DNA from: Candidatus Wolfebacteria bacterium RIFOXYD12_FULL_48_21 | GTDB taxonomy: Bacteria; Patescibacteriota; Minisyncoccia; UBA6257; UBA9933 | Direction of reading: 5' to 3' | Assembly: GCA_001793945.1 (NCBI GenBank) | Contig: MGIW01000006.1 | Span: 70,179 to 134,178, forward strand | Length of the DNA: 64,000 nucleotides | Part shown: one piece after another, positions 1-64,000 of the stretch | Numbering within the stretch: the stretch's first letter is position 1 | Layout of the letters: each line of letters begins with the position of its first letter | Translations under genes and position numbers: made by a program | The notes under the pieces: generated by a model | What the model was told of the DNA's origin: nothing | Databases searched by the model: none | What the model saw: the letters and a program-made list of their open reading frames with translations, nothing else

Positions 1-675
1 TTGGGTTATGAGATCGTGCTCAAAACAAACGATACATTCGACCTGCATCTTGTTACCGCATTGGTTGCGGCGCCGAGCTATTGTTCCAATGCGCTTTCCC
101 AGGACGGGTGGGGAACATGGAGTATCAGCACCAAATCGTTACTGGGGAACTATCCCATGCCGACGAACGGGCTCATCTTTATCGAAGATAATGTTTGGGT
201 CAGCGGACAGATTGATGGTGCGCGTGTGACCATAGCTGCGGCACGGTTTCCTGACAATGTGGCGACCCGTTCGAGTATTACGGTAAATGATAATTTGCTG
301 TATACAAATTACACGGGCAACGATGTTATTTCGCTGATTGCACAAAAGAACATCAACATTGGCATGGTCAGTGTCGATACCATCCGCATCGATGCCGCGT
401 TGATGGCGCAAAACGGCCGCGTGGGGCGGTACTATTACGAAGGTCCAACGACCAGCCCTAATCGCGACCGCTGTTCGCCGTATCATGCCCGTACATTCAT
501 TACATCCTACGGCATGCTCGGCTCGAACCAGCGGTATGGGTTTGCCTATACCGACGGCACCGGCTATGTGTCCCGCAACTTGGTCTACGACACCAATCTG
601 CTCTATGGTCCGCCACCAAGCTTTCCATTGACCACCGACGCCTACAAGATCGTTTCATGGGACGAGGTTAAGTAA
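1..675 (+). CDS. C-terminal fragment (5' partial) of a large hypothetical secreted/surface protein
   Basis: ORF open from the window edge to a stop at 673-675. No recognisable catalytic motifs. GC and codon usage match the core genes. Confidence 0.4.
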   Translation: MGYEIVLKTNDTFDLHLVTALVAAPSYCSNALSQDGWGTWSISTKSLLGNYPMPTNGLIFIEDNVWVSGQIDGARVTIAAARFPDNVATRSSITVNDNLLYTNYTGNDVISLIAQKNINIGMVSVDTIRIDAALMAQNGRVGRYYYEGPTTSPNRDRCSPYHARTFITSYGMLGSNQRYGFAYTDGTGYVSRNLVYDTNLLYGPPPSFPLTTDAYKIVSWDEVK

Positions 676-752
676 GGGACATGAGATATGAGGTGTGGGG
701 CATGAGGTATGAGATGTGAGATGTGAGGTATGAGATGTGAGGTATGAGGGGG
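676..752. repeat. Heptanucleotide tandem array, about 11 units of the ggtatga/gatgtga family, directly after a stop codon
   Basis: Read directly: gggacat gagatat gaggtgt ggggcat gaggtat gagatgt ... with 7-bp periodicity. Same unit family as the array at 27586-27682. Confidence 0.8.
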
Positions 753-768
753 AAATTCGCTCCTTTCC

Positions 769-934
769 TGTCATTCCGAGTGCAACGCAGCGAAGCGGAG
801 TGAAATCGAGGGATCTGTAGCATGCGTCATTGCTGTCTGCCGGCGGACGGAGGGATCCAGAGTTTGCATTGTCATCCCGAGTGCAACGCAGCGAAGCGGA
901 GTGAAATCGAGGGATCTGTAGCATGTGTCATTGC
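769..934. repeat. Two tandem copies of a MITE/REP-like element with a GTCATYCCGAG terminus
   Basis: Copies at 769-834 and 866-934 each read tgtcatYccgagtgcaacgcagcgaagcggagtgaaatcgagggatctgtagcatg. A related copy lies at 51325-51436. Confidence 0.8.
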
Positions 935-1013
935 CGATATTTTCAATCCATAGTATAATGGACAGTAAGTAAAAAGGTCGAGGAGTTTTATCATTCAGTT
1001 AGTTTTACTACCA

Positions 1014-1448
1014 ATGAAAAAAGATTTTACAAAGGGTTTTACCTTGATCGAATTGCTCGTGGTTATCGGTATCATCGCGATCTTGGCCGGCGTGGTCATC
1101 GTTGCGTTGAACCCGGGACGACAGTTTGCACAGGCTCGCAACACGCAGCGCTGGAGCAATGTTAACACGATCTTGAACGCGGTCAGCCAGAATATGGCAG
1201 ACAACAGAGGTAACTGGACATGCGCCACCGCCACTTCATTGCCGTCGGTTTCGGCCGAAATCGGTACTGCAGGCGTGGATATTGAAGGTTGCATCGTTCC
1301 GACCTATGTTTCGACCATGCCGACCGATCCGACCGATGGAACGCTTGCTGCCACGAAATACTTTATTTCGTACAGCACGACGACCCGCCGGGTCAGCATC
1401 AACTCAGCTAGCGCGGAGTTGAGTGAGTCGATTTCAGTCACCCGCTAA
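1014..1448 (+). CDS. Type IV pilin (prepilin with class III signal)
   Basis: N-terminus MKKDFTKG|FTLIELLVVIGIIAILA is the canonical prepilin peptidase site followed by a hydrophobic helix. Confidence 0.85.
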   Translation: MKKDFTKGFTLIELLVVIGIIAILAGVVIVALNPGRQFAQARNTQRWSNVNTILNAVSQNMADNRGNWTCATATSLPSVSAEIGTAGVDIEGCIVPTYVSTMPTDPTDGTLAATKYFISYSTTTRRVSINSASAELSESISVTR

Positions 1449-1451
1449 GAT

Positions 1452-1722
1452 AGAATGTCCTTGCTTGGCGAATTGCTGCGTTACGGGCCCCTCGCCCCTC
1501 GGTCACCGTACAGGTAGTACGCTTTCCTCGGTGCGTTTCCCGTGCCTTGCACTTCACTCAAGCAAAAACATTCCATAATAGTTCCGTGAATTCGGCGAAC
1601 TGCTGCGTTGCCTGCCTACCGGCAGGCGAGGCTCCGCCAGCCGGCGGATTCGGTCACCGTATGCATAATACGGCTTCCTCTCCAACCTCCCCGCGCCTTG
1701 CATTTCATCCGAATTCGCAAAA
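1452..1722. repeat. Two adjacent copies of a roughly 110-190 bp repeat family (gaattgctgcgtt...cgccttgcacttcactcaag)
   Basis: Copies at 1452-1565 and 1587-1722. A third copy lies at 62585-62775. Shared 5' block ggYgaaYtgctgcgttRc and shared 3' block gccttgcaYttcaY. Confidence 0.6.
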
Positions 1723-1797
1723 CTATCACATATAAAAACGATTCGCCCTGTGAGGGGGCGGATCGTTTTTTGTTCGCATTACTCGCCCCGTGGTCCG

Positions 1798-1870
1798 TTG
1801 CATTGTCATACTGGCGGAGGCCGGTATCCAGCGCATTGTCATTCCCGTGAAAACGGGAATCCATTTCCAT
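1798..1870. repeat. MITE/REP-like palindromic element (cattgtcat...ggcggaggccgg...gtcattcccgtgaaaacgggaat)
   Basis: Contains a ccggcggaggccgg box and a gtcattccc-gaaaac-gggaat hairpin. Related to the elements at 9992-10079, 35290-35350 and 58131-58296. Confidence 0.6.
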
Positions 1871-1948
1871 CACAATAAGAGCATAAACCAACAAAACATG
1901 GTATTCTTAGAGGTAATACATGTATTCACTTTAAAGTCACTCATCATC

Positions 1949-2206
1949 ATGCTACTCGAATTTTATGGAACCGAATGCGCACATTGCATCCACATGAAGC
2001 CAATTGTAGAGCGGCTGAAGACGGAAGAGGGTATAGAGCTTCAGTCGTTTGAAACATGGCATAATGCTGAAAACGAGGCGAAGCGAAAGGAATACGACAA
2101 AGGCTTGTGCGGAGGCGTGCCGTTTTTCTTCAACACGGATACCGGCAAACACATTTGCGGCGGGACGGACTACGAAACCCTGAAAAAATGGGCAAAGGGG
2201 GAGTAA
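1949..2206 (+). CDS. Small thioredoxin/glutaredoxin-like protein
   Basis: 85 aa with an N-terminal YGTECAHC (CxxC) motif and a C-terminal GGVPFFF thioredoxin-fold motif. Confidence 0.55.
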   Translation: MLLEFYGTECAHCIHMKPIVERLKTEEGIELQSFETWHNAENEAKRKEYDKGLCGGVPFFFNTDTGKHICGGTDYETLKKWAKGE

Positions 2207-2301
2207 AAGATACCTTTTGCGCATCGGTATTTGCATGCAATACAGGCAAAAAGAAAGGTTGCAAAAACCCATTTTTTCAGGCATTATTTAAAAGCATATT
2301 T

Positions 2302-2372
2302 TGCCAGATCGTCTAATGGTAGGACAGCGGACTCTGAATCCGTCAATCTTGGTTCGAATCCAGGTCTGGCAG
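2302..2372 (+). tRNA. tRNA-Gln (anticodon CTG)
   Basis: Manual cloverleaf. Acceptor tgccaga/tctggca, D-loop aatggta, anticodon stem gcgga/tccgt, loop ctCTGaa, T-arm cttgg-ttcgaat-ccagg. Confidence 0.75.
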
Positions 2373-2461
2373 CAGCGCACCATTCGGTGCACTGCTTCGC
2401 TAAGAAGCAGAAAACGAATGGTAAGCGTCGGGATGCACCGTATGGTGCGTCTCCCCACGCT

Positions 2462-2761
2462 ATGAAATTTTATTATGTTTATATCTTAAAAAGCATCAAG
2501 AAGCGTTTTATTTATACGGGCTATACTACGGATCTTGGGCGTAGATTTAAAGAGCATAATAATAGGGAAGAGCTATCAACAAAGCACTACGCACCTTTTG
2601 ATCTGATCCATTATGAAGCATATAGAAATCAGAAGGATGCGAAACGACGCGAGGGATACCTGAAAACAACAAAAGGGAAAACAACCCTACGAACCATGCT
2701 CAAAGAGTATTTTGAAAATGATTCAGCACCAGGAGGTGCCTTGCGTGAATCGGTAGAATAA
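2462..2761 (+). CDS. Small GIY-YIG domain protein
   Basis: KFYYVYIL...FIYTGYTTDLGRRFKEH matches the GIY-10/11aa-YIG-R-E/H pattern. Coding sequence is AT-rich. Confidence 0.7.
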   Translation: MKFYYVYILKSIKKRFIYTGYTTDLGRRFKEHNNREELSTKHYAPFDLIHYEAYRNQKDAKRREGYLKTTKGKTTLRTMLKEYFENDSAPGGALRESVE

Positions 2762-2943
2762 AACAATTAAAGAAATGGATCCGTGCCAAAAAAGAAGCCC
2801 TTATTGCGGGGGATTTAAAGTTGCTTAAGGAATTGTAACCTCCCTTGCCCAACCCCTCTTAGGGGCGTATTATGGAGGGAATAGGGGGGGTAATTAAAGG
2901 TACCTGACCCTATTACTCCCAAATTATTAAATTAATATAAACT

Positions 2944-3561
2944 ATGGAATATTTCTTTCAATATATATTCAGCGGGATAGCGACTATAGTAACTGGCACC
3001 GTCGCTATAGCTATCTACTTTCATCAAAAGCGTAACAATAAAATCCAGGCAGCAAGGGTTTTACTAACAGAAATTAGAACCGCCGAGGAACAGATTGGAG
3101 TTATTAGGGAAAAGATTATTACAGGGGATACATCGGACATGCCAAATTCTGTTTTTCAAACTAATAATTGGAAAAAATATGCACACTTATTTGTAAGCAA
3201 TTTTGATCAAGATGATTTAAAATTGATAAATTCATTTTATGATTACGGTGAATTAATAGAGGAATTTGCAAAGAGAGAAAGTAATTATTTTTGGATAGCG
3301 ACAGAGGAGCGCGCAAGAATAACAGTGCAGATGATTGCTAGATTTGTAGATGAGGAATTTCATAAAATTCCACAGGAGAGGGATACTAATAATATAGAAT
3401 TAAAAAAACAATTTTTTAATGTTGGTATGGATAACCATAACACTCCTTATTCTCCTAAAAAAACTCTCAAAGGAATAGAAAACCGTTTATCAAAAATTCA
3501 AACAATAACTACTTCGAGTACGGGTGCCAAGCTAAAAAAACTTGCAAAATTAGATAAATAA
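2944..3561 (+). CDS. Hypothetical membrane-anchored protein (single N-terminal TM helix), very AT-rich
   Basis: ORF of 205 aa with an N-terminal hydrophobic segment SGIATIVTGTVAIAIYF. GC is far below the window average. Confidence 0.5.
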   Translation: MEYFFQYIFSGIATIVTGTVAIAIYFHQKRNNKIQAARVLLTEIRTAEEQIGVIREKIITGDTSDMPNSVFQTNNWKKYAHLFVSNFDQDDLKLINSFYDYGELIEEFAKRESNYFWIATEERARITVQMIARFVDEEFHKIPQERDTNNIELKKQFFNVGMDNHNTPYSPKKTLKGIENRLSKIQTITTSSTGAKLKKLAKLDK

Positions 3562-3835
3562 TATTAGCGCTCAAGGTGCGTCGATGGGGTTGGTAAAATT
3601 GGCTCAAAAAAGCCTTACAGAGTCTATTCGGCGGTGGTTCTAACTCGACTTAGCCAGCCATTCGACTCGCTCCGCTCGCTCATGGCTTTCAGCCCCTCCG
3701 ACAAGCTTAGTATGGGTCAATAAAATAAGACCGCCCCTTGAGGCGACCTTATTTTATTGCGTGCATCGGGTGTGGCTATTTGCATTATATTACAATTTGG
3801 AATATAACGCAACGGAATACTATCATATATACATC

Positions 3836-4057
3836 ATGACAAAGGCGATATTTTCAAAAGACCACAAATATGCGGTTGAACAGGTAAAGAAAGCCCGTAT
3901 TGAGGCAGGCTTGGGTCAAGTCGAAGTGGCGAAGCTACTTGGCAAAACCCAGCCACACATATCAAAGATTGAAGCAGGGCAAAGACGGCTTGATATTACG
4001 CAGCTCAAAGAGTTTGCAAAAATCTATAAAAAAGACTTGTCTTTTTTCATCAAATAA
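3836..4057 (+). CDS. XRE-family helix-turn-helix regulator, candidate controller (C) protein of the R-M system
   Basis: VEVAKLLGKTQPHISKIEAGQRRLDITQL is an HTH_3 motif. Its stop lies 1 nt before the restriction endonuclease start codon. Confidence 0.75.
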   Translation: MTKAIFSKDHKYAVEQVKKARIEAGLGQVEVAKLLGKTQPHISKIEAGQRRLDITQLKEFAKIYKKDLSFFIK

Positions 4058-4058
4058 C

Positions 4059-4760
4059 ATGACACTTGCAGAACTCAAAAAGAAGCTCAAAAATATCAAG
4101 AGACTTGGCTTCGTTAAAACTCACCGAAAGGGCGATACGGGGATAGGCAAAACCCTTGAAGATTTACTCGGAATAAAAGAAAACAACATTCCGCTCCCTG
4201 ATATTGGCGAGATTGCAGAACTAAAGGCGTATCGTCGAAGCGCAGGATCCATGCTTACTCTTTTTACTCTTGAACCTCAACCAAAAGGTGGCGATCGAGA
4301 TAGAACGCTTCTTGATAATTTTGGATATTCAAAAAGAGATAATGGTCGCTTAAAAGAACTACACAGCACTCTTTCCTGTAAAAGATATAACAACCAAGGT
4401 TTGAAACTCAAAGTTGAAAAAGACAAGGTCCGCGTTGTTGGTAAAGGGAAAAGACTCAATATCTATTGGGACATGGAGGATTTGAAGAAAAAGTTTGAAG
4501 CTAAGCTTCCAGCCCTCGTCTATGCTTTAGCAGATAATAAAGAATTAAAAGGCATCGAGTATTTTTATTTTAATCAAGTATATTTCTTGGAAGGTTTTGA
4601 TTTTGAGCATTTCAAAAATATGGTCAAAAAAGATGCGATTGTTGTCGATCTCAGGATGTTCTATCGACCAAATGGATCTGTTCGTAACCACGGTACTGGA
4701 TTTCGGGTGAAAATAAACCAGTTATATAATTGCTTTGATACGAAAGTTGAATTGCTTTAG
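4059..4760 (+). CDS. Type II restriction endonuclease, MvaI/BcnI-like family
   Basis: The HRKGDTGIGKTLEDLLGIKENNIPLPDIGE...LKAYR...LTLF segment resembles the MvaI_BcnI family from memory. Convergent and tail-overlapping with a DNA methyltransferase gene. Confidence 0.6.
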   Translation: MTLAELKKKLKNIKRLGFVKTHRKGDTGIGKTLEDLLGIKENNIPLPDIGEIAELKAYRRSAGSMLTLFTLEPQPKGGDRDRTLLDNFGYSKRDNGRLKELHSTLSCKRYNNQGLKLKVEKDKVRVVGKGKRLNIYWDMEDLKKKFEAKLPALVYALADNKELKGIEYFYFNQVYFLEGFDFEHFKNMVKKDAIVVDLRMFYRPNGSVRNHGTGFRVKINQLYNCFDTKVELL

Positions 4761-6622
4761 TTTTTCCTCAATACAACAATGCTCTCTTTGTTCATTGTTT
4801 CCTCCAGCGCACCAACAATGTTGGTCGGCGAGTTTTTGATCGGCATTCTTTTCCCTGGAATATTACGGACGATTATATCTTCGCAAGTAAAGCCAATCTT
4901 CTCGGCAAGCTCGGCAATAATAAAATCGGTAGGGATTCTAACTTGTTTCACCAATCTGTTACCTATAACAAGGCAAAAATATTTTCTTGGTTTAAGGATT
5001 CTATGAGCCTGCTTCAAACACTCATTCAATCCAAGATTAAAGCTTAATACATCTTTTGCTCTGGCTTCGTCTTGATTCGCAATTTTTTCTAAGGATTCTT
5101 TAAGATAATTGGATGAGAGTATGTGGGTTAGGTTTTTAGCAGCTCTGCCACCGAGTAGATCGTTATCTACGCCAGAGGCATCATTTGGATTATCAAATAC
5201 ATCAATCCACTGCGCCGATAGGCGGGAAAATTGTCCATATGCAACTGTTGTTCGGCTATCGCCGTATGGCGGAGAAGTGATAATGCAGTCAATAGAATTT
5301 GCTTTAATCCCATTGTCTTTTGACGAATCTCCGTAGATTATTTTTGTCCACGAATCCTTATTCGCATCTTTGTAAAATTCGGTCATTCCTACAATATTTT
5401 TTTCTGCATTTTTGCGAAAGATTGCCAATACATTTGGATTATGTCTTTCAAGTTTTTCTCCTTTAACACGCACCAATTTAAACTCTCCAGTTTTTGCGTT
5501 GGAGGAATAACGGACGGTCTCACTAAAGGCAACCATTAAGAAATTTTGAATTGGCTTGTCTTTTATTTCGCGTATGGCTTTTTTTAGCTTGGCAAGTTCA
5601 ATAATTACTTTATCCTTAAACCAAAAATCAATGTTCTTGAAATCCGGTCGTTTTATTTCGTTATCTTTTATTTTTGCTACTCTATCGAGTAAAGATAAGT
5701 ATTCTTTTGTTAGTTTTTGAGGATTGATTGGACTCATTTTTGCTTTCGCAAGAAAAATAGCCAAAGGGTTAAGGTCAATTCCGTAGGCATTTCTCCCTAT
5801 CAATCTGCTTTCGACAAGCGCCGTACCCGAACCGCAGAAAATATCACAAATTGTATCGCCTTTTTTGCTATAGGTTTCCAGCAGTCTTCTTCCGACTTGT
5901 GGAATGAACATTGCGGGATAGGTATGTATTCCATGCGTGTATGATTTTGTTTTTTCACCTCTATAATCCCACGAGTAGTCTATTTTGCGGACATACTTTT
6001 CATCCCTTGATTGTCCTTGGTCAAGCTGTGATTCAAGATTGCGAATTATTTTTACAACGACACCTCTGACTTCCACTTCATCGCGATATATCGGGAATAG
6101 TGTTGGATTCGCGGGTTGCAATCTAAATCTCCCATTCTCTCGGTATAGTTTTTTTAGTGTTGCTTCGTTGTTATCTATTACCGCTACAACGGTCTGGCCA
6201 TTTTCCGCCACTTCTTGTTTTCGGATAACTACAATATCGCCATCAAAAATACCGTCATCAATCATGCTGCTGCCTTGCACACGCAAGGCATAGTGCTTTC
6301 CTTGCTGTCCGATTTCGTCTTTTGTGATAGTGATAGTTTCATCGGGGATTTCGATCGCCTCAATCGGTTGTCCGGCGGCGATCGCTCCTAAAATAGGTAT
6401 TTCGATAGTTTGTTTCGCTTCTACCGTTGAAACAGCACGAGGTTGATTGTGTTCTTTATTCAAGAAGCCAGCATCTTGTAATTTGCTAATGTAATAATGG
6501 GCCGTGGAAACAGAGGCGAGCTTGAATTTTTGCCGTATATCTTCAAGAGAGGGGGCATAACCATGCTTCGCTCTGTAAAATTTGATGAAATCAAGAACTT
6601 GCACTTGCTTTTTTGTGAGCAT
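4757..6622 (-). CDS. LexA repressor fused to an N4/N6-type DNA methyltransferase (SPPY motif IV, m4C-like)
   Basis: Single 621-aa ORF. Residues 1-205 align along the whole of LexA: wHTH, AAGQP cleavage site, GSSM Ser, LKKL Lys. Residues about 215-621 carry HTYPAMFIP...DIFCGSGTALVES (motif I) and DCIITSPPYGD (motif IV). Confidence 0.75.
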   Translation of the reverse strand: MLTKKQVQVLDFIKFYRAKHGYAPSLEDIRQKFKLASVSTAHYYISKLQDAGFLNKEHNQPRAVSTVEAKQTIEIPILGAIAAGQPIEAIEIPDETITITKDEIGQQGKHYALRVQGSSMIDDGIFDGDIVVIRKQEVAENGQTVVAVIDNNEATLKKLYRENGRFRLQPANPTLFPIYRDEVEVRGVVVKIIRNLESQLDQGQSRDEKYVRKIDYSWDYRGEKTKSYTHGIHTYPAMFIPQVGRRLLETYSKKGDTICDIFCGSGTALVESRLIGRNAYGIDLNPLAIFLAKAKMSPINPQKLTKEYLSLLDRVAKIKDNEIKRPDFKNIDFWFKDKVIIELAKLKKAIREIKDKPIQNFLMVAFSETVRYSSNAKTGEFKLVRVKGEKLERHNPNVLAIFRKNAEKNIVGMTEFYKDANKDSWTKIIYGDSSKDNGIKANSIDCIITSPPYGDSRTTVAYGQFSRLSAQWIDVFDNPNDASGVDNDLLGGRAAKNLTHILSSNYLKESLEKIANQDEARAKDVLSFNLGLNECLKQAHRILKPRKYFCLVIGNRLVKQVRIPTDFIIAELAEKIGFTCEDIIVRNIPGKRMPIKNSPTNIVGALEETMNKESIVVLRKN

Positions 6623-6679
6623 ATAATAGTATTATAGAAAATAATTAGAATATAAACAAATTAACTTATCCCCACACAT

Positions 6680-6976
6680 ATGCTAAAATTTAGTAGAATC
6701 CAAAAATTCACGAAAGCAAATATAGCCAATGTCCCTCAAGACAAAGCTATCATCTATAAAATAAAAAGCAGGAGCGGAGAGAACCTATATACAGGAATCG
6801 CCGGTCGCGGTCGCGGACAGGATCGCCTCGTAGAACACAAGAACATTAAGAAAGATCAAATCCCTGAAGGAACGAGATTTCAGTATGCGCAGGTAAAAAC
6901 GAAAGTGCGCGCCCACCAGATCGAAAAATCTATTATTAAAAAGGAACAACCCGAGCATAACGAGCAACACAAATGA
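6680..6976 (+). CDS. Small GIY-YIG-like protein
   Basis: IIYKIKSRSGENLYTGIAGRGRGQDRLVEH fits the GIY...YIG...R...E/H spacing. Overlaps the next gene by 4 nt. Confidence 0.45.
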   Translation: MLKFSRIQKFTKANIANVPQDKAIIYKIKSRSGENLYTGIAGRGRGQDRLVEHKNIKKDQIPEGTRFQYAQVKTKVRAHQIEKSIIKKEQPEHNEQHK

Positions 6977-7818
6977 ATTACGCTTTCCAGCCCCAACCGA
7001 AACCAATGCGAGTGCATATTTTTGATGTTGAACACGGAGAATGTAGCGCTATAGAGACACCATCGGGCGAGTTAATTTTGATTGGTGCCGGACATAATTT
7101 ATCAACGAACTGGAAACCTTCCGACTGGCTCAAGAGTCGTAATCAGCGACCTCATTGCTTGGTTTTGAGTAACCTTGATCGCGACCATCTCTCTGATTTG
7201 CCGAGTTTTGAACCGGGAATTCGTCCTGTTTCAATCAAGCACAACAACTCTGTAAGTCCTGACTGGGTTGAAAATTTGAAAATCGAGGAAAGTGGCGAGG
7301 TACACGATAGTATTAAGACAGCTCTTCATTGGGTGCGAAATGTTTTTACAGGTGAATCCATAAATCCAGACTATGGAATGGAAAAAATGTTTTTTTACCA
7401 CTCACCGACGAAATTCCAAGATACCAATAATTTGAGTGTCGTTACATTCGTTTCTTACAATAATATCGGCATCATGTTTCCGGGCGACCTTGAAACTGCA
7501 GGGTGGCAAGAATTTTTGAAAGATCAAAACTTCTTAACTTATCTGCGCAGGACGAATATATTTATTGCTTCGCATCACGGTCGCGAAGGAGGATACTGCA
7601 AAGAAGTTTTTGATTATTGTAGCCCTCACGCAGTCATCATTTCCGACAAGCCGGTGGTTCACGGTACCCAAGACCATGATCTTTATAGCCAACATTGTAG
7701 CGGTTTAGATTTTAGTGGTACAAACAGAAAAGTTTTGACTACGCGAAACGATGGAAAAATAACTATAGAAGTTCCTTCGACTGGCTCGTATACTGTGTAC
7801 ATCAATCAAGCCTACTAG
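6973..7818 (+). CDS. Metallo-beta-lactamase-fold hydrolase
   Basis: NLDRDHLSDL is an HxHxDH-like motif. IASHHGREGG further downstream. Confidence 0.65.
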   Translation: MNYAFQPQPKPMRVHIFDVEHGECSAIETPSGELILIGAGHNLSTNWKPSDWLKSRNQRPHCLVLSNLDRDHLSDLPSFEPGIRPVSIKHNNSVSPDWVENLKIEESGEVHDSIKTALHWVRNVFTGESINPDYGMEKMFFYHSPTKFQDTNNLSVVTFVSYNNIGIMFPGDLETAGWQEFLKDQNFLTYLRRTNIFIASHHGREGGYCKEVFDYCSPHAVIISDKPVVHGTQDHDLYSQHCSGLDFSGTNRKVLTTRNDGKITIEVPSTGSYTVYINQAY

Positions 7819-7827
7819 GTTAATAAT

Positions 7828-8316
7828 ATGAAAGACATTCTCGACAAAATAACTTCTTACAATCTTTTCAATTACCTACTGCCCGGGGTGCTCTTTGTTG
7901 CTATTTTAGATAAATTCACGATTTACTCACTTACGCAGGAAAATCTCGTCGTTGGAGCTTTTGTATATTATTTCGTAGGATTGGTAATAAGTAGATTTGG
8001 TTCGCTGATTATCGAACCGTTTTTGAAGTCAGTATCTTTTCTGAAATTTGCTGATTATGCCGATTTTGTTTCTGCGTCAAAAATTGATTCCAAAGTCGAG
8101 AATTTTTCGGAAGTAAATAATATGTACCGGACATTTACTGCAATGTTCGTCTTGCTCCTATTGCTCAAAGGTTACGAATTACTTGCTGTTAAAATTTCGA
8201 TATTGGGCGAACACACCCCATTGATTTTGGTGGCAGTACTTTTGACGATGTTTCTTTTTTCGTATAGAAAACAAACTGGTTATATAACAAAGAGGATTAA
8301 AGCGAGCAAATCCTAA
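7828..8316 (+). CDS. Hypothetical multi-pass membrane protein
   Basis: Several hydrophobic helices. AT-rich. Follows the MBL-fold gene with a 9-nt gap. Confidence 0.5.
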   Translation: MKDILDKITSYNLFNYLLPGVLFVAILDKFTIYSLTQENLVVGAFVYYFVGLVISRFGSLIIEPFLKSVSFLKFADYADFVSASKIDSKVENFSEVNNMYRTFTAMFVLLLLLKGYELLAVKISILGEHTPLILVAVLLTMFLFSYRKQTGYITKRIKASKS

Positions 8317-8446
8317 TTTGTAATTAACGAGGTCAGATACCATTGATTGCCATTTGTTATAGAAGAAAGAAGCGATATACTGTATATAATGCCATGTATC
8401 CCATGCATTGATGTTGGAGGGATATTTATTGTGTTATTAACCGTGC

Positions 8447-8481
8447 TAATTTGCTATAAATGGGGTAAACCACTATCATTC
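8447..8481 (+). promoter_or_regulatory. Candidate sigma70-like promoter (ttgcta-17-tatcat)
   Basis: Read as ttgctataaatggggtaaaccactatcat, ending about 10 nt upstream of the 8490 start. Confidence 0.3.
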
Positions 8482-8489
8482 CATCACTT

Positions 8490-8954
8490 ATGAAAAAAAT
8501 CTCAATACTATTTCTTCAGGCGGTCACTGTGCTTATTGGCATTGGTGTTCTTGCCTTTCTGCTTTGGGAGCCGTGGGTGGAAGGCGTAAACGCACACGCT
8601 ACTTCGTTCTTTGACATCTATTTTGACGATCCCTTTTTGGCATATATGTATCTTGGGTCCATCCCATTTTTTGTAGGGCTTTATCAGGCATTCAAAGTGT
8701 TGGGATATGCCGGGCAAAACAAGATATTTTCGCAAGTGACCGTGAACGCTTTGTGGACTATAAAATACTGCGCGTTCATTACGGCGGGCGCAGTAGTGGC
8801 GGCAGATGCCTACCTCATGATAGCCGCACGCAGCAGCAACGATGATGCCGCAGGAGCCGTGATGCTTGGCATGATAGCCACCCTCATCTTGCTTGTTGTC
8901 GGTATAGTTGCGGCGATGTTTGGGCGGACTTTGCAGAATAGGGTCCAGTCTTAA
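8490..8954 (+). CDS. Hypothetical membrane protein (4 TM)
   Basis: ORF of 154 aa with four hydrophobic segments. Confidence 0.55.
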   Translation: MKKISILFLQAVTVLIGIGVLAFLLWEPWVEGVNAHATSFFDIYFDDPFLAYMYLGSIPFFVGLYQAFKVLGYAGQNKIFSQVTVNALWTIKYCAFITAGAVVAADAYLMIAARSSNDDAAGAVMLGMIATLILLVVGIVAAMFGRTLQNRVQS

Positions 8955-8970
8955 TTTTTTAACAAAAAAA

Positions 8971-8994
8971 GCCCGGCGGGTGCCGGGCTTTTGG
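8971..8994. terminator. Bidirectional intrinsic terminator hairpin
   Basis: aaaaaaa gcccggc gggt gccgggc ttttgg, sitting between convergent genes. Confidence 0.6.
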
Positions 8995-9009
8995 TCGGGG
9001 TGAGCGGGC

Positions 9010-9183
9010 TTAACGGTTTCCGTAGACAGTGAGTATCGTGCTTGCCAAAATGGCGAGGGCGATCTTGCCGACTTCCTCTGGTTCGCCCAAATAGATCTTT
9101 GGCATATCCGCCGTTTCCCATGCCCGCTTTGCGGTCCTCAATGCCTCCTCAAGATCTTCCTGGGCCTGTTGTGCTATGGCCAT
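9010..9183 (-). CDS. Small hypothetical protein (57 aa)
   Basis: ATG start preceded by a GGAGG Shine-Dalgarno (cctccg on the + strand). MAIAQQAQEDLEE... Confidence 0.5.
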   Translation of the reverse strand: MAIAQQAQEDLEEALRTAKRAWETADMPKIYLGEPEEVGKIALAILASTILTVYGNR

Positions 9184-9379
9184 GGTGCTTCCTCCGTATG
9201 AAAAGTTAATAAAAAAATGATGCTGTATTGTTAATACCATGTGGTGGTTTAATTGTCAAGTTTGCTCGGTAATGTATAAAGTGGTCAGATACTTCCTTAA
9301 CTTCTGTTTTACAAAAAAATCGCCTAACGGCGATTTTTTGTTTTATCTTGCGGAAATGGCTGCCGGCTTGTTTATTGAT

Positions 9380-9808
9380 TTAGTAAAATCCGCCTAAGGA
9401 ATTTATGTTGTTTTGCTGAGTTTGGATGGATTCCTTGAGCTGTGTAATTCCTGCCCATATTGACCAAGTAAGAAGGACTATAGTGCTAATGAGGAGAATT
9501 ACAGATATAAACCCTATGCGCCGAGCTTTTGGATCCCTTGATCTCATATATGCCACCCCTTGCCAATGTCTGTACGCGAGATAACCGGTAAACGGCATGA
9601 CAATAAGGGTGAAGATATAGAGCCATAGTTGTGCCCAGATAGTCGTAGACAGCGGCACTTCTTCGAGTTTTTTACCGCAGTTCGGACAAAAATAATACTC
9701 AGAAAGAACCGGTTGATGGCATTGGGGGCAGATATTTTTTCGATCGGGAGTAGCTACTGATGGCATCGCTGCGACTTCGGGTTGGTTTGGGGCTTGCGGG
9801 TTATCCAT
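9380..9808 (-). CDS. Zinc-ribbon domain membrane protein
   Basis: CPQCHQ...CPNCGK zinc ribbon followed by two TM helices. Confidence 0.55.
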   Translation of the reverse strand: MDNPQAPNQPEVAAMPSVATPDRKNICPQCHQPVLSEYYFCPNCGKKLEEVPLSTTIWAQLWLYIFTLIVMPFTGYLAYRHWQGVAYMRSRDPKARRIGFISVILLISTIVLLTWSIWAGITQLKESIQTQQNNINSLGGFY

Positions 9809-9991
9809 GGTCTATATATTTCAAGAGGCTTTATAGTATAGTATACCTTACTTTTTAAAAAAGGTTTCATGGTGCTGGAGTCAAAGGTGCGTCTAATGGG
9901 GTCGGCCCGTAAATATGAATTTGGTCCGCTAACGCACATTTTGGACAAAAAGTAAATTTTGTGAGTAATGAACAAACGATGGCAGAGGAGG

Positions 9992-10079
9992 TTGTCATCC
10001 CGGCGGAGGCCGGGATCCAGGTTTGTATGCACTACTTGGATGTTCAGACTCTGGATACCGGCCTCCGCCGGTATGACAG
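9992..10079. repeat. MITE-like element with about 29-bp terminal inverted repeats
   Basis: ttgtcatcccggcggaggccgggatccag ... ctggataccggcctccgccggtatgacag. Confidence 0.7.
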
Positions 10080-10277
10080 CTTAAACTACTCGATAGAAGT
10101 TTTATTGTCCGGAATGTGCGTTAGTTATGCAGAATTTGACAAAGGAGCATGCAAATGCTTTTATAGTAGCAAATTCTTGGTCGTATGGCTAAGTCGTTTC
10201 TTTCGCCGAAAGGTGGGAAAATAAGGAGGTAAGTGCGTTCCTCTACTAACGCACAAGCACATTGAAAGGAGTGTTGT

Positions 10278-10788
10278 ATGACACAGAAAGAGTTCGAAAT
10301 CGACAACGGGCCGTCAAAGCTCGATCTAATGCTCTCCCTGTTCGACACGGACATGGGCGCGCGGACGGTGAAATTCCATACGCCGGAGTGGGTTCACACC
10401 CATGACGCGCATGCGTTCAGCGTGAAGATCGATTCCGTAAGGAGGCGGGTCCTCGCCGCAAATATTTGGGATATCGAGGGGATTGTGGATACTCCGAAGG
10501 ATTATAAGGGAGAGAATGTCCGAGTTTCCCCTCTATTATCACTCGGATGCCCGCGAAGGTCAGATGCGGTTCGAAGATGAACTTCGGACTCATGGCGTCA
10601 TGGAAACACCAAGCGACTCCAAGCGGGCGCGGGCACTCATGCTTGTCATTCACAAGATGATCGCCATGTATCAGAATAGTCATCACGGCAATCTGAACGA
10701 GGATATCTTCAAGCTTTTCGAGAAAGCAAAAATGGTTAGCTTTGCTGATGATCGCGAGGCTCTCGCTGAGGCCATTGATAACATCTAA
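10278..10788 (+). pseudogene. Hypothetical gene, possibly frameshifted (two overlapping ORFs in different frames)
   Basis: ORF 10278-10580 and ORF 10483-10788 overlap by about 100 nt. The frame switches near 10510-10525. Confidence 0.25.
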
Positions 10789-10952
10789 AAGGTCTACAAT
10801 GTGAACCTGCTGTAGGCCTGAGGAGCACAACCAGGGCGACCAAGGCAATAGCCGAGGTCGCCCTTTTTATCATCGCCAGTGAACGAAGCCCCCCAGTATA
10901 GAGCTACCACTAAATGCCAGTTTGATTTAATTATAACCTGCAGTAAATAAAA

Positions 10953-10977
10953 ATTGCGCCCCAAGGGGCGCAATTGT
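10953..10977. terminator. Hairpin, likely terminator of the minus-strand gene at 11135-11452
   Basis: aaaaattgcgcccc aa ggggcgcaatt. A T-run is present on the minus strand. Confidence 0.45.
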
Positions 10978-11134
10978 GGTCGCGGTGCATCGCGTGAGTG
11001 CGTTATACGGGACTTTCGTCCGCAATCTTTATTGCGAGCGCAATGATCATCGAGCGTAGTTTGTCCATTCTCTCTGACGCGAATTGATATTCGTTATGTT
11101 CGCGAAGGGATGGCGACCGCACCATTCTTTTGAT

Positions 11135-11452
11135 TCACTCGTCCATTTTTGCGGGATCGTACTCTTTGATCGCTTTGCCTAACCGCTCCATTGTTTGGAT
11201 CGCGGCCGACCTGTCGATGTTTTCGTTGCAGCTCGGACAGAAAAATTCATTCCCCGATCCGAGCGGATTGGTGACATAGCTGTCGAACCATAATCCCGAT
11301 TTGCATTTGGGACATTGCAGGAGCATGTCATTTTCTTCCGCCATTCGCCAGCAACTTCCTACATCCAGCTCCATGCTCGGAGCGCACGCGCGACCGCCTT
11401 GAATACAGCCCCTGTCTGCGCATCTTCTGTCGCACACATCGAATGCTTTCAT
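11135..11452 (-). CDS. Cys-rich putative zinc-binding protein
   Basis: Contains CDRRCADRGC, CPKCKS and CPSC. Confidence 0.5.
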   Translation of the reverse strand: MKAFDVCDRRCADRGCIQGGRACAPSMELDVGSCWRMAEENDMLLQCPKCKSGLWFDSYVTNPLGSGNEFFCPSCNENIDRSAAIQTMERLGKAIKEYDPAKMDE

Positions 11453-11597
11453 CGATAGCCTCCTCAATTGGATTGAACTGCTTTCTTTGTTCTGCCTACT
11501 TTATACGATTTATTTGCCGTTTATGTCAATGTTTCAGGATGCCACGAGGGTTTTACCTTGCCCAAGGGGAGGCGAGAGTGTATGATTTAGGAACACT

Positions 11598-13322
11598 ATG
11601 GATAAGAGAATCTTTATCGGGCTTGCGTGGCCGTATGCAAACGGGAGCCTTCATTTGGGACATGTATCGGCGTTTATTGGTGCCGATATTCTTGCGCGGT
11701 ACTATCGGCTTGCCGGCGACCGCGTATTGTTTGTTTCCGGTAGCGATTGCTACGGAACGCCCATTGCCGTGGAGGCGGCGGAAAAAGGCATCCAGCCAGC
11801 TGAAATTGCAAACAAATATCACGAGGAGTTTCGGAAGAACCTCGTAGACGGCATGGGGTTTTCGTACGATATGTATACCCGCACGACGACCGACCAGCAT
11901 GCGAAGGTGGTGCAGGATCTTTTTTTGGAATTGCATAAAAAAGGATTTCTTTACACCAAAACAGAAAAGGCGCTTTATTCGCCGTTGCTCGAGCGTTTTT
12001 TGCCTGATCGTTTTGTAGAGGGCACATGTCCGAAGTGCGGCTATACCGGCGCGCGTGGCGACCAATGCGATGAGTGTGGAACATTGCTTGATCCGCTCGA
12101 ACTGAAGGATCCGCGCATCAATCCGAAGATATTGAACCGCAAAGGGGAGTTGAGCGATACAGACCGTCGGCTTGAGGTGCGGGAGTCGGAACATTTTTAT
12201 TTGAAACTCACCGCTTTGCAGGGGGCACTGGAACAATGGGTCGAAAGCACAAGCGATTCATGGCGCGCAAACGCGAGCGGGTTTGCCAAGAGCTTTTTAA
12301 AACAGGGTTTGCACGATCGCGCCATTACTCGCGACACCGATTGGGGTGTGCCTATTCCGTTGCCGGGCTATGAAACAAAACGCATTTATGTGTGGTTTGA
12401 GGCGGTCGCGGGATACCTTTCCGCATCCATGTTGTGGGCTGAAGAACAAAACACTCCCGATGAATGGAAAGAGTGGTGGCAGAACGAAGAGGCGGTGCAT
12501 TATTATGTGCACGGGAAGGATAACATTCCGTTCCATACGATCATTTGGCCGGCGATTTTGCTTGCGCAGGGTGCGCTGCATACGCCCGACCATATTGTTT
12601 CTTCCGAATATCTTAAACTTGAAGGAAAGCAGTTTTCCAAGAGCAGGGGGTGGGCCGTATGGCTTCCGGAGTTTTTGGAATCGTTCGACCCTGAAACACT
12701 TCGGTATTTTTTGGTCGCGAATGGGCCGGAAACAAGCGATGCTAACTTTATGTGGGCGGAGTATGCCCAACGCGTAAATGGCGAGCTTATCGGTACATTT
12801 GGCAATTTGGTCAACCGCACGCTTTCCATTGCCAAGAGCAAGTTTCCGGAAGGACTTCGGTTTCCAGAGACGGTGGATGCAGAATCCGCCGAACTGCTTG
12901 CCGTTGCGCGCGATGCTTTCCCGAAGGTGGGCGAGCTGATCGAGGCGGGCAAGTTTCGTGCCGCTTTCAGGACGGCATTGGAAGTCGCTGAGCATGGCAA
13001 CCGATATATCAATACAAAAGAACCGTGGAAGAAGATTAAAGATGAGATGAAAAAAGATGAGGTCGAGGGTGATCTCGCAGTGCTTGTTCAAGTAATCCGT
13101 TCGTTGGCCATGTTGGTCAATCCGTTCCTGCCGCGGACATCCGAGAAGATATATGGATTTCTTGGGTTTACCGCTCAAGAGCAAATATGGAAGTACCCAG
13201 AGCCGGAAGCGGCTTGGAAAATCGGCGATGTTACGCCTTTGTATCGCAAGATCGAAGATGCCGACATTGAAGCGCAGTTGGCAAAGCTCGGGAAGCCCGT
13301 TGCGCCGGAGGAGGGTTTGTAA
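11598..13322 (+). CDS. metG: Methionyl-tRNA synthetase
   Basis: HLGH (HIGH) motif, Zn knuckle CPKCG...CDECG, and KFSKS (KMSKS) motif. Confidence 0.95.
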   Translation: MDKRIFIGLAWPYANGSLHLGHVSAFIGADILARYYRLAGDRVLFVSGSDCYGTPIAVEAAEKGIQPAEIANKYHEEFRKNLVDGMGFSYDMYTRTTTDQHAKVVQDLFLELHKKGFLYTKTEKALYSPLLERFLPDRFVEGTCPKCGYTGARGDQCDECGTLLDPLELKDPRINPKILNRKGELSDTDRRLEVRESEHFYLKLTALQGALEQWVESTSDSWRANASGFAKSFLKQGLHDRAITRDTDWGVPIPLPGYETKRIYVWFEAVAGYLSASMLWAEEQNTPDEWKEWWQNEEAVHYYVHGKDNIPFHTIIWPAILLAQGALHTPDHIVSSEYLKLEGKQFSKSRGWAVWLPEFLESFDPETLRYFLVANGPETSDANFMWAEYAQRVNGELIGTFGNLVNRTLSIAKSKFPEGLRFPETVDAESAELLAVARDAFPKVGELIEAGKFRAAFRTALEVAEHGNRYINTKEPWKKIKDEMKKDEVEGDLAVLVQVIRSLAMLVNPFLPRTSEKIYGFLGFTAQEQIWKYPEPEAAWKIGDVTPLYRKIEDADIEAQLAKLGKPVAPEEGL

Positions 13323-13358
13323 TGGATACGGGCACTCCATCTGTTATACTTAGCACAT

Positions 13359-14009
13359 ATGAACAGGCGGCTGATATTTTCATTTCTTTTCGCGATTGTT
13401 GTCGCCTTTTTGTTTTGGTCCTCGAGTCTGTTGCAAAGCGAGTTTTGGCGCGTTGTCGATTTTTTTAATGTGCTTGTTGTGCGGAACGAGCTGCTGGCAA
13501 TGGTTTTGTTCGTTCTTTCTTCGGTTGCGGCGGCACTTGTTAGCCCGCTGACGAACATTCCGCTCGTGCCTATCGCGGTCGTGTTTTGGGGTCCTGCGAT
13601 TACTGCACTGTTGCTGTTGTTCGGTTGGCTCGTGGGCGACATGCTTGCCTACTTTGTCGGGCGCTATTTTGGCAGGCGGGTCGTCTTCTATTTTGTGCAC
13701 GAAGAGCTGTTTGAACAATGGAGCCGTAAGATAAAAGAACACACTACATTTTTGACCGCGCTCCTGTTGCGCTTGGCTTTGCCTGCCGAGCTTGGATATG
13801 CATTCGGTATGGTTCGTTACCCCATAGGTGCGTATGCTCTCATTACCGTTCTATCCGAGCTTCCGTTTGCCATCATTTCCACCTATGCCAGTGAAGCTGT
13901 CTTGCTTGGGAATGCGGTGCAGTTTCTTGGTTTTGCCGGTATATTACTTGGGATCATCTTTATTACGATCAAAATAACGAATACTAACCGAAAGAAGCTT
14001 GCCATATAG
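13359..14009 (+). CDS. DedA/TVP38 family membrane protein
   Basis: VPIAVVFWGPAITALLLLFGWLVGDMLAYFVGRYFGRR is DedA-like. Confidence 0.7.
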   Translation: MNRRLIFSFLFAIVVAFLFWSSSLLQSEFWRVVDFFNVLVVRNELLAMVLFVLSSVAAALVSPLTNIPLVPIAVVFWGPAITALLLLFGWLVGDMLAYFVGRYFGRRVVFYFVHEELFEQWSRKIKEHTTFLTALLLRLALPAELGYAFGMVRYPIGAYALITVLSELPFAIISTYASEAVLLGNAVQFLGFAGILLGIIFITIKITNTNRKKLAI

Positions 14010-14108
14010 CAACACCTTGACTTTTTTGAGAAATGTGTAATAGTAGTGTTAGATAGTCAACGATGTAAATCTACCCGCAACACAACCAAAAAAGTAAGGA
14101 GGTGTACG

Positions 14109-15053
14109 ATGGATTTTACAAAGAGGCTTTTTACAATCTGTTTAATTTTCATTTTCGGCCTGACGGGCTGCGTGACGACCGGGGTCGGAATCGGCGCCAG
14201 TAACGGGACTCAGCCGGTAGCCGGGAATTCCGAGACCGGAGGCACAAAACAGCTGCAAACATGCAATGTTCCTGTTAGCCAGCGGCTGAGCGTTAATCTG
14301 GACCTCGGTGGTGATGCCGATACCCAGATCAAGTATCTGGTCAAGAACGGATTGCCGAGTAATCCGTTACCGGCGATGCGTTTGATCGCGCAGCAGTCCG
14401 GGTGCTTTACCCCGTCTGCCTACACCAAGGCGATGGAACGGGCCGGCCGGAATACGACGGCGGACTATACGCTGTTGGTTGAGATCATTACCAGCAATGA
14501 AAACGAGTCCGGTGGTGGTGCCGCCGGTGCGGCTGCGGGAATCGGGTCTTTGTTTGGTCCCGTCGGCATGGTTGTCGGTGCAATAGCTGGTAGTATCAGG
14601 AAGTCTGAAGCGGGGGTCATCCTTACCATGGTAAGCAACAAGGACGGCGAGCAGATCGCTTCTGCTTCGGGCGTCGCTACGGGGACCAGTTTTGGTCTTG
14701 GCGGTGGCCTTGGTGTTGCCGGTGCCGGCGGTGCAATCGCCGGGGGACTTGGCGGATATGAAAATACCGACCAAGGAAAGGTTATCATCGGCGCCATGAT
14801 CGACGCCGTGAACAAACTTACGCCGATGATCCCGCAGCTGCAGGCCAGCCAACGAGTTGCGCCGGTTGATCGTGCATCCACGAATCTGGTGCAGGACATC
14901 CAGGCCGCGCTTAAGGTCAAAGGGTACTCCGTCTCCGTTGATGGACAGTATGGTCCCATGACCAAGGCTGCCATCGCCGACTGGCAAAAAAAGAACGGTC
15001 TGCCTGCAGACGGCAAGCCCTCTCAGAGCCTTTTGGACGCGATGCGGAAGTAG
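14109..15053 (+). CDS. Lipoprotein with a glycine-zipper region and a C-terminal peptidoglycan-binding domain
   Basis: Lipobox LTGC. Gly-rich GGAAGAAAGIGSLFGPVGMVVGAIAGS. C-terminal LKVKGYSVSVDGQYGPMTKAAIADWQKKNGLPADG (PG_binding_1). Confidence 0.7.
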   Translation: MDFTKRLFTICLIFIFGLTGCVTTGVGIGASNGTQPVAGNSETGGTKQLQTCNVPVSQRLSVNLDLGGDADTQIKYLVKNGLPSNPLPAMRLIAQQSGCFTPSAYTKAMERAGRNTTADYTLLVEIITSNENESGGGAAGAAAGIGSLFGPVGMVVGAIAGSIRKSEAGVILTMVSNKDGEQIASASGVATGTSFGLGGGLGVAGAGGAIAGGLGGYENTDQGKVIIGAMIDAVNKLTPMIPQLQASQRVAPVDRASTNLVQDIQAALKVKGYSVSVDGQYGPMTKAAIADWQKKNGLPADGKPSQSLLDAMRK

Positions 15054-15077
15054 GCGGCGGGTATTACGTGGGTTTAC

Positions 15078-15116
15078 GGGGGCGTTGCGCGCATGCGCGC
15101 AACGCCCCTTTTTTAT
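15078..15116 (+). terminator. Intrinsic terminator
   Basis: gggggcgttgcgcgc atg cgcgcaacgcccc followed by tttttt. Confidence 0.7.
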
Positions 15117-15132
15117 TCATAAAAGCACATAT

Positions 15133-15158
15133 AAAAACAGCCCATAGGGCTGTTTTTA
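15133..15158. terminator. Hairpin with flanking A/T runs (bidirectional terminator)
   Basis: aaaaacagccc ata gggctgttttt. Confidence 0.5.
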
Positions 15159-15169
15159 TATCGAAACTG

Positions 15170-15379
15170 TTAGGCTTCCGATTCTTCCTTTGCAGGGGCT
15201 TCGGTTTCAGCTTCCGGAGAAGTTTCTTCCTTGACCTCTTCTGCGCCTTCGGTCGGCTCTGCCGCTACTTCAGTAGCTTCAGTTGCTTTGGTTTCTTCAA
15301 CCGCTACCGCATCGGCATCGCCGGTTGCAGGTACTACTACTTCTTCGGAAGTTACTCCCGGGTTTGTGGACTGGTCCAT
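15170..15379 (-). CDS. Small acidic low-complexity protein
   Basis: Composition rich in E, A and T. Flanked by a terminator. Confidence 0.35.
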   Translation of the reverse strand: MDQSTNPGVTSEEVVVPATGDADAVAVEETKATEATEVAAEPTEGAEEVKEETSPEAETEAPAKEESEA

Positions 15380-15548
15380 AGTATTTAATTCGTTCTATCT
15401 TAAGGGCAATTACAATCACCACTTGCATTACTTTTCGAAGGCAATAGCCTACCATAACACATAACCCTGAGAAAGCAAATTAAAATGGAGATAAAAAAAG
15501 AGGCAGCCGAAGCTGCCCCATTGGTGTGGTTGGGAAGGCGCATACCTA

Positions 15549-16097
15549 TCAACCGTTTTTCCCGACACGATACATTTCAATTTTATGATCGCCTTTCCGT
15601 CCCCAAGACTGAGCGGCGATTCTTCCTGTATCGCTTTCTCCCACGAAAAAGTCGAAGCGGCGGGGGCCTTTTATGCCCCCACCTTTATCTTCGACAGTCC
15701 ATTGACCAAAGTCTTTGCCGTCGATAACGACGCGAAACTTGGTACCCACCGGATTATAGCGTTGATCGGCCGATAAGTGGCCTATCTCCGCGCGTTTTCC
15801 GGAGCTGGTGACCCCTGTTCCATTCAGGCGAATGTCGCCTAAATAAGACCCGGTCACATACTTTCGTTGGCCTTTTACCGGCCTGTAATAGGCTGAAGTA
15901 ACGGCAACGAGGGGGCGTGGCGGGTTATTAGTGGTGCTTTTCGTGATCAAGCCGTATGCTTCGCGGGGAAGCGATGCGTGGCTTGTGGTGTCGGGGGAGC
16001 AAAAAACTGCAAGCAGTGCCATTGCTATGGCGATATATGTTTTCAAGTTTTTGATCCTCCTTCTTCCATATTCAGTTTGTAATGTGCTCTTTTCCAA
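15549..16097 (-). CDS. 3D-domain (MltA-like) cell-wall protein
   Basis: YLGDIRLNGTG...VIDGKDFGQWTVEDKGGGIKG..RFDFF contains the three conserved Asp of the 3D domain. Confidence 0.6.
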   Translation of the reverse strand: MEKSTLQTEYGRRRIKNLKTYIAIAMALLAVFCSPDTTSHASLPREAYGLITKSTTNNPPRPLVAVTSAYYRPVKGQRKYVTGSYLGDIRLNGTGVTSSGKRAEIGHLSADQRYNPVGTKFRVVIDGKDFGQWTVEDKGGGIKGPRRFDFFVGESDTGRIAAQSWGRKGDHKIEMYRVGKNG

Positions 16098-16155
16098 ACA
16101 AAAACGGCTCTTGGGGAGCTATTTTTGTATTAAAACTAATATAGCAGAAGGATAG

Positions 16156-17079
16156 TTATTTGTCAATACCCTGTATGTGCTGGTGCAATTCCAAAGGTTT
16201 TTTGCCCTCTATATGGATCTTTTTGATGATCAGTGTGTCTTCCATGGAAATATCCGCTTCCAGTAGTTTGATCCGTTTTTCTTGACCAAAGTGCAGGTTG
16301 CAAATGGACTTGGCTATGGTCCACGTGCCCGGCTCGGGGTTGAGGGCGCGGATCTTGCGCTCAATGGCGAGGGCAATTTCGCCCCCTTCGGAATGGGCCC
16401 GTTCAATGTCGTGAATATCTATGAACGCGTCGTCCGTGGAGAACTTTTTCGTAAAGGTTGCCTTTGTATGGTCTTGTTCCTGCGGAACGATCGTGCCGTC
16501 CACAAGACCGGGGATCGTTTTCGCTACCAGTTCGCCACCTATCTCCGCAAGCTTTTTTGCGAGCTGGGTATAGTTCATGGTTCCGATCTGTACCGTTTCC
16601 TGCGCCACGATGGGGCCGTGATCCATTTTCTCATCGATCATGAACAATGAAACGCCGGTGATGTCTTGCCCGTCGAGTAATGTAGTTTGCATAGGCGAAG
16701 CGCCGCGATATGCGGGAAGAAGTGAAGGGTGCACCCCTATGGTTCCGTGTTTTGGTATATCGAGCACATTTTGCTTGACCAGCTTTGCGTATGCGGCAAT
16801 AACGAACAAGTCGGGTTCAAATGACCTAAGCTGTTCAAGAAACGCATCGTCGAGCGCTTCCGGTTGCAGTAGGGGAATGCTGAGCGTCGGGTCCTGCAAC
16901 TGGTGTTCCATGATAAGTAGTTTGACCGCCGGTGGCGTGACCACTTTTTTGCGTCCGACTGGCCTGTCGGGGTTGCAAACGATCGCGGCAGGAATGATGC
17001 CCCGGTTAAGGAGTTTTTCGAGTACATCTGTGGCGAATTCGGGAGTTCCGAAGAATATGAATCTGGGTTGGGTGGGCAT
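16156..17079 (-). CDS. fmt: Methionyl-tRNA formyltransferase
   Basis: IFFGTPEFA...HPSLLPAYRGASPMQ is the Fmt signature. Confidence 0.9.
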   Translation of the reverse strand: MPTQPRFIFFGTPEFATDVLEKLLNRGIIPAAIVCNPDRPVGRKKVVTPPAVKLLIMEHQLQDPTLSIPLLQPEALDDAFLEQLRSFEPDLFVIAAYAKLVKQNVLDIPKHGTIGVHPSLLPAYRGASPMQTTLLDGQDITGVSLFMIDEKMDHGPIVAQETVQIGTMNYTQLAKKLAEIGGELVAKTIPGLVDGTIVPQEQDHTKATFTKKFSTDDAFIDIHDIERAHSEGGEIALAIERKIRALNPEPGTWTIAKSICNLHFGQEKRIKLLEADISMEDTLIIKKIHIEGKKPLELHQHIQGIDK

Positions 17080-17116
17080 CGTTCTTTTTCAGTTAATTAT
17101 ATGGTATCATTGTATC

Positions 17117-17542
17117 ATGAAATTTTTTATAGCGTCACCATGGAAAAATAAGACGCAGGTCGAGCAGTTGACGGACGAGTTGGAAAAGCTCGGACATTCG
17201 GCATATTCGTATGTTGAAAGCGGCGCCAATTTGTTGACGGGCAAGCCTATCGAGGACGAGATGAAGGAGTTTACCCAGGCGTTGGTCAATTGGAAGGTAG
17301 ATGATCGCATCGCCAAGATCGCCGAATCCGAGGTGCAAGCCATCAAAGATGCCGATGTTGTTATTCTATTGCTTCCGGCGGGCGATTCTTCGCACATGGA
17401 AGCAGGGGTCGGATATGGCCTCGGTAAGCGCATGGTACTGATCGGACCGGTCGAAAAACCGGAAGTCATCTATTTGCTGTTCAACCATGTGTATCTTGAC
17501 ATCAGCTCTTTCCTGCGCGAATTTTCCTTTGTCGCGGAATGA
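17117..17542 (+). CDS. Nucleoside 2-deoxyribosyltransferase-like protein
   Basis: FIASPW...AGDSSHMEAGVGYGLGK resembles the Nuc_deoxyrib_tr active-site Glu region. Confidence 0.6.
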   Translation: MKFFIASPWKNKTQVEQLTDELEKLGHSAYSYVESGANLLTGKPIEDEMKEFTQALVNWKVDDRIAKIAESEVQAIKDADVVILLLPAGDSSHMEAGVGYGLGKRMVLIGPVEKPEVIYLLFNHVYLDISSFLREFSFVAE

Positions 17543-17556
17543 ACCGATCATCCATA

Positions 17557-17590
17557 TAAAAACACCGCTTTTCATGAGCGGTGTTTTTAT
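17557..17590. terminator. Bidirectional terminator hairpin
   Basis: aaaaacaccgct tttcatg agcggtgttttt. Confidence 0.55.
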
Positions 17591-18111
17591 ATGTTGACCT
17601 CTTCGTTTTGCGCGGTATTTATTTCTATATTCTGTGCTTTATCGATAAATACAATTCCGTTCAAATGGTCTATCTCATGCTGGAAGATGCGTGCCAGTAA
17701 TCCGGTTGCGCGTATCTTGATGGGTTTTTGGTGTTTGTCGAATCCGGCAACGGTTACTTCCCATGGGCGTGAAACGACCCCGTGCGTACGGGGGACGCTG
17801 AGGCAACCTTCTTCCATGGGGCGCATGTCCTTTGATGCGTCAATGATATTGGGATTGAAGATCGCGTAGAGTTTTGACCGTTTTCCCTGTTTCGGGATTT
17901 CCGCAACAAAGAGCTGTATATCCAGTCCGACCTGATTTGCGCTCAGGCCTACACCATTTGCGCGTTTCATAATAAACCGCATGGTTGCGATGAGTTCGCG
18001 GATTTCTTTTGGCGTGTATTTCGAGAAATCAAAATTGGCCGGATGTGTTCTCAGGAATCTTTCCTCTTGTTTATTGGTTATTATCCAAATTGGTTGGTCT
18101 TTTGATAACAT
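17587..18111 (-). CDS. def: Peptide deformylase
   Basis: GVGLSANQVG, EGCLSVP and QHEIDHLNG are the three peptide deformylase motifs. Confidence 0.9.
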   Translation of the reverse strand: MLSKDQPIWIITNKQEERFLRTHPANFDFSKYTPKEIRELIATMRFIMKRANGVGLSANQVGLDIQLFVAEIPKQGKRSKLYAIFNPNIIDASKDMRPMEEGCLSVPRTHGVVSRPWEVTVAGFDKHQKPIKIRATGLLARIFQHEIDHLNGIVFIDKAQNIEINTAQNEEVNI

Positions 18112-18424
18112 TCTTTTTAACTATTTTCTTTGCAGCCTTCTTTTTTGCCGGTGCCTTTTCCTTTTTCGGCAGGGGGTATCGTTCGTGTAATACTTTCATA
18201 AAATATGCACCCCTGTTGGCGATGTTCTTGCGGTCGGCGACATCCCGCGCGATGGACATAAGAATCGACGCATCGTGCTGTTGTGCGAGTTTTATGTACA
18301 GTGCCTTGTGCGGCCTGTCTCCGAGTATGTCCGCCAGTTGCAGTCCTATGTCTTGAAATTGGCGGTATACATGGGATTGTTTGCCGCGCGCTTTCAGAGT
18401 TTCAAGATAGTCTTTATCGAACAT
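18071..18424 (-). CDS. Hypothetical protein with a Lys-rich C-terminus
   Basis: ORF only. Start assigned at MFDKDY. Confidence 0.35.
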   Translation of the reverse strand: MFDKDYLETLKARGKQSHVYRQFQDIGLQLADILGDRPHKALYIKLAQQHDASILMSIARDVADRKNIANRGAYFMKVLHERYPLPKKEKAPAKKKAAKKIVKKNVIKRPTNLDNNQ

Positions 18425-18561
18425 TGACAATAGTATATATTTGTTTTCTAAGTTTGTCCACCCCCCCTCGTGGGATAACCGATAACCAATAACTAATAAC
18501 CTATAACGGGACAACTCTACGAGAATGAATAAAGTGTCATTTTTGTATATACTTAATACAT

Positions 18562-18978
18562 ATGTGGATCATCTATGCCATTCTTTCTGCCATCACTGCG
18601 GCGGGGGTCGCCATTTTTGCAAAGCTTGGGTTGAAGCAGATCGATACCGTGCTTGCCACCACAGTGCGTTCGCTGATCATGGCGGGGTTTTTGATCGTGG
18701 TCAGTTTGCTTCTGAAAAAGTTTGACGGATTTTCGCCGGCTTCATGGAGCGGGCGCGAGTGGGGGTTGATCGTGCTTGCCGGCGTAAGCGGTGCTGTTTC
18801 GTGGCTTTTCTATTTTCTTGCATTGCGGTCGGCTGATGCATCGCGTGTTGCCGCGCTCGATCGTACGAGTCTTGTGTTCGTGGCGTTGCTTGCCGCGGTG
18901 TTTCTTGGCGAGCAGCTAAAAATGAAAGCGATGTTTGGGATCGTGCTTATGGTCATCGGTGCGATATTAATGGTGTAA
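18562..18978 (+). CDS. Small EamA-like (DMT superfamily) membrane protein
   Basis: Four TM helices and an EamA-like pattern. Confidence 0.55.
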   Translation: MWIIYAILSAITAAGVAIFAKLGLKQIDTVLATTVRSLIMAGFLIVVSLLLKKFDGFSPASWSGREWGLIVLAGVSGAVSWLFYFLALRSADASRVAALDRTSLVFVALLAAVFLGEQLKMKAMFGIVLMVIGAILMV

Positions 18979-19033
18979 AAAAATGCAGCCGCTGGTTGGC
19001 GGACTGCATGGGGGGCTTGAAACGGAACAGTGT

Positions 19034-19459
19034 TCAGTCGCTGGGTCCGCGGTCGTTGATGGCTCCCAATTTGCGAGTGAATTCGCTTGCGCAGGCCTCG
19101 GCAATTTCTTGCCAGAGGGGAGGGTCGAGGAGGCGCTGGTTGCACGCTGTTGTTGCGGCATATGCTTCCTCGACATCAGATGCGTCACTACACATTCTCT
19201 CGATTCTTTCCCGGTAGTCGTTCCGGAATGGCGAGAAAATGATCAAGGATTGGATTATCGTATCCTTCATTTCCGTATCACTGGTTTGTTCGGCCACGCT
19301 CATCAACGCGTCAGCCGATTCTTTCGTGCCGATGAGCCCGAGTTGCATCACGGCGAGTGTCGCCGATTCCATGTCGTCTTTATTGGCGATAATGCCCGTT
19401 AAGACGGCGATGCGTTTTTGGATGATTTCGTTGACGATTTCCCTTGGGTCAGTCTGCAC
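19034..19459 (-). CDS. Hypothetical protein
   Basis: ORF only. Confidence 0.35.
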   Translation of the reverse strand: MQTDPREIVNEIIQKRIAVLTGIIANKDDMESATLAVMQLGLIGTKESADALMSVAEQTSDTEMKDTIIQSLIIFSPFRNDYRERIERMCSDASDVEEAYAATTACNQRLLDPPLWQEIAEACASEFTRKLGAINDRGPSD

Positions 19460-19568
19460 TGGCGTATCCTCCCGTATAAAATTAGTTGGTTAACTGCTGT
19501 TATTTGTATAGCAATATGGGGTGTATTTGTAAAGACCGCACGCCTTGGGCGTGCGGTCTTTACATGCA

Positions 19569-21299
19569 TCAGTCGATGATGAATGTGCGGGCTCCGAATG
19601 GAACATCGCGTTCCCGTTCCGGAAGCAGGTAGAACATATTTTTTTCCTTTTGCTTTCCCGGAGTGAATGTGTCGGTGATGAACATGACGGTTTGTGTCGG
19701 CATGGGCATGCCGCGGACCTCCGTGCCTCCCGTATGCACGATGATGTACTTTGGCGTTTCCTTTGGGAGCGCGTTGAGTTCGCGCCCGAGGTCTACATAG
19801 TTTTGCGCAAATGCGCCGAAGGTGTTCGGGTCCTTGTTCCAGCGCTGGAAGTATATATAGTAGGCTTCGCAGGGGAGCAGTACGAGCACGATGATCGCTA
19901 AGATCTTCAACAGCATTTCCTTTACATGCGACCATGTCGATTCCGGGTCGGCGCCCTTTGCGAATGCGAGCAGGCGGTCGTACAGCCAAATGCCTCCCGC
20001 TCCGGCAAGGATGAATACAGGCGGGATCATGAGGATCGCGCGAAGTGCGTGGGGGATGCCTTCATTGGATATGACGACCGGCAGCGCGGCTACCAATAAC
20101 CATGCAAGGGGGATGAGCAATGCGAGCGGCGGCGTGCGTTCGGCGAGTGTGGCCGTTTCCGAAATGGCGGAATGTGTTTCTTCGAACGCGGTGCCCTTAA
20201 ACAAGCGGATCAGAAATGTCCACGCTGCGCCGAGCGCTCCGAGCATGCCGACGAGGAACATGAGCCCAACCGGCCAAAAGAGTTCCGCCCGACCGGCAAG
20301 GTTGTGGCGCCAGTTCATGTCGCCTTGTACGAAGAACATGCCTATTGTCTTTCCTATATTAATAACAAGCGAGAAGATGGGGTGTTCTGCGCTGAACACG
20401 GATATTTGACTGGTGCGTCCAAAGAAATCCTGCGGGTTCATGGCAAAGTGCCACACCAACGGGAGTACTGCAAATGCCGCCGCGGCGGCAAATATGACAA
20501 ATGTTTTCGCCAGTTCTTTACGCGCGTCCTTCATGGAGAAATACCAATAGACGAACATTGCCATGGGTATCAATGGCATGATGCGATAGGCGATGTAGCT
20601 GTTGAACCCGAGGCCAAACACAAAACCCGCGGCGACCGAAAAGAGCAGGGTATAGAGGTTGAGGCCCCAATAGGTCTTTTCTTTTGGTACGGCGAACACG
20701 CTCGGCGCTCCCAGCTCTGGTGTTATCGTTTCCGCCTGTTGTCGCATTTTAAACTCTTCCAACTTACGCGCGATCATGAGCGTAAGATAGGTTCCCCATG
20801 TCATGAAAAACGGCGCCATGATGGCGCGAAACCCGATGCGCGAAAAAATGATGTGCCAAAAGGATGTCGCAATGCAGAATGCCGCAAGGAGTGCTATTTT
20901 TTCATGGCGACGAATGCGCGGTTCGCGTTCTTCGTCCACATGACTTTGCTTTGCAGGAAGAAACAGTTCGCGGGTCAATACAAAAACGCCTGCGACCGTA
21001 AGAATGCCAAAGAGTGCGCTTACCAAACGCAATGCCCATGGCTCATTGCCAAAAATCGCTATTGATAGTGCCTGCAGGTTTATGAAGAAACCTTCCCGCC
21101 CGTTGTTTTCCGGGTAGAATGTTTTGAACTGTCCGGTAGACAATGCTTCGAGCGCGTTGTTGCCATTCATGGCTTCGTCGGGGTAGAGTCCCGGCGGCGC
21201 TTCTGAAATGTTGTAGAGCCTTAGGAAAGAGGCTATAATAATAACACCAAACAGGAGAAGCGCGGCGAATCGTTTTGGATTTGTAAAAAGCGGCGTCAT
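19569..21299 (-). CDS. GT-C family 39 glycosyltransferase (ArnT/PMT-like)
   Basis: Multi-TM with N-terminal LYPDEAMNGNNALE...FFINLQA, the DE-loop typical of GT39. Confidence 0.7.
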   Translation of the reverse strand: MTPLFTNPKRFAALLLFGVIIIASFLRLYNISEAPPGLYPDEAMNGNNALEALSTGQFKTFYPENNGREGFFINLQALSIAIFGNEPWALRLVSALFGILTVAGVFVLTRELFLPAKQSHVDEEREPRIRRHEKIALLAAFCIATSFWHIIFSRIGFRAIMAPFFMTWGTYLTLMIARKLEEFKMRQQAETITPELGAPSVFAVPKEKTYWGLNLYTLLFSVAAGFVFGLGFNSYIAYRIMPLIPMAMFVYWYFSMKDARKELAKTFVIFAAAAAFAVLPLVWHFAMNPQDFFGRTSQISVFSAEHPIFSLVINIGKTIGMFFVQGDMNWRHNLAGRAELFWPVGLMFLVGMLGALGAAWTFLIRLFKGTAFEETHSAISETATLAERTPPLALLIPLAWLLVAALPVVISNEGIPHALRAILMIPPVFILAGAGGIWLYDRLLAFAKGADPESTWSHVKEMLLKILAIIVLVLLPCEAYYIYFQRWNKDPNTFGAFAQNYVDLGRELNALPKETPKYIIVHTGGTEVRGMPMPTQTVMFITDTFTPGKQKEKNMFYLLPERERDVPFGARTFIID

Positions 21300-21457
21300 G
21301 ATGCGAATGAGCGAACGGAATCGGAGAACTGTCGCTTTGCTGCATGGGCAACGCTTTGCATTTCACTCGATCGCATACGCTCGTATGGGTAATTAAGTTT
21401 ATTATCTATAAGTATATAGGAAGTCGCCTGTTTTTAACATAATCATTTCATTATCTC

Positions 21458-21898
21458 ATGGCAGAAGAAACAACAAACCAAGTTTCCGTTTCCGCCGAGA
21501 ACATCGTTGCGAAGATGCGCGCGCATCCGTTCGCATATGTCACATATTATTTGGGAGGGCTGTTCATTTTTTTGGTTTCCTATTGGTATGGCTATATGTA
21601 TACCGCAGCCGGCCTGCTCGTGCTAATCGCGAGCGAAGTGCTCCGCCGCGCAGATACATTCTTTATTTTGAACGAAGGGATCTCGCGCAACTTCTCTTTG
21701 TTTTCCACAAAGCATATTTTTACCGGATATGACCAGATCCGCACCGTTGCCGTTTCGCAAGGGCCCATTGACCGTATTTTTGGCATCGGCGATGTGCGCA
21801 TGACCACCGTGGGACTGGACGAGGGAACGATACAGTTTTCCGGGGTTAAGAAGCCGTATGAGGTTGCTAAGATGATAGAGGCTAGGCTTAGCGAATAA
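21458..21898 (+). CDS. Bacterial PH-domain (bPH_2/DUF304) membrane protein
   Basis: Two TM helices then IFGIGDVRMTTVG. Confidence 0.55.
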   Translation: MAEETTNQVSVSAENIVAKMRAHPFAYVTYYLGGLFIFLVSYWYGYMYTAAGLLVLIASEVLRRADTFFILNEGISRNFSLFSTKHIFTGYDQIRTVAVSQGPIDRIFGIGDVRMTTVGLDEGTIQFSGVKKPYEVAKMIEARLSE

Positions 21899-21966
21899 AT
21901 ACATGAGGCTTTTTTTGAGATGCACTACTCTCGTTCACAGTTAACAGTTCACGGTTTATAGTAACT

Positions 21967-22362
21967 ATGGAAGAACAATTGGAACAACAAAATAAAATAG
22001 AGGCCGACATTCATAAGGTCGGACAGGAAGTAAAGGAGCAAATAGGGGGAAGCGCAACGCCCGAAGTCACGGAGCGTGCATTGGTGCGGCAGTCGTTACA
22101 CCCCATGGTAAAAGCGCCGGCCGTTGCGGTGCCGCAATCTGGCCAACCCACGGCCGTAGACATGGAACTTCCGGTTTATTTGCACGACGCTTCCGCGGCC
22201 ATCAAAGATCGCGTAGAGCGGCTCGTTGAAGACGCATTCAAACATGGCGTCGAGCACGCCGCAGTCGAAGCGCAGAAGTCGGGCCCGTTTATCGTTGATG
22301 CATTGCATGATGCGCTTTCTGATAAATTCTACGAAGAATTAAAGAAGCGTAATATTGTTTAA
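21967..22362 (+). CDS. Hypothetical protein
   Basis: ORF only. Confidence 0.35.
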   Translation: MEEQLEQQNKIEADIHKVGQEVKEQIGGSATPEVTERALVRQSLHPMVKAPAVAVPQSGQPTAVDMELPVYLHDASAAIKDRVERLVEDAFKHGVEHAAVEAQKSGPFIVDALHDALSDKFYEELKKRNIV

Positions 22363-22365
22363 AAA

Positions 22366-24744
22366 ATGGCCACCATTTTTACCTCTATCATTATCTTTGC
22401 CATTGCACTGCTTGTCGTAGGCGGTGCCATTTTGTTTTTTATGCGGCAAAAGGAGCGCAAGGTGCGCATGAAGCAGGCGCTCGACCTGAGCCTGCTTTTA
22501 TTGCGGTTCCCGCGCATTGCGCGGGAAGAACGCGAGCGAAAAGATTTCAAGGACGAGATCAATCTTTCCGCACAGCTTTACAGCACGCTTCTTGGGCTCA
22601 AGGTACCATTTGCGCTTGAAGTTGCGGTGCATCATGTCGGCGAAGAGATCCATTTCTATGTTGGCGTGCCAAAGGGATCGATGGATCCGGTACGGCGTCA
22701 GATCGAGGGTCTTTTTGCGGAGGTACAGGTGGAGCCGATCGATGATTACAATATATTCAATGCGACTGGCGTGAGCGCCGGTGTGTATGTAAAACAGCGC
22801 TATTCCTATGCGCTGCCTATTCGTACCTATCAGGAGGCGAATGTCGACACATTTTCTTCCATCTTGAGCGGATTTTCCAAGGTCAGCGAAGTTGGCGAGG
22901 GTGCCGCATTGCAGGTGCTTGTTCGCCCTGCGCCTGAATCTTCCAAGAAATCCATTTTTAAAATGATCGGGCAACTGCGGCACGGCGAAAAGTTTGAAGA
23001 TGTTTTGCAGAGCGGCAGCGATACGCTTGCGCTTATGAAAAAGATCGCCGCCGGAGCGCCTGCCGAACAGCCGATGCCCGAGCAGCCACGCATTGTCAAC
23101 GAAGATGCCGTAAAGGCGCTTGAGTCAAAAGTAGGCAAGTCGTTGGTGCTCGCGAATGTGCGCATCGTTACTTCCGCCATCAATCCACTGCAGTCCGAAG
23201 ACTTGCTTAACGGCATCGCTTCCGGGTTCGCGCAATTTTCCGCGCCGTTTCGGCAAGAATTGCGCATTGCCAAGCCGAAGCAGCTGCAGCGTTTTTTGCG
23301 ACAATATTCGTTCCGCGAATTCGACGATGCCACTGCTATCTGCTTGAACACCGAAGAGATTGCGAGTTTGTTCCATATGCCGACGCCTTCGCTTGATGTG
23401 CCGCGCGTCAAAGCGCTTGAATCGCGCGAGGCTGCGCCGCCGGAGAATTTGCCGACCGAAGGTACGCTGATCGGAGAAAATTCGTTCCGCGGCGATGTGC
23501 GGCCTATTTATCTTACGCCGCAGGACCGCATGCGCCATGTGTATGCCATTGGGCAAACGGGTACCGGTAAATCGACACTGTTGGTGCAAATGGCGCTCGA
23601 AGACATTCGCCAAGGGAAGGGCGTGTGTATTATCGATCCGCATGGCGAATTGGTCGACAAGACCTTGAGCCTTATCCCCGAGCATCGTTATGAAGATGTG
23701 ATCGTGTTCGACCCGGCAGACATTGCATCGCCCATGGGTTTGAATATGCTTGAGTATGATTTTAGCCGACCCGAACAGAAGTCGTTTATCGTCGACGAAC
23801 TGTATGGCATCATGGACAAGTTGTACGACATGAAGACCTCGGGTGGTCCGATGTTTGAGCTGTACATGAAAAATGCAGTTCTGCTGCTTATGGAGGATGC
23901 GCCCAATGAGCCTGCGACGCTTATGGAAATCCAGCGGCTCTTTACCGACGACGCATTTCGCGAGCGCAAGCTGGCACGGATACATAATCCGGTCGTGATC
24001 GATTTTTGGGAAAAGGAGGCGGCCAAGGCAAGCGGGGAACATTCGCTTGCGAACATGTCGGCGTATATTACATCAAAGTTCAATGTGTTCACGACGAACG
24101 ATTTTATGCGGCCTATTATTGGACAGCCGCATTCGGCATTCAATTTTCGGCAAGCCATGGACGAAGGGAAAATATTGCTCATCAGCTTGTCCAAGGGCAA
24201 GATTGGCGATTTCAATATGGGATTACTCGGCATGGTCATCGTGGGTAAGATATTGATGGCCGCGTTGTCGCGCACCGATATTCCCGAAGCGGAACGCAAA
24301 GAGTTCAATTTGTATCTGGATGAGTTTCAAAACTTTACGACCGATGCCATATCGACCATATTTTCCGAAGCACGCAAATATGCGCTGAGCCTTACGGTCG
24401 CGCACCAGTATATCGGCCAAATGTCCGACAAGATCCGAACATCCGTGTTCGGCAATGTGGGTTCGAAGATTATATTGCGCGTGGGCATGGACGATGCGGA
24501 AGTGTTCGAGCGGGACCTTGTGCCGACATTTACCAAAAATGACCTTACAAACTTGAAGGCCGGACAGGCCTATGCCAAACTGTTATTGAATGGGCAGGTT
24601 ACCCGACCGTTCAACCTGCAGCTCGTCAATGTACAATGGGGCGACCGTTCGTTGGTAGAAAAATTGCGCGAGCTTTCCCGATTGAAATATGGACGAAACC
24701 GTGCGGAGGTGGAAGAGGAAATTTTACACAGGCTTAGACTATAA
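22366..24744 (+). CDS. VirD4/TraG/TraD-like coupling-protein ATPase (FtsK/HerA superfamily) with N-terminal TM
   Basis: Walker A GQTGTGKST. Walker B LYLDEFQNF. C-terminal TraD/TraG-like region. Confidence 0.6.
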   Translation: MATIFTSIIIFAIALLVVGGAILFFMRQKERKVRMKQALDLSLLLLRFPRIAREERERKDFKDEINLSAQLYSTLLGLKVPFALEVAVHHVGEEIHFYVGVPKGSMDPVRRQIEGLFAEVQVEPIDDYNIFNATGVSAGVYVKQRYSYALPIRTYQEANVDTFSSILSGFSKVSEVGEGAALQVLVRPAPESSKKSIFKMIGQLRHGEKFEDVLQSGSDTLALMKKIAAGAPAEQPMPEQPRIVNEDAVKALESKVGKSLVLANVRIVTSAINPLQSEDLLNGIASGFAQFSAPFRQELRIAKPKQLQRFLRQYSFREFDDATAICLNTEEIASLFHMPTPSLDVPRVKALESREAAPPENLPTEGTLIGENSFRGDVRPIYLTPQDRMRHVYAIGQTGTGKSTLLVQMALEDIRQGKGVCIIDPHGELVDKTLSLIPEHRYEDVIVFDPADIASPMGLNMLEYDFSRPEQKSFIVDELYGIMDKLYDMKTSGGPMFELYMKNAVLLLMEDAPNEPATLMEIQRLFTDDAFRERKLARIHNPVVIDFWEKEAAKASGEHSLANMSAYITSKFNVFTTNDFMRPIIGQPHSAFNFRQAMDEGKILLISLSKGKIGDFNMGLLGMVIVGKILMAALSRTDIPEAERKEFNLYLDEFQNFTTDAISTIFSEARKYALSLTVAHQYIGQMSDKIRTSVFGNVGSKIILRVGMDDAEVFERDLVPTFTKNDLTNLKAGQAYAKLLLNGQVTRPFNLQLVNVQWGDRSLVEKLRELSRLKYGRNRAEVEEEILHRLRL

Positions 24745-24756
24745 TAAGAGAGTCGG

Positions 24757-24851
24757 CATTGTCATCCCGATCCGCCAGCAGGCGGAGAGGGGTCTGTAGC
24801 AAAAAGCAGATTCCTCGGCTTCGAAGAGTACTTCTTCGCTCGAAATGACAG
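24757..24851. repeat. MITE-like element with GTCATCCCGA / TCGAAATGACAG inverted termini
   Basis: cattgtcatcccga...cagattcctcggcttcgaagagtacttcttcgctcgaaatgacag. Near-identical internal block at 56494-56581. Confidence 0.7.
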
Positions 24852-24855
24852 TGCC

Positions 24856-25218
24856 GTGCACTCATTTTTTACCATGTTTTTACCCAACATTATCAAAGAT
24901 ACCTACTTGCGCGTGGTCCTTGCGGTCAGCTTTGCGCTGCACCTCATCATTACCGCGCTTATGTCGGTAAAGTTCATATCCCGACGGGAGGCTATCGTAC
25001 TGCATTTTGATGCCTATCGGGGGATCGATTTCGTTGGCGGACGCATCGACCTGTTTGGTACGCTTTTTTCCGGTTTCATTATACTTGCGCTTAATTTTCT
25101 GCTTGCCGATTTCCTCTATTCCCGCGACCGGTTCTTTTCGTATTTGCTTTCGTTTGCAAGTTTGTTGCTTGCCATATTGATGGCCGTGGCTATGATGGTT
25201 GTGTACTTGGTCAATTGA
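24856..25218 (+). CDS. Hypothetical membrane protein
   Basis: Three to four hydrophobic helices. Confidence 0.4.
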   Translation: MHSFFTMFLPNIIKDTYLRVVLAVSFALHLIITALMSVKFISRREAIVLHFDAYRGIDFVGGRIDLFGTLFSGFIILALNFLLADFLYSRDRFFSYLLSFASLLLAILMAVAMMVVYLVN

Positions 25219-25287
25219 CAGGTTTTAATAATAGTGTTACTGTTATTTCAGGTCTTAGTTACATAACCAATACGAGTGGAGGAAGTC

Positions 25288-25581
25288 ATGGCCGAAGAAG
25301 ATGAAAATATTCTTGCAAGCGGGAAAAGCGTTGCGGAAGAGCTTATTTTTACGCTTTCCAGATTGATCAAAAGCAAAGGTGGGTCCTCCTTTGAGGATCT
25401 GCTATACCTCGTCAGTCCGGACGGTCTCGCATTCCTTGACGATCTTGCTTCGCAGATTGTTGAGTATCGGCGGGAGCTGCTTACCCGTGGCGTCGCGCCT
25501 GTCGGAGTGCCAGACGGCGTGATGGTGTCGCAGCCTGCTGCGCAGCAGCAGGGTACCGAAATGCCCGGGTTCCTATTTTGA
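25288..25581 (+). CDS. Hypothetical protein
   Basis: A GGAGG Shine-Dalgarno precedes the ATG. Confidence 0.45.
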   Translation: MAEEDENILASGKSVAEELIFTLSRLIKSKGGSSFEDLLYLVSPDGLAFLDDLASQIVEYRRELLTRGVAPVGVPDGVMVSQPAAQQQGTEMPGFLF

Positions 25582-25604
25582 TTTTTAGGCTCCTTGGTTT
25601 TGCA

Positions 25605-25632
25605 AAGCCCCGCTTCGGCGGGGCTTTTTTAT
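25605..25632. terminator. Bidirectional terminator
   Basis: aaagccccgc ttcg gcggggcttttttatt. Confidence 0.6.
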
Positions 25633-26418
25633 TTATGCTTTTGCGACCACAAGGGCAAATATCTTTTTTGCCCCCGCTTGTTTCAGTGTGCGCGCCGCTT
25701 CCGATAGCGTAGCGCCGGAGGTGGAAACATCGTCTATGAGAATAATGGTTTTGTTGCGAACGGCGGCGAGGCGCGGCACGGCAAATGCGCCGTGCATGCG
25801 AGCGAGGCGCGCTATGCGCTTTTTTGTTTGCGCTTGCGGGTCGTTGTCGATCAATTTTATAAGCAGTTCGTCGTAGGGGAGCTGTATCGTGCGTGCGAAT
25901 GACCGTGCAATGAGCGCCGATTGGTTGAAGCCCCGGTTGCGTTCCTTGTGCATGTGTAGGGGAATGGGAACGACGATCGGCGATGCTGAAAGCAGTCTTG
26001 GTTTCGGGTCGAGTGCGTTTATGTATTCGACAAGCAGTGTTGCAAAAACAGGAGCGAGGGAATGGACCTTTTCATACTTGCATTGGTGGATGCATGCGCG
26101 AATGATCGGGTCGGCGTAGTGCGTTGCCGCGCCGAGCAGGTAGGGATATTGGTCGCGCTTGCTTTTTCCGTGCGTGCAGATGTTTTTGTTATCTGCCATG
26201 CGGGCGTTACATATCGGGCAGATCAGGGCTGTTTGTTTGACGATTGTGGCAAGGCACATATTACATAGCGGCGCTGTTTCATCGTTTAGATATGCTTCGC
26301 AATATGCGCAGAGCGGGGGAAAGAGTATGTCGAGGGCGTATCGCGAAATACGGAATAGGAAAAAGGAAATATGTGAAAGGCCATATGCATTTGTGGTTTC
26401 TTCTGCTTCGTTTTTCAT
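25633..26418 (-). CDS. comF: ComF-family protein (phosphoribosyltransferase-like competence protein)
   Basis: N-terminal Cys clusters. C-terminal ILIDDVSTSGATL PRT motif. Confidence 0.75.
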   Translation of the reverse strand: MKNEAEETTNAYGLSHISFFLFRISRYALDILFPPLCAYCEAYLNDETAPLCNMCLATIVKQTALICPICNARMADNKNICTHGKSKRDQYPYLLGAATHYADPIIRACIHQCKYEKVHSLAPVFATLLVEYINALDPKPRLLSASPIVVPIPLHMHKERNRGFNQSALIARSFARTIQLPYDELLIKLIDNDPQAQTKKRIARLARMHGAFAVPRLAAVRNKTIILIDDVSTSGATLSEAARTLKQAGAKKIFALVVAKA

Positions 26419-26497
26419 ATTCCCTGTTTCGTTTTCCGTGCTTCTGTAGTATAGTATACGATAATAGCGTACGGAAACGTATTTTTATTGCATCATC

Positions 26498-27583
26498 ATG
26501 TTCGGAATAAAATTGTTTGGCACATCTTCATATCTTGGCGTCGATATCGGAACTACATCCATCAAAATTGCCGAGATCGGCAAGGGTGGGCATGGTCCCG
26601 AATTGCAGAACTACGGTATTTTGGAGAGCTATGGCCATTTGGAACGGGTCAATAACGCCATTCAGACGAGCGCGCTCAAGATCATGGAGGCGGACACCAT
26701 CCAGCTGTTAAAGACATTGATCAAGCATTCCAATTTTAAATCGCGCGACGCGATTGCTTCCCTACCGTCGTTCGCCGCGTTCATCACATTGTTTGAAATG
26801 CCGCAAATGAACGACGCAGATATCGCAAAGACGATGCAATTTCAGATCGGACAATATATTCCGCTTCCTCTTACCGAAGTTTCCATTGATTGGCTCAAGG
26901 TGGGCGAGCGGCAGGATGACCAAGGGTTCGTCAAGGAGCAAATATTACTCGTGTCCATACCAAATGAAACGATTGAAAAGTATCAGCGTATTTTTGCCGC
27001 CGCAGGCTTGCGGTTGCGTGCCATTGAAATAGAAAGCCTTGCGCTGTTGCGTTCAGTCTCCGATGCAAACATGCCGCCGACGATGGTCGTCGACATCGGT
27101 TCGCGATCGACGAACATCGCGGTCGTGGACAAGGGAAATCTCCGCTACAATTTTCAAACTGATATGTCAGGCGCGGGCATTACACAAGCCCTTGCTGGCG
27201 GGTTGGGAATCAAGATCCGCCGTGCGGAAAAATTGAAACGCGAGCGCGGCATCCTTGGCGGTTCCGAATCTGAACTATCCACATTGATGATGCCGTTCGT
27301 AGATGCTATACTGAATGAGGTAAAGCGCGTAAAAACAAAATACGAACAAAGCTTCGGTACCGTGGTCACGCAAGTGATCCTTGCCGGAGGCGGTTCAAAG
27401 ATGCCGGGTCTTGCTCCCTATGCGCAGGAGCAACTCGGACTTCCTATTGTGATCGCCGATCCGTTTCAAAAGATCCATTATCCTGCGGCGCTTGAACCCA
27501 TCGTGCGTGACCTCGGTCCTTCGTTTGCCATTTCCATCGGTCTCGGCATCAAGGAATTTGTCGAGGCACATCCCGCGGTCTAA
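26498..27583 (+). CDS. pilM: Type IV pilus assembly protein PilM (actin-like ATPase)
   Basis: [15 protein letters not shown] and the overall PilM architecture. Confidence 0.85.
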
Positions 27584-27585
27584 GG

Positions 27586-27780
27586 GGTGTGAGTATGGAG
27601 GCACGAGGTGTGAGATATGAGGTATGAGGTATGAGGTATGAGATATGAGGTATGAGATATGAGAATAAGATATATCTCTCGCCTCCCATCTCCCATCTCC
27701 CATCTCCCATCTCCCATCTCCCATCTCCCATCTCCCATCTCCCATCTCCCATCTCCCATCTCCCATCTCCCATCTCCCAT
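27586..27780. repeat. Heptanucleotide tandem array of about 28 units: (gtatgag-type) x14 then (ctcccat) x14
   Basis: Read directly. 7-bp periodicity is continuous from the pilM stop to the pilN ATG at 27779. Confidence 0.9.
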
Positions 27781-28327
27781 GTCGTATACCCAATCAGTTC
27801 TGCAAACAGAATTATCAAAACAGCGTGAAGCTGCAGCTGGCTGGCCATGGCGGCTGATGACATTTTCTTTTGTCGTCTTCCTCGCAGTCGCAGCTGTATA
27901 TATCGGCATGCGATTTGGCTTCGAGAAAGTTTATTTGAAGCGCGCATTGTCTCAAGAAGAGGCTGAGTTTACTTCGACCTTCAAATCGGTAAGCACGGAA
28001 GAGCAAAAGTCCGTTTTTAATTTTTATTCGCAGTTAAGCAATATTGATACCTTGTTGAAAAAACAAGGGAAAGCGACTCCCCATCTTTCATTCATTGAGC
28101 AAAATACCCTTAAGACGGTCACATATTCCGGCATGGATCTTCGATTTGCCGATCGTTCTGTCGTTATCGTTCTGAATGGCAAGACCGCGGCTTATGCGTC
28201 GGTCGTTCAGCAGCTTGAACTGTACAAACGAGTTTCGACCGTTACTGAAGTTAAATTATTGGGCGCCCGTTTTATTAGTCCGGCCGAGGGTGTTGATTTT
28301 TCCATTCAAATAACCGCAGCGCGTTGA
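27779..28327 (+). CDS. pilN: PilN-like pilus assembly protein (possible N-terminal extension to 27659 through the repeat)
   Basis: Short cytoplasmic N-terminus, one TM helix, periplasmic domain. Position between pilM and pilO. Confidence 0.6.
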
Positions 28328-28337
28328 TCCGTATCTT

Positions 28338-28922
28338 ATGAAATACCTGTCAAAACGATTCGCCAGTATTCTTCTCTCGTTTACATTTTTCGCGTTTGCG
28401 CTTGTTCTGTATGCAAACTTTATCGGGCCTGCCTATGACACCATTAAGGCAGAACAGGGCAAGCTTATTGCGGCGCGGCAAAAGAACGCTGAGTATACGA
28501 GCATTTTTACCCGCCTAAAGCAGGCATCTTCCGAATTTCAGCAGTCATCTGAAGTGCAAAACCGCGTATCCATGGCGTTGCCGCTTGCCGCAAATGTTCC
28601 CGATTCCATGAACCAGCTCTCTGTAATCGCTACGGCGAATGGATTGACCATTACTTCCATCGATATCGTAAATGCGCCAGTCGTTCCGTCCAGCGTGGGA
28701 AAGGCGGGGGAGTCTTCGTTGATCAAAGGCGTTGGTGTGCTAAAAAACTCCATTCGATTAACCGGGACATATGACCAACTGAAGTCCTTTTTGCAAGGCA
28801 TCGAAACCGGCGTACGCATCGCGAGTATTTCTTCCGTAAAAATAGACAAAATCGCAAATCCGATCACGCCCGGCACCATGGGCATAACGGTCGAAGTCGA
28901 AACATATTATCAGGTCAATTAA
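28338..28922 (+). CDS. pilO: PilO-like pilus assembly protein
   Basis: N-terminal TM plus coiled coil. Gene order pilM-N-O. Confidence 0.6.
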   Translation: MKYLSKRFASILLSFTFFAFALVLYANFIGPAYDTIKAEQGKLIAARQKNAEYTSIFTRLKQASSEFQQSSEVQNRVSMALPLAANVPDSMNQLSVIATANGLTITSIDIVNAPVVPSSVGKAGESSLIKGVGVLKNSIRLTGTYDQLKSFLQGIETGVRIASISSVKIDKIANPITPGTMGITVEVETYYQVN

Positions 28923-28930
28923 TATTTATC

Positions 28931-29224
28931 ATGGCAATCGTACTTGAAAAGGAACAAAAAAGTTTTGATTGGAACTTCATACTCGGTATTATGGCCGTTG
29001 TTGGAATCGTCGGTGCGGCTGTCGTGTATTTGTTTTTTGTCAGTCCTGAGACCGTGCAGCAGTTGACGACTCCGGAGCAAAAGACGCTAAGCGAATTTTC
29101 ACAGGTAAGATTTCGACCGGAAGAGATATTAAATAGTGCTGCGTTTCAAAGTCTTCGCACTTTGGCGCCGATGACGGTGCCAAGTGGGGCTGAGGTTGGG
29201 AAATTAAACCCCTTCCTTCAATAA
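28931..29224 (+). CDS. Small membrane protein (pilus-associated?)
   Basis: One TM helix. Located in the pilus operon. Confidence 0.4.
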   Translation: MAIVLEKEQKSFDWNFILGIMAVVGIVGAAVVYLFFVSPETVQQLTTPEQKTLSEFSQVRFRPEEILNSAAFQSLRTLAPMTVPSGAEVGKLNPFLQ

Positions 29225-29373
29225 TCCGTTTTGCTGGCGAACTACCGCGTTGCCTTCCTCGTTTGCTCCCGCGAAGGAGTTTACTCCATCTTGGTTGCAA
29301 GCCTTGTCGGCGCCTTGTATTTCACTCAGCCAAACAAATTATTGTCGTATATGATTGAAATTGAATAAGCCAT

Positions 29374-31113
29374 ATGGAAAACAAAACACTGGTTGATGCA
29401 CTAATTCAAGATGGGCTGATCGGAGAGGTGGAAGGGCGCAAGGTGTTGCAGGAAGCCGCGCTTGCGCGACGACCCGTAGATGAAATGATCTACGAACAGC
29501 GCCTTGTGGACGAAGAAAAGCTTGCCATAGCAAAGGGCAAGCTTTTGAATGTGCCTTATCGAAAGATTGATCCACAGGATATCGATGATGAAACGCTAAA
29601 GTTGTTCCCCGAAGAAAGCGTGCGGAATTACAAGATCATCCCCCTCAGCATCAAAGACGATCTGTTGGTTGCGGGTATGATCAATCCGGATGATGCGCAT
29701 GCGCAGGAGGCCTTGAAGTTCATTGCCAAACAGCGCCGATTGAATGTGGGCGCATATATCGTCACACCGTCATTGTGGGAAACCGTGTTGCGTCGCTACT
29801 CGCCCTATCGCAGCTTGATCGATGAGGCCATAAAAGCGAGCGCTTCCATCGCGGCAAAGGGTTCCGGCCCGGTGCAGACCGTTCGGCTTGAAGAAACGAA
29901 AGGCGCCAATGCCGATGAGACGCCGATTATTCGCATTGTTTCGACCACGCTCAAGGAAGCGGTTTGGGAAAAGGCGTCCGATATCCATATTGAACCACAG
30001 CGCAACCGCAGTCGCATCCGCTTTCGTATCGACGGCGAATTGCGGGAAGTCTCCGCATTTCCTTTGGTTCTGCATTCATTGATCGTATCCCGCGTCAAGA
30101 TCCTTGCGAACCTTAAGATCGACGAGTCGCGTATTCCACAGGATGGTCGTTTTCGAACCGTTTTGTTTGGCAGGGATATCGATTATCGCGTTGCTACATT
30201 TCCGACTCCGGTCGGCGAGAAGGTTGTTATTCGCGTACTTGATCCGTCCACCGGTTTGCGCGGGTTGGAAGATCTTGGGTTGCGCGGTAAGAATCTTGCT
30301 ACCGTAAAAAGTGGTATTGAAAAACCATACGGTGTCATTTTGATTACCGGCCCTACTGGCTCCGGAAAAAGCACAACGCTATATGCGTTGATGCAGTTGT
30401 TGAACAAGGACGATGTGAACATTGTCAGTCTTGAAGACCCGGTTGAATATTATATGGATGGACTGAATCAATCCCAGGTAAAGCCGGAAATCGGATACGA
30501 TTTTGCATCCGGACTGCGCCAGATATTGCGCCAAGACCCCGATGTGATCATGGTCGGTGAGGTCCGCGACGAAGAAACTGCTGCACTTACCATCCAAGCT
30601 GCACTTACCGGGCATATTGTACTTTCCACGCTGCATACCAACAATTCCGTTGGTGTCATCCCGCGTCTTATCGATATGAAGGTGCAACCGTTTTTGCTTC
30701 CTGCCGCACTTAATCTTATGCTTGCACAACGGCTTGTTACGCGGTTGTGCCAACAGTGCAAAGTGGGTGAACTTGCCCCTCCTCAAGTTGCCGAGATTAT
30801 TGCTCGCGAACTTGGCAGATTATCTGCCGATGCACGGGGGGTATATCCGGTTTCCGGCCCGTATACGGTGTATCATTCGCCGGGCTGCGAAGCATGTAAA
30901 GGAAAAGGTGTCTCGGGGCGACTCGCTGTGTTTGAAGTATTGGCCATGACTCCCGAGATGGAGCGGGTCATAAACGCCGGGGCGACCGAGTCCGCTATTC
31001 TTGAAGAAGCCCGCCGGCAAAATATAGTTACCATGCATCAAGATGGCATTCTTAAGGCACTTGAGGGGATGACATCCATAGAAGAAGTGCTTCGTGAAAC
31101 CGTGGAAATGTGA
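29374..31113 (+). CDS. pilB: Type IV pilus assembly ATPase PilB/GspE
   Basis: Walker A GPTGSGKSTTL. Tetracysteine CEACKGKG. Confidence 0.9.
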   Translation: MENKTLVDALIQDGLIGEVEGRKVLQEAALARRPVDEMIYEQRLVDEEKLAIAKGKLLNVPYRKIDPQDIDDETLKLFPEESVRNYKIIPLSIKDDLLVAGMINPDDAHAQEALKFIAKQRRLNVGAYIVTPSLWETVLRRYSPYRSLIDEAIKASASIAAKGSGPVQTVRLEETKGANADETPIIRIVSTTLKEAVWEKASDIHIEPQRNRSRIRFRIDGELREVSAFPLVLHSLIVSRVKILANLKIDESRIPQDGRFRTVLFGRDIDYRVATFPTPVGEKVVIRVLDPSTGLRGLEDLGLRGKNLATVKSGIEKPYGVILITGPTGSGKSTTLYALMQLLNKDDVNIVSLEDPVEYYMDGLNQSQVKPEIGYDFASGLRQILRQDPDVIMVGEVRDEETAALTIQAALTGHIVLSTLHTNNSVGVIPRLIDMKVQPFLLPAALNLMLAQRLVTRLCQQCKVGELAPPQVAEIIARELGRLSADARGVYPVSGPYTVYHSPGCEACKGKGVSGRLAVFEVLAMTPEMERVINAGATESAILEEARRQNIVTMHQDGILKALEGMTSIEEVLRETVEM

Positions 31114-31224
31114 TAAAATACATGCAACAAGCGACATGTAACATGTAACAAGGGAATGCGGTTATAGTACACCATTTCACTTATATTCCATGTCTCAGTA
31201 ACTAGTAAACATTCATCCCTTTCT

Positions 31225-32298
31225 ATGGACTACAAACAACAGCTAAATGACCTTTTGCTTTCAACGGCAAAACAAAACGCATCCGACCTGCACATCGGTG
31301 TCGGCAAATATCCCATGTTGCGCATCGATGGGTTGTTGATCCCGTTGCAAAAAGAGGGCATCGTTACACCCGAGGTCGCAACTGGTCTTGTTACCGAGTT
31401 GCTGACTCCCCAACAACGCGCGGTTGTTGAGAAAAACCGCGAAGTCGATTTTTCTTATACCTATGAAGATAAGGCGCGTTTTCGTATTAATGTATTCTAT
31501 CAGCGCGGATATATGGCTGCAGCATTGCGTTTGATCCCGGCGGAGGCTCGCACTATAGAAGATCTTGGTTTGCCGCCGATCTTGCACGATTTTACCAAAC
31601 TGTCGCAAGGATTCTTTTTGATTGTGGGCCCTGCCGGCCATGGCAAGTCGACTACGCTTGCTGCACTTGTCGACGAGATCAACCATACTCGCACGGAACA
31701 TATTATCACCATTGAAGATCCTGTCGAATATATGTTTGTGCAGGATAAGTCCATCGTTTCGCAACGCGAAGTGCTGAGCGATACGCCCGATTTTCACATG
31801 GCATTGAAGTCGCTTTTGCGTCAGGATCCGGACATTGTCATGATTGGAGAAATGCGCGACAAGGAATCCATCGCTACCGCCATGACGGCCGCGGAAACCG
31901 GACACCTTGTCTTTTCCACACTGCATACCAATTCGGCCGCACAGACTATTGATCGTATTATTGATAGCTTTCCGCCTGATCAGCAAAACCAGGTCGCTTC
32001 GCAGCTTGCCGCCACATTGGTCGGCATCGTTTCTCAGCGGTTGATCCCGCATGTCGATGGCGGCCGCGTTCCCGCGTGCGAAATCATGATCGTCAATTCC
32101 GCCATCCGCAACTTGATCCGTGAGCGCAAGGCGTACCAAATCGACTTGGTCATTGAAACATCCATGCAAGAGGGTATGGTCACGCTGAACCGATCGCTTG
32201 CTACGCTGGTTCGCAGTCGGCAGATCGCACTCGAAGAGGCGGAGTTGTACTCGTTGAATGCGAGTGAGCTGCGCATATTGATCGAAAGGGTGTCGTAG
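31225..32298 (+). CDS. pilT: Twitching motility ATPase PilT
   Basis: GPAGHGKSTTLAA and the PilT-type IITIEDPVEY. Confidence 0.9.
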   Translation: MDYKQQLNDLLLSTAKQNASDLHIGVGKYPMLRIDGLLIPLQKEGIVTPEVATGLVTELLTPQQRAVVEKNREVDFSYTYEDKARFRINVFYQRGYMAAALRLIPAEARTIEDLGLPPILHDFTKLSQGFFLIVGPAGHGKSTTLAALVDEINHTRTEHIITIEDPVEYMFVQDKSIVSQREVLSDTPDFHMALKSLLRQDPDIVMIGEMRDKESIATAMTAAETGHLVFSTLHTNSAAQTIDRIIDSFPPDQQNQVASQLAATLVGIVSQRLIPHVDGGRVPACEIMIVNSAIRNLIRERKAYQIDLVIETSMQEGMVTLNRSLATLVRSRQIALEEAELYSLNASELRILIERVS

Positions 32299-32302
32299 GG
32301 TT

Positions 32303-32378
32303 GTGTCATTCTGAACTTGTTTCAGAATCCCCCCTATTTGTACATGAGATTCCGAAACAAGTTCGGAATGACAATAAG
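32303..32378. repeat. Palindromic MITE-like element
   Basis: gtcattctgaacttgtttcagaatc ... gattccgaaacaagttcggaatgac. Confidence 0.7.
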
Positions 32379-32390
32379 ATATGTTTATCC

Positions 32391-33605
32391 ATGAAATTCA
32401 AATACCAAGCACGCAATAAGGATGGGGAACTGCAAGTCGGGTTCGTGGAATCATATTCGCAGGCGGGCGCTGCGGATGTTTTGGTTTCCCATAGTCTGTA
32501 TGTCCTTAGTCTTGAAAGTACGGATAAGGAAAATATTTTTGACAAATTTCTTGCCGCGTTCAAGCATATTTCACTAACCGATCTCATGATCTTTACGCGT
32601 CAATTTGCGACGCTCATGGAGGCAAAGGTTTCCCTTGGTGATTCCATGAAGAACCTGCAAAAGCAGACGCGTAGCCCGATGATGAAAGAAGTGATCCATG
32701 AGATCACATCCGACATCGACAGCGGTCTTGCCCTGTCACAGGCGTTTGAACGACAAAAGGATGTATTTTCGGAATTTTATGTCAGCATGATCCGGTCTGC
32801 CGAGATAACGGGGCGTTTGGAAGAAGCCGTTATTTATTTGGCCGCCTATATCGAAAAGCAAAAACTGTGGCGCTCTCGCATCATTAACGCGCTTATTTAT
32901 CCAATCATTTTAGTTGTCATGTTCTTGGGCATCGTGTTGCTTATGGTAACCATGGTCTTGCCGAACATTCGGCCGATCTTGCTTGAATCGGGCACCGCAT
33001 TGCCGTGGTATACGCAGGCTGTTTTGGTTGGGGGCGATTTCATCATCAACTGGTGGTGGGTCGTGATTCTTGCCGTCGTACCTTTGGTCATGTTCATTTT
33101 GGAATATGCCCGCAGTGAAGAGGGTAAGGTGGTTATCGACGAAGTGGTATTGCGCATGCCCGTGTTCGGAAACCTTTTTGCGAAAATGTACATTGCCCGG
33201 TTTGCGGAATCGTTGAGCATCTTGATCCAAGGAGGTATTCCTATCGCGCAAGCATTGGAGATCACTTCTCGATCGATTGGCAGTAATGTGTTCCATGAGA
33301 TATTGCACGAGGTCAGCGATCGGGTTCGCGGAGGCGAGCTGCTTTCCACTGCATTGGAGCAGTACGAATTTTACTTTCCTTCGTTGGTCAGTCAGATGAT
33401 CGCCATCGGCGAAACTACGGGGCGGCTCGATGAACTGCTCGGCCGCGTTGGTATATTCTACACGCGGGAGGTCGACGACATCATGGGTCGGCTTGGCGAG
33501 CTTATCCAGCCGCTCATCATCGCCATTATCGGTGTCTTTGTCGGATTCCTATTTGCATCCATACTCGTTCCGATATATAATTTAGTAAAGTCATTCAGTG
33601 CATAA
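32391..33605 (+). CDS. pilC: Type IV pilus inner-membrane platform protein PilC (GspF family)
   Basis: Two T2SSF repeats and three TM helices. Confidence 0.9.
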   Translation: MKFKYQARNKDGELQVGFVESYSQAGAADVLVSHSLYVLSLESTDKENIFDKFLAAFKHISLTDLMIFTRQFATLMEAKVSLGDSMKNLQKQTRSPMMKEVIHEITSDIDSGLALSQAFERQKDVFSEFYVSMIRSAEITGRLEEAVIYLAAYIEKQKLWRSRIINALIYPIILVVMFLGIVLLMVTMVLPNIRPILLESGTALPWYTQAVLVGGDFIINWWWVVILAVVPLVMFILEYARSEEGKVVIDEVVLRMPVFGNLFAKMYIARFAESLSILIQGGIPIAQALEITSRSIGSNVFHEILHEVSDRVRGGELLSTALEQYEFYFPSLVSQMIAIGETTGRLDELLGRVGIFYTREVDDIMGRLGELIQPLIIAIIGVFVGFLFASILVPIYNLVKSFSA

Positions 33606-33660
33606 TTAACCAACAACTAATAACCTGCGGCCGATAACAAATATCGGAGGATACTATTTT

Positions 33661-34155
33661 ATGAAAATACTACAATACAAAAAAGGCAGCGCCTTGATCC
33701 GTCAGGCGACGGAGAAAGGTTTTACTTTGGTCGAAATGCTTATCGTTATTGCTATCGTTGCCATTCTTGCATCGGTTGCGTTGGTAAGCGTGCGTGGCGT
33801 TCGTGAGGCGGCGGCCGACACCAAGCGCATTTCCGATTTGAGCAAAGTGCAAACATTGCTTGAGATCTATTATAATAAGCAAGGTACATATCCGAATGTA
33901 AGTACTTGGGACGCATTGGAGACCGAGCTGAAAGCAAAGAACATCACTGCTACCGATATTCCGCAGGACCCGCTTGGCGACACCCGCTCCTATGCATATG
34001 GCATTCAGCCCTCCACATTTCAACGCTATATTTTACGGGCTCAATTGTTGGATTCAGACCATAGAAATCTTACCGATGCCAACGAGATTGATACCACTGA
34101 ATACGGCGTTGATTGCAACGATACCAGCGGCTATTACTGTATAAGCTCGTTCTAA
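33661..34155 (+). CDS. Type IV pilin (prepilin)
   Basis: EKG|FTLVEMLIVIAIVAILASVALV. Confidence 0.8.
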   Translation: MKILQYKKGSALIRQATEKGFTLVEMLIVIAIVAILASVALVSVRGVREAAADTKRISDLSKVQTLLEIYYNKQGTYPNVSTWDALETELKAKNITATDIPQDPLGDTRSYAYGIQPSTFQRYILRAQLLDSDHRNLTDANEIDTTEYGVDCNDTSGYYCISSF

Positions 34156-34182
34156 CGGGTTCCCGTATGCCCATGCAAGCGC

Positions 34183-35109
34183 ATGGGCATATTTATATCT
34201 TTTGCCATTATGACATTTTTTTCCTATATACTTTTGGCGACGCTCGGGCTTATTATCGGAAGCTTTCTTAATGTTGCAACGCTGCGCTATGATCCTGATG
34301 GGGGATTTTTGAATATACGTTTATTTGGCGGTCGTTCTCATTGTCCGCGGTGTCGCGCGCAACTGGCGTGGTATGAGCTCATCCCCGTATTGAGTTATTT
34401 GTTTCTTTGGGGGCAATGCCGCCATTGCAAGCAGCACATATCGTTGCAGTATCCTATCGTAGAGCTTCTAACCGCCATTGTATTCGTTGCGATTCCTATG
34501 CGCATTGAATCGATGTCCTATATGCTATTTGCGGGCAGTGTCGGAGCGCTTTCCGTTGCGCATCTTTTGGTATCTGCGCTTTGGGTCGCAGTCTTTGTGT
34601 TGTTCATTGCATTGGCGGTCATAGATCTTCGCCACATGATCATTCCCGATTTTATTGCGATCGCCTTGGGCACTATCGGGGTCGTGCTTGCCGGTGTCAT
34701 GCAATGGTTTGGCGGGTTTTCCCCGTTGCGGGGTTCTTTTATGGGGCACTATGCCATGATTTTTGGGTTTCGCGAAAGCATTTGGGTTAACCATTTTTTT
34801 GCGGCGTTTGTTGGGCTTATATTTTTTGGGCTTATCATCGGCTTGAGTAGGGGGCGTGCGATGGGATGGGGAGACCTAAAGCTTGCGGGTGCATTGGGTC
34901 TTATCTTCGGATGGCCGGATATTGTGCTTGTGCTCATGCTCTCGTTCATTATCGGGTCCGTTGTGTCGGTTGGGCTTATGGTGCGCGGGCGCAAGACCAT
35001 GGGCGATGCGGTTCCATTTGGTCCGTTTTTGGTTATCGGCGCGGCAACCGTGTTCTTTTTCGGTTTCCGAATCATGTCGCTATATTTTGGTTCGTTCGGT
35101 GTTGTGTGA
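34183..35109 (+). CDS. pilD: Prepilin peptidase (A24 family)
   Basis: CPRCRA...CRHC zinc motif plus a multi-TM peptidase domain. Confidence 0.85.
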   Translation: MGIFISFAIMTFFSYILLATLGLIIGSFLNVATLRYDPDGGFLNIRLFGGRSHCPRCRAQLAWYELIPVLSYLFLWGQCRHCKQHISLQYPIVELLTAIVFVAIPMRIESMSYMLFAGSVGALSVAHLLVSALWVAVFVLFIALAVIDLRHMIIPDFIAIALGTIGVVLAGVMQWFGGFSPLRGSFMGHYAMIFGFRESIWVNHFFAAFVGLIFFGLIIGLSRGRAMGWGDLKLAGALGLIFGWPDIVLVLMLSFIIGSVVSVGLMVRGRKTMGDAVPFGPFLVIGAATVFFFGFRIMSLYFGSFGVV

Positions 35110-35120
35110 GTAGGGGGGCG

Positions 35121-35420
35121 CCAAGCAGAATCGCTGCAGGGGAACCCGCTCACGGATTTTGTGGGGCAAAATCCTGCGCTTCCGTTTGGGTTCCCCTGCA
35201 GCGATTTCGCTTGGCTTGAAGGGAGGGGAAGAGAAGGGAAGGGGCAGACAGAATCGCCATGCGGGAACCCGCTCACGTGTTACACACTGCTGTCCGCCGG
35301 CTGGCGGATTTAGGTTCCCATATTGTCATTCCTGTGAAAACAGGAATCTGAATTTCCGTCATCGCAAGGCGGAATGTTTCTCATATAGGCTTGCCATGCC
35401 TGCAGATCGCATATATACTT
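35121..35420. repeat. Cluster of palindromic MITE/REP-like elements, including a 28-bp-arm hairpin at 35121-35218
   Basis: gccaagcagaatcgctgcaggggaaccc ... gggttcccctgcagcgatttcgcttggc, followed by copies with the ccggctggcggat box and a gtcattcctgtgaaaacaggaat hairpin. Confidence 0.75.
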
Positions 35421-35539
35421 GAAATAGAAGGGTAGTATTGGGTTTAGTGTTAGCCACACAGTCGAGGTGGCTTGACAAAAATATTAAACCATGCTATTAA
35501 TTAAATCAGCAACTAACCAACTAATAAAGGAGAAAAACC

Positions 35540-36145
35540 ATGGAAGGATTCAACAGAAAGGCATTCGACGAAATGGTGGGCAAGGCACAAGAAGAGGCAT
35601 TAAAAGACAATGCCAAACTTGATAGCGCAAATGCGCTGATCAAAGAGATCAAGGGAGAAAAGGAAATTGCCGAGTCGAAAGAGCAATTCGAAACTTGGCA
35701 AACAATCGAATCTGGAGGGAAGTCAAAGGACGAGCTCATAAAAGAGCTTGAAGAAAAAGGAAGACTAATTGGCGCCGACGCCAACCATCTTCTTAAAAGT
35801 GAAGATTTCAAGACCTCCGAATCAAGGGAACATATTGATCTCGTAAGGCCGACCGTTAAAGATCTCGGGTTTGATAATGGTGCCACTACTGAAGAAATAT
35901 ACGCAAGAGCCGATGAATTGGGGTTGGATCTCTGTGAAGCTGAAGATGCTCCCAACTTAAGGGTCCAATATGATGGGACAGAAGGCATGGCGATCGCCAT
36001 GAAGCAGATTACCGGCTCTGGTGGCTTCCCGAGTGTGTTCTACCTGAGCAGCGATGACGACGACCTGTGGCTCGGCACGAACGGTGCGCGTCCCGGCATC
36101 AGGTGGAATGCTGACAATCGCTTTGTCTTCCGTCGGCGCAAGTAA
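35540..36145 (+). CDS. DGR target protein with a C-terminal variable region
   Basis: AAAGGAG Shine-Dalgarno. The C-terminal 45 aa is encoded by the VR. The tail reads DDDLWLGTNGARPGIRWNADNRFVFRRRK, which is CLec-fold-like. Confidence 0.8.
   Translation: MEGFNRKAFDEMVGKAQEEALKDNAKLDSANALIKEIKGEKEIAESKEQFETWQTIESGGKSKDELIKELEEKGRLIGADANHLLKSEDFKTSESREHIDLVRPTVKDLGFDNGATTEEIYARADELGLDLCEAEDAPNLRVQYDGTEGMAIAMKQITGSGGFPSVFYLSSDDDDLWLGTNGARPGIRWNADNRFVFRRRK
36008..36142 (+). repeat. DGR variable repeat (VR)
   Basis: 135-bp copy of the TR with 14 substitutions, all at TR adenines. Confidence 0.85.
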
Positions 36146-36208
36146 CTCTTGTGGACTTGTGCGCCTGTTATCTATTTGGGCACTTGGTCCCTTTGTTCCC
36201 TTGCATTT

Positions 36209-36233
36209 AAATCCCGCGCTTTGCGCGGGATTT
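36209..36233 (+). terminator. Perfect 11-bp-stem hairpin downstream of the VR and target stop
   Basis: aaatcccgcgc ttt gcgcgggattt. Confidence 0.45.
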
Positions 36234-36498
36234 GTATTATGGTACGATGATTGCGGTAGTAGGCTAATGATCCAATGCGGGCGATCAAGGTTTCCCGCGG
36301 CCGAATCCGGTATCCATGCGTCGAGAGTGCCTTCGTCCTCCGGCTGGCGGATTGAGACAGGGTGGCGCATGCAGAAACTCCATCAAAAATGAAGATACTT
36401 GGTATAAGATATTGGAGGAGTCTTGCTCCCAAATACTATACAGCCTTGAGTTTGCCAGCAAGCGATCGAGGGGCGGTGGAACGGATGATATCTTATAC

Positions 36499-36633
36499 AT
36501 TACCGACTCTGATGGCAACCCGAATGTGTTCAACCTGAACAGCAATGACGACGACCTGTGGCTCGACACGAACAATGCGCGTCCCGACAACAGGTGGAAT
36601 GCTGACAATCGCTTTGTCTTCCGTCGGCGCAAA
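36499..36633 (+). repeat. DGR template repeat (TR)
   Basis: Adenine-containing master copy, with AAC/AAT codons in the target frame. Embedded in a non-functional-looking ORF, 36316-36834. Confidence 0.85.
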
Positions 36634-36638
36634 CCTCT

Positions 36639-36953
36639 TTATTTCTCCTCCGGACTTGCGCCGGAGGAGTTTTTCTTTTCAATCTGGTGTTGCCACCCGC
36701 CGAGCATCTTGCCGATCTCATCTACGCATTTTGAAAGCGCAATGTATTTCTTACTATCAAGAACATTTATTTCCCACGCAAAGCGGAAAAAAAATTTTAG
36801 TTCGTCTATCTTGGCCCCGGCTTTTTGTAGGTGAGGCAATTTGAGTGCCTCTTTTTTCCAGCTGGCGGTAAACAGAAGTCCTGCCGTTTCGATAATAAGG
36901 CCGTCGATTTTTGTCCCCAATGTATAGCGTGAAGTTTTCGGGAATAGCTTCAC
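36639..36953 (-). CDS. avd: Avd-like accessory variability determinant (four-helix-bundle / 23S IVS protein family)
   Basis: FPKTSRYTLGTKIDGLIIETAGLLFTA and SKKYIALSKCVDEIGKMLGGW match the Avd/IVS pattern FPK.E.Y.L..QI.RAA.SI..NIAEG ... E.GKML. The ORF may extend upstream to about 37010 with a non-ATG start. Confidence 0.7.
   Translation of the reverse strand: MKLFPKTSRYTLGTKIDGLIIETAGLLFTASWKKEALKLPHLQKAGAKIDELKFFFRFAWEINVLDSKKYIALSKCVDEIGKMLGGWQHQIEKKNSSGASPEEK
36645..36679 (+). terminator. Plus-strand intrinsic terminator immediately 3' of the TR
   Basis: ctcctccgg acttgcg ccggaggag tttttctttt. Confidence 0.6.
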
Positions 36954-37013
36954 ATATTCTTGCCAGAGTTTGTACAGTGTGATAGTTTTGCTAATAATTG
37001 TTAAATTATTAGC

Positions 37014-37033
37014 GGGGGGGGGTAATTTTTTTT
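37014..37033. repeat. Homopolymeric G9 tract followed by a T8 tract in the avd-RT intergenic region
   Basis: agcgggggggggtaattttttttg, read directly. Confidence 0.8.
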
Positions 37034-37042
37034 GTTATTATT

Positions 37043-38071
37043 ATGAATGTCAAATTGAGTCATATATTTGAAGAGATAATTTCCGTCGATAATCTTTTGT
37101 TTGCATGGAAGGAATTCGAAAAGGGCAAGAAAAACAAAATCGATGTTTTAAAATTTTCGGAACGACTGATGGATAACATCTTATCATTGCATTACGATTT
37201 GGCAAGCAGAACATATGCGCATGGCGGGTATAAGGCATTTAAAATAAGCGATCCGAAGCCCCGCGATATCCATAAAGCGAGTGTGCTGGACAGATTGCTC
37301 CATCACGCCATATATAGAGTCGCATACCCCTATTTTGACAGGAAGTTCATCTGCGATTCTTATTCCTGCCGGAACGGGAAAGGAACACACAAAGCCATGA
37401 GTCGCTTTAAGCAATATCACAATGAAGTTTCCAAAAATAACACAAGAACCTGCTGGGTATTGAAATGTGACATTAGAAAGTTTTTTGCCAATATCGACCA
37501 TCAAATACTGAGGGATATTTTAGAAAAACATATAGAGGATGAGGATTTGATGTGGCTATTGGGAGAGGTTGTCGGGAGTTTTAATACCGAAGGGAAGACG
37601 GGCAAAGGGCTTCCGCTCGGGAACCTTACATCTCAGCTCTTAGTGAATATATACATGAATGAATTTGATCAGTATATGAAGCATGTATTGAAAGTAAAAT
37701 GGTATATCCGATATGCTGATGATTTTTGCATGCTATCTGGGAATAAAAAAGAATTGGAACAATTGTTGTCCCAAACAGGTGACATTCTGAAAGGAAAGCT
37801 GGAACTGGAGCTCCATCCCGATAAGGTTTCCATAAAAACATTTTCTTCCGGAGTTGATTTTCTTGGGTGGGTGCATTTCCCGGCTTATAGCGTCTTGCGA
37901 ACTTCCACCAAAAGGAGAATGATGGAAAGAATAAGAAAGCGCTTAAATGATGAAACGGTGGGTTCGTATTTGGGAATGCTGAAGCACGGGAACGGGCATT
38001 TAATACGCGAAGAAATAGTATCAATACAAAATGGCGCAAGCGGTTGGATACCCTCTGCCAATAAGGTATAA
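37043..38071 (+). CDS. DGR reverse transcriptase
   Basis: RT motifs present. PLGNLTSQ is the DGR-specific (I/L)GxxxSQ. YADDF active site. Confidence 0.9.
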   Translation: MNVKLSHIFEEIISVDNLLFAWKEFEKGKKNKIDVLKFSERLMDNILSLHYDLASRTYAHGGYKAFKISDPKPRDIHKASVLDRLLHHAIYRVAYPYFDRKFICDSYSCRNGKGTHKAMSRFKQYHNEVSKNNTRTCWVLKCDIRKFFANIDHQILRDILEKHIEDEDLMWLLGEVVGSFNTEGKTGKGLPLGNLTSQLLVNIYMNEFDQYMKHVLKVKWYIRYADDFCMLSGNKKELEQLLSQTGDILKGKLELELHPDKVSIKTFSSGVDFLGWVHFPAYSVLRTSTKRRMMERIRKRLNDETVGSYLGMLKHGNGHLIREEIVSIQNGASGWIPSANKV

Positions 38072-38078
38072 TGGTCAT

Positions 38079-38657
38079 ATGATGAACGGGAAACGCGTCG
38101 AAAAGCATGCGGCTATGAGAGGATTTACCTTGATCGAAACACTCGTTGTTATGAGCCTTGTTTTGATTTTGATCTCGATTGCGGCCATGTATAACAGAAA
38201 TGCCGGACGGCAGGTTTTGGTGGCTCGCGAACATGCAAAGGTGCTGACGACATTCGTGCGTGCGCGTTCTGCCGGACTTACCATTCCAAAGACCGACCCA
38301 AGTGTGGAACGCATTTGTGCCTATGGCGTGCATGTCGATTCTGCTGCGCGTACCATTATACTATTCAAGGATCTGGGCGAGCCGCTTCCCGGCTCCTGTG
38401 TTTCGGCGAATCATATATATGATGGCGACAGTGAGGCGCTTGAGCGAAGCGTGCTTGATGCCACGGTTAATATGGCCGCTACGAACATACAAGATGTCGT
38501 ATTCATTCCGCCTTCCGGTGAAGTGATTATTACCAACGAAGGGGGAACAGTCGTGCAATCGGCGACCGTAACGGTTGCCGGTGTTGAATCGGGGCTTTCC
38601 CGCGGCGTAAAAATAAATACATTCGGACAAATAACCGAGTTTGAGCCAATCCCATGA
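38079..38657 (+). CDS. Minor pilin / pseudopilin
   Basis: AAMRG|FTLIETLVVMSLVLILI prepilin motif. Confidence 0.7.
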   Translation: MMNGKRVEKHAAMRGFTLIETLVVMSLVLILISIAAMYNRNAGRQVLVAREHAKVLTTFVRARSAGLTIPKTDPSVERICAYGVHVDSAARTIILFKDLGEPLPGSCVSANHIYDGDSEALERSVLDATVNMAATNIQDVVFIPPSGEVIITNEGGTVVQSATVTVAGVESGLSRGVKINTFGQITEFEPIP

Positions 38658-39172
38658 AACAGCGCATATCCATACAATCGGGAGGATTTCTTCTTGTCGA
38701 AGCCATGGTATCTATGAGCGTATTGATGGTCGGCGTGCTTGGTATATTTGCGCTCATGTCCCAGTCGATCAAACTTACTCGAGTGATCAACGATCAATAT
38801 GTTTCCACCTATCTTGCGGCAGAGGGAATCGAAGTGGTAAAGAACATACTTGATTCAAATGCGCTTACCGATCCCGGCGCATGGAATGCCGGAGGGTTTG
38901 ATGCGGCTGCGTGCTACGAACTTGACTATACAACCGATGATATTGGCTCCGCGCTGTCGGCGTCGTGTTCGGGAAGCGGTGCTACGCCCTTGCTGTTCGA
39001 TGGCTCTGTTTATAGTTATGCGGGCGGAACGGCGAGCGGTTATTCGCGAACGGTGCAGATCGCTCCGATCATGGATGGCGCGCAGATCGGTGTGCGCGTG
39101 CGTTCCATTGTGCGTTGGGCCGGCGGAGAACAATCGTTTGCACTGGAGGACACATTTTATGCGTGGCATTGA
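38654..39172 (+). CDS. Minor pilin / pseudopilin
   Basis: QSGG|FLLVEAMVSMSVLMV. Confidence 0.7.
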   Translation: MKQRISIQSGGFLLVEAMVSMSVLMVGVLGIFALMSQSIKLTRVINDQYVSTYLAAEGIEVVKNILDSNALTDPGAWNAGGFDAAACYELDYTTDDIGSALSASCSGSGATPLLFDGSVYSYAGGTASGYSRTVQIAPIMDGAQIGVRVRSIVRWAGGEQSFALEDTFYAWH

Positions 39173-39183
39173 TCATGACTATG

Positions 39184-39846
39184 GCATGTAAACAAAAACA
39201 AAAAATGCAAAGAGGATTCACCTTGATCGAACTGATCGTCGCATTCGGTATTTTTGCCATTCTGATCACTATTGCCTCCGGGAGTTTTGTGCGTTCGTTG
39301 CGCATTCAGCGGGTTTCGTTGCAGCTCATGGCGGTCAACGACAATATGGCAATAACTCTGGAACAGATGATGCGCGAGATGCGGACCGGGTATAACTTTT
39401 GCACCAACACGGAAAATCTTTCTGCTGCCGATCCTTCCGTGCAGGCGCAATGCGCCGCACTGGACAACGGAGAGATTCAATTCGTGACCGCCGGCAATGT
39501 TTTGGTGCGGTATCGCTTGAAAAACGAGGCCATTCAAAAGGGTGTTGGCGTTGCCGCATGGGATCCGGCAAATCCGCCTGAAACGGCTTGCGACGAGGGT
39601 GAGTTTGATGCGACCAGCGGTGTTTGTTATCGCACTATGACCGCGGATACGATCAAGGTCTCTGATGCCAATTTTCGTGCGTTGCACAACGATGTGGAAG
39701 TTTCTCCGTTGTATCCACCGCGCATCGTGCTGAGTTTTGCTGTTACCAGCAGCGATCCTTTGGTCGAGGCGTTTGCGAGTCCCATTACCATTCAAACGAC
39801 AGTGAGTGCGCGGTGTGGGGTTAGCTCGTGCCCCTCCGACTCGTAA
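39184..39846 (+). CDS. Minor pilin (PilW/GspJ-like)
   Basis: MQRG|FTLIELIVAFGIFAILI. Start ambiguous between 39184 and 39208. Confidence 0.65.
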   Translation, partial: ACKQKQKMQRGFTLIELIVAFGIFAILITIASGSFVRSLRIQRVSLQLMAVNDNMAITLEQMMREMRTGYNFCTNTENLSAADPSVQAQCAALDNGEIQFVTAGNVLVRYRLKNEAIQKGVGVAAWDPANPPETACDEGEFDATSGVCYRTMTADTIKVSDANFRALHNDVEVSPLYPPRIVLSFAVTSSDPLVEAFASPITIQTTVSARCGVSSCPSDS

Positions 39847-39961
39847 TAGGATGGTTCACGGTTGACGGCTCATAGTTTACGGGCGGAAGCAGTTGGTGCA
39901 TTTAGTCGACTGTGAACCGTAAACTGTTAATGGTTATCGAAGAATAAACAGTCTAAATACA

Positions 39962-40363
39962 ATGCAATCGTTTATGAAGCGACCTAACATAAAAAAATAT
40001 ACCCAACGGGGGCAGGCTATGATCCTGACGGTGCTCGTGTTGTCGAGCATCGTGCTTTCGTTGTCATCCATCGGCGGGTATTTGATGCTGGTCCGCTTGC
40101 GCATCAGTTCCGATATCGGCAATACCATGCGCGCCATTTACATTGCCGATGCGGGGCTTGAGTGTGAAGCATATAACCATTTCAAAAATAGCGATGCGGC
40201 GGGATTTTGTGCTGATGCCGCCCGAAATGCTTTTCTGTCCGGTGAAGTTGATGATACGGCGCGTTTTTATTATGAAACGGTCTATGTATCTGCTGCACCT
40301 TCGTATATTCGTTCCATTGGAACTGCTCGGAATGTAAACCGGTCGTTCCGGCTTGATTTCTGA
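39962..40363 (+). CDS. PilX-like pilus-associated protein
   Basis: N-terminal hydrophobic helix. Last gene of the minor-pilin cluster. Confidence 0.4.
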   Translation: MQSFMKRPNIKKYTQRGQAMILTVLVLSSIVLSLSSIGGYLMLVRLRISSDIGNTMRAIYIADAGLECEAYNHFKNSDAAGFCADAARNAFLSGEVDDTARFYYETVYVSAAPSYIRSIGTARNVNRSFRLDF

Positions 40364-40477
40364 AATAACCCATAGGCATAAGACATGTTGGACATATGCA
40401 TTTATGGCCGGCATTTTATTTCGGGCGGGAAATGGGCTATAGTTATATACATCATATAATCAGATAGAGACACCAAT

Positions 40478-43303
40478 ATGCAATTCAAAAAAGTAGAGAA
40501 AAAGTGGCGGGAGACATGGAAAAAGGAGGGTATCTACCGGACCAAGGATGCGGTGAAAGGAAAGAAAAACTTTTACAGCATGGTCATGTTTCCGTACCCG
40601 TCGGGGGATCTGCACATCGGACATTGGTATAACTTTGCACCCGCGGATGTTTTTACGCGGTTCAAGCGCATGAGCGGTTTCAATGTTCTTTCTCCAATCG
40701 GGTTTGATGCGTTCGGTCTGCCCGCAGAAAATGCGGCCATCAAGCGGGGTATTCATCCGAAGACATGGACATACAAGAATATCAAAACGATGACGGCCCA
40801 GTTGGAGAACATGGGTACGATGTACGATTGGGATCGCCGCGTCATTACTGCCGATCCGGAATATTACAAATGGACGCAATGGATGTTTCTGCAGTTGTTC
40901 CATGCAGGGCTTGCGTACCGCACGAAGGCGAAGGCGAATTGGTGTCCGAAGGATCGGACCGTTCTTGCGAACGAACAGGTCATCGACGGCAAGTGCGACC
41001 GGTGCGGAACGGAGGTCATCCAGCGCGACATCGACCAGTGGCTTCTGAAGATTACCGATTATGCGGAGCGTTTGTTGCAGGATCTGAACGGGCTTGATTG
41101 GCCGGAAAAGACCAAGGCCATGCAGCGCAATTGGATCGGCAAATCCGAAGGTACGACGGTTAAGTTCATGATCGACGGGCTTGATGTGGCTATTTCCAAG
41201 GAAACATTCAAGTTCATGCCGCATCTTATCCCATCGGTACTGTCCGGTGAAAAACGCATTACCTATCGGCTTGAACCGAAAGCAGTGAAGACCGGCGACA
41301 TTGTGCAGCTCATCAACCATGCGAGCAAGGAGCGCTTTGCTTTGGCGCGCATCACCAAGGTGGTGAAGGACACAATGAAGCATGTGTCTGAAACGCAAGA
41401 AGGGCACGAGAAATTCAAGACCCGGAAGGAGTTTTATGCTACATATTCAAAATACTACGACAAGAAGGTTGTCGATGATACCGATATATGGATGTATCAT
41501 ATGGAGGTTATCGACGATTCCATCGATGTGTTTACGACGCGCGTGGATACTATTTTTGGTTGCACCTATGTCGTGGTCGCTCCCGAGCACCGGCTTATCG
41601 GGACATTGCAAAAACAAATAACAAATAGCAGGGAGGTTTCCGCATATGTTGCAAAGGCGCGCAAAAAGTTGGAACGAGAGCGCATGATCGAGGAAAAGAA
41701 AAAGACCGGCGTCGAGTTGCAGGGGATCAAGGCGATCAATCCGTTTACGGGCGAACGCGTACCGGTGTTTGTTGCCGACTATGTTTTGGGTGGTTATGGT
41801 ACGGGTGCCGTTATGGCCGTTCCCGCGCATGACGAGCGCGATCTTGCATTTGCGAAGCAGTTTGGTCTACCGATTAAGACCTCCATTGTCGCAAAAGATG
41901 CCGCGCCGGCCGACGAATGCATGACCGAAGATGGCGTGCTTGTCGATTCCGAATCGTTTACCGGTATGGATTCCGCCGCGGCCCGCACGCACATGACGGC
42001 GTGGCTTGAGCATGAGCGGCGCGGAACAGGGAAGGTAAACTATAAGCTGCGTGATTGGCTTATATCGCGCCAGCGCTATTGGGGCTCTCCCATTCCGCTT
42101 GTGTTTTGTGAACGGTGCAAGGCGCGCATCGAATCGGGTGAATATAAAAAGGGCGAATTCACCAAGGGTGAACTCGCAAATCCTGGCTGGATTGGTGTTG
42201 CCGAAAAAACGCTTCCGGTGTTGTTGCCGACGGTGAAAAACTATTTGCCGACCGAAGAAGGAAAATCACCCTTGGCGCATTCGAAGGCGTTCGTGAATGC
42301 TCCCTGCCCGCGATGCAAAGGAAAGGGTGCGCGCGAGACCGATACCATGGATACATTCATGTGCTCATCGTGGTACTATTTGCGCTACCCCGACCCGCAC
42401 AACGCGAAGCGGTTTGCCGATGAAAAGAAGCTTGCGGCATGGTTGCCGGCCGATATGTATGTCGGCGGAGCCGAGCATTCCGTAATGCATTTGCTCTATG
42501 CGCGTTTCTTTACCAAGGTATTGCATGACCTTAAGCTCCTTAAGTTTAAAGAGCCATTTACTGCACTGCGGCACCAGGGAACGATTCTTGGCCCCGATGG
42601 ACAAAAAATGTCCAAGTCGAAAGGCAATGTCATCGATCCAGATGATCTGGTAGATACATTTGGCGCCGATGCCGTGCGCATGTACCTGTGCTTCATGGGG
42701 CCGTATGATCAGGGCGGACCATGGCAGCCCGGAGGGATGATCGGTATCGCCCGATTTTTGCAACGCGTCGAGCGGTTGTATGATGCACATATGCAGCGTG
42801 CATCTTCTGCAAAGCGGGTCACTGCGAGTGCTTCTTTGAAAAAGGCATTGCATCAGACTATTAAAAAGGTAGGGGAAGATATCGGCGATTTCCGTTTTAA
42901 CACGGCAGTAAGTGCGTTGATGATATTGCTCAATGTCATGGAAGACCAGCGTGATTCGATTGATACGGAAACGCTGGAGCAATTCCTTGTCATGCTCGCT
43001 CCTTTTGCTCCGTATTTTTCCGAAGAGTTGTATCGTGGCGTGTTGGGCAAGAAGACATCTATTCATATCGCGGCATGGCCAAAATACAATGTCCGGTTGT
43101 CTGCCGAAGACGAATTTGAATTGGTCGTGCAGATCAACGGAAAGACGCGTGATACCGTGCGGGTATCAAAGGGGGTTACGCAGGAGCGTGCGCGTGAGCT
43201 TGCACTTGCTTCGAAAAAGGTGCGCGATGCCGCTCCCGGCATGCGGATCAAAAAGGTCATCTTTGTGCCCGATCGTCTCATTAATCTTGTTATCGAATCA
43301 TGA
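40478..43303 (+). CDS. leuS: Leucyl-tRNA synthetase
   Basis: HIGH (GDLHIGHWYN) and KMSKS (KMSKSKGN) motifs. Confidence 0.95.
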   Translation: MQFKKVEKKWRETWKKEGIYRTKDAVKGKKNFYSMVMFPYPSGDLHIGHWYNFAPADVFTRFKRMSGFNVLSPIGFDAFGLPAENAAIKRGIHPKTWTYKNIKTMTAQLENMGTMYDWDRRVITADPEYYKWTQWMFLQLFHAGLAYRTKAKANWCPKDRTVLANEQVIDGKCDRCGTEVIQRDIDQWLLKITDYAERLLQDLNGLDWPEKTKAMQRNWIGKSEGTTVKFMIDGLDVAISKETFKFMPHLIPSVLSGEKRITYRLEPKAVKTGDIVQLINHASKERFALARITKVVKDTMKHVSETQEGHEKFKTRKEFYATYSKYYDKKVVDDTDIWMYHMEVIDDSIDVFTTRVDTIFGCTYVVVAPEHRLIGTLQKQITNSREVSAYVAKARKKLERERMIEEKKKTGVELQGIKAINPFTGERVPVFVADYVLGGYGTGAVMAVPAHDERDLAFAKQFGLPIKTSIVAKDAAPADECMTEDGVLVDSESFTGMDSAAARTHMTAWLEHERRGTGKVNYKLRDWLISRQRYWGSPIPLVFCERCKARIESGEYKKGEFTKGELANPGWIGVAEKTLPVLLPTVKNYLPTEEGKSPLAHSKAFVNAPCPRCKGKGARETDTMDTFMCSSWYYLRYPDPHNAKRFADEKKLAAWLPADMYVGGAEHSVMHLLYARFFTKVLHDLKLLKFKEPFTALRHQGTILGPDGQKMSKSKGNVIDPDDLVDTFGADAVRMYLCFMGPYDQGGPWQPGGMIGIARFLQRVERLYDAHMQRASSAKRVTASASLKKALHQTIKKVGEDIGDFRFNTAVSALMILLNVMEDQRDSIDTETLEQFLVMLAPFAPYFSEELYRGVLGKKTSIHIAAWPKYNVRLSAEDEFELVVQINGKTRDTVRVSKGVTQERARELALASKKVRDAAPGMRIKKVIFVPDRLINLVIES

Positions 43304-43469
43304 CAAAACATCTTGGCACGATCATCGCGTGGATTATCCTTGCGGGTGTCGCGTTGTACATTGTCCGGCATTTTGCCGAACTTACGGGTGGTGCCTCCGT
43401 GGTGCGGGGGTTGTTTGAATGATCGCCTTTACATAAAAAAACAGCGACGGGAGTCGCTGTTTTTTTATG

Positions 43470-44543
43470 TCAACCATTTTTCTCCGTCAATTTTGCCGAT
43501 AGGGAAAGCGTGCGATTCTTGCGCAATACCGTGAGATAAATAGTATCGCCCACCTCGTATTTTTCAAGCAATTCGCCGAGCGGTTTTTCTGCACTGATCA
43601 ATTCTTTGTTGCACTCCACAATCAGATCGTGCTCTTTCAGCCCGGCAATGGCGGCGGGGCTTTTATCGATGACGCTCTTCATATACGGGCTTGGGCTTAC
43701 CACGAGCGCTCCATGATCGGCGGGAAGCTTTAGCCTGCTCTGCATGTTTTCCGTGACCGTAACATAGTGCACTCCGAGAAACGGTTGACGAATGTGACCA
43801 TAGCGCTGCAGGTCTGTGAGGTCCCTTTTGAGCGTGTTGATCGGCAATGCAAAACCGATATTTTGCGCTCCTTGGATGATCGCCACATTTATGCCGATGA
43901 CCTTCCCGGTGCTGTTGATCAGCGGACCTCCCGAGTTGCCCGGGTTGATTGCCGCATCGGTTTGAATAAGTCCGTGGATCTCTTGAATGGGGGAGCGCGC
44001 GTCTATCTGTGCGGTTATCGCCCGGGAAAGGCCGGAAACGATTCCTTTGGAAACGGTGTTCTGGAATATGCCTAACGCATTGCCGACAGTGATGACGGGT
44101 TCGCCCAGCTCAAGGTGCGCTGAGTCGCCCAAGGAGAGAAAGGGGAATGTGCCCCCATTATCGATCTTCAATATGGCGATGTCGCTCAACGGGTCGCGCG
44201 CAAGTATTTTTGCCTGATATTTTTGTCCGTCATTGGTGATGACGGTGTAGGCGTTCTTCACATCGCTTACGATATGCCGATTGCTGACCACAATCCCTGA
44301 GGGGTCGATGATAAACCCTGACCCATTTCCGACCTTCAGCATGCCGCGCTTATCCGTTTGTTGCCTTAAAAAGCCGAGCTCGCGCTGCTTGAGCCAAAGC
44401 GGAATATCGGGATATTGCTCCGTTGCTTCTTTTTCTATTTCGCCAAATTTTTTTGATACGACGATCGTTACCGTGGCGGGTAGCGCCTTTTTAACGACCG
44501 ATACAAAGCCATCCGTGTGTTCCATATAATCATATTGTATCAT
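43470..44543 (-). CDS. htrA: HtrA/DegP-family serine protease with PDZ domain
   Basis: Catalytic triad context (NRHIV, D, GNSGGPL). Start chosen at MIQYDY to avoid overlap with the divergent gene. The ORF is open to 44717. Confidence 0.75.
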   Translation of the reverse strand: MIQYDYMEHTDGFVSVVKKALPATVTIVVSKKFGEIEKEATEQYPDIPLWLKQRELGFLRQQTDKRGMLKVGNGSGFIIDPSGIVVSNRHIVSDVKNAYTVITNDGQKYQAKILARDPLSDIAILKIDNGGTFPFLSLGDSAHLELGEPVITVGNALGIFQNTVSKGIVSGLSRAITAQIDARSPIQEIHGLIQTDAAINPGNSGGPLINSTGKVIGINVAIIQGAQNIGFALPINTLKRDLTDLQRYGHIRQPFLGVHYVTVTENMQSRLKLPADHGALVVSPSPYMKSVIDKSPAAIAGLKEHDLIVECNKELISAEKPLGELLEKYEVGDTIYLTVLRKNRTLSLSAKLTEKNG

Positions 44544-44619
44544 GAAGCATGTAGCCGTGTCATTTCTGGCCCCACCACCAAGATGTTTCACAAGTTGGCA
44601 TGGGCATGCGTTCACGGGA

Positions 44620-45525
44620 ATGACGATGCGTGCTATACTGTATCGTATGAACATTCGGCGGCCTACCGATCTGCGCAAAAAGCGCGATAAACAGGATGTA
44701 CGAAAAAAATATTTCATCGCCGTTGCTGGTGTTGTTTTTTTGTCGTTGACAGGGTTGGCATTGCTTGCCGTGAAGCAATCCGATTTTTTTACGGTTCGCG
44801 CCGTGGAGGTTTCCGGCGTGCCGGCTGTTTATGGCGAGCAGGTGCTGCGGGATATGAAAGCGTTTTCTCGTGAGCATTCGTTACTGTTTCGATTTTTGGG
44901 AGCCGATAATATGCTTGCGTGGAGTGGTGACCCTGATGAATTTCTTGATGCAAATCCGCAGTTCAAAACATTGCGTGTGCAAAAGGATCCCGTGCATCGC
45001 GCCATCAAGATTGTCATTGATGTGCGTGAAAAATTTGGCGTATGGTGCGGAGCGGGAAGCGGCGATGATGTCCGCTTTATCGTGGACGAGGGCACGGCGA
45101 CTGCGACCGAAAGCGGTGTCACTGTTAGCGATACCATGGGTGAATGTTATTGGTTTGATCGCGATGGCGTTCTGTTTGCCAAGGCGCCGCAGGTGCAAAG
45201 CGAGCTGTTCAATCGCGTGCAGGATTCCACGGGGCGCGCGCTTGTATTGCGCGACAAGATCCTTCCCGACCGTTTATTCGTCAATATGGTCAAGATCTTT
45301 GCGCTTTTAGAGGTCGCTGATATCAACACAAAGACCGTATTCCTTCGGGACCTTGAGCTTGAAGAGGTGTTCGTTGACTCCGTTTCTGACCCCACGCTTT
45401 ATTTTTCTCTTCACGAGAGCCCTGATTTTGCATTGAGCGCCATTGATGCCATAAAGAAATCGGGTGGTTGGGGCGGTCTCGGCTATGTCGATCTGCGTTC
45501 GGAAAATAGGGCATACTACCGTTGA
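44620..45525 (+). CDS. FtsQ/DivIB-like cell-division protein (POTRA)
   Basis: N-terminal TM then FFTVRAVEVSG. Confidence 0.5.
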   Translation: MTMRAILYRMNIRRPTDLRKKRDKQDVRKKYFIAVAGVVFLSLTGLALLAVKQSDFFTVRAVEVSGVPAVYGEQVLRDMKAFSREHSLLFRFLGADNMLAWSGDPDEFLDANPQFKTLRVQKDPVHRAIKIVIDVREKFGVWCGAGSGDDVRFIVDEGTATATESGVTVSDTMGECYWFDRDGVLFAKAPQVQSELFNRVQDSTGRALVLRDKILPDRLFVNMVKIFALLEVADINTKTVFLRDLELEEVFVDSVSDPTLYFSLHESPDFALSAIDAIKKSGGWGGLGYVDLRSENRAYYR

Positions 45526-45572
45526 GTTGTAGCTTTCTCGGTGTAAAAAATCAGTTGGTGTGGTAATATGAA

Positions 45573-47282
45573 GTGTATTTAAGCTATATGGAGGGAAACA
45601 TTTTCTTACAAATAAGTACGCTGCTTGCGTTGACCGTATCCATTGCCTTTTTGGTGCGTTTATTAAAGCAGCCTTTGATTATCGCCTATATCGTTGCCGG
45701 TATCGTTGCGGGCCCGATGTTTTTTAACCTGCTTCACGGCGGAAAGGATCTGTATGAGATATTCGCCCAGTTTGGCGTGGTGCTGCTGCTTTTTGTCATC
45801 GGCCTCAATTTGAACTTTAACCACCTGAAGAGCATCGGCCGGATTTCCTTTATTACCGGTGCGGGGCAAGTGATTTTTACGGGCGTCATGGGTGCCCTTA
45901 TTTTATTGGCAATGAATATGTCGGTCACTACTTCGATCTACTTGGCGGTGGCGATGACATTTTCCAGCACCATCATCATCATGAAGTTCCTGACTGATAA
46001 AAAAGACACGGAAACCATTTATGGGAAATATACGATCGGGCTCATGTTGGTCCAGGATATCATTGCAGTGCTTATCTTGGTCGTGATCGGTATTTTGAGA
46101 TACGAAGGCGGCATTATGGATTCTTTGGGAATTCTCATCTTGAAAATCTTTTTCATGATTGCGCTCGTTGTGGTGGCGTCAAAATATCTTTTGCCTAGGA
46201 TATTGGATAGGATATCCCACTCGAGCGAACTGCTATTCATATTTACCATTACGTGGTGTTTTGGCATTTCAAGCCTTATTTACCTTTCCGGATTTTCCGT
46301 CGAGCTTGGGGCGATCGCCGCGGGTCTTTCGCTTGGATCGTCGCCGTATCAGCCGGAAATAGGAAGTCGCATCAAGCCTTTGCGGGATTTTTTCCTCGTA
46401 CTATTTTTCGTGGTCTTGGGTAGTAAAATGGCCTTCGCAAGCGTTGCCTCCGTTTGGTTTCCGGGGTTGATTCTTTCGTTGTTCATTTTGATCGGCAATC
46501 CGCTCATTCTTTTTCTGCTTTTTAGGAGTCTTAAGTTTACTCGCCGAAACAGTTTTTTGGCCGGGGTAACGGCGGCTCAGGTTAGCGAGTTCGGATTTGT
46601 CATCTTGTTCACCGGCGAGCAAATGGGGCACCTTTCCGGCATGGAGCTTCCCATCTTTACCATTGTGGCGCTTTCGACCATTTTTATCTCTTCCTATCTT
46701 ATTACCTACAGCGAACGCATCTACAATGTTTTGCTGCCGGTGTTTAATGTATTTGGGAAAGACAAACATCGCCAAGACAATCAAGTTCCTGTCATGTACG
46801 ATGCGTGGGTCGTCGGATATCATCGCATAGGGCGCAGGGTTTGTGAAACTTTGCAGGACATGCATGTGAAATTTGCGGTGGTCGATTTTGACCCATCGGC
46901 TATACGACATTTGCGTCGACAAAAAACCCCTTCTTTTTTTGGAGACATCGGTGATGTCGAATTTGTGCAGGATCTTCCTCTATCAAACGGCAAGCTTCTT
47001 ATTATGACCTTGCCCTCGACTGATGATCAGATCAGCTTGATCAATCATATTCGCAAATCGAATGGAACGACCCTGATCATTGCCAACGCGGCACAATATG
47101 CGGACATGGATATTCTGTATGAAGCGGGCGCCGATTATGTCATGATGCCACACCTTTTGGGAGGTAACTGGATAGCCGATGTGGTAAGGACAAAGCGATG
47201 GACCGCGAAGACATTTTCCGAACTCAAAAAGGATCAGCAGGAACAGGAGCATGCGCTTGGCGACGCAAAGCGGTTTGCGTGA
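45573..47282 (+). CDS. CPA2 cation/proton antiporter with C-terminal RCK/TrkA-N domain (Kef-like)
   Basis: About 12 TM helices plus a Rossmann GxGxxG VVGYHRIGRRV. Confidence 0.8.
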   Translation: MYLSYMEGNIFLQISTLLALTVSIAFLVRLLKQPLIIAYIVAGIVAGPMFFNLLHGGKDLYEIFAQFGVVLLLFVIGLNLNFNHLKSIGRISFITGAGQVIFTGVMGALILLAMNMSVTTSIYLAVAMTFSSTIIIMKFLTDKKDTETIYGKYTIGLMLVQDIIAVLILVVIGILRYEGGIMDSLGILILKIFFMIALVVVASKYLLPRILDRISHSSELLFIFTITWCFGISSLIYLSGFSVELGAIAAGLSLGSSPYQPEIGSRIKPLRDFFLVLFFVVLGSKMAFASVASVWFPGLILSLFILIGNPLILFLLFRSLKFTRRNSFLAGVTAAQVSEFGFVILFTGEQMGHLSGMELPIFTIVALSTIFISSYLITYSERIYNVLLPVFNVFGKDKHRQDNQVPVMYDAWVVGYHRIGRRVCETLQDMHVKFAVVDFDPSAIRHLRRQKTPSFFGDIGDVEFVQDLPLSNGKLLIMTLPSTDDQISLINHIRKSNGTTLIIANAAQYADMDILYEAGADYVMMPHLLGGNWIADVVRTKRWTAKTFSELKKDQQEQEHALGDAKRFA

Positions 47283-47291
47283 TCATGGCGA

Positions 47292-47861
47292 TTACGCCGG
47301 AGGATGCTCATTTTTTACGACCGCAATGCTGAAATTATAGAGTGTGTCTTTCCACTCGGCGGCATAGTCTACGCCGATGCGTTTTTTGCGGATGATATGT
47401 TCCGGCGGAATGACGATATTACGGTCTTCGAACCAAAGCCCATTTTGTTCGGTTGCTTCGAGCGCGTTGAACTCTTTGCCTATTTTTAAGAACTTTGTGA
47501 GTTTTGCCGGACCGTCGATGTGCTCCAGTTCTCCGGTCGGAAGCATGATGAGCGCGCTTCGGATCAATATCGCAGCGGGATAATCTTTTGGACCGGTCAC
47601 GATGTTCAGCATCCAATGCATGCCATAGACGAGATAGACATAGAGCGATCCCGCAGAGGCGAACATGGGCTCGGTGCGAGCCGTGCGTCCTTTGTGCGCG
47701 TGTGATGCCTTGTCGTCGGGGCCGTCATACGCCTCGACCTCGGTGATCATGAGCGTCCAGTGGTGCCCATTGTATTCGCGGATTAAAAATTTGCCCACCA
47801 GATCTTCTGCTACAAGGGGAGTCGGTCTATTGAAAAAATCCGATGTGAGTGGCGTATGCAT
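47292..47861 (-). CDS. mpg: DNA-3-methyladenine glycosylase (AAG/MPG family)
   Basis: LVGKFL...ITEVEAY.G..D.ASHA.KG.T.R...MF...G..YVY..YGMH. Confidence 0.85.
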   Translation of the reverse strand: MHTPLTSDFFNRPTPLVAEDLVGKFLIREYNGHHWTLMITEVEAYDGPDDKASHAHKGRTARTEPMFASAGSLYVYLVYGMHWMLNIVTGPKDYPAAILIRSALIMLPTGELEHIDGPAKLTKFLKIGKEFNALEATEQNGLWFEDRNIVIPPEHIIRKKRIGVDYAAEWKDTLYNFSIAVVKNEHPPA

Positions 47862-47929
47862 GGGGGGCGAGGGGCCTTTTTTCTTTGCGTTAATTGTACT
47901 ATAATCGTCATAAAGGAGGAAATCATCTT

Positions 47930-48481
47930 ATGTCCATGGATCCTGAACAGCACAATCCGCTTGTAGCCGCCCTTGAGGCACTTTTGTTTGTGCATGGAGA
48001 TCCGTTGGATATCAAAAAGATAGCATCGGTGCTCAAGGCGGAGAAGCAAGATGTGGAACAGGCAATCGCCACACTTACCGGACATTTGGAGCACGCCGAT
48101 CGCGGTTTGATGCTTGTGCATCAAGAATCGCGGGTACAGTTGGCCACCAAGCCAACATTTTCTTCCATGGTGGAACATTTGGTAAAGGATGAATTTGAAG
48201 AAAAGCTCACGCCTGCCGCACTCGAAACGCTTTCGTTGATCGCGTATTTAGGACCTATTTCCCGTGCGCGAGTGGATTACTTGCGCGGTGTCAATTCCTC
48301 ATACTCGGTTCGCAATCTATTGATGCGCGGGTTGGTCGAAAAGACCTCCGATCCGCAAAGTCCGCATGTTGTCGCATATCGGGTCAGCTTTGATCTGCTT
48401 AAGCATCTGGGCGTTTCTTCCATTGAAGATCTCCCTGATTATCAAAAATATAAGACCATCTCTTCGGAAGCCGAAGCATGA
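47930..48481 (+). CDS. scpB: Segregation and condensation protein B
   Basis: ALLFV...ETLSLIAYLGPISRARVDYLRGV is ScpB wHTH-like. Confidence 0.8.
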   Translation: MSMDPEQHNPLVAALEALLFVHGDPLDIKKIASVLKAEKQDVEQAIATLTGHLEHADRGLMLVHQESRVQLATKPTFSSMVEHLVKDEFEEKLTPAALETLSLIAYLGPISRARVDYLRGVNSSYSVRNLLMRGLVEKTSDPQSPHVVAYRVSFDLLKHLGVSSIEDLPDYQKYKTISSEAEA

Positions 48482-48606
48482 TGTGTTTGTTTGTCTACGA
48501 AATCAAAGGTTGCTTCGCAGCCTTTTGATTATCCCCGGTGCTTTTGGTAGAATGGGCATAGTGTGAAATGTGTATCATTTTGCTTCCCTGAACCGAAATA
48601 ATCTTC

Positions 48607-49560
48607 ATGAGAAAGAGCCGAATTATACTTCTTATCCTATTCATATCCCTTTCATTTGCGGTATTCAAGGCAATGGGAGAAGAAGGAAACCATTATATCG
48701 TCGATCAGACTGCCGTCGTGAAAGATAGCATTTCCGATGCGGGGTCCAATTGGTCACCGATCATTGTTACCGAGGGCGTTGCCCCTGAGCTTGCTGCGCA
48801 GGGTGCTTTTGTGTCTCCTGTTGCCGCAGACATAGATCAACCGTGCGGAGCCGGTGTGGGCATGCGGGAAGGCCTTATGAGCTATCTTAACAGTGATGAA
48901 GTTCTTTTTGAACGGAAGACAGATGGCCGATGGCCTATCGCATCGATTACCAAGCTAATGACCGCCATCGTTGCGACCGAGCTGGGCATGGCTAAGCAGG
49001 ATTTTACATTGACGGATGCAATGGTCAAGACCGAGGGGGATGCCGGCGGTTTTAAAATGGGAGAGCTGTTTACGGGATACGACTTACTTGCGGCTATGTT
49101 GTTGTCATCGAGCAACGATGCCGCGGAGGCATTCGCACAGTCCTATGGCAGGGATGCATTCATTCGGCGCATGAATGTAAAGGCGCAGGAGCTGCGCATG
49201 TTGAGTACTCACTATGTCGATCCATCGGGCTTGTCTCCGTTGAATCAATCGACCCCGAGCGATCTGTATAAATTGGCAGGGTATCTGCACGCGACCCACC
49301 CGGATATTTTGAAGGTTTCCCGCCAACGCAAGGCGACAATCGTCGATCTAAACACAAACCGCAAGCGCATCGTTACCACTATCAATGAGTTTGCCGGGCA
49401 GGCGACATTTCTTGGAGGAAAGACGGGCTACATCGTCGAAGCCGAAGGGAATGGAAATCTGCTCTCCGTATTCATGCATAATGGCCAACCGTTCACGCTC
49501 ATCGTTCTGGGGAGCCCCGATCGATTTGGCGAAACAAAAACACTGCTCAAATGTATCTGA
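48607..49560 (+). CDS. dacA: Serine-type D-Ala-D-Ala carboxypeptidase (PBP5/S11 family)
   Basis: SITKL (SxxK), SSND (SxN) and KTG motifs. Confidence 0.85.
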   Translation: MRKSRIILLILFISLSFAVFKAMGEEGNHYIVDQTAVVKDSISDAGSNWSPIIVTEGVAPELAAQGAFVSPVAADIDQPCGAGVGMREGLMSYLNSDEVLFERKTDGRWPIASITKLMTAIVATELGMAKQDFTLTDAMVKTEGDAGGFKMGELFTGYDLLAAMLLSSSNDAAEAFAQSYGRDAFIRRMNVKAQELRMLSTHYVDPSGLSPLNQSTPSDLYKLAGYLHATHPDILKVSRQRKATIVDLNTNRKRIVTTINEFAGQATFLGGKTGYIVEAEGNGNLLSVFMHNGQPFTLIVLGSPDRFGETKTLLKCI

Positions 49561-50630
49561 CACACGCATTCCTTATCGTAAAGTTTCTTAGTTTTTTTAT
49601 GGCATCGTTTCTCGTCGCCATTTTGTTTGCTCCGGTATTGATCCATTTTCTCTATAAATACAAGGCGTGGAAAAAGAAGCCAAAAGAACTGTCTATCGGC
49701 GGTTATGCCACGCCGATCTTTCAGAAGTTTCACGCAAAGAAAGAAGTGACCACGCCGCGCATGGGTGGTATTTTGATATGGGGGACCGTGCTGGTAATAG
49801 CCATGCTCGACCTCATTTTGGTGCAGGTACTTCCGTATCCGCTTTCTGAACAAGTCAATTTCCTGAGCCGTTCGCAAACATGGCTTCCGTTGTTTACTTT
49901 GATCGCCGCTTCGCTGCTTGGCTTGGTCGACGATGTCATGACGGTACGCAATAGCGGAAATTATGTCAGTGGAGGTCTGCGCTTTAAATGGCGATTGGCC
50001 ATCGTTTGTTTGATCGCATTCGTGGGCGCGTGGTGGTTCCATTTCAAGCTCGGCTGGAGCAGTATCTACATTCCGTTTCATGGCAATATCGAGATCGATG
50101 GATTGTATATGGTGCTGTTCGTGTTGACGATGTTAGCTACATTTTCGAGTGGCGTCGTGGATGGGCTCGACGGATTATCAGCGGGCGTTCTGACTCCCAT
50201 CTTTATATCCTTTGGCGTCATTGCCTATTCGCGCGGATTGTATGATCTGGTAACCTTGATCGTGGTCATCGTCGGGGCGATGCTGACCTACCTGTGGTAC
50301 AATGTTCCGCCTGCAAAGTTTTATATGGGCGAGACGGGCATCCTCGGACTTACGGCAGTGCTTGCCGTGATCGCGTTTCTGACTAACTCGGTCGTACTGC
50401 TTCCGATCATTGGCATCGTGCTCGTCATTGAATCGTTGTCCGTCATCATTCAGCTAATGTCAAAAAAATTGCGCCACGGGAAAAAAGTATTTCTTGCTGC
50501 TCCAATCCATCATCACTTTGAAGCATTGGGGTGGAGCGAGGCGCAGATAACCATGCGCTTCTGGCTGTTGTCTGCGATCTTTTCCGGTTTGGGTTTGATC
50601 CTATACTTTTTGAGCAAGTTCCTGTATTAA
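49551..50630 (+). CDS. mraY: Phospho-N-acetylmuramoyl-pentapeptide transferase
   Basis: DD motifs and the MraY hallmark PIHHHFE. Confidence 0.85.
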   Translation: MYLTHAFLIVKFLSFFMASFLVAILFAPVLIHFLYKYKAWKKKPKELSIGGYATPIFQKFHAKKEVTTPRMGGILIWGTVLVIAMLDLILVQVLPYPLSEQVNFLSRSQTWLPLFTLIAASLLGLVDDVMTVRNSGNYVSGGLRFKWRLAIVCLIAFVGAWWFHFKLGWSSIYIPFHGNIEIDGLYMVLFVLTMLATFSSGVVDGLDGLSAGVLTPIFISFGVIAYSRGLYDLVTLIVVIVGAMLTYLWYNVPPAKFYMGETGILGLTAVLAVIAFLTNSVVLLPIIGIVLVIESLSVIIQLMSKKLRHGKKVFLAAPIHHHFEALGWSEAQITMRFWLLSAIFSGLGLILYFLSKFLY

Positions 50631-50651
50631 TGGAAAACAATAAACGGTCCG

Positions 50652-50684
50652 CCAGATGGCGGACCGTTTATTGTTCATATGTCT
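50652..50684. terminator. Bidirectional terminator
   Basis: aaacggtccgcc agat ggcggaccgttt. Confidence 0.6.
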
Positions 50685-51130
50685 ATACCCTTGGTTCGAT
50701 AGAATTCGGTCAGATACTGCTTGAGGTCGGCCCGTTCGGATTCGCTTTCGATGATGTGGTAGGCAATAGACAGTTCGTCCGGCTTATCGACGACCTGTGG
50801 AAACGGGGACCGATCCACACCGATGATTGTTTCGATAATATCCTTTCGGATGTTTGTGGAAGATCCAATATAAAATGGTTTGTTCGCGCAGAGGACTACA
50901 TAGACTCCCGGCTTTGCATCCATGGCAAGGATCGTTTTGAGCGATAGGTTTGCCATCCCCTGGGGGGAGCGGCCGATGTCGAGGTAACCGTTCTTTCGTA
51001 GGCGTTCTATATGATAGGAAACCGTGTTTGTCGACGACACTCCGATCTGGCGGGCTATTTCGCGAAACGAAGGAAGTGCCCCACCATTCTTTTCAAAGAT
51101 ATCCAGTATTTGTTTTTGCGCTTTGGTCAT
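50675..51130 (-). CDS. LexA-type winged-HTH DNA-binding domain fused to a GIY-YIG nuclease domain
   Basis: N-terminal MTKAQKQILDIFEKNGGALPSFREIARQIGVSSTNTVSYHIERLRKNGYL is LexA_DNA_bind-like. C-terminal GVYVVLCANKPFYIGSSTNIRKD is GIY-YIG. Confidence 0.6.
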   Translation of the reverse strand: MTKAQKQILDIFEKNGGALPSFREIARQIGVSSTNTVSYHIERLRKNGYLDIGRSPQGMANLSLKTILAMDAKPGVYVVLCANKPFYIGSSTNIRKDIIETIIGVDRSPFPQVVDKPDELSIAYHIIESESERADLKQYLTEFYRTKGIDI

Positions 51131-51324
51131 GATGAAAATAAATTAGAACGCGGATAGAACAATAAAACATGAGCAGTATTCAATGCATTTATTCTACTAT
51201 AGAACAATTATAGAACACTGGTAATCCATAGTCAATTATTACTCAACTTACGCTTATATCGAATGAATTCAAGCGGCGATAATAAACACGGCAAATCATG
51301 TGCTAATTCGTTAGCAGCCCCTTC

Positions 51325-51436
51325 TGTCATCCCGAGTGCAATGTAGCGAAGCGGAGTGAAATCGAGGGATCTGTAGTTGTGGATGACAGTATGTTCCTTC
51401 CTCAGCCATGCGGACTGAATGCTCAGGAATGACAAT
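51325..51436. repeat. MITE-like element (tgtcatcccgag ... ctcaggaatgacaat termini)
   Basis: Internal block identical to the 769-934 copies. Confidence 0.7.
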
Positions 51437-51699
51437 ACGGACTAAGTTAATTTGGGCTGGGTATTTTTCTCTCCTTGTTATGTTGTACTACGACACCGCA
51501 TCCAATGTACTTTGTGTAAAGTAGTACTATCGCAGAAAACGCTGGACCCCGGCCTTTGACTTGGCGTTGCTATCGACCCGCCTTAGCGGAAGTGTGCAAT
51601 GTGCCGAAATGCCTGCGGAGCATTTGTTCTTACGCAAAGCAGGCCGCCGGGGTGACAACTTTTTTTATAGTATTATTTTCTCGTAATGCCATCCCAGAA

Positions 51700-51745
51700 T
51701 TGTCATTCCCGCGAAGCCTGTCCTCGACCCGATCGGGGAACGGTA
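51700..51745. repeat. Short GTCATTCCCGCGAAG-type repeat fragment
   Basis: ttgtcattcccgcgaagcctgtcctcgacccgatcggggaacgg. Confidence 0.5.
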
Positions 51746-52179
51746 ATTTAAAGTCCGAATGCTTAGCTGTCATTACTGCAGAAAGCACCGGGCCCCTGCC
51801 TATGCAAAGCCCGCTCATGCGGACCGCGTGGCGAGCTCCGTGTGGGTGATAAAAAAGGCGTGCCGGTGTTGTATATCTTATTTTGTTGCCCTATACTAAA
51901 GATAGTATTTTATTGTGCACATGGGTAAACCTGTCTTCGTTGCCTATCGGCAACATCGGCAAGGTGCAACAATTCCATATAGGAATTCTTACATTCTTCT
52001 TGCGTGGAATACGGGGTTCGTTCGACGACCGATTTAAGGGTTTTATTTTTCTTTACGCGTATCGACCGATTGGGTCGTTTTTTTATCCCCACATTAATCA
52101 TCGATCCATGTAATTTTCAAAGCTGTTTTTATAGGCTTCACATTTGTCCGGTTGTCTTCTATACTGCCTGTATCGTTTT

Positions 52180-52250
52180 GCGGGATTAGTTCAGTGGTAG
52201 AATGATAGCTTCCCAAGCTGTAGGCGCGGGTTCGATTCCCGTATCCCGCT
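52180..52250 (+). tRNA. tRNA-Gly (anticodon CCC)
   Basis: Acceptor gcgggat/atcccgc, D-loop agtggta, anticodon loop ttCCCaa, T-loop ttcgatt. Confidence 0.8.
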
Positions 52251-52356
52251 CAAAATATGTTTTAAATATCGTTTGACAGTGCGCAATAAAGAGTGTTAGC
52301 TTGGAGTAGTTTTTATTTTACATATACATATATCCATAGAAAGAGGGGGCGTAGGC

Positions 52357-52965
52357 ATGTCGATCATCAAGCCGGAAAGTAGGGCGTTTCGTATTGTTTC
52401 AGGCGAGCACAAAGGAAAGCGTTGCGTTATTCGAGTGGATAAGGCCGGCGATCATGTCGGAATCGTTTTTGCTGACGGTAAAAGTAATACAGCAATTCTT
52501 GTGCGGGTGGGAAGACTGGCAGAATTGGAAACTCCCGGTTGGCCCGATGAGAACCATGAGCGTTCATACGGTCTTCGCGAATATTGCGAGAGGAAAAAGA
52601 GCAACGGTTCAAACATGTTGTACACGCCGACAATCTCCCAGCCACGGGCGCTTATGCCGGGAGATATTTTAACGGGCAGTGGTGAGGTCGTAGTTGAAGC
52701 TCCGCGCAGAGGGTTTAATAGCTCTGTCCTTATTCGTCTTGATAAAACCGGCTGGGTGGAATTGGCTCCTCGACTTCCGATTGCCCTGCACAGCAATAAG
52801 CGATTCAGATTTCCGGATGAGCTGGCTGAGGGTAATAAGCTGGCGACAGGTTGCTTGATTATCGGAAAGCCATATTCGCCGAAGGTCAACTGGACCACGA
52901 TCTGCTTGGATTGGGAGGGTTGTGAAATAGAGGTTCCTTCCTGCATCCCTTTGGCATTGCGATAA
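52357..52965 (+). CDS. Hypothetical protein with two KOW/SH3-like repeats
   Basis: Strong GAGGGGG Shine-Dalgarno. KOW-like repeats RIVSGEHKGKRCVIRVDKAGDHVGIVF and GDILTGSGEVVVEAP. Confidence 0.5.
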   Translation: MSIIKPESRAFRIVSGEHKGKRCVIRVDKAGDHVGIVFADGKSNTAILVRVGRLAELETPGWPDENHERSYGLREYCERKKSNGSNMLYTPTISQPRALMPGDILTGSGEVVVEAPRRGFNSSVLIRLDKTGWVELAPRLPIALHSNKRFRFPDELAEGNKLATGCLIIGKPYSPKVNWTTICLDWEGCEIEVPSCIPLALR

Positions 52966-53187
52966 TCCCTTTGCGTTTTAGGGCAAAGCCCGGTGGTCAC
53001 CTTTGTAGGGTGTGCCACTGGGCTTTTTTTTATTGCAGTATCTCGGCTATTTTGAAGGGTTTTCGCCCCTCTGAGCTACTGGCTTTTTGGGCTTGTTTTT
53101 GCTATCATAATGGTAATGGATTCTCGCCTCTGCGGGAATGACAGAACTTACATAAGTGCCAGATAATGGCCTTTTATTTTCTAAGAC

Positions 53188-56100
53188 ATGGCGAAAAAAG
53201 CAGAAAACATAGAAGAAGAGAAGCCTCGGAAAGCGGCTGTTAAAAAGTTGGACGAACCGACCGACAACAGGGGAAGTGCTTCGTATAGCGCGAAGGATAT
53301 TCAGGTACTTGAAGGATTGGAGCCGGTGCGCAAGCGCCCCGGTATGTATATCGGCTCGACCGGCGAACAGGGATTGCACCATTTGATCTGGGAGGTGTTC
53401 GATAACTCGCTCGATGAAGCCATGGCGGGTTATGCCAAGAGCATTAAGGTGGAACTGTTGAAAGACGGTACGGTTACGGTGGCCGACGATGGGCGCGGTA
53501 TTCCTGTAGACATTCATCCGAAGACAAAAAAGTCCGCACTCGAAACCGCGGCTACTACATTGCATGCGGGTGGCAAGTTTGATGGCGACTCGTACAAGGT
53601 GTCTGGCGGTCTGCACGGCGTGGGCCTTTCGGTTGTAAACGCACTTTCGACATGGATGAAGATCGAGGTGTGCAAAGAGGGCACGATGTACGCACAGGAG
53701 TATAAGATTGGTAAACCGCAGTATGATGTAAAGAAGGTGGGCAAGTGCGCGGCCAACGGAACAAAGGTTTCGTTCAGGCCGGACGGATCCATTTTTTCCG
53801 TGCTCGAATTTGATCGCAAGGAGATTGTGAGCCATTTGCGTCGACAGGCATTTCTGACCAAGGGTATCCGCATCGAGATCATCGATGATCGCGAGGATCT
53901 TCCATTCTACTACTCCTTTTATTTTGAAGGGGGACTTATTTCGTTCGTTCGCTATGCAAACCGCAATCACAACCCTGTTCATAAGGAGACCTTTTATGCG
54001 CATAAAAGCTACGAAGGTATCGAGGTTGAGTCGGCATTCATCTATAACGATGATCCCGATGCTCGTGAGCTTAGTTTTGCTAATAATGTATACACCCCTG
54101 ACGGTGGTATGCATGTGACCGGATTCCGCACGGCGTTGACGCGCGCATTAAATGAATTCGCGCGGAGTATTAATGCATTGAAAGGAACGGAAGAAAACTT
54201 GACCGGCGACGATGTGCGCGAGGGTATTACAGCGATCATTTCCGTGAAGTTGCGCGATCCGCAATTTGAAGGGCAGACCAAGGCCCGCCTGGGAACACCG
54301 GCGGCACGCGGAGCGGTGGAGTCCGTACTTTCCGAAGCACTGAAGGAATACTTTGAAAAATATTCGGGCGATGGCAAAGCAATCATTGAAAAATGTATCT
54401 TGGCCCAGAAGGCCCGCAAAGCCGCGAAAGCCGCAAAAGATACCGTATTGCGCAAAGGCATGCTCGAGGGTATGACTCTGCCGGGGAAGCTTGCCGATTG
54501 TTCCAGCCGCAAGGCTGCCGATTCCGAACTGTATATCGTGGAGGGAGACTCTGCGGGTGGCTGTTTTTTTGGAAAAACAGAAGTTGCGTTGATCGATGGA
54601 AGAAACATTTCTTTTGAAGAACTTGTCGAGGAGGATAAGCAGGGAAAGCAAAATTATTGCTATACCATTAAGGATGATGGGCATATCGGCATTGCCCCGA
54701 TATTGCATCCAAGAATCACAAAAACAAACGCGTCCGTCGTTAAGGTTATTTTGGATACGGACACGGAGCTTATCTGTACCCCGGACCATTTATTTAGGTT
54801 GGTTGATGGTTCGTATATCCCGGCAGTCGAACTTACTTCTGATCATAGTATCGCGCCTTTGTATAGAGAATTATCAAAAAGAGAAGGCAGGAGTACGCTG
54901 GAGGGTTATGAGATGGTTTTTGACCCTATGTCAAAGAGATGGATATATACGCATGTTTTAGCCGATATGTATAACCTCAGAAATGAGGTTTATGGTGCTT
55001 CCGCCGGGAAGTACAGGCACCACAAGGATTTTAATAAGTTAAATAACAATCCGGAAAATATACAACGGTTACCTCGAGAACAACACATGCAAGTGCATTG
55101 TGATCATCTTGAACATACCCTACATCGTCCTGATATAAAAATAAAATCCACAGAAGCGAAAAGAACCAAAGAATTCAGGGAATTGGCACGCAACAAATCA
55201 TTAGAAAAGAGCGGGTTATTCAGGGCCAATGCAAAAAAGCAATGGGAGAGCGAAGCGTACAAGGCATTCATGACCGCAAAATTCCTGGAATTCTATTATT
55301 CGAATGATGGGTATCGAAAGAAGAATAATGAGCGGTTGAATGCGGTGCAGCGGGAATATTGGAGCAATGAAGAAAATCGGAGCAGGCAGGCCGAGCGGGT
55401 AAAAAACCATTTTGAATCACATCCGGAGCGAAAGGTGCTGCTTTCCGAAATGGCCAAGGCACAATGGCAGGATTCCGTTCTGCTGGATTGGAGGAAGAGT
55501 AAGACCAGCGAGCAGTGGACTACGGACTTTAGGCAGAAGCGAAAAGAATCTTACGGCAAGATGTATCTGGAAAAAGCATTGCGAACATTGCATGGGATCT
55601 ATAAAACAAAACATACCGTTGATAAGGATAGTTATAATGCAATCCGAAAAGAGACGAACGATAAGAGTCTGATCAAATACGAAACGATTTGCCAAAGATT
55701 CTTTAGTGGCGACGAGCGCAAGCTGGAGGATGCGGTTATGCATTACAATCATCGCATAAAGGCAGTGGTCCCGATGGAGGAAACTTTCGATGTGTATGAT
55801 ATCGAAGTTCCGGAAACGCATAACTTTGCCTTGGCGGCGGGTATATTTGTTCATAACAGTGCTAAGCAGGGTCGTGATCGCCGGTTCCAGGCCATTCTTC
55901 CGCTCAAGGGAAAGATATTGAATGTCGAGCGCGCGCGCCTCGACAAGATGCTCGTCAATAATGAAATCAAATCATTGGTCATCGCGCTCGGCACTGCCAT
56001 TTCCGATAGCTTTGATATCGAGAAGTTACGGTACCATAAAGTGGTCATCATGACCGACGCCGATACTGACGGAGCACACATTCGAACATTGTTATTGACT

Positions 56101-56487
56101 TTGTTCTATCGTTTCTTCCGTCCGGTGATTGATGGAGGATTCTTGTACATTGCGCAGCCGCCATTGTTCCGCCTACAGCTTGGCAAGGATGTACGGTATG
56201 TGTACACGCCCGAGCAAAAAGACAAGGCCGTTGCGGAAATGACCGCCGGTAAAAAAGCGGAATCGAATGTCAATGTCCAGCGTTATAAGGGTCTTGGTGA
56301 AATGAACCCCGACCAGCTTTGGGAAACGACCATGAATCCGGAGTTTAGAACATTGCTTCAGGTTGAGATCGACGACGCAGAGGAGGCTGATCGGTTGTTT
56401 GAGATCTTGATGGGCGATGAGGTTGCACCCCGCAAGCAGTTCATCCAGTCGAATGCGACATTGGTTAAAAATCTCGACATAACCTAA
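53188..56487 (+). CDS. gyrB: DNA gyrase subunit B, interrupted by an in-frame intein
   Basis: Exteins read ...LYIVEGDSAGG | SAKQGRDRRFQAILPLKGKILNVE..., the conserved GyrB Toprim region. N-terminal HATPase and C-terminal GyrB tail are intact. Confidence 0.95.
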   Translation: MAKKAENIEEEKPRKAAVKKLDEPTDNRGSASYSAKDIQVLEGLEPVRKRPGMYIGSTGEQGLHHLIWEVFDNSLDEAMAGYAKSIKVELLKDGTVTVADDGRGIPVDIHPKTKKSALETAATTLHAGGKFDGDSYKVSGGLHGVGLSVVNALSTWMKIEVCKEGTMYAQEYKIGKPQYDVKKVGKCAANGTKVSFRPDGSIFSVLEFDRKEIVSHLRRQAFLTKGIRIEIIDDREDLPFYYSFYFEGGLISFVRYANRNHNPVHKETFYAHKSYEGIEVESAFIYNDDPDARELSFANNVYTPDGGMHVTGFRTALTRALNEFARSINALKGTEENLTGDDVREGITAIISVKLRDPQFEGQTKARLGTPAARGAVESVLSEALKEYFEKYSGDGKAIIEKCILAQKARKAAKAAKDTVLRKGMLEGMTLPGKLADCSSRKAADSELYIVEGDSAGGCFFGKTEVALIDGRNISFEELVEEDKQGKQNYCYTIKDDGHIGIAPILHPRITKTNASVVKVILDTDTELICTPDHLFRLVDGSYIPAVELTSDHSIAPLYRELSKREGRSTLEGYEMVFDPMSKRWIYTHVLADMYNLRNEVYGASAGKYRHHKDFNKLNNNPENIQRLPREQHMQVHCDHLEHTLHRPDIKIKSTEAKRTKEFRELARNKSLEKSGLFRANAKKQWESEAYKAFMTAKFLEFYYSNDGYRKKNNERLNAVQREYWSNEENRSRQAERVKNHFESHPERKVLLSEMAKAQWQDSVLLDWRKSKTSEQWTTDFRQKRKESYGKMYLEKALRTLHGIYKTKHTVDKDSYNAIRKETNDKSLIKYETICQRFFSGDERKLEDAVMHYNHRIKAVVPMEETFDVYDIEVPETHNFALAAGIFVHNSAKQGRDRRFQAILPLKGKILNVERARLDKMLVNNEIKSLVIALGTAISDSFDIEKLRYHKVVIMTDADTDGAHIRTLLLTLFYRFFRPVIDGGFLYIAQPPLFRLQLGKDVRYVYTPEQKDKAVAEMTAGKKAESNVNVQRYKGLGEMNPDQLWETTMNPEFRTLLQVEIDDAEEADRLFEILMGDEVAPRKQFIQSNATLVKNLDIT
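54562..55857 (+). mobile_element. GyrB intein (432 aa) with HNH homing-endonuclease signature
   Basis: Starts with Cys (CFFGKTEVALIDG) and ends with HN before the Ser of SAKQGRD. Internal HHKDFNKLNNNPENIQRLPREQHMQVH is HNH-like. Confidence 0.85.
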
Positions 56488-56493
56488 GTAGGA

Positions 56494-56581
56494 TGTCATC
56501 CCGAGCTTGTCGAGGGATCTGTAGTGCAGATTCCTCGGCTCCACAGAGTACTGCTCCGCTCGGAATGACAGAGGAGCGAGT
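56494..56581. repeat. MITE-like element immediately after the gyrB stop
   Basis: tgtcatcccgag...cagattcctcggctccacagagtactgctccgctcggaatgacag. Confidence 0.7.
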
Positions 56582-56650
56582 GCCTTTAAAATCCTTGCAT
56601 TTTCTCAAGGTTTAGTGTATGGTAATTACTGTCTAACTTATTATATTCTT

Positions 56651-56836
56651 ATGTTTTCACGTCTTACTTCGTATTTTCAGGAAGCACAGCTCGAATTCAA
56701 GCGGGTCAACTGGCCAACCCGGCAGGAGACCATTCGATTAACCGGCATGGTTATCGGACTTTCGCTCATATTCGCCGTCTTTTTGGGTGTATTGGATATG
56801 GTGTTTAATTACATACTCGTCCATTACTTCATCTAA
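56651..56836 (+). CDS. secE: Preprotein translocase subunit SecE
   Basis: Single TM. EFKRVNWPTRQET. Synteny with nusG. Confidence 0.75.
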   Translation: MFSRLTSYFQEAQLEFKRVNWPTRQETIRLTGMVIGLSLIFAVFLGVLDMVFNYILVHYFI

Positions 56837-56873
56837 TTAGGAATTGCGCGTAGCGCATTAATGCACATTATTC

Positions 56874-57470
56874 ATGACTGAAACAACATCACAACCGACT
56901 TCGGAAAAGAAGGCTGAGAAGAAAAAGGAACTTTCCCAAAAAGGGGAGCGACATTGGTATGCCGTGCACACCTATTCCGGCTACGAAGATGCCGTTGCGC
57001 GTTATTTGAAACAACGCGTCGATTCTTTGGAAATGGATGACAAGATTTTTAATGTTGTCGTTCCCAAGGAAAAGAGCATCAAGATCAAAAACGGAAAGCG
57101 CAAGGAAGTCGAGGAAAAGATTTATCCCGGGTATGTGCTTGTCGACATGATTATGGGCGAAGACTCATGGTATGTTGTGCGCAATACGCCGCGCGTTACC
57201 GGTTTTGTCGGATCGGATTCTACCGAGCCGACGCCGTTGTCGAAAGAAGAGGTTGATTTTCTGCTCGCCCGCATGGAAGGCGGCGAGAAGAAAATTACTT
57301 TGGATTATGTCGTTGGCGATATCGTAAAGATTACCGACGGACCGTTCAAAGACTACGAAGGAAAGATTTCCGACATCGATCAGGAGCATGCAAAGATCAA
57401 GGTGCTTGTGCCGATCTTCGGACGAGAGACTGCAGTCGAATTGGATTCATTGCAGTTGCAGAAAATATAA
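56874..57470 (+). CDS. nusG: Transcription termination/antitermination factor NusG
   Basis: NGN domain WYAVHTYSGYE and KOW GDIVKITDGPFKDYEGKI. Confidence 0.9.
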   Translation: MTETTSQPTSEKKAEKKKELSQKGERHWYAVHTYSGYEDAVARYLKQRVDSLEMDDKIFNVVVPKEKSIKIKNGKRKEVEEKIYPGYVLVDMIMGEDSWYVVRNTPRVTGFVGSDSTEPTPLSKEEVDFLLARMEGGEKKITLDYVVGDIVKITDGPFKDYEGKISDIDQEHAKIKVLVPIFGRETAVELDSLQLQKI

Positions 57471-57577
57471 GCGCGAATCAAGAAGCATGAATCATGAATA
57501 ATGAATGAATGCGGATGAGATTCTTGACATATTCCTTACCATAATTCATTATTCAGTATTCATAACTCATATACAGT

Positions 57578-58003
57578 ATGGCAAAAGCAATCAAAACTAT
57601 AGTAAAGCTTCAAATCCCGGGTGGCGCGGCAAATCCTGCTCCTCCGATTGGTCCGGCGTTGGGTCAGCACGGCGTGAATATCGCGCAGTTCTGCCAGCAG
57701 TTCAATGAGGCGACCAAAGATATGGTCGGAAGCATCATTCCTGCGGAGATTAATATCTATGAAGATCGAACCTTCGACTTCAAGTTGAAGACCCCCCCGG
57801 CGTCCGATCTGTTGCGCAAAGCGGCAGGCGTCGCAAAGGGATCGGCAAATCCATTGAAGATCAAAGTAGGAACCGTTACCGAGGCGCAGGTGCTCGAGAT
57901 TGCCGAAAAGAAGATGGTGGATCTTAACACCGAGAACGTCGAACAGGCGGCCAAGATCATCAAGGGTGCAGCCCGATCGATGGGAATCACGATTACGGAA
58001 TAA
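57578..58003 (+). CDS. rplK: 50S ribosomal protein L11
   Basis: [26 protein letters not shown]. Confidence 0.95.
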
Positions 58004-58130
58004 AATAGCTCGTAAGCTCGTCAGCCGGGGTTAGCTCGTAAGCGAGAATGCGGGATGCAGAAAAAGAGGCGCATGCGCCTCTTTTTTGGTAACAAGGGTT
58101 GTTATTCTCGGCTCAGGCCCCGTATCGTGG

Positions 58131-58296
58131 TACGGGTCCGCCAGCCGGCGGATCCGGCGGGAATCTGGGGCCTGTGTCATTCCGGCGGAGGCCGGAATCC
58201 ATTTCAACCTCGTGCGGAACGCACAATTATAGATGCGCGTGTCGCGCAAAGGTGGAAGTGGATCCCGGGTTAAGCCCGGGATGACAATCTTCTGTG
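58131..58296. repeat. Cluster of MITE/REP-like palindromes
   Basis: gtccgccagccggcggatccggcgggaat..., tgtcattccggcggaggccggaatcc and gatcccgggttaagcccgggatgacaatc. Confidence 0.65.
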
Positions 58297-58327
58297 AACT
58301 GTGAACTATTTTCTGTATACTATAGCT

Positions 58328-59059
58328 ATGGATATCAAAGGAAAGACAGTATTCATCACTGGTGGGGCGACGGGCATCGGACTGGAAACTGCGAAAAAAT
58401 TCATCGCCGAAGGTGCGAATGTGGTCATTTATTCCCATGGCGCGACAAGCTCGGAAGCGATGTCGCTTCCTGTCGATCGTGCATTAGTCATAGAAGGGGA
58501 TGTATGCGATCGAGCACAAGTTGCCCTTGCTATTGCGGAAGCAAAGAAGCGTTTTGGCGGCATCGATGTGCTTATCAACAATGCGGGCGTTGCCCAGCGC
58601 AAGCGATTTACTGATACGACGGAAGCCGAGTGGCAAAACATGGTCAATGTGAACCTGGCCGGCATGTTTATTGTTACGCAGGAGGTTTTGAAGATCATGG
58701 ATACTGGCGTTGTGGAAACCGATCATGACGGTTGCACTGTGAAGCGAACGAGCATCATCAATATTTCATCGGGGGCGGGACTCTTTGGCATTCCCGAGCT
58801 TGCCGTGTATTCGGCGACCAAGGCCGGCGTGATCGCGTTTACGCAGGCGTTGTCGGCCGAGCTGGTACAGTCGGGCATCGATGTGATCACTATTACTCCC
58901 GGATCAGTAGGAACGGATATGTTCAAAGAACTGTTCAAGGGCACAGAGGCGCATCATACACCCGCAGATGTCGCGGAAGTAATTTATAAGACGGTCACCG
59001 GGGAAATGAAGCCGGATAACCGTCTGATCGTGGATTCGTTCTATCACCAAAGGGTATAA
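58328..59059 (+). CDS. Short-chain dehydrogenase/reductase (SDR)
   Basis: TGGATGIG, NNAG and a YxxxK-like YSATK. Confidence 0.8.
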   Translation: MDIKGKTVFITGGATGIGLETAKKFIAEGANVVIYSHGATSSEAMSLPVDRALVIEGDVCDRAQVALAIAEAKKRFGGIDVLINNAGVAQRKRFTDTTEAEWQNMVNVNLAGMFIVTQEVLKIMDTGVVETDHDGCTVKRTSIINISSGAGLFGIPELAVYSATKAGVIAFTQALSAELVQSGIDVITITPGSVGTDMFKELFKGTEAHHTPADVAEVIYKTVTGEMKPDNRLIVDSFYHQRV

Positions 59060-59107
59060 GGGCAGTGACATGGATGACTGCGACAAGAGTCAGAGAAATT
59101 CTGAAAT

Positions 59108-59156
59108 AAAAAACGCTTAATAATATTGCTATAGCAATATTATTAAGCGTTTTTAT
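59108..59156. terminator. Long palindromic bidirectional terminator
   Basis: aaaaacgcttaataatattgc tat agcaatattattaagcgttttt. Confidence 0.6.
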
Positions 59157-59161
59157 CCGCA

Positions 59162-59884
59162 TTATTCGTGGGGGGATTTTTTGATGGCGATGTCGCCGAA
59201 GCGGTCGGGTTGTTCTACGCGAATATGTTGGTCGCGCAGCAGATGGAGCAGCGCAAGAAAGAGGACCACGACCTCCTTCTTTGATTTTTCATTGATCAGA
59301 TTGCCGAAGCTTTTTATGCCCGCAGTAACTTTCATGAGTATTTCCTCGATCTTTTCTTCGAGCCTTACTACCGTGTTCTCAACCTTTTTGAACTCAAGTG
59401 CTGCGGCCTTAAGGGTTTCGAATAGGGTTGTCATCGCCGCGTGCATTGCTGACGGTGTTATTTCGGGTGATGGGTAGAAGATAGTCGGTCGGCCGAGCAA
59501 GAGCGGGCGCGCAACTGCCACCGATTCTTGCTCATAAAGCGCTTTGACATGTACCATGGCAGGTTTGAATCGTTGGTAGAACTTCAATCGATGTTCGAGA
59601 TCTTTGATATCTTCCTGATCTTCGGCAGACAATACGAGCGAGGGAAGGAGTGCTTTTGACTTGATCAATAATAGGCGCGATGCGATCGCCACAAAATCGG
59701 AAAGAAATCGAATCTCTACCTCGTTGCGTTCTTTGCCCGACAGATTCATTTCCTGTACAAATTTAAGAAAATCATCGGTCACTAAAGCAAGGCTCACTTG
59801 TGTGATCTCCAATTTGCGCGCCTCGATCATTTCAAGGAGTGTCTCTATAGGCCCGGTGAATTGTGCGGTGTTTATTTGGTACAT
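59162..59884 (-). CDS. scpA: Segregation and condensation protein A
   Basis: FTGPIETLLEMIEARKLEITQVSLALVTDDFL is the ScpA N-terminal pattern. Confidence 0.8.
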   Translation of the reverse strand: MYQINTAQFTGPIETLLEMIEARKLEITQVSLALVTDDFLKFVQEMNLSGKERNEVEIRFLSDFVAIASRLLLIKSKALLPSLVLSAEDQEDIKDLEHRLKFYQRFKPAMVHVKALYEQESVAVARPLLLGRPTIFYPSPEITPSAMHAAMTTLFETLKAAALEFKKVENTVVRLEEKIEEILMKVTAGIKSFGNLINEKSKKEVVVLFLALLHLLRDQHIRVEQPDRFGDIAIKKSPHE

Positions 59885-59977
59885 AATAATGACCTATAAC
59901 TTATAACCGATAACTGATTACAGGATACAGCATTCTGATGTGGATGTATTTTGTCAAAAGTCATCCGTTGTTTGTTA

Positions 59978-61246
59978 TCAGTTAGTTTTTGTAAACAAAA
60001 ACTGTATCGGGTCGAGGTAGCCGTAATCGCGCGGATCGCCCGGCGTGTAACCGTAACACGCATGCGGTTCACTTTCCATTGCTCCAGGTATTTTGATCTT
60101 GCACGCCATGCCGCCGTCCGGATTTTCCAATACCGGTTTTGTCTTTAATTCAAAGTGCAGATGGATGTCGTCGGGGTTGGTGCTGTCGCAGCCATCGGTG
60201 CCGACCTTCCAGTTGTTTTGGCAGCCATAGGCGCTGTTGCCGACCGTTCCGAGCGTGTCGCCGGCGTGTACCGTGCCGCCTTCCGTGATCGAAGCGGCAA
60301 TCGAGGCAAGATGCGCATAGACGCCGTAAAGCGTTTTCCCGTCGATGGTGTGTTCGACGATGACTGTTGCTCCCATGCCATGATCCGTTCCGTCATTCGG
60401 CTGTATTCGCATGACTGTTCCGTCGGTTATTGCATATGCGCCAAGATCCGTCGCATCGCGGTTCGGAGCAAGGTCTACGCCCGCGTGCTCATCGTAATCG
60501 AGCATAAGTTTATCGAGGTTGCCGGCGTAGCTCCATGTTGAACGGAGCGGGCTATAGAACCGCTGACGGATCCAAAATTGATCCATGGCCACTGGCGCGT
60601 ATAGGGTCGGTTTGATCGTTCTGTCGCCGAAGGTCTTATAAATGACAAGCTGATCGCCGCGATCCAAAAAATCGAACAAGCGTTTTGCGATATCCGTTTC
60701 GAAGCGCAGGCATCCTCCGCTGAACTGCGATGTCACTTTTGTGCCATCGTCATAAAAGGGGATCTCGTGCATGAAAAAATCTTCGGTGATCTGGATCGCA
60801 TAGGGCATATTGACCGGGAACAATGAGGATCGGTGCTTTTCGTTCATGAACCCCACGCGGAAGTAACCCGTCGGCGTTTGGAACCACACATTTTCCGGTG
60901 ATTGATAAGCGACGGGTAGTATGTCGACGATCTTTCCGTTTTCAAACAAAATAATTTTTTGCGTCGTAAGATCGATCTGTGCTCCTTTTTGTTCGGTTAT
61001 TTTTGGTGCTTCAAAGCAGTAATGCCGGTCGGTTTCGTCTGCTAATTGCAGTGTTTCTGCGCAAATGTTCTTTTGTTTTTCTTCTTGCGACATGGTAATC
61101 AGCCGGCGTGAAAGTGTCGCCACTTGCGACTGTGCCGCCAGTTGTTGTGCGGGCTCCGGATAGACCGCTTTGCCGATGTTCCATCCACCCCAAAAAAGAA
61201 GCGGGGTTGCGATAAGGATGCCGGTTGTTGTTCGGATGGTTTGCAT
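59978..61246 (-). CDS. Bifunctional cell-wall protein: L,D-transpeptidase (YkuD) domain plus M23 metallopeptidase domain
   Basis: YkuD motif HEIP...SGGCLRF. M23 motifs HAGVD and HLHFE. Confidence 0.7.
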   Translation of the reverse strand: MQTIRTTTGILIATPLLFWGGWNIGKAVYPEPAQQLAAQSQVATLSRRLITMSQEEKQKNICAETLQLADETDRHYCFEAPKITEQKGAQIDLTTQKIILFENGKIVDILPVAYQSPENVWFQTPTGYFRVGFMNEKHRSSLFPVNMPYAIQITEDFFMHEIPFYDDGTKVTSQFSGGCLRFETDIAKRLFDFLDRGDQLVIYKTFGDRTIKPTLYAPVAMDQFWIRQRFYSPLRSTWSYAGNLDKLMLDYDEHAGVDLAPNRDATDLGAYAITDGTVMRIQPNDGTDHGMGATVIVEHTIDGKTLYGVYAHLASIAASITEGGTVHAGDTLGTVGNSAYGCQNNWKVGTDGCDSTNPDDIHLHFELKTKPVLENPDGGMACKIKIPGAMESEPHACYGYTPGDPRDYGYLDPIQFLFTKTN

Positions 61247-61294
61247 GATAGGGGCGGGCGTTATTGCACAGTGACGACGAATCGTCGTGCATAC

Positions 61295-62581
61295 TTAATG
61301 TTCTATGCGTATTGTATTGATGCCCTTATTGTCTATGAAATAAACGGAATCGTTTTCAGCTACATAGCGATAGTCGGTGAACCCACTTATGAGTAGAAAT
61401 GTATTCAGGGGTTTTCGGTCGTCTAATTCCGTGATCGCAAGTTCGCCGGTCCATTCGATCAACAGGTGATAGGAATCCCTGTGCCAGTGAACGGTTTGTA
61501 CCGGTTTTTCTTGTGGCAGTGCAATGGCGATGATCTCGCCCGCCTTTTTGCGGATGTCGCCATTGAAATCTTCAATGAACAGCACACTTGCTTCGCCGGT
61601 TGCTTCGACAAAGGCCAACTTTTTTCCATCCGGAGAGAATGTAAATGAGGTGACATTGCTTGAAACGCGGCGGATCGTTTTTGTTTTTGGGTCGAATAGA
61701 GACAACGCATATGCCGTGTCGGAAAACGCCATTGATCCGCTTCCGGTCGTGGACAGCGCTGTAATGACGGTCGTGGTTGCTATGTGCGCGTTCAGCTCAC
61801 CGAGCAAGGCCTTTGACTTGAAGATCAGATTGAGCGTGAATGCCCTTTGCGTGCGCGGTCGTACACCGGTGCCAACCAGCTCAACTCCGACGATTGTTGA
61901 ATCTTGCATGTTCCATGTGGCGAGTGATCCCTTGAGCAAGACCTCTACGGTCTTTTTTTCGGAATCGAACAGCTTGAGGCCGGATGCGTCTTCGATGACG
62001 AATTGGGTCGGCTTGAACGGAACGAACGAGACCTTTTTGATCTTCAGTCCCCGTTGTGCATTGGCAGCGGCAAGGCTTAGGTTGAGCGTGCTGGACGCAT
62101 TTGTTTTATCGTACAGATAGTAGATTCCTGTTGCGGTATCCTGCAATATCATTTTATCAGCTGTTTGCATCGTATCCACAAGACGGGTTCCTTTGGTCGG
62201 TGCGATGAATGTCCGTTCGATCTGTTTCGGAATAAGCTGCACATTCAACAGCTCCTCGACTTGCGATGGTTTTACTGTAAGGGTTTTGTGGTAGGTATGG
62301 TAACCATCTTTTGTTATTTCTACCCGATATGTCTTGGGGAGCAGGTTTGATATGAGCGTGCCGCTTTGCAGAATACCCGCAGCATCCTTGTACGGTTTTC
62401 CGTTTATCGTAATGGCGGTATCGCGCACATTTGTTTTGATATAGATCGCGCCGATCTTTTGGAATGTTTTTGTTTCGGTGGAGAACCGCCATCCGTATGA
62501 GTAGAGGAGCACTCCCGTTCCTCCTATGAGAAAAGCGGCTACGAAGAGGTAAAATAATACGATTCTTGTTTTGTGTTGCAT
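61295..62581 (-). CDS. PEGA-domain / beta-propeller (TolB-like) protein
   Basis: Start chosen at MQHKTRIVLFY (TM). The ORF is open to 62770 through the repeat. ITINGKPY...YRVEITKDGY is PEGA-like. Confidence 0.55.
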   Translation of the reverse strand: MQHKTRIVLFYLFVAAFLIGGTGVLLYSYGWRFSTETKTFQKIGAIYIKTNVRDTAITINGKPYKDAAGILQSGTLISNLLPKTYRVEITKDGYHTYHKTLTVKPSQVEELLNVQLIPKQIERTFIAPTKGTRLVDTMQTADKMILQDTATGIYYLYDKTNASSTLNLSLAAANAQRGLKIKKVSFVPFKPTQFVIEDASGLKLFDSEKKTVEVLLKGSLATWNMQDSTIVGVELVGTGVRPRTQRAFTLNLIFKSKALLGELNAHIATTTVITALSTTGSGSMAFSDTAYALSLFDPKTKTIRRVSSNVTSFTFSPDGKKLAFVEATGEASVLFIEDFNGDIRKKAGEIIAIALPQEKPVQTVHWHRDSYHLLIEWTGELAITELDDRKPLNTFLLISGFTDYRYVAENDSVYFIDNKGINTIRIEH

Positions 62582-62584
62582 AGG

Positions 62585-62775
62585 CGAGCTCGTGCACTTG
62601 GTGAATTGCTGCGTTGCGGGTCCCCGGCGCTGCGGTCGTCGTACGAATAGTACGCCTTCCTTGCGCCGCTCCCGGTCTGCTCCGCGTAAGAATGGATGCT
62701 TCGCCGACATTCCAAATTGCGACACGGCTCCGCCGTGGGCAATTTTAGTCACGCCTTGCACTTCACTCAAGTCCG
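62585..62775. repeat. Third copy of the gaattgctgcgtt...cgccttgcacttcactcaag repeat family
   Basis: Flanked by gagctcg on both sides. 5' and 3' blocks match the 1452-1565 copy. Confidence 0.6.
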
Positions 62776-62852
62776 CGAGCTCTTAGGGATCAATCAATTT
62801 GATTTAGTGATACATATGTTATAGTATAAAAACACTAATTAAGCAACAATCC

Positions 62853-64000
62853 ATGCGGTTTATTATCAACGGAGGGAAGCCATTGCGGGGGGCTATCGAG
62901 GTCAAAGGTTCGAAAAATGCCACGACGAAAATGATGATCGCGTCGCTTCTTACTGATGAAGAATGCGTGCTGGAAAACTTTCCGTCGATTGGAGATACGG
63001 AGATCACGAAAGAGCTGTGCGAACATATCGGGGCAACCGTGACCGTCGACGGCTCCACTGCGCGTCTGTGCACTCCGAATATCAAAAGTCATCGGGTAAC
63101 ACAATTGACCCGCCGAAACCGCATTCCGATCCTTGCGCTTGGGCCGTTGTTGAACCGCGTCGGCAAGGCGGAGGTTCCCGTGTTGGGCGGCGATAAGATC
63201 GGCGCCCGTCCGGTCGACATTCATCTTGATGGATTGAAGCAGCTTGGCGCCGAGATAACGCATGATGATAAATTTTTCTATGCCAGCGCTCCGAATGGAT
63301 TGACAGGCGCGACGATCACACTTCGTTATCCAAGCGTCGGTGCCACAGAAAACATCATCTTGGCTTCTGTGTTGGCGAAAGGGCGTACGGTCATTCACAA
63401 TGCGGCCGTGGAGCCCGAGATCATGGATATTATTTTGCTGTTGCAAAAGATGGGCGCGATCATCGGACTTGGTTCCGACCGTACGATTTATATAGAAGGA
63501 GTAAAGAAGTTGCATGGCGCACGACATCGCATTCTTCCCGATCGCAACGAGGCAGTTTCGTTTGCCTGTCTTGGGTTGGCGTTTCCGGGCAACGAGGTGA
63601 CGGTAAAGAACGCCGTACAAAAAGATCTGATCACATTTTTGAATGCGGTTCGCAAGATCGGCGGGGAGTACCGTATCGAAGATGACGGCATTACCTTTTT
63701 CCGTAAAGATGGACTGGTGGCAAGCGAAGTGGAAACCGATACGCACCCCGGGTTCATGACTGATTGGCAACAGCCGTTTTTGATCCTGCTCACGCAGGCG
63801 GCGGGCACATCCGTCATGCACGAGACCGTGTATGAGGACCGGTTCGGATACACCGAAGAGTTGAAGGCCATGGGTGCAAATATTGCCGTATTCTCGAAAT
63901 GTCTTGGGGAGTTGTCGTGTCGCTATAACGGACAGGGATTTCCGCACAGCGCTATCGTCTCCGGCCCGACCCCGTTGCGGGGTGTTGATACGCTCAAGGT
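62853..64000 (+). CDS. murA: UDP-N-acetylglucosamine 1-carboxyvinyltransferase (3' partial)
   Basis: Translated by hand. The frame is open from the ATG at 62853 to the window edge. MRFIINGGKPLRGAIEVKGSKNA...GGDKIGARPVDIHLDGL...LPDRNEAVSFAC...THPGFMTDWQQPF matches MurA end to end. The ORF is missing from the supplied track because it has no stop codon within the window. Confidence 0.9.
   Translation, partial: MRFIINGGKPLRGAIEVKGSKNATTKMMIASLLTDEECVLENFPSIGDTEITKELCEHIGATVTVDGSTARLCTPNIKSHRVTQLTRRNRIPILALGPLLNRVGKAEVPVLGGDKIGARPVDIHLDGLKQLGAEITHDDKFFYASAPNGLTGATITLRYPSVGATENIILASVLAKGRTVIHNAAVEPEIMDIILLLQKMGAIIGLGSDRTIYIEGVKKLHGARHRILPDRNEAVSFACLGLAFPGNEVTVKNAVQKDLITFLNAVRKIGGEYRIEDDGITFFRKDGLVASEVETDTHPGFMTDWQQPFLILLTQAAGTSVMHETVYEDRFGYTEELKAMGANIAVFSKCLGELSCRYNGQGFPHSAIVSGPTPLRGVDTLK

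What the first reader, a model, noticed from the sequence alone, without database searches (positions are those of the whole stretch)
35540..38071. Complete diversity-generating retroelement with an adenine-specific VR/TR pair
Two 135-bp repeats at 36008-36142 and 36499-36633 differ at exactly 14 positions. In every case the second copy has A and the first has G or T. No non-adenine differences occur. Adenine-specific template-to-variable-repeat mutagenesis is the defining signature of DGRs. The first copy forms the 3' end of a 201-aa ORF, with a CLec-fold-like tail ...RWNADNRFVFRRRK. Downstream lie an Avd-like four-helix-bundle ORF and a reverse transcriptase with the DGR-specific LGNLTSQ and YADD motifs.
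Basis: partly seen in the sequence, partly recalled or inferred. Interest (0 to 1): 0.85.

Follow-up and report, generated by a model that had tools for sequence, protein, structure and literature searches.

The report
CPR-type diversity-generating retroelement, confirmed
This is a genuine, complete diversity-generating retroelement of the kind already known from ultra-small CPR bacteria, and comparing about 40 relatives shows that its template sits in its own small RNA gene behind a large conserved folded RNA domain that I could not find described.

Summary

New here, across about 40 CPR loci:
- A covarying RNA domain of about 245 nt lies directly 5' of TR, with its own -10 box.
- A 12-bp helix ends at the base before TR.
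- A hairpin plus U-run follows TR.
- A conserved G8-G12 run lies between avd and RT.
- A periodic CTT(T)G array follows VR.

The parts
35540..36145 (+). Target gene (201 aa): N-terminal long helix followed by an alpha/beta domain of about 150 aa that ends in VR. No signal peptide or transmembrane segment is evident.
36008..36142 (+). Variable repeat (VR), the last 45 codons of the target.
36118..36145 (+). IMH-like 3' end of VR (CGCTTTGTCTTCCGTCGGCGCAAG-TAA). The TR counterpart ends AAA-CCT.
   Evidence: This G+C-rich stretch is invariant in the window, L001 and L002. The AAG/AAA difference is fixed in all three.
36146..36205 (+). Periodic CTT(T)G array just after the target stop codon. Function unknown.
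   Evidence: CTT is 3.3-fold enriched in the 65 nt after VR in 36 loci, with a dominant spacing of 7-8 nt.
36208..36234 (+). Terminator-like hairpin of the target gene (TAAATCCCGCGC-TTT-GCGCGGGATTTG).
   Evidence: A hairpin with a T-rich tail is seen 8-93 nt after VR in most related loci.
36240..36248 (+). Extended -10-like box (TGgTACGAT), about 7 nt before the conserved RNA start.
   Evidence: Read from the sequence. TAnAnT-type boxes occupy the same place in the related spacers. This is an inference; there are no transcript data.
36255..36404 (+). 5' RNA domain A (begins GGUAGUAGG): 38 pairs in 5 helices in the model tested.
   Evidence: Alignment A6 of 15 loci: 38 pairs, 95.8% paired against 37-49% when slid, 93 double-sided changes.
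36393..36501 (+). 5' RNA domain B. A 12-bp closing helix P1 (36402-36413 with 36487-36498) encloses two hairpins and conserved strands (AAUAAGAUUCA, GGUGGUGG, GAUGG). P1 ends at the base before TR.
   Evidence: Alignment A5 of 36 loci: 94.2% paired against 31-54% when slid, 227 double-sided changes. Covariance model R1 gives one hit in the window (81 bits, E 5e-15) and one per CPR DGR locus.
36499..36633 (+). Template repeat (TR).
   Evidence: TR is 135/135 identical in L001.
36645..36679 (+). 9-bp hairpin (CTCCTCCGG/CCGGAGGAG) followed by TTTTTCTTTT, 11 nt after TR. It looks like an intrinsic terminator and sits where Handa et al. place the Avd-binding stem-loop. It lies antisense to the last avd codons.
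   Evidence: top-listed terminator-like site. By my reading of the listings, a hairpin plus T-run is present in nearly all of 37 loci, with different stem sequences. Interpretation follows bioRxiv 10.1101/2023.10.23.563531.
36639..36998 (-). avd. The conserved Avd core starts at the ATT codon at 36998. The only canonical in-frame start is the GTG at 36953, which would remove helix 1.
   Evidence: The region upstream of the GTG is conserved with synonymous changes in L002. Start-codon survey.
37014..37022 (.). G9 homopolymer between the divergent avd and RT genes (C9 on the avd strand, read as PPP in the Avd frame).
   Evidence: It is G8 in L001 and G9 in L002. A run of G7-G12 (G8 or longer in about 30) occupies the same place in most related loci, and (GA)n in 4.
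37043..38071 (+). DGR reverse transcriptase (342 aa) with LGNLTSQ and YADD.

Best explanation
This is a chromosomal diversity-generating retroelement of the CPR-restricted lineage (Roux et al. clade 2; Wu et al. architecture B3) in a Candidatus Wolfebacteria genome.

Shown by the sequence:
- TR (36499-36633) is a non-coding copy of the last 45 codons of a 201-aa target gene.
- VR differs from TR only at TR adenines.
- Those adenines lie at codon positions 1-2, mostly in AAY codons, so about 10^20 protein variants are possible without creating stop codons.
- A DGR-type RT and an Avd are encoded next to TR.

Shown by comparison:
- In a contig with an identical TR and an almost identical spacer, avd and RT, the VR differs from the window's at 18 positions. 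Its own VR departs from the shared TR only at adenines plus one G>T, so mutagenic homing acted recently in this lineage.
- TR is preceded by a covarying structured RNA of about 245 nt, followed by a hairpin and U-run, and preceded by a -10-like box.

Inferred:
- TR is transcribed as its own RNA of about 425 nt (roughly 36255-36680).
- RT-Avd binds this RNA. The hairpin after TR is the counterpart of the Avd-binding stem-loop.
- cDNA synthesis starts at the TR 3' end, with misincorporation opposite A.
- It stops at the 12-bp helix that abuts the TR 5' end, which would play the role of the Bordetella 'cPRT Stop' duplex.
- The cDNA replaces VR, with the G+C-rich IMH-like end marking the 3' limit.
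- The diversified face is a divergent C-type-lectin-like domain of a probably non-secreted protein whose ligand is unknown.
For: - TR/VR: 14/14 differences at TR adenines, p about 1e-9; 35/36 adenines at codon positions 1-2; 10 AAY codons.
- RT: best PDB match is bRT 8ub7 at 2.3e-39; the motifs are present in the translation; PHROG RT at 1.7e-105.
- Avd.
- Organism: named.
- Relatives: about 40 related CPR loci share the order target-VR, TR, avd(-), RT(+), each with an A-biased repeat pair. This matches the B3 architecture reported for 90% of CPR DGRs (PMC5758913) and the CPR clade 2 (PMC8144416).
- Activity: the L001 TR is 135/135 identical and its VR differs from that TR at 11 adenines plus one G>T. 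The window and L001 differ at 18 VR positions, against 3 differences in 36146-37988.
- RNA.
- Hairpin and U-run after TR.
- Fold.
Against: - No transcript, cDNA or read-level data are available.
- All 23 contigs read that encode exactly this target protein necessarily share its VR, and the six retrieved show no other polymorphism. Ongoing activity in this population is therefore not shown.
- In the assembled state (G9), avd has no canonical in-frame start codon upstream of its conserved helix 1. The element could be switched off here.
- The priming site and the true RNA ends are unknown. If transcription reads through the U-run, RNA antisense to avd could still act as a Bordetella-like spacer.
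Confidence: 0.9

Rival explanations
1. The cassette is a DGR that is silent or decaying in this genome. Avd cannot be translated from the assembled G9 state, so the TR/VR differences are a record of past activity only.
For: There is no ATG, GTG or TTG in the Avd frame between the upstream stop and helix 1. The nearest upstream ATG ORF (MTQFDIHNNNKKN) is out of frame. The six retrieved contigs that encode this exact target protein show no other polymorphism, and the five that cover the tract all have G9.
Against: The Avd and RT bodies are intact and conserved, with synonymous or conservative changes in L002. The same lack of a canonical start recurs in many otherwise intact loci. That pattern points to a regulated or unusual start (tract slippage, frameshifting, or an ATT start) rather than decay. 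VR turnover relative to L001 is recent.
Confidence: 0.2
2. The two repeats are an ordinary segmental duplication or gene-conversion tract beside an unrelated retroelement RT (group II intron, retron or defence RT).
For: The NCBIfam models that match the RT are group II intron, Drt and retron models, all far below their cut-offs. No DGR RT model appeared among those hits.
Against: Adenine-only differences have p about 1e-9 and avoid third codon positions. bRT is the closest solved RT by 20 orders of magnitude. Avd lies adjacent. There is no group II intron or retron RNA match in Rfam. Forty homologous RT loci all carry A-biased TR/VR pairs.
Confidence: 0.01
3. The conserved sequence between VR and TR is not an RNA domain of the DGR. 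It could be a protein-coding or DNA-level element (for example a promoter or regulator region) that merely travels with the cassette.
For: No transcript data exist. Folding the single sequence of 36146-36700 is not better than shuffles (z -1.06). ORFs overlap the region.
Against: There are 59 base pairs with 94-96% pairing, and 320 double-sided compensatory cells, against about 30-54% pairing when partners are slid. Helix P1 keeps 10-12 of 12 pairs (11 or 12 in all but one locus) in 36 loci with quite different sequences. The element is always on the TR/RT strand and ends at the TR start. The overlapping ORFs have no family match.
Confidence: 0.07

Closest known systems
CPR (Patescibacteria) DGRs: DGR clade 2 of Roux et al. 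2021 (PMC8144416) and architecture B3 of Wu et al. 2018 (PMC5758913); first surveyed by Paul et al. 2017 (not readable here)
   Same: The host group, the gene order target/VR - TR - avd - RT, a small target with no recognisable domain or membrane anchor, long relatives with a PcfJ-like N-terminal domain, and a VR class not assignable by sequence.
   Different: Nothing at the level of genes. The papers I could read do not mention the covarying 5' RNA domain, the TR terminator hairpin as part of a separate transcription unit, the G-run, or the CTT(T)G array.
Bordetella phage BPP-1 DGR (mtd-avd-TR-brt), including the bRT-Avd-RNA particle (PDB 8ub7 series; bioRxiv 10.1101/2023.10.23.563531)
   Same: An RT with 2e-39 similarity and the same motifs. 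An Avd. Adenine-specific TR to VR transfer. A G+C-rich IMH-like end. A stem-loop of about 9 bp just 3' of TR. A duplex bounding the TR 5' end.
   Different: In BPP-1 the essential structured RNA (the 140-nt spacer with the priming adenosine) lies 3' of TR and runs into brt, and avd lies upstream on the same strand. Here, 3' of TR there are only 11 nt, a hairpin and a U-run, then avd in antisense. The large conserved structure lies 5' of TR, and the bounding duplex is made of two upstream strands. The Rfam scans of this region gave no significant match to any family. Weinberg et al. 2017 place their RT-10 motif in the BPP-1 spacer.
DGR variable proteins with a C-type lectin fold (Mtd, TvpA 2y3c, archaeal AvpA, TaqVP)
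   Different: There is no sequence similarity, the scores are low, and no Foldseek match is significant. The target also has a long N-terminal helix and no export signal.
Simple-sequence contingency loci (poly-G tracts of Campylobacter or Neisseria)
   Same: An uninterrupted G8-G12 run, or (GA)n, in or just before the 5' coding part of avd. A G8/G9 difference between two nearly identical cassettes.
   Different: No population-level length variation has been seen (G9 in all five same-site contigs that cover the tract). The run could instead be an RT ribosome-binding or promoter element, or a frameshift site.

Membership tests
Diversity-generating retroelement | Two near-identical repeats whose differences fall at adenines of the template copy | tested here: met
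   14/14 differences at TR adenines, p about 1e-9. The same holds in L001 (11 A + 1 other) and L002 (19 A + 1 other).
Diversity-generating retroelement | RT of the DGR clade (motif 4 [LIV]GxxxSQ, YxDD) | tested here: met
   LGNLTSQ and YADD are in the translation. The best solved relative is bRT at 2.3e-39. No RT phylogeny was built.
Diversity-generating retroelement | VR inside a protein-coding target, TR non-coding, and TR adenines placed at codon positions 1-2 (AAY) | tested here: met
   VR is the last 45 codons of ORF 35540-36145. 35/36 adenines are at positions 1-2, with 10 AAY codons.
Diversity-generating retroelement | Accessory protein Avd | tested here: met
   PF22296 at 2e-13; NF033474 at 71 bits (below the curated 80); PHROG 'Avd protein of DGR' at 1.4e-19. 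The start codon is unresolved.
Diversity-generating retroelement | IMH at the VR 3' end with a non-identical IMH* at the TR 3' end | tested here: inconclusive
   There is a G+C-rich invariant end, with a fixed AAG/AAA difference and divergence beyond it. No functional definition of IMH is available for this clade.
Diversity-generating retroelement | Mutagenic homing actually occurs | tested here: inconclusive
   VR-only divergence between cassettes that are otherwise 99.9% identical supports past activity. No read or experimental data are available.
CPR DGR lineage (architecture B3 / clade 2) | CPR host and the order target-TR-avd-RT | tested here: met
   The host is named. The order and the minus-strand avd are shared by about 40 CPR loci with 46-66% RT identity. 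I could not see Wu et al.'s Figure 5, so equating this order with 'B3' rests on their text.
Bordetella-type DGR RNA (avd 3' end - TR - 140-nt spacer) | Structured spacer RNA 3' of TR, between TR and RT on the same strand | tested here: not met
   TR is followed by 11 nt, a hairpin and a U-run, and then by avd on the opposite strand. No significant Rfam match.
Bordetella-type DGR RNA (avd 3' end - TR - 140-nt spacer) | Avd-binding stem-loop just 3' of TR | tested here: met
   A 9-bp stem lies 11 nt after TR. By my reading it is conserved in place, with changing sequence, in nearly all of 37 loci. The feature is defined. Binding was not tested.
C-type lectin fold DGR targets | CLec fold with VR on the ligand-binding face | tested here: inconclusive

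The most novel reading that the evidence does not exclude
In the CPR DGR lineage the functional DGR RNA is arranged differently from the Bordetella paradigm. TR would be made as a self-contained RNA of about 425 nt, with its own promoter and terminator. The large protein-binding and positioning structure would lie 5' of the template rather than 3'. A 12-bp helix made of two upstream strands would set the stop point of reverse transcription. In addition, Avd supply, and hence mutagenesis, may be gated by a conserved G8-G12 or (GA)n tract, through phase variation or frameshifting. As far as I could check, neither feature is described.
Probability: 0.45. Interest if true: 0.65.

Novelty: new member of a known kind. 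Interest (0 to 1): 0.45.

Why it matters
The DGR itself is ordinary for CPR bacteria, where such elements are known to be enriched. Its value is as a clean, complete example with comparative evidence of recent VR turnover.

The clade-wide features found on the way are what could matter. A covariance-supported RNA domain upstream of TR gives a concrete, testable model of how an RT-Avd complex recognises its template in the largest cellular DGR lineage. For that lineage the Bordetella spacer model cannot apply as it stands. The domain also gives a sensitive marker (model R1) for finding TRs.

A simple-sequence tract at the avd start, if it switches Avd on and off, would mean a hypermutation system that is itself under stochastic control.

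The target family (more than 5000 clusters, no annotation) is a large set of diversified proteins of unknown ligand in organisms that depend on other cells.

Tried and rejected
- Rfam at gathering threshold on the whole window, and at E<=5 on 35100-37100, gave only two tRNAs elsewhere and chance hits.
- Folding 36146-36700 as a single sequence was not better than shuffles (z -1.06). The structure emerged only from comparison.
- A scan for further VRs with an A-tolerant match found none.
- Pfam, NCBIfam, PHROGs, PDB sequences and an 84-sequence profile against PDB all found nothing for the target.
- Foldseek against PDB gave nothing significant.
- I first suspected the palindrome CCNCCGGCTGGCGGATT (35294 and 36337) of being a DGR signal. 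I rejected this because it occurs at five places in the window. In L002 the same RNA hairpin position holds an unrelated stem. It is simply the variable hairpin of domain A here, or a dispersed palindrome.
- I looked for G-run length variation among contigs that carry the identical target. Five of the six retrieved cover the tract, and all have G9. The apparent differences in L053 are a scaffold gap of Ns.
- The RT scan of IMG/VR viral contigs found no relatives.
- Paul et al. 2017 and the supplement of Wu et al. could not be read. I therefore could not check whether this exact locus, or the RNA domain, is already listed.
Full report
**Observation.** Repeats 36008-36142 and 36499-36633 were found independently by the repeat finder. 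An ungapped comparison gives 14 differences in 135 nt. All 14 have A in the second copy, with G (10) or T (4) in the first. TR has 36 adenines, so the chance that 14 random positions all fall on A is 1.0e-9. Thirteen differences are at codon positions 1 or 2 of ORF 35540-36145. The fourteenth (AAA in TR, AAG-TAA in VR) is the last base before homology ends, and it is the same in two related loci. I read it as a fixed boundary (IMH/IMH*) difference. Of the 36 TR adenines, 35 are at codon positions 1-2, ten codons are AAY, and no stop can arise except at the boundary codon. About 10^20.8 protein variants are possible. No other VR-like copy exists in the window.

**Genes.** The RT (37043-38071) matches RVT_1. 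Its best solved relative is Bordetella bRT (8ub7, 2.3e-39). Group II intron RTs come next at 1e-19. LGNLTSQ and YADD are present, and PHROG 1423 matches at 1.7e-105.

Avd is real but lies on the minus strand. The listed ORF (GTG 36953) matches only from position 19-20 of the Avd profiles. Adding the 15 in-frame residues upstream (IISKTITLYKLWQEY) extends the match to profile position 3, and the 137-aa L001 form reaches position 1. Those codons are conserved in L002 with synonymous or conservative changes. No ATG, GTG or TTG lies in that frame after the preceding stop.

The target has no match in Pfam, NCBIfam, PHROGs or PDB sequences.

**Origin and relatives.** The target protein is identical to a hypothetical protein of Candidatus Wolfebacteria bacterium RIFOXYD12_FULL_48_21. 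A scan of species-representative genomes with the RT gave 48 loci, nearly all CPR, at 46-66% identity. In about 40 of them an A-biased repeat pair lies in the same layout: VR is 240-440 nt upstream of TR, and TR ends about 400 nt before the RT. In between, Avd is always on the opposite strand. This agrees with the text of Wu et al. that architecture B3 accounts for 90% of CPR DGRs (PMC5758913). It also agrees with Roux et al.'s CPR-restricted clade 2, whose targets lack recognisable domains (PMC8144416). No relative was found in IMG/VR.

**Activity.** Contig L001 (JGI 3300009285) matches the window at 97.5% over 35157-37999. Between 36146 and 37988 (spacer, TR, avd, RT) there are only 3 differences, one of them the G-run length. 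The VR has 18. The L001 TR is 135/135 identical to the window's, and its VR differs from that TR at 11 adenines plus one G>T. L002 shows 19 adenine differences plus one G>C. This is the pattern expected of repeated mutagenic homing on a fixed template. It does not show activity in the window's own population. The six retrieved contigs that encode this exact target protein show no other polymorphism.

**The TR transcription unit.** The VR-TR spacer is 92% identical between the window and L002, against 83% for the whole cassette. Laid side by side, the spacers of 37 loci share an ordered set of blocks.

- *Domain B.* I aligned the 100-115 nt before TR from 36 loci (A5). RNAalifold and explicit counting support a 12-bp helix P1 closing two hairpins. 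Pairing is 94.2% of cells, against 31-54% when partners are slid, with 227 double-sided changes (63.5 expected from shuffles), and 18 of 21 pairs covary. In every locus the two P1 arms pair at 10-12 of 12 positions (11 or 12 in all but one), although their sequences differ widely. One caveat applies: I trimmed the 3' ends using complementarity. The register, however, is fixed by the conserved flanks GAUGG and ACA, and MAFFT made the alignment.
- *Domain A.* The upstream half (A6, 15 loci) gives 38 pairs, 95.8% paired against 37-49% when slid, and 93 double-sided changes.
- *Specificity.* A covariance model of domain B finds one hit in the 64-kb window (36393-36501, 81 bits; the next is 13 bits). 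It finds exactly one hit, on the RT strand and ending at the TR start, in each of 40 CPR loci. These include four that were not used to build it (L037, L039, L040, L041). It finds none in the Bacteroidales DGR loci.
- *Position in the window.* P1 is 36402-36413 with 36487-36498, so it ends at the base before TR. An extended -10-like box (TGgTACGAT, 36240-36248) lies about 7 nt before the conserved GGUAGUAGG (36255). Similar boxes sit in the same place in the other loci.
- *After TR.* An 11-nt linker is followed by a 9-bp hairpin and TTTTTCTTTT (36645-36679). This is the top-listed terminator-like site in the region. By my reading of the listings, a hairpin plus T-run recurs in nearly all of 37 loci, with different stem sequences.

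**Comparison with Bordetella.** Handa et al. report that bRT-Avd needs RNA on both sides of TR. They describe an Avd-binding stem-loop (typically 9 bp) just 3' of TR, a 'cPRT Stop' duplex, and further elements spread over the 140-nt spacer, which also supplies the priming adenosine. Their survey of other DGRs, CPR included, used only 40 nt upstream and 100 nt downstream of TR (bioRxiv 10.1101/2023.10.23.563531). Here the stem-loop 3' of TR is present, but a U-run follows it, and then avd in antisense. The large conserved structure lies 5' of TR. The duplex bounding the TR 5' end is made of two upstream strands about 85 nt apart, outside the window they examined. I therefore infer a rearranged DGR RNA, made as its own unit of about 425 nt. 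The priming site is unknown, and read-through past the U-run is not excluded. Weinberg et al.'s RT motifs include one for the BPP-1 spacer (PMC5737381), but the Rfam scans gave no significant match here. I found no description of this domain in the papers I could search or read. Paul et al. 2017 was not available.

**Other conserved features.**
- *Homopurine tract.* A G9 run (37014-37022) lies between avd and RT. It is G8 in L001, the only indel in 1.84 kb. A run of G7-G12 (G8 or longer in about 30) occupies the same place in most related loci, and (GA)n occupies it in four. In the Avd frame it reads PPP or SLSL. It is a strict homopolymer with no synonymous codon variation, and a dinucleotide repeat can replace it, so the constraint acts on the nucleotides. 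In about nine or ten loci, including the window, there is no canonical start in the Avd frame. The nearest upstream ATG ORF is in frame in only about a third of loci. Phase variation, slippage or frameshifting on the run, an ATT start, or a role as the RT ribosome-binding or promoter element all remain possible. The upstream ATG is antisense to a His codon near the RT N-terminus, so its conservation may be incidental.
- *CTT array.* The 65 nt after VR are enriched 3.3-fold in CTT, with a 7-8 nt spacing, across 36 loci. I have no explanation for this.

**Context.** The cassette sits inside a type IV pilus gene cluster. PilC-like, pilin and prepilin peptidase genes lie upstream, and N-methyl pseudopilins lie downstream. 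In L001, homology stops at 37999, inside the RT C-terminus, and a glycosyltransferase follows. The cassette therefore occurs in different surroundings.

**Verdict.** It belongs to a lineage and architecture already described, so it is a new member of a known kind. The comparative by-products are the parts worth following up: the 5' RNA domain, the separate TR unit, the homopurine tract at the avd start, and the CTT array.

Noticed in passing
window 37014-37022 (and the same place in L001-L042): An uninterrupted G9 run lies between the divergent avd and RT genes. It is G8 in the near-identical L001. A G7-G12 run (G8 or longer in about 30) occupies this place in most CPR DGR loci, and (GA)n replaces it in 4. 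It lies 11-30 nt 5' of the conserved Avd core and reads PPP in that frame. It could be a phase-variation or frameshift switch for Avd, or an RT ribosome-binding or promoter element.
   Followed up: partly
window 36953-37076, minus strand: avd has no ATG, GTG or TTG upstream of its conserved first helix in the assembled frame. The nearest upstream ATG ORF (MTQFDIHNNNKKN, antisense to the first RT codons) is out of frame with G9. The same problem recurs in about nine or ten related loci (L002, L009, L015, L018, L021, L025, L035, L036 among them).
   Followed up: partly
window 36146-36205; first 65 nt after VR in 36 loci: A periodic CTT(T)G array starts right after the target stop codon. Spacing is 7-8 nt and CTT is 3.3-fold enriched over the locus background. 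It is conserved as a pattern rather than as a sequence. Function unknown.
   Followed up: partly
window 35692-35899 compared with L001 536-743: A 208-nt patch inside the target gene (residues about 51-120) carries 43 differences that are not adenine-specific. The flanks are almost identical. It looks like a recombination mosaic in the non-VR part of the target.
   Followed up: no
window 1631-1650, 24769-24785, 35294-35310, 36337-36353, 58135-58151: The palindrome CCGCC(N)GC(N)GGCGG occurs at five places (6 strand matches; 0.03 expected). One copy forms the variable hairpin of RNA domain A, and one lies 230 nt upstream of the target gene. It is also seen in L001, L011, L026 and L029. It may be a dispersed REP-like element.
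   Followed up: partly
window 35108-35277: Between the prepilin peptidase gene and the DGR target there is a 28-nt inverted repeat (35120-35147 / 35188-35215, 93% complementary) and a 47-nt direct repeat (35108-35154 / 35231-35277, 74%). The Rfam match there is only weak and probably chance. Unexplained.
   Followed up: no
window 37999-38071 and 38031-38657: Homology with L001 ends at 37999, so the last ~24 RT residues differ between the two cassettes. In the window, the RT 3' end overlaps the listed ORF 38031-38657, a pseudopilin (N_methyl) gene. L001 has a glycosyltransferase here instead. The cassette junction therefore lies inside the RT C-terminus.
   Followed up: partly
window 32301-35109 and 38031-40363: The DGR sits inside a type IV pilus/pseudopilin gene cluster (T2SSF/PilC-like, pilin, prepilin peptidase, several N-methyl proteins). 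Whether the diversified protein has anything to do with the pilus is unknown. The target has no prepilin leader.
   Followed up: no

What the first reader, a model, noticed from the sequence alone, without database searches (positions are those of the whole stretch)
36499..37042. Unusual DGR architecture: Avd on the opposite strand, a plus-strand terminator right after the TR, and the TR inside a pseudo-copy of the target 3' end
In canonical DGRs (Bordetella phage BPP-1) avd, TR and RT are co-directional. Here the Avd-like ORF at 36639-36953 is on the minus strand, convergent with the TR and divergent from the RT. A strong hairpin followed by a T-run (36645-36679) sits immediately 3' of the TR on the plus strand and overlaps the Avd C-terminal codons. 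The TR is embedded in an ORF (36316-36834) that reads in the same frame as the target tail, so the TR looks like a degenerate duplicated target 3' end. This implies separate transcription units for the TR RNA and the RT.
Basis: partly seen in the sequence, partly recalled or inferred. Interest (0 to 1): 0.6.

Follow-up and report, generated by a model that had tools for sequence, protein, structure and literature searches.

The report
Typical CPR-type DGR with self-contained template RNA
This is a working-looking diversity-generating retroelement with the gene order that is normal for candidate-phyla-radiation bacteria; the "terminator" hairpin after its template is a conserved piece of the template RNA, which appears to be a separate, folded ~425-nt non-coding RNA.

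Summary
The observations hold. avd lies on the minus strand (36639 to at least 36998), a 9-bp hairpin plus T-run sits 12 nt after the TR, and an ORF runs through the TR.

The layout is not unusual. TR-(avd)-RT is "architecture B3" of Wu et al., found in 90% of CPR DGRs, and 38 of 48 RT relatives fetched here share it. CUCCC...GGGAG hairpins just after the TR are already listed for CPR DGRs as putative Avd-binding stem-loops (Handa et al., Table S3).

The ORF across the TR is not conserved. It covers a non-coding leader.

New here, as far as I could find:
- A conserved extended -10 lies about 245 nt upstream of the TR, and a conserved U-tract follows the hairpin. Together they bracket an RNA of about 425 nt (36255-36679).
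- Covariation supports five leader helices.
- One leader strand pairs with the TR 3' flank and, directly next to that, with the sequence just before the TR. This resembles the primer and stop strands of the BPP-1 spacer, but placed 5' of the TR.

Separate transcription of the TR RNA and the RT is therefore plausible but untested.

A poly-G repeat between avd and RT may switch avd on and off.

The parts
35540..36145 (+). DGR target gene (201 aa). The variable repeat (VR) is at its 3' end, 36009-36141.
   Evidence: ORF. VR/TR alignment: 133 nt, with all 13 mismatches at TR adenines.
36209..36233 (+). GC-rich inverted repeat downstream of the VR (AAATCCCGCGC-TTT-GCGCGGGATTT). It is the counterpart of the DGR target-site hairpin and possibly also the target gene's terminator.
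   Evidence: Read from the sequence. Relatives have a hairpin plus T-run at the same place. Weak terminator-like Rfam hits only.
36240..36248 (+). Extended -10 promoter element TGGTACGAT for the TR RNA.
   Evidence: TGnTAnnnT occurs at the equivalent place in 20 of 32 loci, and other loci have a TATAAT-like hexamer there. From those sequences I read a 6-7 nt spacing between the hexamer and the conserved GGTAGTAGG in 15 loci, 6 nt in 13 of them.
36255..36679 (+). Inferred DGR non-coding RNA: leader, TR, linker, stem-loop and U-tract, about 425 nt.
   Evidence: The 5' end is inferred from the promoter spacing. The 3' end is inferred from the conserved U-tract. No Rfam family matches.
36277..36298 (+). 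Leader hairpin P1.
   Evidence: Helix 2: 92% of cells paired, 7 of 8 pairs with changes on both sides.
36319..36367 (+). Leader hairpin P2: outer helix 36319-22/36364-67, inner helix 36328-38/36349-59.
   Evidence: Helices 3 and 4: 97% and 95% paired, 11 of 14 pairs with changes on both sides.
36387..36401 (+). Leader strand S1 (AAAUGAAGA, then UAC, then UUG). It pairs with the linker just after the TR (36636-36644) and with the last three TR bases (36630-36632). Proposed primer-strand analogue.
   Evidence: Own-versus-foreign duplex test gave 0 of 20,000 permutations as good. Helix 5: 84% paired, 7 of 12 pairs covary. Compensatory variants are listed. The single-sequence fold recovers it.
36402..36413 (+). 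P3 5' strand. It pairs with 36487-36498, immediately upstream of the TR. Proposed analogue of the strand that stops cDNA synthesis.
   Evidence: Helix 6: 12 bp, 96.9% paired, 9 of 12 pairs with changes on both sides. A P3-like helix is also present in the distant relative L038.
36416..36478 (+). Leader hairpins P4 (36416-36430) and P5 (36441-47/36470-78). P5 uses the G-rich tract before the TR.
   Evidence: Helices 7 and 8: 92.5% and 94.8% paired, 10 of 12 pairs covary.
36487..36498 (+). P3 3' strand. It ends one base before the TR.
36500..36632 (+). Template repeat (TR).
36636..36644 (+). Linker S1' (UCUUUAUUU; family consensus UCUUCAUUU), which pairs with leader strand S1. It also holds the avd stop codon on the other strand.
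36645..36669 (+). Conserved 9-bp stem-loop. By position it is the counterpart of the BPP-1 Avd-binding stem-loop, and it forms the stem of a terminator-like element.
   Evidence: Conserved with compensatory changes in 29 loci. Above 95% of control windows in 29 of 33 loci. Same type listed in Handa et al. Table S3.
36670..36679 (+). U-tract (TTTTTCTTTT; family consensus TTTTGTTTT).
   Evidence: By my count of the printed tails, at least 6 T in the 10 nt after the stem in about 28 of 30 relatives. It falls in all three avd reading frames (distances). It is absent after the BPP-1 stem-loop.
36639..36998 (-). avd (accessory variability determinant). The stop is at 36639-41 and homology reaches about 36998. 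The start codon is unresolved.
37014..37022 (+). Poly-G (poly-C on the avd strand) simple repeat between avd helix 1 and the RT start.
37043..38071 (+). DGR reverse transcriptase (342 aa).
   Evidence: Pfam RVT_1, E 1.2e-22. The sequence LGNLTSQ is visible in the translation. 48 relatives, mostly CPR genomes with three or four Bacteroidales.

Best explanation
The locus is a diversity-generating retroelement of the CPR-typical architecture B3: target/VR, then TR, then reversed avd, then RT.

Shown:
- TR/VR substitutions are adenine-specific.
- Avd and RT are identified.
- The layout is conserved across relatives.
- The post-TR hairpin and U-tract are conserved with compensatory changes.
- The 245-nt leader has five covarying helices.
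- One continuous leader strand pairs with the linker just 3' of the TR (S1:S1') and, directly adjacent, with the 12 nt just 5' of the TR (P3). The TR is therefore a loop closed by two neighbouring helices.

Inferred:
- The TR RNA is its own gene, running from a conserved extended -10 (transcription start about 36255) to the hairpin plus U-tract (3' end about 36675-36679).
- The hairpin does two jobs. It is the Avd-binding stem-loop of the ribonucleoprotein. With its U-tract it also terminates transcription, so the RNA polymerase does not run antisense through the convergent avd gene.
- The bridging strand that in phage BPP-1 lies 3' of the TR (spacer 50-56 as primer strand, spacer 59-70 as stop strand) lies here in the 5' leader. 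This is a permuted RNA topology.
- cDNA synthesis would start at the S1/P3 junction, near the invariant G36401 and G36402, copy the TR loop and stop at P3.
- The RT and avd must be expressed from the short divergent region between them.
For: DGR identity.

B3 layout: 38 of 48 relatives and the literature.

Hairpin:
- Best terminator-like site in the region.
- Conserved at 0-17 nt after the TR in about 30 loci.
- Beats 95% of control windows in 29 of 33 loci.
- Pairs 4-9 from the base of the stem show 4-6 pair types.
- Its position relative to the avd stop varies from -16 to +13 nt for the CUCC-type hairpins, and its distance to the avd GGW codons falls in all three frames. Protein coding therefore does not explain it.
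- The same hairpins are listed as Avd-binding stem-loops in CPR DGRs, with stems most often 9 bp.

U-tract: conserved in relatives but absent in BPP-1. This genome uses canonical hairpin plus T-run terminators elsewhere, and the DGR site has the most T-rich tail among them.

Promoter.

Structure:
- 90.8% of cells paired, against 70.5% in shuffles (0 of 500 reached it) and 41-51% when the partners are slid.
- 53 of 71 pairs have changes on both sides.
- Frequent G:U pairs point to plus-strand RNA.
- S1:S1' own-versus-foreign test: 0 of 20,000 permutations as good.
- RNAalifold and the single-sequence fold both find S1:S1' stacked on P3.
- Distant relatives keep the GAGAUACUG motif, and L038 also keeps a P3-like helix.

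The G-rich tract before the TR has a covarying partner inside the leader (P5). The alternative pairing to antisense avd got no support (p = 0.10).
Against: - There are no transcript data. Neither the transcription start nor the 3' end has been observed.
- The single-sequence fold is no more stable than shuffled sequences (z = 0.5).
- S1:S1' is AU-rich and weak in this window: 9 bp including one G:U. A different partner for the linker scores about as well by energy.
- The three pairs extending S1 into the TR (UUG:CAA) hardly vary, so covariation cannot test them.
- Handa et al. predict a pairing between sequences upstream and downstream of the TR for CPR DGRs. That pairing needs read-through past the hairpin.
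- The loop here is 7 nt, not a tetraloop as in BPP-1.
- No contact with Avd, and no priming site, can be shown by computation.
- The published version of the Handa et al. work could not be read, so some of this may already be described.
Confidence: 0.55

Rival explanations
1. BPP-1-like read-through RNA. The hairpin is only an Avd-binding stem-loop. Transcription continues antisense through avd. The G-rich tract before the TR pairs with the antisense of the avd L-G-G-W codons (CCANCCNCC, 36693-36701) to form the duplex that stops cDNA synthesis. The priming strand lies 3' of the hairpin, as in the phage element.
For: Handa et al. Table S3 predicts such upstream/downstream duplexes for many CPR DGRs. 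The complementary sequences exist here: GGGGCGGUGG at 36470-36479 and CCACCCGCC at 36693-36701. The only experimentally characterised DGR RNA needs about 140 nt 3' of the TR.
Against: - The own-versus-foreign duplex test is not significant (p = 0.10).
- The downstream partner is fixed by Avd coding, and its wobble positions vary freely.
- The G-rich tract has a covarying partner inside the leader (P5).
- A conserved U-tract directly after a GC-rich stem would oppose read-through.
- The primer-like and stop-like strands are found in the leader with covariation.
Confidence: 0.2
2. Plain intrinsic terminator. The hairpin plus T-run only ends the TR transcript and shields the convergent avd gene. 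It has no role in the ribonucleoprotein.
For: It has the canonical terminator anatomy and a conserved U-tract. It is comparable to other terminators in the window. In other CPR lineages the equivalent hairpins are flanked by A- and U-tracts, like bidirectional terminators.
Against: - The base of the stem (CUCC...GGAG) and its distance from the TR are conserved across loci whose RTs are about 56-66% identical to the window's. A terminator alone does not need that.
- A stem-loop at this same position binds all five Avd protomers in BPP-1.
- It abuts the covarying S1' strand.
Confidence: 0.15
3. The conservation reflects the avd gene on the other strand, either its C-terminal codons or a 3' stabilising or terminator structure of the avd mRNA, and not the TR RNA.
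For: The element overlaps the last roughly 13 avd codons. The A-rich complement encodes Lys/Asn-rich tails.
Against: - The avd stop falls anywhere from 16 nt before to 13 nt after the start of the CUCC-type hairpins.
- The distance from the hairpin to the avd GGW codons falls in all three frames.
- On the minus strand the hairpin is followed by AAAUAAAGAG, not a U-tract.
- The stem varies by compensatory changes, not by synonymous ones.
Confidence: 0.05
4. The TR lies in a decayed duplicate of the target gene's 3' end, possibly still translated as ORF 36316-36834.
For: The ORF exists and reads the TR in the target's frame.
Against: - Similarity to the target ends at the TR borders.
- Neither Pfam nor NCBIfam matches the ORF.
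- In 28 loci the open frame extends 0-285 nt upstream (median 66) with no conserved start.
- The upstream part shows RNA-type covariation and indels that are not multiples of three.
- The downstream part is antisense avd.
Confidence: 0.03

Closest known systems
CPR DGRs of cassette architecture B3, TR-(avd)-RT (Wu et al. 2018, NAR 46:11, PMC5758913)
   Same: Same order and orientation of target/VR, TR, reversed avd and RT. Small target protein with a C-terminal VR. CPR (Paceibacteria/Parcubacteria-like) relatives.
   Different: Nothing at the level of gene order. That survey did not describe the TR RNA's promoter, leader structure or terminator.
Bordetella phage BPP-1 DGR ribonucleoprotein (Handa et al., bioRxiv 10.1101/2023.10.23.563531; PDB 8UB7 series)
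   Same: A stem-loop lies just 3' of the TR at the position of the Avd-binding stem-loop (BPP-1 spacer 3-33; +13 to +37 here). A duplex next to the TR 3' end sits beside a second duplex with the sequence just upstream of the TR, so both TR ends meet at one junction.
   Different: - avd is co-directional and upstream in BPP-1.
- The bridging strand and the RT-binding elements lie in the 140-nt spacer 3' of the TR in BPP-1. Here the bridging strand is in a 245-nt 5' leader.
- Here a U-tract follows the stem-loop; BPP-1 has none.
- The loop is 7 nt here, not a UNCG tetraloop.
Putative Avd-binding stem-loops of CPR DGRs (Handa et al., Table S3)
   Same: Same sequence type (CUC(U)CCC...GGG(A)GAG), same distance from the TR (8-37 nt), same overlap with avd.
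   Different: That table pairs the 40 nt upstream of the TR with the 100 nt downstream (antisense avd). It does not consider the U-tract or the distal leader. The pairing found here is leader-to-linker and leader-to-pre-TR.
Retron msr-msd non-coding RNA
   Same: A self-contained non-coding RNA whose template is closed by flanking inverted repeats. It is reverse transcribed by a separately encoded RT. Priming comes from an internal nucleotide next to the closing helix (the priming is an analogy only).
   Different: Different RT clade. No Avd, no VR/TR retrohoming. The priming chemistry here is unknown.
Rho-independent (intrinsic) terminators
   Same: 9-bp stem with 7 G-C pairs, followed at once by 9 T in 10 nt.
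   Different: The stem base and the position are conserved, and the element is embedded in a coding region on the other strand. Function was not tested.

Membership tests
Diversity-generating retroelement (DGR) | TR/VR repeat pair whose differences fall on TR adenines | tested here: met
   133-nt alignment, with all 13 internal mismatches at TR A (9 A to G, 4 A to T). The same holds in about 30 relatives.
Diversity-generating retroelement (DGR) | Reverse transcriptase of the DGR type (RT domain; motif 4 (I/L)GxxxSQ, from my own knowledge of the DGR literature) | tested here: met
   Pfam RVT_1, E 1.2e-22. LGNLTSQ is in the translation. No dedicated DGR-RT profile was available. The best NCBIfam hit is the group II intron RT, below its cutoff.
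Diversity-generating retroelement (DGR) | VR at the 3' end of a protein-coding target gene | tested here: met
   The VR at 36009-36141 ends 4 nt before the stop of ORF 35540-36145.
Diversity-generating retroelement (DGR) | Accessory protein Avd (present in most DGRs, not all) | tested here: met
   PF22296 bAvd at 51.1 bits, above the cutoff of 40. A profile of homologues hits 4DWL and 8UB7 Avd first. The single-sequence AF2 model was too poor to use (pLDDT 43.6).
Diversity-generating retroelement (DGR) | GC-rich inverted repeat downstream of the VR (present in about a third of DGRs) | tested here: met
   36209-36233, 11-bp arms. Relatives have one at the same place.
Diversity-generating retroelement (DGR) | Ongoing mutagenic retrohoming | not testable with these tools
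   Needs population sequencing of the VR, or an experiment.
DGR cassette architecture B3 (Wu et al. 2018) | Core order TR-(avd)-RT with avd on the reverse strand | tested here: met
   Definition taken from PMC5758913.
Avd-binding stem-loop of the DGR RNA (Handa et al.) | Stem-loop just downstream of the TR with a stem of about 9-11 bp | tested here: met
   +13 to +37 after the TR, 9 bp. 9 bp is the commonest length in relatives.
Avd-binding stem-loop of the DGR RNA (Handa et al.) | Tetraloop cap (UNCG or GNRA) and flipped-out bases | tested here: not met
   7-nt loop here. Loops are 3-9 nt in relatives and stems are perfect. This is a frequent feature, not a strict one.
Avd-binding stem-loop of the DGR RNA (Handa et al.) | Physical contact with the Avd pentamer | not testable with these tools
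   Needs binding assays or a structure.
BPP-1-type DGR RNA topology | Primer strand and stop strand located in the spacer 3' of the TR | tested here: inconclusive
   No support for pairing between the pre-TR sequence and the post-hairpin sequence (p = 0.10). Equivalent strands with covariation are found 5' of the TR instead.
Intrinsic terminator | GC-rich stem followed directly by a U-tract | tested here: met
   The U-tract is conserved in about 28 of 30 relatives (my count of the tails).
Intrinsic terminator | Transcripts end there | not testable with these tools
   Needs Term-seq, 3' RACE or in vitro transcription.
Phase-variable (contingency) gene, considered for avd | Simple repeat of at least 7 units in the 5' coding or promoter region, with length differing between near-identical sequences | tested here: inconclusive
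   Poly-G of 6-12, or (GA)6-10, in 61 loci. A start codon lies upstream of the tract, in frame in 24 distinct loci and out of frame in 25. Three near-identical pairs differ by indels at the tract. Homopolymer assembly error is not excluded.

The most novel reading that the evidence does not exclude
In the large CPR clade of B3-type DGRs the template RNA is a self-contained gene of about 425 nt, bracketed by its own promoter and terminator, and its topology is permuted relative to the BPP-1 paradigm. The strand that pairs with the TR 3' flank (primer-strand analogue) and with the pre-TR sequence (stop-strand analogue) sits in a structured 5' leader. The RNA ends right after the Avd-binding stem-loop. 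In addition, a hypermutable poly-G or (GA)n tract at the start of avd switches Avd, and hence mutagenesis, on and off.
Probability: 0.45. Interest if true: 0.7.

Novelty: new member of a known kind. Interest (0 to 1): 0.45.

Why it matters
CPR and DPANN organisms hold a large share of natural DGR diversity, yet the only mechanistic model comes from one phage element with a different gene order. In B3 cassettes the space between the TR and the RT is filled by an antisense avd gene, so it was unclear where the RNA elements that prime and stop cDNA synthesis could lie.

The covariation found here gives a concrete, testable answer: they lie in a 5' leader. It also defines a minimal RNA (36255-36679) for reconstitution experiments.

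For annotation, the practical point is that this layout and its hairpin are normal for CPR DGRs and should not be flagged as anomalies. The ORF across the TR should not be called a gene.

Tried and rejected
- Rfam scans of 33000-40000 and 36140-37060 found no family. The only hits were weak terminator-like matches below gathering score.
- phmmer of Avd against PDB sequences found nothing. A profile of homologues was needed to reach 4DWL and 8UB7.
- The single-sequence AlphaFold model of Avd had pLDDT 43.6. It shows four helices but is unusable for fold search.
- The 566-nt TR-to-RT stretch folds no better than shuffled sequences (z = -0.52), and neither does the 425-nt RNA. Thermodynamics alone says nothing here; only covariation does.
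- The search for a BPP-1-like duplex between the pre-TR sequence and the post-hairpin sequence gave recurrent GGUGG/CCACC complementarity. There was no own-versus-foreign signal.
- An exact-pattern metagenome scan for strain variants of the window's poly-G region found 0 hits.
- The idea that the G-run is the RT's Shine-Dalgarno sequence was rejected. Its distance to the RT start varies from about 4 to about 50 nt, while its distance to avd helix 1 is fixed.
- The idea that TAAGAT-like hexamers about 60 nt before the TR are the promoter was rejected. They lie inside the structured leader, between P4 and P5.
- The ORF 36316-36834 as a gene was rejected.
Full report
**What is at the locus**

On the plus strand, a 201-aa ORF (35540-36145) ends in a variable repeat (VR, 36009-36141). 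About 360 nt downstream lies the template repeat (TR, 36500-36632). The two align over 133 nt with 13 mismatches, all at TR adenines (9 A to G, 4 A to T).

The 342-aa ORF at 37043-38071 is a reverse transcriptase (Pfam RVT_1, E 1.2e-22). Its translation contains LGNLTSQ, which I recognise from my own knowledge as the DGR-type motif.

Between the TR and the RT, on the minus strand, lies avd:
- Pfam bAvd PF22296: E 2.1e-13, 51.1 bits, above the cutoff of 40.
- NCBIfam DivGenRetAVD: E 4.7e-18, 65 bits, below that model's cutoff of 80.
- A profile of 31 homologues ranks BPP-1 Avd first among PDB chains (4DWL, then 8UB7), though only weakly (E 0.05 and 0.3).

This is a complete DGR.

**The observations are correct**

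The hairpin CTCCTCCGG-ACTTGCG-CCGGAGGAG (36645-36669), followed by TTTTTCTTTT, is the best terminator-like site in 35000-38500. Only 1% of control windows in the surrounding 8 kb reach its score. It starts 12 nt after the TR and lies inside the last avd codons; the avd stop is at 36639-41. ORF 36316-36834 exists and reads the TR in the target's frame.

One correction concerns the avd start. The GTG at 36953 truncates the protein. The profiles begin matching at their position 19-20, and relatives align to the 15 codons upstream (IISKTITLYKLWQEY). The frame is open to 37034 but holds no ATG, GTG or TTG.

**The architecture is not unusual**

Wu et al. (PMC5758913) define architecture B3 as TR-(avd)-RT with avd reversed. 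[quoted passage not shown]

An RT-based scan of one genome per species returned 48 loci, almost all from CPR genomes. In 38 of them an avd homologue lies on the minus strand just upstream of the RT. In about 30, a TR with adenine-only differences to a VR sits on the plus strand with its 3' end against the avd 3' end; TR and VR starts are about 360-570 nt apart.

**The hairpin is a conserved nucleic-acid element**

In 29 relatives a hairpin lies 0-17 nt after the TR. It has the form 5'-CUCC(C)...loop...(G)GGAG-3' followed by UUUUGUUUU.
- The three pairs at the base are conserved.
- Pairs 4-9 from the base show four to six pair types.
- Loops are 3-9 nt, and the commonest stem length is 9 bp.
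- The element beats 95% of control windows in 29 of 33 loci.

Protein coding does not explain this. For these CUCC-type hairpins the avd stop falls from 16 nt before to 13 nt after the hairpin start. The distance from the hairpin to the avd GGW codons falls in all three frames.

The same kind of hairpin is already in the literature. Handa et al. (bioRxiv 10.1101/2023.10.23.563531) showed by cryo-EM that BPP-1 spacer nucleotides 3-33, just 3' of the TR, form a stem-loop held by all five Avd protomers. Of 278 DGRs with Avd, they report putative Avd-binding stem-loops just downstream of the TR in 207, with stems "most commonly" 9 bp. Their Table S3 lists, for CPR genomes, CUCCCGUC...GGCGGGAG-type hairpins at +8 to +37 and notes the overlap with avd.

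**What the terminator reading adds**

The U-tract is not part of that earlier description, and BPP-1 has none after its stem-loop. By my count of the tails printed, about 28 of 30 relatives have at least 6 T in the 10 nt after the stem. This genome uses canonical hairpin plus T-run terminators elsewhere, about 13 strong sites in 64 kb, and the DGR site has the most T-rich tail among them. On the minus strand the hairpin is followed by AAAUAAAGAG, so it is directional. By sequence criteria it is a good intrinsic terminator for the TR transcript.

**A promoter for the TR RNA**

After the VR come short CTT(T/G)G repeats and then a GC-rich hairpin (36209-36233). This is followed by TGGTACGAT (36240-36248), an extended -10. 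The pattern TGnTAnnnT occurs at the equivalent place in 20 of 32 loci, and others have a TATAAT-like hexamer there. From the sequences I read a 6-7 nt gap (6 nt in 13 of 15 loci) between the hexamer and a conserved GGTAGTAGG (36255-36263). This points to a transcription start near 36255. Together with the terminator-like element, it delimits an RNA of about 425 nt.

**The leader is structured and not an ORF**

The 245 nt before the TR align across loci, with indels that are not multiples of three. RNAalifold predicts P1, P2, P3, P4 and P5. On a 22-sequence alignment (A4, with the TR body removed) the predicted structure performs as follows:

| Measure | Observed | Shuffled | Partners slid |
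|---|---|---|---|
| Cells paired | 90.8% | 70.5% (0 of 500 reach observed) | 41-51% |
| Covariation score | 0.609 | 0.227 | 0.12-0.17 |

Of 71 pairs, 53 have changes on both sides. Abundant G:U pairs point to plus-strand RNA.

The frame through the TR is open for 0-285 nt upstream (median 66) in 28 loci, with no conserved start. Similarity to the target gene stops at the TR borders. The "pseudo-copy of the target" reading is therefore rejected.

**Long-range pairing that closes the TR**

The leader sequence AAAUGAAGA (36387-36395) is complementary to the linker UCUUUAUUU (36636-36644; family consensus UCUUCAUUU), which lies between the TR and the hairpin. Relatives carry matched variants:

| Locus | Leader | Linker |
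|---|---|---|
| L017 | AACGAAGC | GCUUCGUU |
| L022 | AAAGAUGAAA | UUUCAUCUUU |
| L002, L008 | AACCA | UGGUU |
| L003 | AAACAU | AUGUUU |
| L016 | AAAUGAAGU | ACUUCAUUU |

A leader pairs better with its own linker than with foreign ones: -4.5 against -2.3 kcal/mol, and 0 of 20,000 permutations did as well.

After three unpaired bases (UAC, 36396-36398), UUG (36399-401) can pair with the last TR bases CAA (36630-32); this extension hardly varies and so is untested. The next leader base then starts P3 (36402-13), a helix with 36487-98 that ends one base before the TR. P3 is 12 bp, 96.9% paired, and 9 of its 12 pairs covary.

The TR, as defined by VR homology, is therefore exactly the loop between two adjacent helices formed by one continuous leader strand. 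The single-sequence fold of 36255-36679 recovers the same helices, though its energy is unremarkable. Distant relatives with 48% RT identity keep ...GAGAUACUG..., and L038 also keeps a strong helix with its pre-TR sequence.

**Mechanistic reading (inference)**

In BPP-1 the spacer strand 50-56 pairs with the TR 3' region and primes from A56. Two bases later, spacer 59-70 pairs with the sequence upstream of the TR to form the element that stops cDNA synthesis. Here the same two-duplex junction is built by a strand that lies 5' of the TR. If that is its function, the RNA needs nothing 3' of the Avd-binding stem-loop, and a terminator there makes sense. It would also spare the convergent avd gene from antisense transcription.

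The alternative is the pairing of the G-rich pre-TR tract with antisense avd codons that Table S3 predicts. It got no own-versus-foreign support (p = 0.10), and that tract has a covarying partner inside the leader (P5).

I put 0.55 on the combined model, 0.2 on the read-through model and 0.15 on a terminator-only role. None can be settled without transcript mapping or reconstitution.

**Verdict**

The observations are confirmed.

The locus is a new member of a known kind. The cassette type and the stem-loop are already catalogued. The self-contained, apparently permuted template RNA, and the repeat tract described below, are properties of the whole clade that I did not find described. The literature search was limited to open-access text.

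**Seen in passing**

- The short avd-RT divergent region holds a poly-G tract (37014-37022). Relatives have 6-12 G, or (GA)6-10, at a fixed distance from avd helix 1. A start codon lies upstream of the tract in all 49 distinct loci, often within 3-17 nt. It is in frame with avd in 24 loci and out of frame in 25, this window included.
- Three near-identical locus pairs differ by indels at or beside the tract: L071/L072 with G11 against G9 and 200-nt flanks identical on each side, plus L076/L078 and L004/L054.
- The cassette sits inside a type IV pilus-like gene cluster.

Noticed in passing
window 37014-37022 (and the equivalent site in L001-L099): A conserved simple repeat lies between avd and the RT. 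It is poly-G of 6-12 nt in 58 of 61 loci and (GA)6-10 in three. Its distance to avd helix 1 is fixed, but its distance to the RT start varies. In all 49 distinct loci a start codon lies upstream of the tract on the avd strand, often within 3-17 nt. It is in frame with avd in 24 loci and out of frame in 25. In this window C9 is out of frame; C10 would join ATG 37063 to avd. Three near-identical locus pairs differ by indels at the tract (L071/L072, G11 against G9). This could be phase variation of Avd, or homopolymer assembly error.
   Followed up: partly
window 36953-37034, minus strand: avd has no canonical start codon upstream of its conserved helix 1. The GTG at 36953 listed by the ORF finder would delete about 15 homologous residues. 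ATT ATT at 36998-36993 is the only nearby candidate in frame. The same is true of several relatives (L006, L012, L015, L022, L032, L033).
   Followed up: partly
window 36146-36206: [quoted passage not shown] In the 32 loci examined the motif is about 10-fold enriched in the 80 nt after the VR (2.5 against 0.23 per 80 nt), mostly at 7-8 nt spacing. They may be a protein-binding or target-recognition array. The function is unknown.
   Followed up: partly
window 31225-35109 and 38031-39846: The DGR cassette is inserted in a type IV pilus / type II secretion-like cluster. Upstream are a T2SSE ATPase, a T2SSF platform protein, a pilin with an N-methylation motif and an A24 prepilin peptidase. Directly downstream of the RT are two further N-methyl (pseudo)pilins. 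This hints that the small variable protein may act with the pilus. Whether relatives share this context was not checked.
   Followed up: partly
window 35108-35277: Downstream of the prepilin peptidase gene lies a 28-nt-arm inverted repeat (35120-35147 / 35188-35215, 93% complementary). A second, 74% identical direct copy of its left part lies at 35231-35277. It may be a repeated palindromic element or a large terminator. Rfam gives only a chance-level hit.
   Followed up: no
window 36591-36632 (TR) against 36100-36141 (VR): The last 42 nt of the TR hold nine adenines, none of which differs in the VR. This is an IMH-like invariant 3' segment. It encodes the conserved ...WNADNRFVFRRRK tail of the target.
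   Followed up: no

What the first reader, a model, noticed from the sequence alone, without database searches (positions are those of the whole stretch)
37011..37033. G9/T8 homopolymer tract in the avd-RT divergent intergenic region
The sequence agcGGGGGGGGGtaaTTTTTTTTg lies about 20 nt upstream of the RT start codon and just upstream of the Avd ORF on the other strand. Homopolymeric G tracts of 9 or more are classic slipped-strand mispairing sites. Length changes here would alter promoter or 5'-UTR spacing for the RT, or the avd reading frame if avd extends upstream. A second gggggggtaatt motif occurs at 2884-2895, upstream of the first island gene.
Basis: seen in the sequence. Interest (0 to 1): 0.5.

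Follow-up and report, generated by a model that had tools for sequence, protein, structure and literature searches.

The report
Slippery G-tract gating a DGR
The run of nine G's lies inside the start of the accessory gene (avd) of a diversity-generating retroelement; the same mutable repeat is kept at this spot in dozens of related groundwater bacteria, where its length decides whether avd is in frame, so it probably acts as a stochastic on/off switch for targeted hypermutation.

Summary
G9 (37014-37022) and T8 (37026-37033) exist, and G9 is the longest homopolymer in the 64 kb window. It is not a chance run. In 51 distinct related Patescibacteria DGR loci, a G6-G12 tract (47 loci) or a (GA)n repeat (4 loci) sits at the same place between divergent avd and RT, at a near-constant distance from the Avd N-terminus.

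On the avd strand the tract reads CCC codons (PPP), and the avd frame is always open through it. Every locus has an ATG 3-41 nt upstream whose frame runs into the tract. In the window this ATG is 37063-37061, the antisense of RT His7. With C9 it is out of frame (a 20-aa peptide); C10 would give full-length Avd.

A second haplotype of the same cassette carries G8. It differs otherwise by one SNP in 1.85 kb and has a differently A-mutagenised VR. Three other near-identical pairs differ only in tract length.

Best reading: a contingency-type repeat in the 5' coding end of avd, possibly also in the RT promoter spacer, that gates DGR activity. T8 is lineage-specific. The G7TAATT at 2884 is probably chance. 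I found nothing on this in the literature I could search.

The parts
37014..37022 (-). G9 on the + strand, C9 on the avd strand. This is the mutable homopolymer. It reads as CCC codons inside the 5' end of the avd reading frame.
   Evidence: Positional homologues occur in 51 distinct loci. Length variants G8/G9 occur in the same cassette.
37026..37033 (-). T8 (A8 on the avd strand). It encodes KK(N) in the avd leader frame. It is a lineage-specific expansion and is not conserved in relatives.
   Evidence: Sister lineages L105 and L106 have AGCAGAATC / AGCAAAATT here, 3 nt shorter.
37061..37063 (-). Conserved ATG on the avd strand, the reverse complement of RT codon His7 (CAT). Inferred true start codon of avd.
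   Evidence: M[ST]Q[LF]N[FS]H...PPP-Avd proteins, and tract-less in-frame fusions. (51/51 loci have an ATG open into the tract, 21.6 expected). (CAT 33: CAC 1, against 63% CAT elsewhere).
37001..37063 (-). The reading frame from that ATG as it stands with C9: MTQFDIHNNNKKNYPPPLII*. It is out of frame with the avd body. C10 or C7 would join it to Avd.
37051..37053 (-). TTG that comes into frame with avd when the tract is C8. This was called as a 137-aa Avd (P0122) in haplotype B. It is not conserved in sister lineages.
36639..37013 (-). avd body (bAvd four-helix-bundle protein), with the stop codon at 36639-36641. Public annotation starts it at GTG 36951-36953 (104 aa), which removes part of helix 1.
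   Evidence: PF22296 bAvd, E = 5.5e-14, profile positions 5-106 matching from 8 codons after the tract. Also.
36990..37013 (.). Perfect palindrome GCTAATAA-TTGTTAAA-TTATTAGC abutting the tract. It encodes ANNLTIIS of Avd. It is identical in sister lineages L105 and L106 although nearby codons differ.
   Evidence: Function not tested.
37023..37028 (+). TAATTT, a -10-like hexamer directly 3' of the tract. It is a candidate RT promoter element whose spacer would contain the G tract.
   Evidence: TAnnnT directly follows the tract in 20/51 loci (background 1.7% per position). In 11 of these the RT ATG lies exactly 13 nt after the tract. In the window the ATG is 20 nt after the tract.
37043..38071 (+). 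DGR reverse transcriptase (342 aa).
   Evidence: RVT_1, E = 1.2e-22.
36499..36632 (+). Template region (TR).
   Evidence: 134-nt repeat of the VR with 13 mismatches, all at TR adenines.
36008..36141 (+). Variable region (VR) at the 3' end of the target gene 35540-36145.
   Evidence: VR differs between haplotypes A and B at 18 positions, 17 of them TR adenines.
36645..36679 (+). Terminator-like hairpin plus T run just after the TR. It overlaps the 3' end of avd on the other strand.
37025..37053 (-). Promoter-like site on the avd strand: TTGACA, 17 nt, AAAAAT. Its start site would fall inside the C tract. It is a consensus match only.
   Evidence: Unexplained; see evidence against.

Best explanation
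The G9 tract is a selected, hypermutable simple-sequence repeat (a contingency locus) inside the 5' coding end of avd, the accessory gene of a diversity-generating retroelement in a Candidatus Wolfebacteria genome.

avd and RT are divergent, and their 5' ends overlap. avd translation starts at the ATG at 37063-37061, which is antisense to RT codon 7. It then runs through a short leader and the C tract (Pro codons) and continues into the Avd four-helix bundle. Slipped-strand mispairing changes the tract length, and RNA polymerase slippage on the same run may add to this. A length change moves the avd body in or out of frame with its start.
- C9, as in this window: OFF. The product is a 20-aa peptide.
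- C10: ON from the ATG.
- C8: ON from a TTG.

Avd is required for DGR cDNA synthesis in the Bordetella phage model (established knowledge). The tract would therefore gate mutagenic retrohoming stochastically and reversibly. Lineages could diversify the pilus-locus target protein and then lock in a variant.

The same tract lies directly upstream of a -10-like box of RT, so its length may also tune RT transcription.

Shown here: conservation, position, frames, nucleotide-level selection, and length polymorphism.
Inferred: the start codon, the on/off consequence, the switching rate, and the effect on DGR activity.
For: 1. Conserved position. 51 distinct related loci (RT 56-66% identical) carry G6-G12 (47 loci) or (GA)n (4 loci) between divergent avd and RT. 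The tract lies 68-76 nt (a few 80-90) from the Avd FPK-motif codon, while its distance to the RT body varies from 22 to 76 nt.
2. Tract-less relatives. L042-L044 (about 48% RT identity) and L087 (58%) put the avd ATG exactly where the tract sits. In L042-L044 the avd and RT start codons are 0-11 nt apart or overlap as CATG; in L087 they are separated.
3. The avd frame is open through the tract in all loci. In the window there is no canonical start between the tract and helix 1.
4. 51/51 loci have an ATG within 60 nt upstream whose frame is open into the tract, against 21.6 expected from shuffles.
5. 46 of 120 Avd cluster representatives are called with M...PPP or SLSL leaders. Tract-less in-frame fusions such as MTQLNFHTNLSVLQKL also exist.
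6. The RT His codon opposite that ATG is CAT in 33 of 34 loci, against 63% CAT elsewhere in the same RT genes.
7. Selection acts on the nucleotides, not the peptide. The tracts are pure C runs although CCC is only 20% of Pro codons in these genes, and a dinucleotide repeat substitutes in four loci.
8. Specificity. Only 5 other G/C runs of 7 or more occur in 272 kb of the same loci.
9. Length polymorphism with identical flanks:
   - In this cassette, G9 (11 assemblies) against G8 (L111, L114). The only other difference in 36142-37987 is one SNP.
   - L076 G11 (avd in frame) against L077 G9 (out of frame).
   - L083 G11 (avd and RT both in frame) against L081 G10 (both out).
   - L021 G7 against L049 G8.
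   - Sister lineages L105 C9 and L106 C11 straddle the in-frame length C10.
10. The DGR is or was recently active. All 13 VR/TR mismatches are at TR adenines, and the VRs of the two haplotypes differ at 17 TR-adenine positions.
Against: 1. With the nearest upstream ATG as start, only 17 of 51 loci are in frame. 11 need +1 nt and 23 need -1 nt, which is indistinguishable from random (p = 0.12). None of the four lineages closest to the window is in frame with the conserved ATG, yet the VRs are diversified. Either OFF is the usual resting state, or Avd is made by RNA-level slippage, or the ATG is not the only start.
2. About 30 of 51 loci have a TTG or GTG at or near the first Avd residues downstream of the tract that could serve as a start. 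The window itself does not.
3. A sigma-70-like match on the avd strand (TTGACA-17-AAAAAT) would begin transcription inside the tract and so exclude the ATG.
4. All data are consensus assemblies. G8 and G9 are fixed differences between two haplotypes, and no within-clone switching was seen. The strain's 11 assemblies all show G9. Homopolymer length errors in short-read assemblies cannot be excluded for single contigs.
5. No transcript, protein or reporter data exist.
Confidence: 0.6

Rival explanations
1. Programmed recoding rather than a heritable switch. The long C run makes RNA polymerase add or drop a base, and/or makes ribosomes carrying tRNA-Pro shift frame. A fixed small fraction of transcripts then yields full-length Avd whatever the DNA length. 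The tract would set a low Avd dose and not an on/off state.
For: Two thirds of loci, and all four lineages nearest the window, are out of frame at the DNA level. Even so, the avd bodies look intact and the VRs are diversified at TR adenines. Runs of 9-12 identical bases are long enough for transcriptional slippage, and CCC-C is a known +1 shift-prone site (established knowledge, not tested here). There is a slight excess of loci needing -1 nt, which is equivalent to a +1 ribosomal shift: 23 of 51.
Against: The required shift differs in direction between close relatives. The window and L105 need +1 nt; L106 needs -1 nt. A single programmed frameshift direction therefore cannot be conserved. One third of loci are simply in frame. 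DNA-level length differences between near-identical cassettes are observed. There is no conserved stimulatory structure at a canonical distance; the palindrome in this lineage abuts the run with zero spacing.
Confidence: 0.2
2. The tract is mainly a promoter element for RT and has no coding role. It would act as spacer DNA between the -35 and -10 boxes, as in Neisseria porA/opc or Bordetella fim, or as part of the RT 5' UTR. Its length would set RT transcription.
For: TAnnnT directly follows the tract in 20 of 51 loci, against 1.7% background. In 11 of these the RT ATG lies exactly 13 nt after the tract, which is the geometry of a leaderless mRNA promoter. -35-like hexamers (TGGTAA, TGGCAA, TTGCGA) lie 5-11 nt upstream of several tracts; this comes from reading the sequences.
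Against: The tract is anchored to avd, not to RT. Its distance to the RT body varies from 22 to 76 nt. In 16 of 51 loci there is no RT start after the tract at all. The implied spacers range from 14 to 21 nt. In the window the ATG is 20 nt away and the promoter scan did not call a + strand promoter using this -10. This model does not explain the conserved ATG open into the tract or the CAT bias. It could still be a second function of the same tract.
Confidence: 0.12
3. The tract is kept for a property that does not involve slippage. One possibility is an N-terminal polyproline segment needed by Avd. Another is a homopurine/homopyrimidine tract forming non-B DNA that insulates the two back-to-back promoters.
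For: Both G(n) and (GA)n are homopurine tracts. The avd frame reads PPP in most loci.
Against: Pro codons in the tract are exclusively CCC, against 20% CCC elsewhere in these genes. The (GA)n loci encode SLSL instead of PPP. Tract-less Avd relatives lack any Pro run. Two thirds of the loci would not translate the tract in the Avd frame from a canonical start. Length varies from 6 to 12 nt even between near-identical loci.
Confidence: 0.05
4. Chance homopolymer or sequencing/assembly artefact.
For: Poly-G artefacts occur on two-colour Illumina instruments. Homopolymer lengths can be mis-assembled.
Against: The tract is identical in 11 assemblies made with three assemblers and is flanked by unique sequence. 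It is positionally conserved in 51 distinct loci from many projects.
Confidence: 0.01

Closest known systems
Intragenic homopolymer contingency loci (translational phase variation): poly-G/C tracts in Campylobacter jejuni, Neisseria (e.g. lgtA, pgtA), Helicobacter pylori and Haemophilus influenzae
   Same: A G/C run of about 7-13 nt lies near the 5' end of an ORF. Length differences between close relatives move the ORF in and out of frame. The nucleotide repeat is conserved, not the peptide. Many genome copies look 'frameshifted'.
   Different: The controlled gene is not a surface or restriction-modification gene. It is the accessory factor of a targeted hypermutation machine. The hosts are uncultured Patescibacteria. 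The tract lies in a region where two divergent genes overlap at their 5' ends, so in some loci one repeat sits in both reading frames. Switching has not been measured.
Promoter-spacer repeat switches: N. meningitidis porA/opc, Bordetella fim genes, and the H. influenzae hifA/hifB divergent promoter (TA)n
   Same: The repeat lies between divergent genes and immediately upstream of a -10-like box. The hif case also controls two divergent genes with one repeat.
   Different: Here the repeat is anchored to, and translated with, one gene (avd). The -35/-10 spacing is not conserved: implied spacers are 14-21 nt. The promoter role is only suggested.
Diversity-generating retroelements of the 'B3' architecture typical of candidate phyla radiation bacteria (Wu et al. 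2018, PMC5758913); prototype Bordetella phage BPP-1 avd-TR-brt
   Same: The locus has an RVT_1 reverse transcriptase, a bAvd protein, a TR/VR pair whose mismatches are all at TR adenines, and the target upstream. [quoted passage not shown]
   Different: That survey contains no occurrence of 'homopolymer' or 'start codon'. The BPP-1 cassette has co-directional avd-TR-brt and no such tract, as far as I know.
Programmed transcriptional slippage sites (Thermus thermophilus dnaX A9, Shigella mxiE/spa13, IS element transposases)
   Same: A long homopolymer lies inside an ORF where out-of-frame DNA still yields functional protein.
   Different: Those sites keep a fixed out-of-frame arrangement and mostly use A/T runs. 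Here the frame relation varies between relatives and one third are in frame.

Membership tests
Diversity-generating retroelement (DGR) | Reverse transcriptase of the DGR type next to the repeat pair | tested here: met
   RVT_1, E = 1.2e-22. 48 + 50 related RT loci, nearly all with an adjacent bAvd.
Diversity-generating retroelement (DGR) | TR/VR repeat whose differences fall at template adenines | tested here: met
   134-nt repeat with 13/13 mismatches at TR adenines. Between haplotypes, 17 of 18 VR differences are at TR adenines.
Diversity-generating retroelement (DGR) | Accessory variability determinant (Avd) | tested here: met
   PF22296 bAvd, E = 5.5e-14.
SSR contingency locus (translational phase variation) | Simple-sequence repeat of mutable length (homopolymer of about 7 or more) inside the ORF, downstream of the start codon | tested here: inconclusive
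   The repeat and the open frame are shown. That the upstream ATG is the start is inferred from conservation, protein calls and the CAT bias, not demonstrated.
SSR contingency locus (translational phase variation) | Repeat-length polymorphism between otherwise near-identical sequences | tested here: met
   G8 against G9 in this cassette, with 1 SNP in 1.85 kb. L076/L077, L081/L083 and L021/L049. L105 C9 and L106 C11.
SSR contingency locus (translational phase variation) | Length change toggles the reading frame between full-length and truncated product | tested here: met
   By translation: C9 gives a 20-aa peptide, C10 a 141-aa Avd, and C8 a 137-aa Avd from TTG.
SSR contingency locus (translational phase variation) | The repeat is conserved at the nucleotide level, not as a peptide | tested here: met
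   Pure C runs against 20% CCC usage elsewhere in these genes. (TC)n substitutes in 4 loci.
SSR contingency locus (translational phase variation) | High-frequency, reversible switching within a clonal population | not testable with these tools
   No reads or cultures are available. 11 consensus assemblies of haplotype A all show G9.
Promoter-spacer repeat switch | Repeat located between recognisable -35 and -10 elements so that its length sets the spacing | tested here: inconclusive
   A -10-like TAnnnT abuts the tract in 20/51 loci. No conserved -35 was found, and implied spacers are 14-21 nt. The promoter scan of the window did not call it.
Programmed transcriptional slippage / ribosomal frameshift site | Conserved out-of-frame arrangement that needs one particular shift | tested here: not met
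   Frames are 17 in frame, 11 needing +1 and 23 needing -1. Close relatives need opposite shifts.

The most novel reading that the evidence does not exclude
Across Patescibacteria, DGRs of the inverted-avd architecture carry a built-in contingency repeat shared by the overlapping 5' ends of avd and RT. Targeted hypermutation is therefore itself switched on and off stochastically. A lineage diversifies its pilus-associated target protein while the repeat is in phase, then 'locks' a useful variant when the repeat slips out of phase. That would be a mutable switch controlling a mutator, and in some loci one repeat would set the frames of two divergent genes at once.
Probability: 0.4. Interest if true: 0.8.

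Novelty: new variant of a known kind. Interest (0 to 1): 0.66.

Why it matters
How cells control a DGR is largely unknown. It is unclear how they avoid endless mutagenesis of a protein that already works, and why many DGRs look inactive in metagenomes.

A conserved slippery repeat in the start of avd gives a concrete, testable regulator. Tract length should predict whether a population's VR is diversifying.

The finding also bears on annotation. Gene callers truncate or miss avd in roughly two thirds of these cassettes; the window's avd is annotated as 104 aa from an internal GTG. Surveys that require an intact Avd, or that score DGRs as 'complete', will misjudge them.

It would also be one of the first contingency loci described in candidate phyla radiation bacteria. 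Here the DGR sits inside a type IV pilus gene cluster that is likely to be important for episymbiotic attachment.

Tried and rejected
- Shine-Dalgarno role of the G run for RT. Rejected: the distance to the RT ATG is 20 nt here and 4-65 nt in relatives.
- avd starting at a canonical codon just after the tract. In the window the first one is GTG 36953, which deletes 13 positions of the bAvd profile.
- Fixed-direction ribosomal frameshift. Rejected because close relatives need opposite shifts.
- Known RNA family. Rfam at E <= 1 over 35000-38500 gave only noise.
- T8 as a conserved partner of G9. It is not present in relatives.
- The 2884 G7TAATT motif as a related element. It shows marginal enrichment, is invariant in 4 assemblies, has no special fold (z = 0.13) and lies in a different context.
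- Scans of genome contigs and metagenome contigs with the RT. They found no near-identical strain. The G8 allele was found instead through the Avd protein cluster.
- Literature searches on DGR with homopolymer, phase variation, slipped-strand, frameshift and phase-variable found nothing relevant. Paul et al. 2017 (Nature Microbiology) is not in the library, so prior mention there cannot be excluded.

Full report
**1. The observation**

The sequence agcGGGGGGGGGtaaTTTTTTTTg is at 37011-37034. G9 is 37014-37022 and T8 is 37026-37033. G9 ends 20 nt before the RT start codon at 37043. It is the longest homopolymer in the 64 kb window. The only other G run of 7 or more is G7 at 2884, and C runs never exceed 7. 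Eleven assemblies of the same strain, made with three different assemblers, all read G9/T8. The tract is therefore real and is not an assembly accident.

**2. Context**

The tract lies in a diversity-generating retroelement (DGR). Its parts are:
- the target gene, 35540-36145, carrying the VR at 36008-36141;
- the TR, 36499-36632, followed by a terminator-like hairpin;
- avd on the minus strand (bAvd, E = 5.5e-14);
- the RT on the plus strand, 37043-38071 (RVT_1).

All 13 VR/TR mismatches are at TR adenines. The organism is a Candidatus Wolfebacteria from the Rifle aquifer. The cassette sits inside a cluster of prepilin peptidase and pilin-like genes. Wu et al. [quoted passage not shown]

**3. 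The tract is a conserved feature of this DGR family**

I collected RT relatives from species-representative genomes and from metagenomes. I anchored each locus on a conserved Avd codon (the P of the FPK motif) and a conserved RT codon (I12).
- All 51 distinct loci with RT identity of about 56-66% and both anchors present, apart from L087, have a repeat between the anchors. The counts are G6 ×1, G7 ×3, G8 ×2, G9 ×13, G10 ×19, G11 ×5 and G12 ×4, plus four loci with (GA)6-10.
- The repeat lies 68-76 nt (a few 80-90) from the Avd anchor. Its distance to the RT anchor ranges from 22 to 76 nt. It therefore belongs to avd.
- Elsewhere in 272 kb of the same loci there are only five G/C runs of 7 or more.
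- The more distant relatives L042-L044 (about 48% RT identity) and L087 have no repeat. In L042-L044 the avd and RT start codons stand back to back, 0-11 nt apart or as an overlapping CATG; in L087 they are separated. In all four the Avd Met sits where the repeat is in the other loci.

**4. The tract is inside the avd reading frame**

On the minus strand of the window the avd frame reads ***QKKLPPPANNLTIISKTITLYKLW.... It is open through C9, but it has no ATG, GTG or TTG until GTG 36953. That GTG is the annotated start. It removes 13 positions of the bAvd profile.

The same holds generally. The avd frame is open through the repeat in every locus, reading PPP, or SLSL in the (TC)n loci. Many loci have no canonical start after the repeat.

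Several lines of evidence point to an upstream ATG as the start:
- Every one of the 51 loci has an ATG within 60 nt upstream whose frame runs uninterrupted into the repeat. Shuffles predict 21.6.
- In the window this ATG is 37063-37061, the reverse complement of RT codon His7.
- Of 120 Avd cluster representatives from the protein database, 46 are called with such leaders, for example MSQLNFHNNNYSYNNPPPTGALSVIQKL and MTQFDSHNKNSGQLTPPP.
- Some tract-less relatives are direct in-frame fusions (MTQLNFHTNLSVLQKL). This shows that the ATG is used as the avd start in the family.
- The RT His codon opposite it is CAT in 33 of 34 loci, although CAT is only 63% of His codons elsewhere in the same RT genes. 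That is the pattern expected if the antisense ATG is under selection.
- The repeat is kept as nucleotides, not as a peptide. The runs are pure C although CCC is only 20% of Pro codons in these genes, and a dinucleotide repeat replaces the homopolymer in four loci.

**5. Frame state**

With C9 the window's ATG frame gives MTQFDIHNNNKKNYPPPLII* and stops (37063-37001). C10 or C7 would join it to the full Avd.

Over the 51 loci, taking the nearest upstream ATG as the start:
- 17 are in frame;
- 11 need +1 nt;
- 23 need -1 nt.

This does not differ from a uniform distribution (p = 0.12). The avd bodies nevertheless appear intact.

**6. Length polymorphism**

It is not.
- A second haplotype of this same cassette carries G8. 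It is seen in L111 (JGI 3300009285) and in L114 (ENA ERZ909573, run SRR2177362).
- Between 36142 and 37987 the two haplotypes differ only by this 1-nt indel and one SNP, 37405 C>T.
- Their VRs differ at 18 positions, 17 of them TR adenines. The DGR has therefore been active since the haplotypes split.
- At C8 a TTG at 37053 comes into frame, and the gene was called as a 137-aa Avd, P0122.
- The two nearest sister lineages have identical flanks around the tract, with C9 (L105) and C11 (L106). The conserved ATG would be in frame at C10 in all of them.

Other near-identical pairs:
- L076 (G11, avd in frame) against L077 (G9, out of frame).
- L083 (G11, both avd and RT in frame with their starts) against L081 (G10, both out).
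- L021 (G7) against L049 (G8).

**7. The RT side**

In 35 of 51 loci the RT has a canonical start after the repeat. In 20 loci the repeat is followed directly by TAnnnT (background 1.7% per position). In 11 of these the RT ATG lies exactly 13 nt after the repeat, which is the geometry of a -10 box serving a leaderless mRNA. The repeat may therefore also lie in the RT promoter spacer.

In 16 of 51 loci no RT start follows the repeat, and the RT frame is open through it. There, one repeat appears to sit in both divergent reading frames. In the window the RT ATG is 20 nt away and TAATTT follows G9. The promoter scan did not call this as a promoter.

**8. Interpretation**

The best-supported reading is a contingency-type simple-sequence repeat in the 5' coding end of avd. 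Its length decides whether Avd can be made from its conserved start codon. The window's allele (G9) is in the OFF phase.

Avd is needed for DGR cDNA synthesis in the Bordetella phage system (established knowledge). The repeat would therefore gate mutagenic retrohoming.

The near-random frame distribution fits a switch that drifts between phases when there is no selection to keep the DGR on. It fits equally well a system in which RNA polymerase slippage on the 9-12-nt run supplies some in-frame mRNA from any allele. I cannot separate DNA-level from RNA-level slippage with these data. A fixed-direction ribosomal frameshift is unlikely, because close relatives need opposite shifts.

One observation does not fit. 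A consensus-like promoter on the avd strand (TTGACA-17-AAAAAT, 37053-37025) would start transcription inside the tract. It is only a pattern match.

**9. The rest of the finding**

T8 is not conserved. Sister lineages have a sequence 3 nt shorter there, and more distant relatives have unrelated sequence. It encodes Lys codons of the avd leader and is probably incidental.

The GGGGGGGTAATT at 2884 lies between a GIY-YIG gene and an unrelated ORF. It shows only marginal enrichment: 2 matches against 0.23 expected, with 3 of 100 shuffles doing as well. It has no unusual fold and is invariant in four assemblies. I treat it as chance.

**10. Novelty**

Intragenic poly-G/C switches are classic in Campylobacter, Neisseria, Helicobacter and Haemophilus. 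A family-wide repeat controlling a DGR accessory gene, placed in the overlap of two divergent genes, is a new variant. Seven full-text searches and a reading of the main DGR survey found no mention of it. Paul et al. 2017 is not in the library, so prior mention there cannot be excluded.

Noticed in passing
window 36990-37013: A perfect 8-bp-arm palindrome, GCTAATAA-TTGTTAAA-TTATTAGC, directly abuts the G tract. It encodes ANNLTIIS of Avd. It is identical in sister lineages L105 and L106 although nearby codons differ. It could be an operator or an RNA hairpin.
   Followed up: partly
L111 (JGI Ga0103680_10015084) against window 37988 onward: The near-identical DGR cassette of haplotype B diverges from the window after RT codon ~315. 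It is followed by glycosyltransferase and UDP-glucose dehydrogenase genes instead of the pilin-like genes. The cassette therefore sits in a different context, through recombination or mobility.
   Followed up: partly
window 32301-35109 and 38031-40363: The DGR is embedded in a type IV pilus-like cluster: a pilin with an N_methyl motif, an A24 prepilin peptidase, and several N_methyl pseudopilin-like ORFs. The 201-aa target protein has no Pfam match. It may be a pilus-associated adhesin.
   Followed up: no
L002 and L004, at window 36017-36160: Two of the first six assemblies examined have scaffold gaps (runs of N) exactly at the VR. This is consistent with VR heterogeneity in those samples, or with VR/TR repeat confusion during assembly.
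   Followed up: partly
related loci L008, L010, L012, L013, L017, L021, L023, L024, L029, L033, L059, L062, L064, L081, L083, L104: In 16 of 51 loci the RT has no canonical start codon after the repeat, and its frame is open through the repeat. Examples are L012 (GTG 4 nt upstream), L021 (ATG 10 nt upstream) and L083 (ATG 25 nt upstream). One repeat then lies in both divergent ORFs. In L021/L049 the two genes would be in frame at different lengths.
   Followed up: partly
window 36645-36679 and 36639-36641: A strong terminator-like hairpin (9 bp, 7 GC) plus a T run follows the TR on the + strand. It overlaps the last codons of avd on the - strand, so the TR RNA and the avd mRNA converge and overlap at their 3' ends.
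   Followed up: no
window 36316-36834 (+): A 172-aa ORF runs across the TR and ends with the same ...NADNRFVFRRRK motif as the target protein. The TR therefore looks like the tail of a decayed or duplicated copy of the target gene.
   Followed up: no
window 39042-39143: A cluster of 13 substitutions between otherwise identical assemblies (L003 and L006 against the window). It lies at the junction of two pilin-like ORFs and is a strain-level hotspot unrelated to the DGR repeats.
   Followed up: no
window 37025-37053 (- strand): A consensus-like promoter, TTGACA-17 nt-AAAAAT, whose predicted start site falls inside the C tract. If real, avd transcripts would begin in the homopolymer (reiterative transcription?) and would lack the conserved ATG.
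   Followed up: no
It lies in an intergenic region downstream of a GIY-YIG gene, is invariant in 4 assemblies, and shows no evidence of function.
   Followed up: yes
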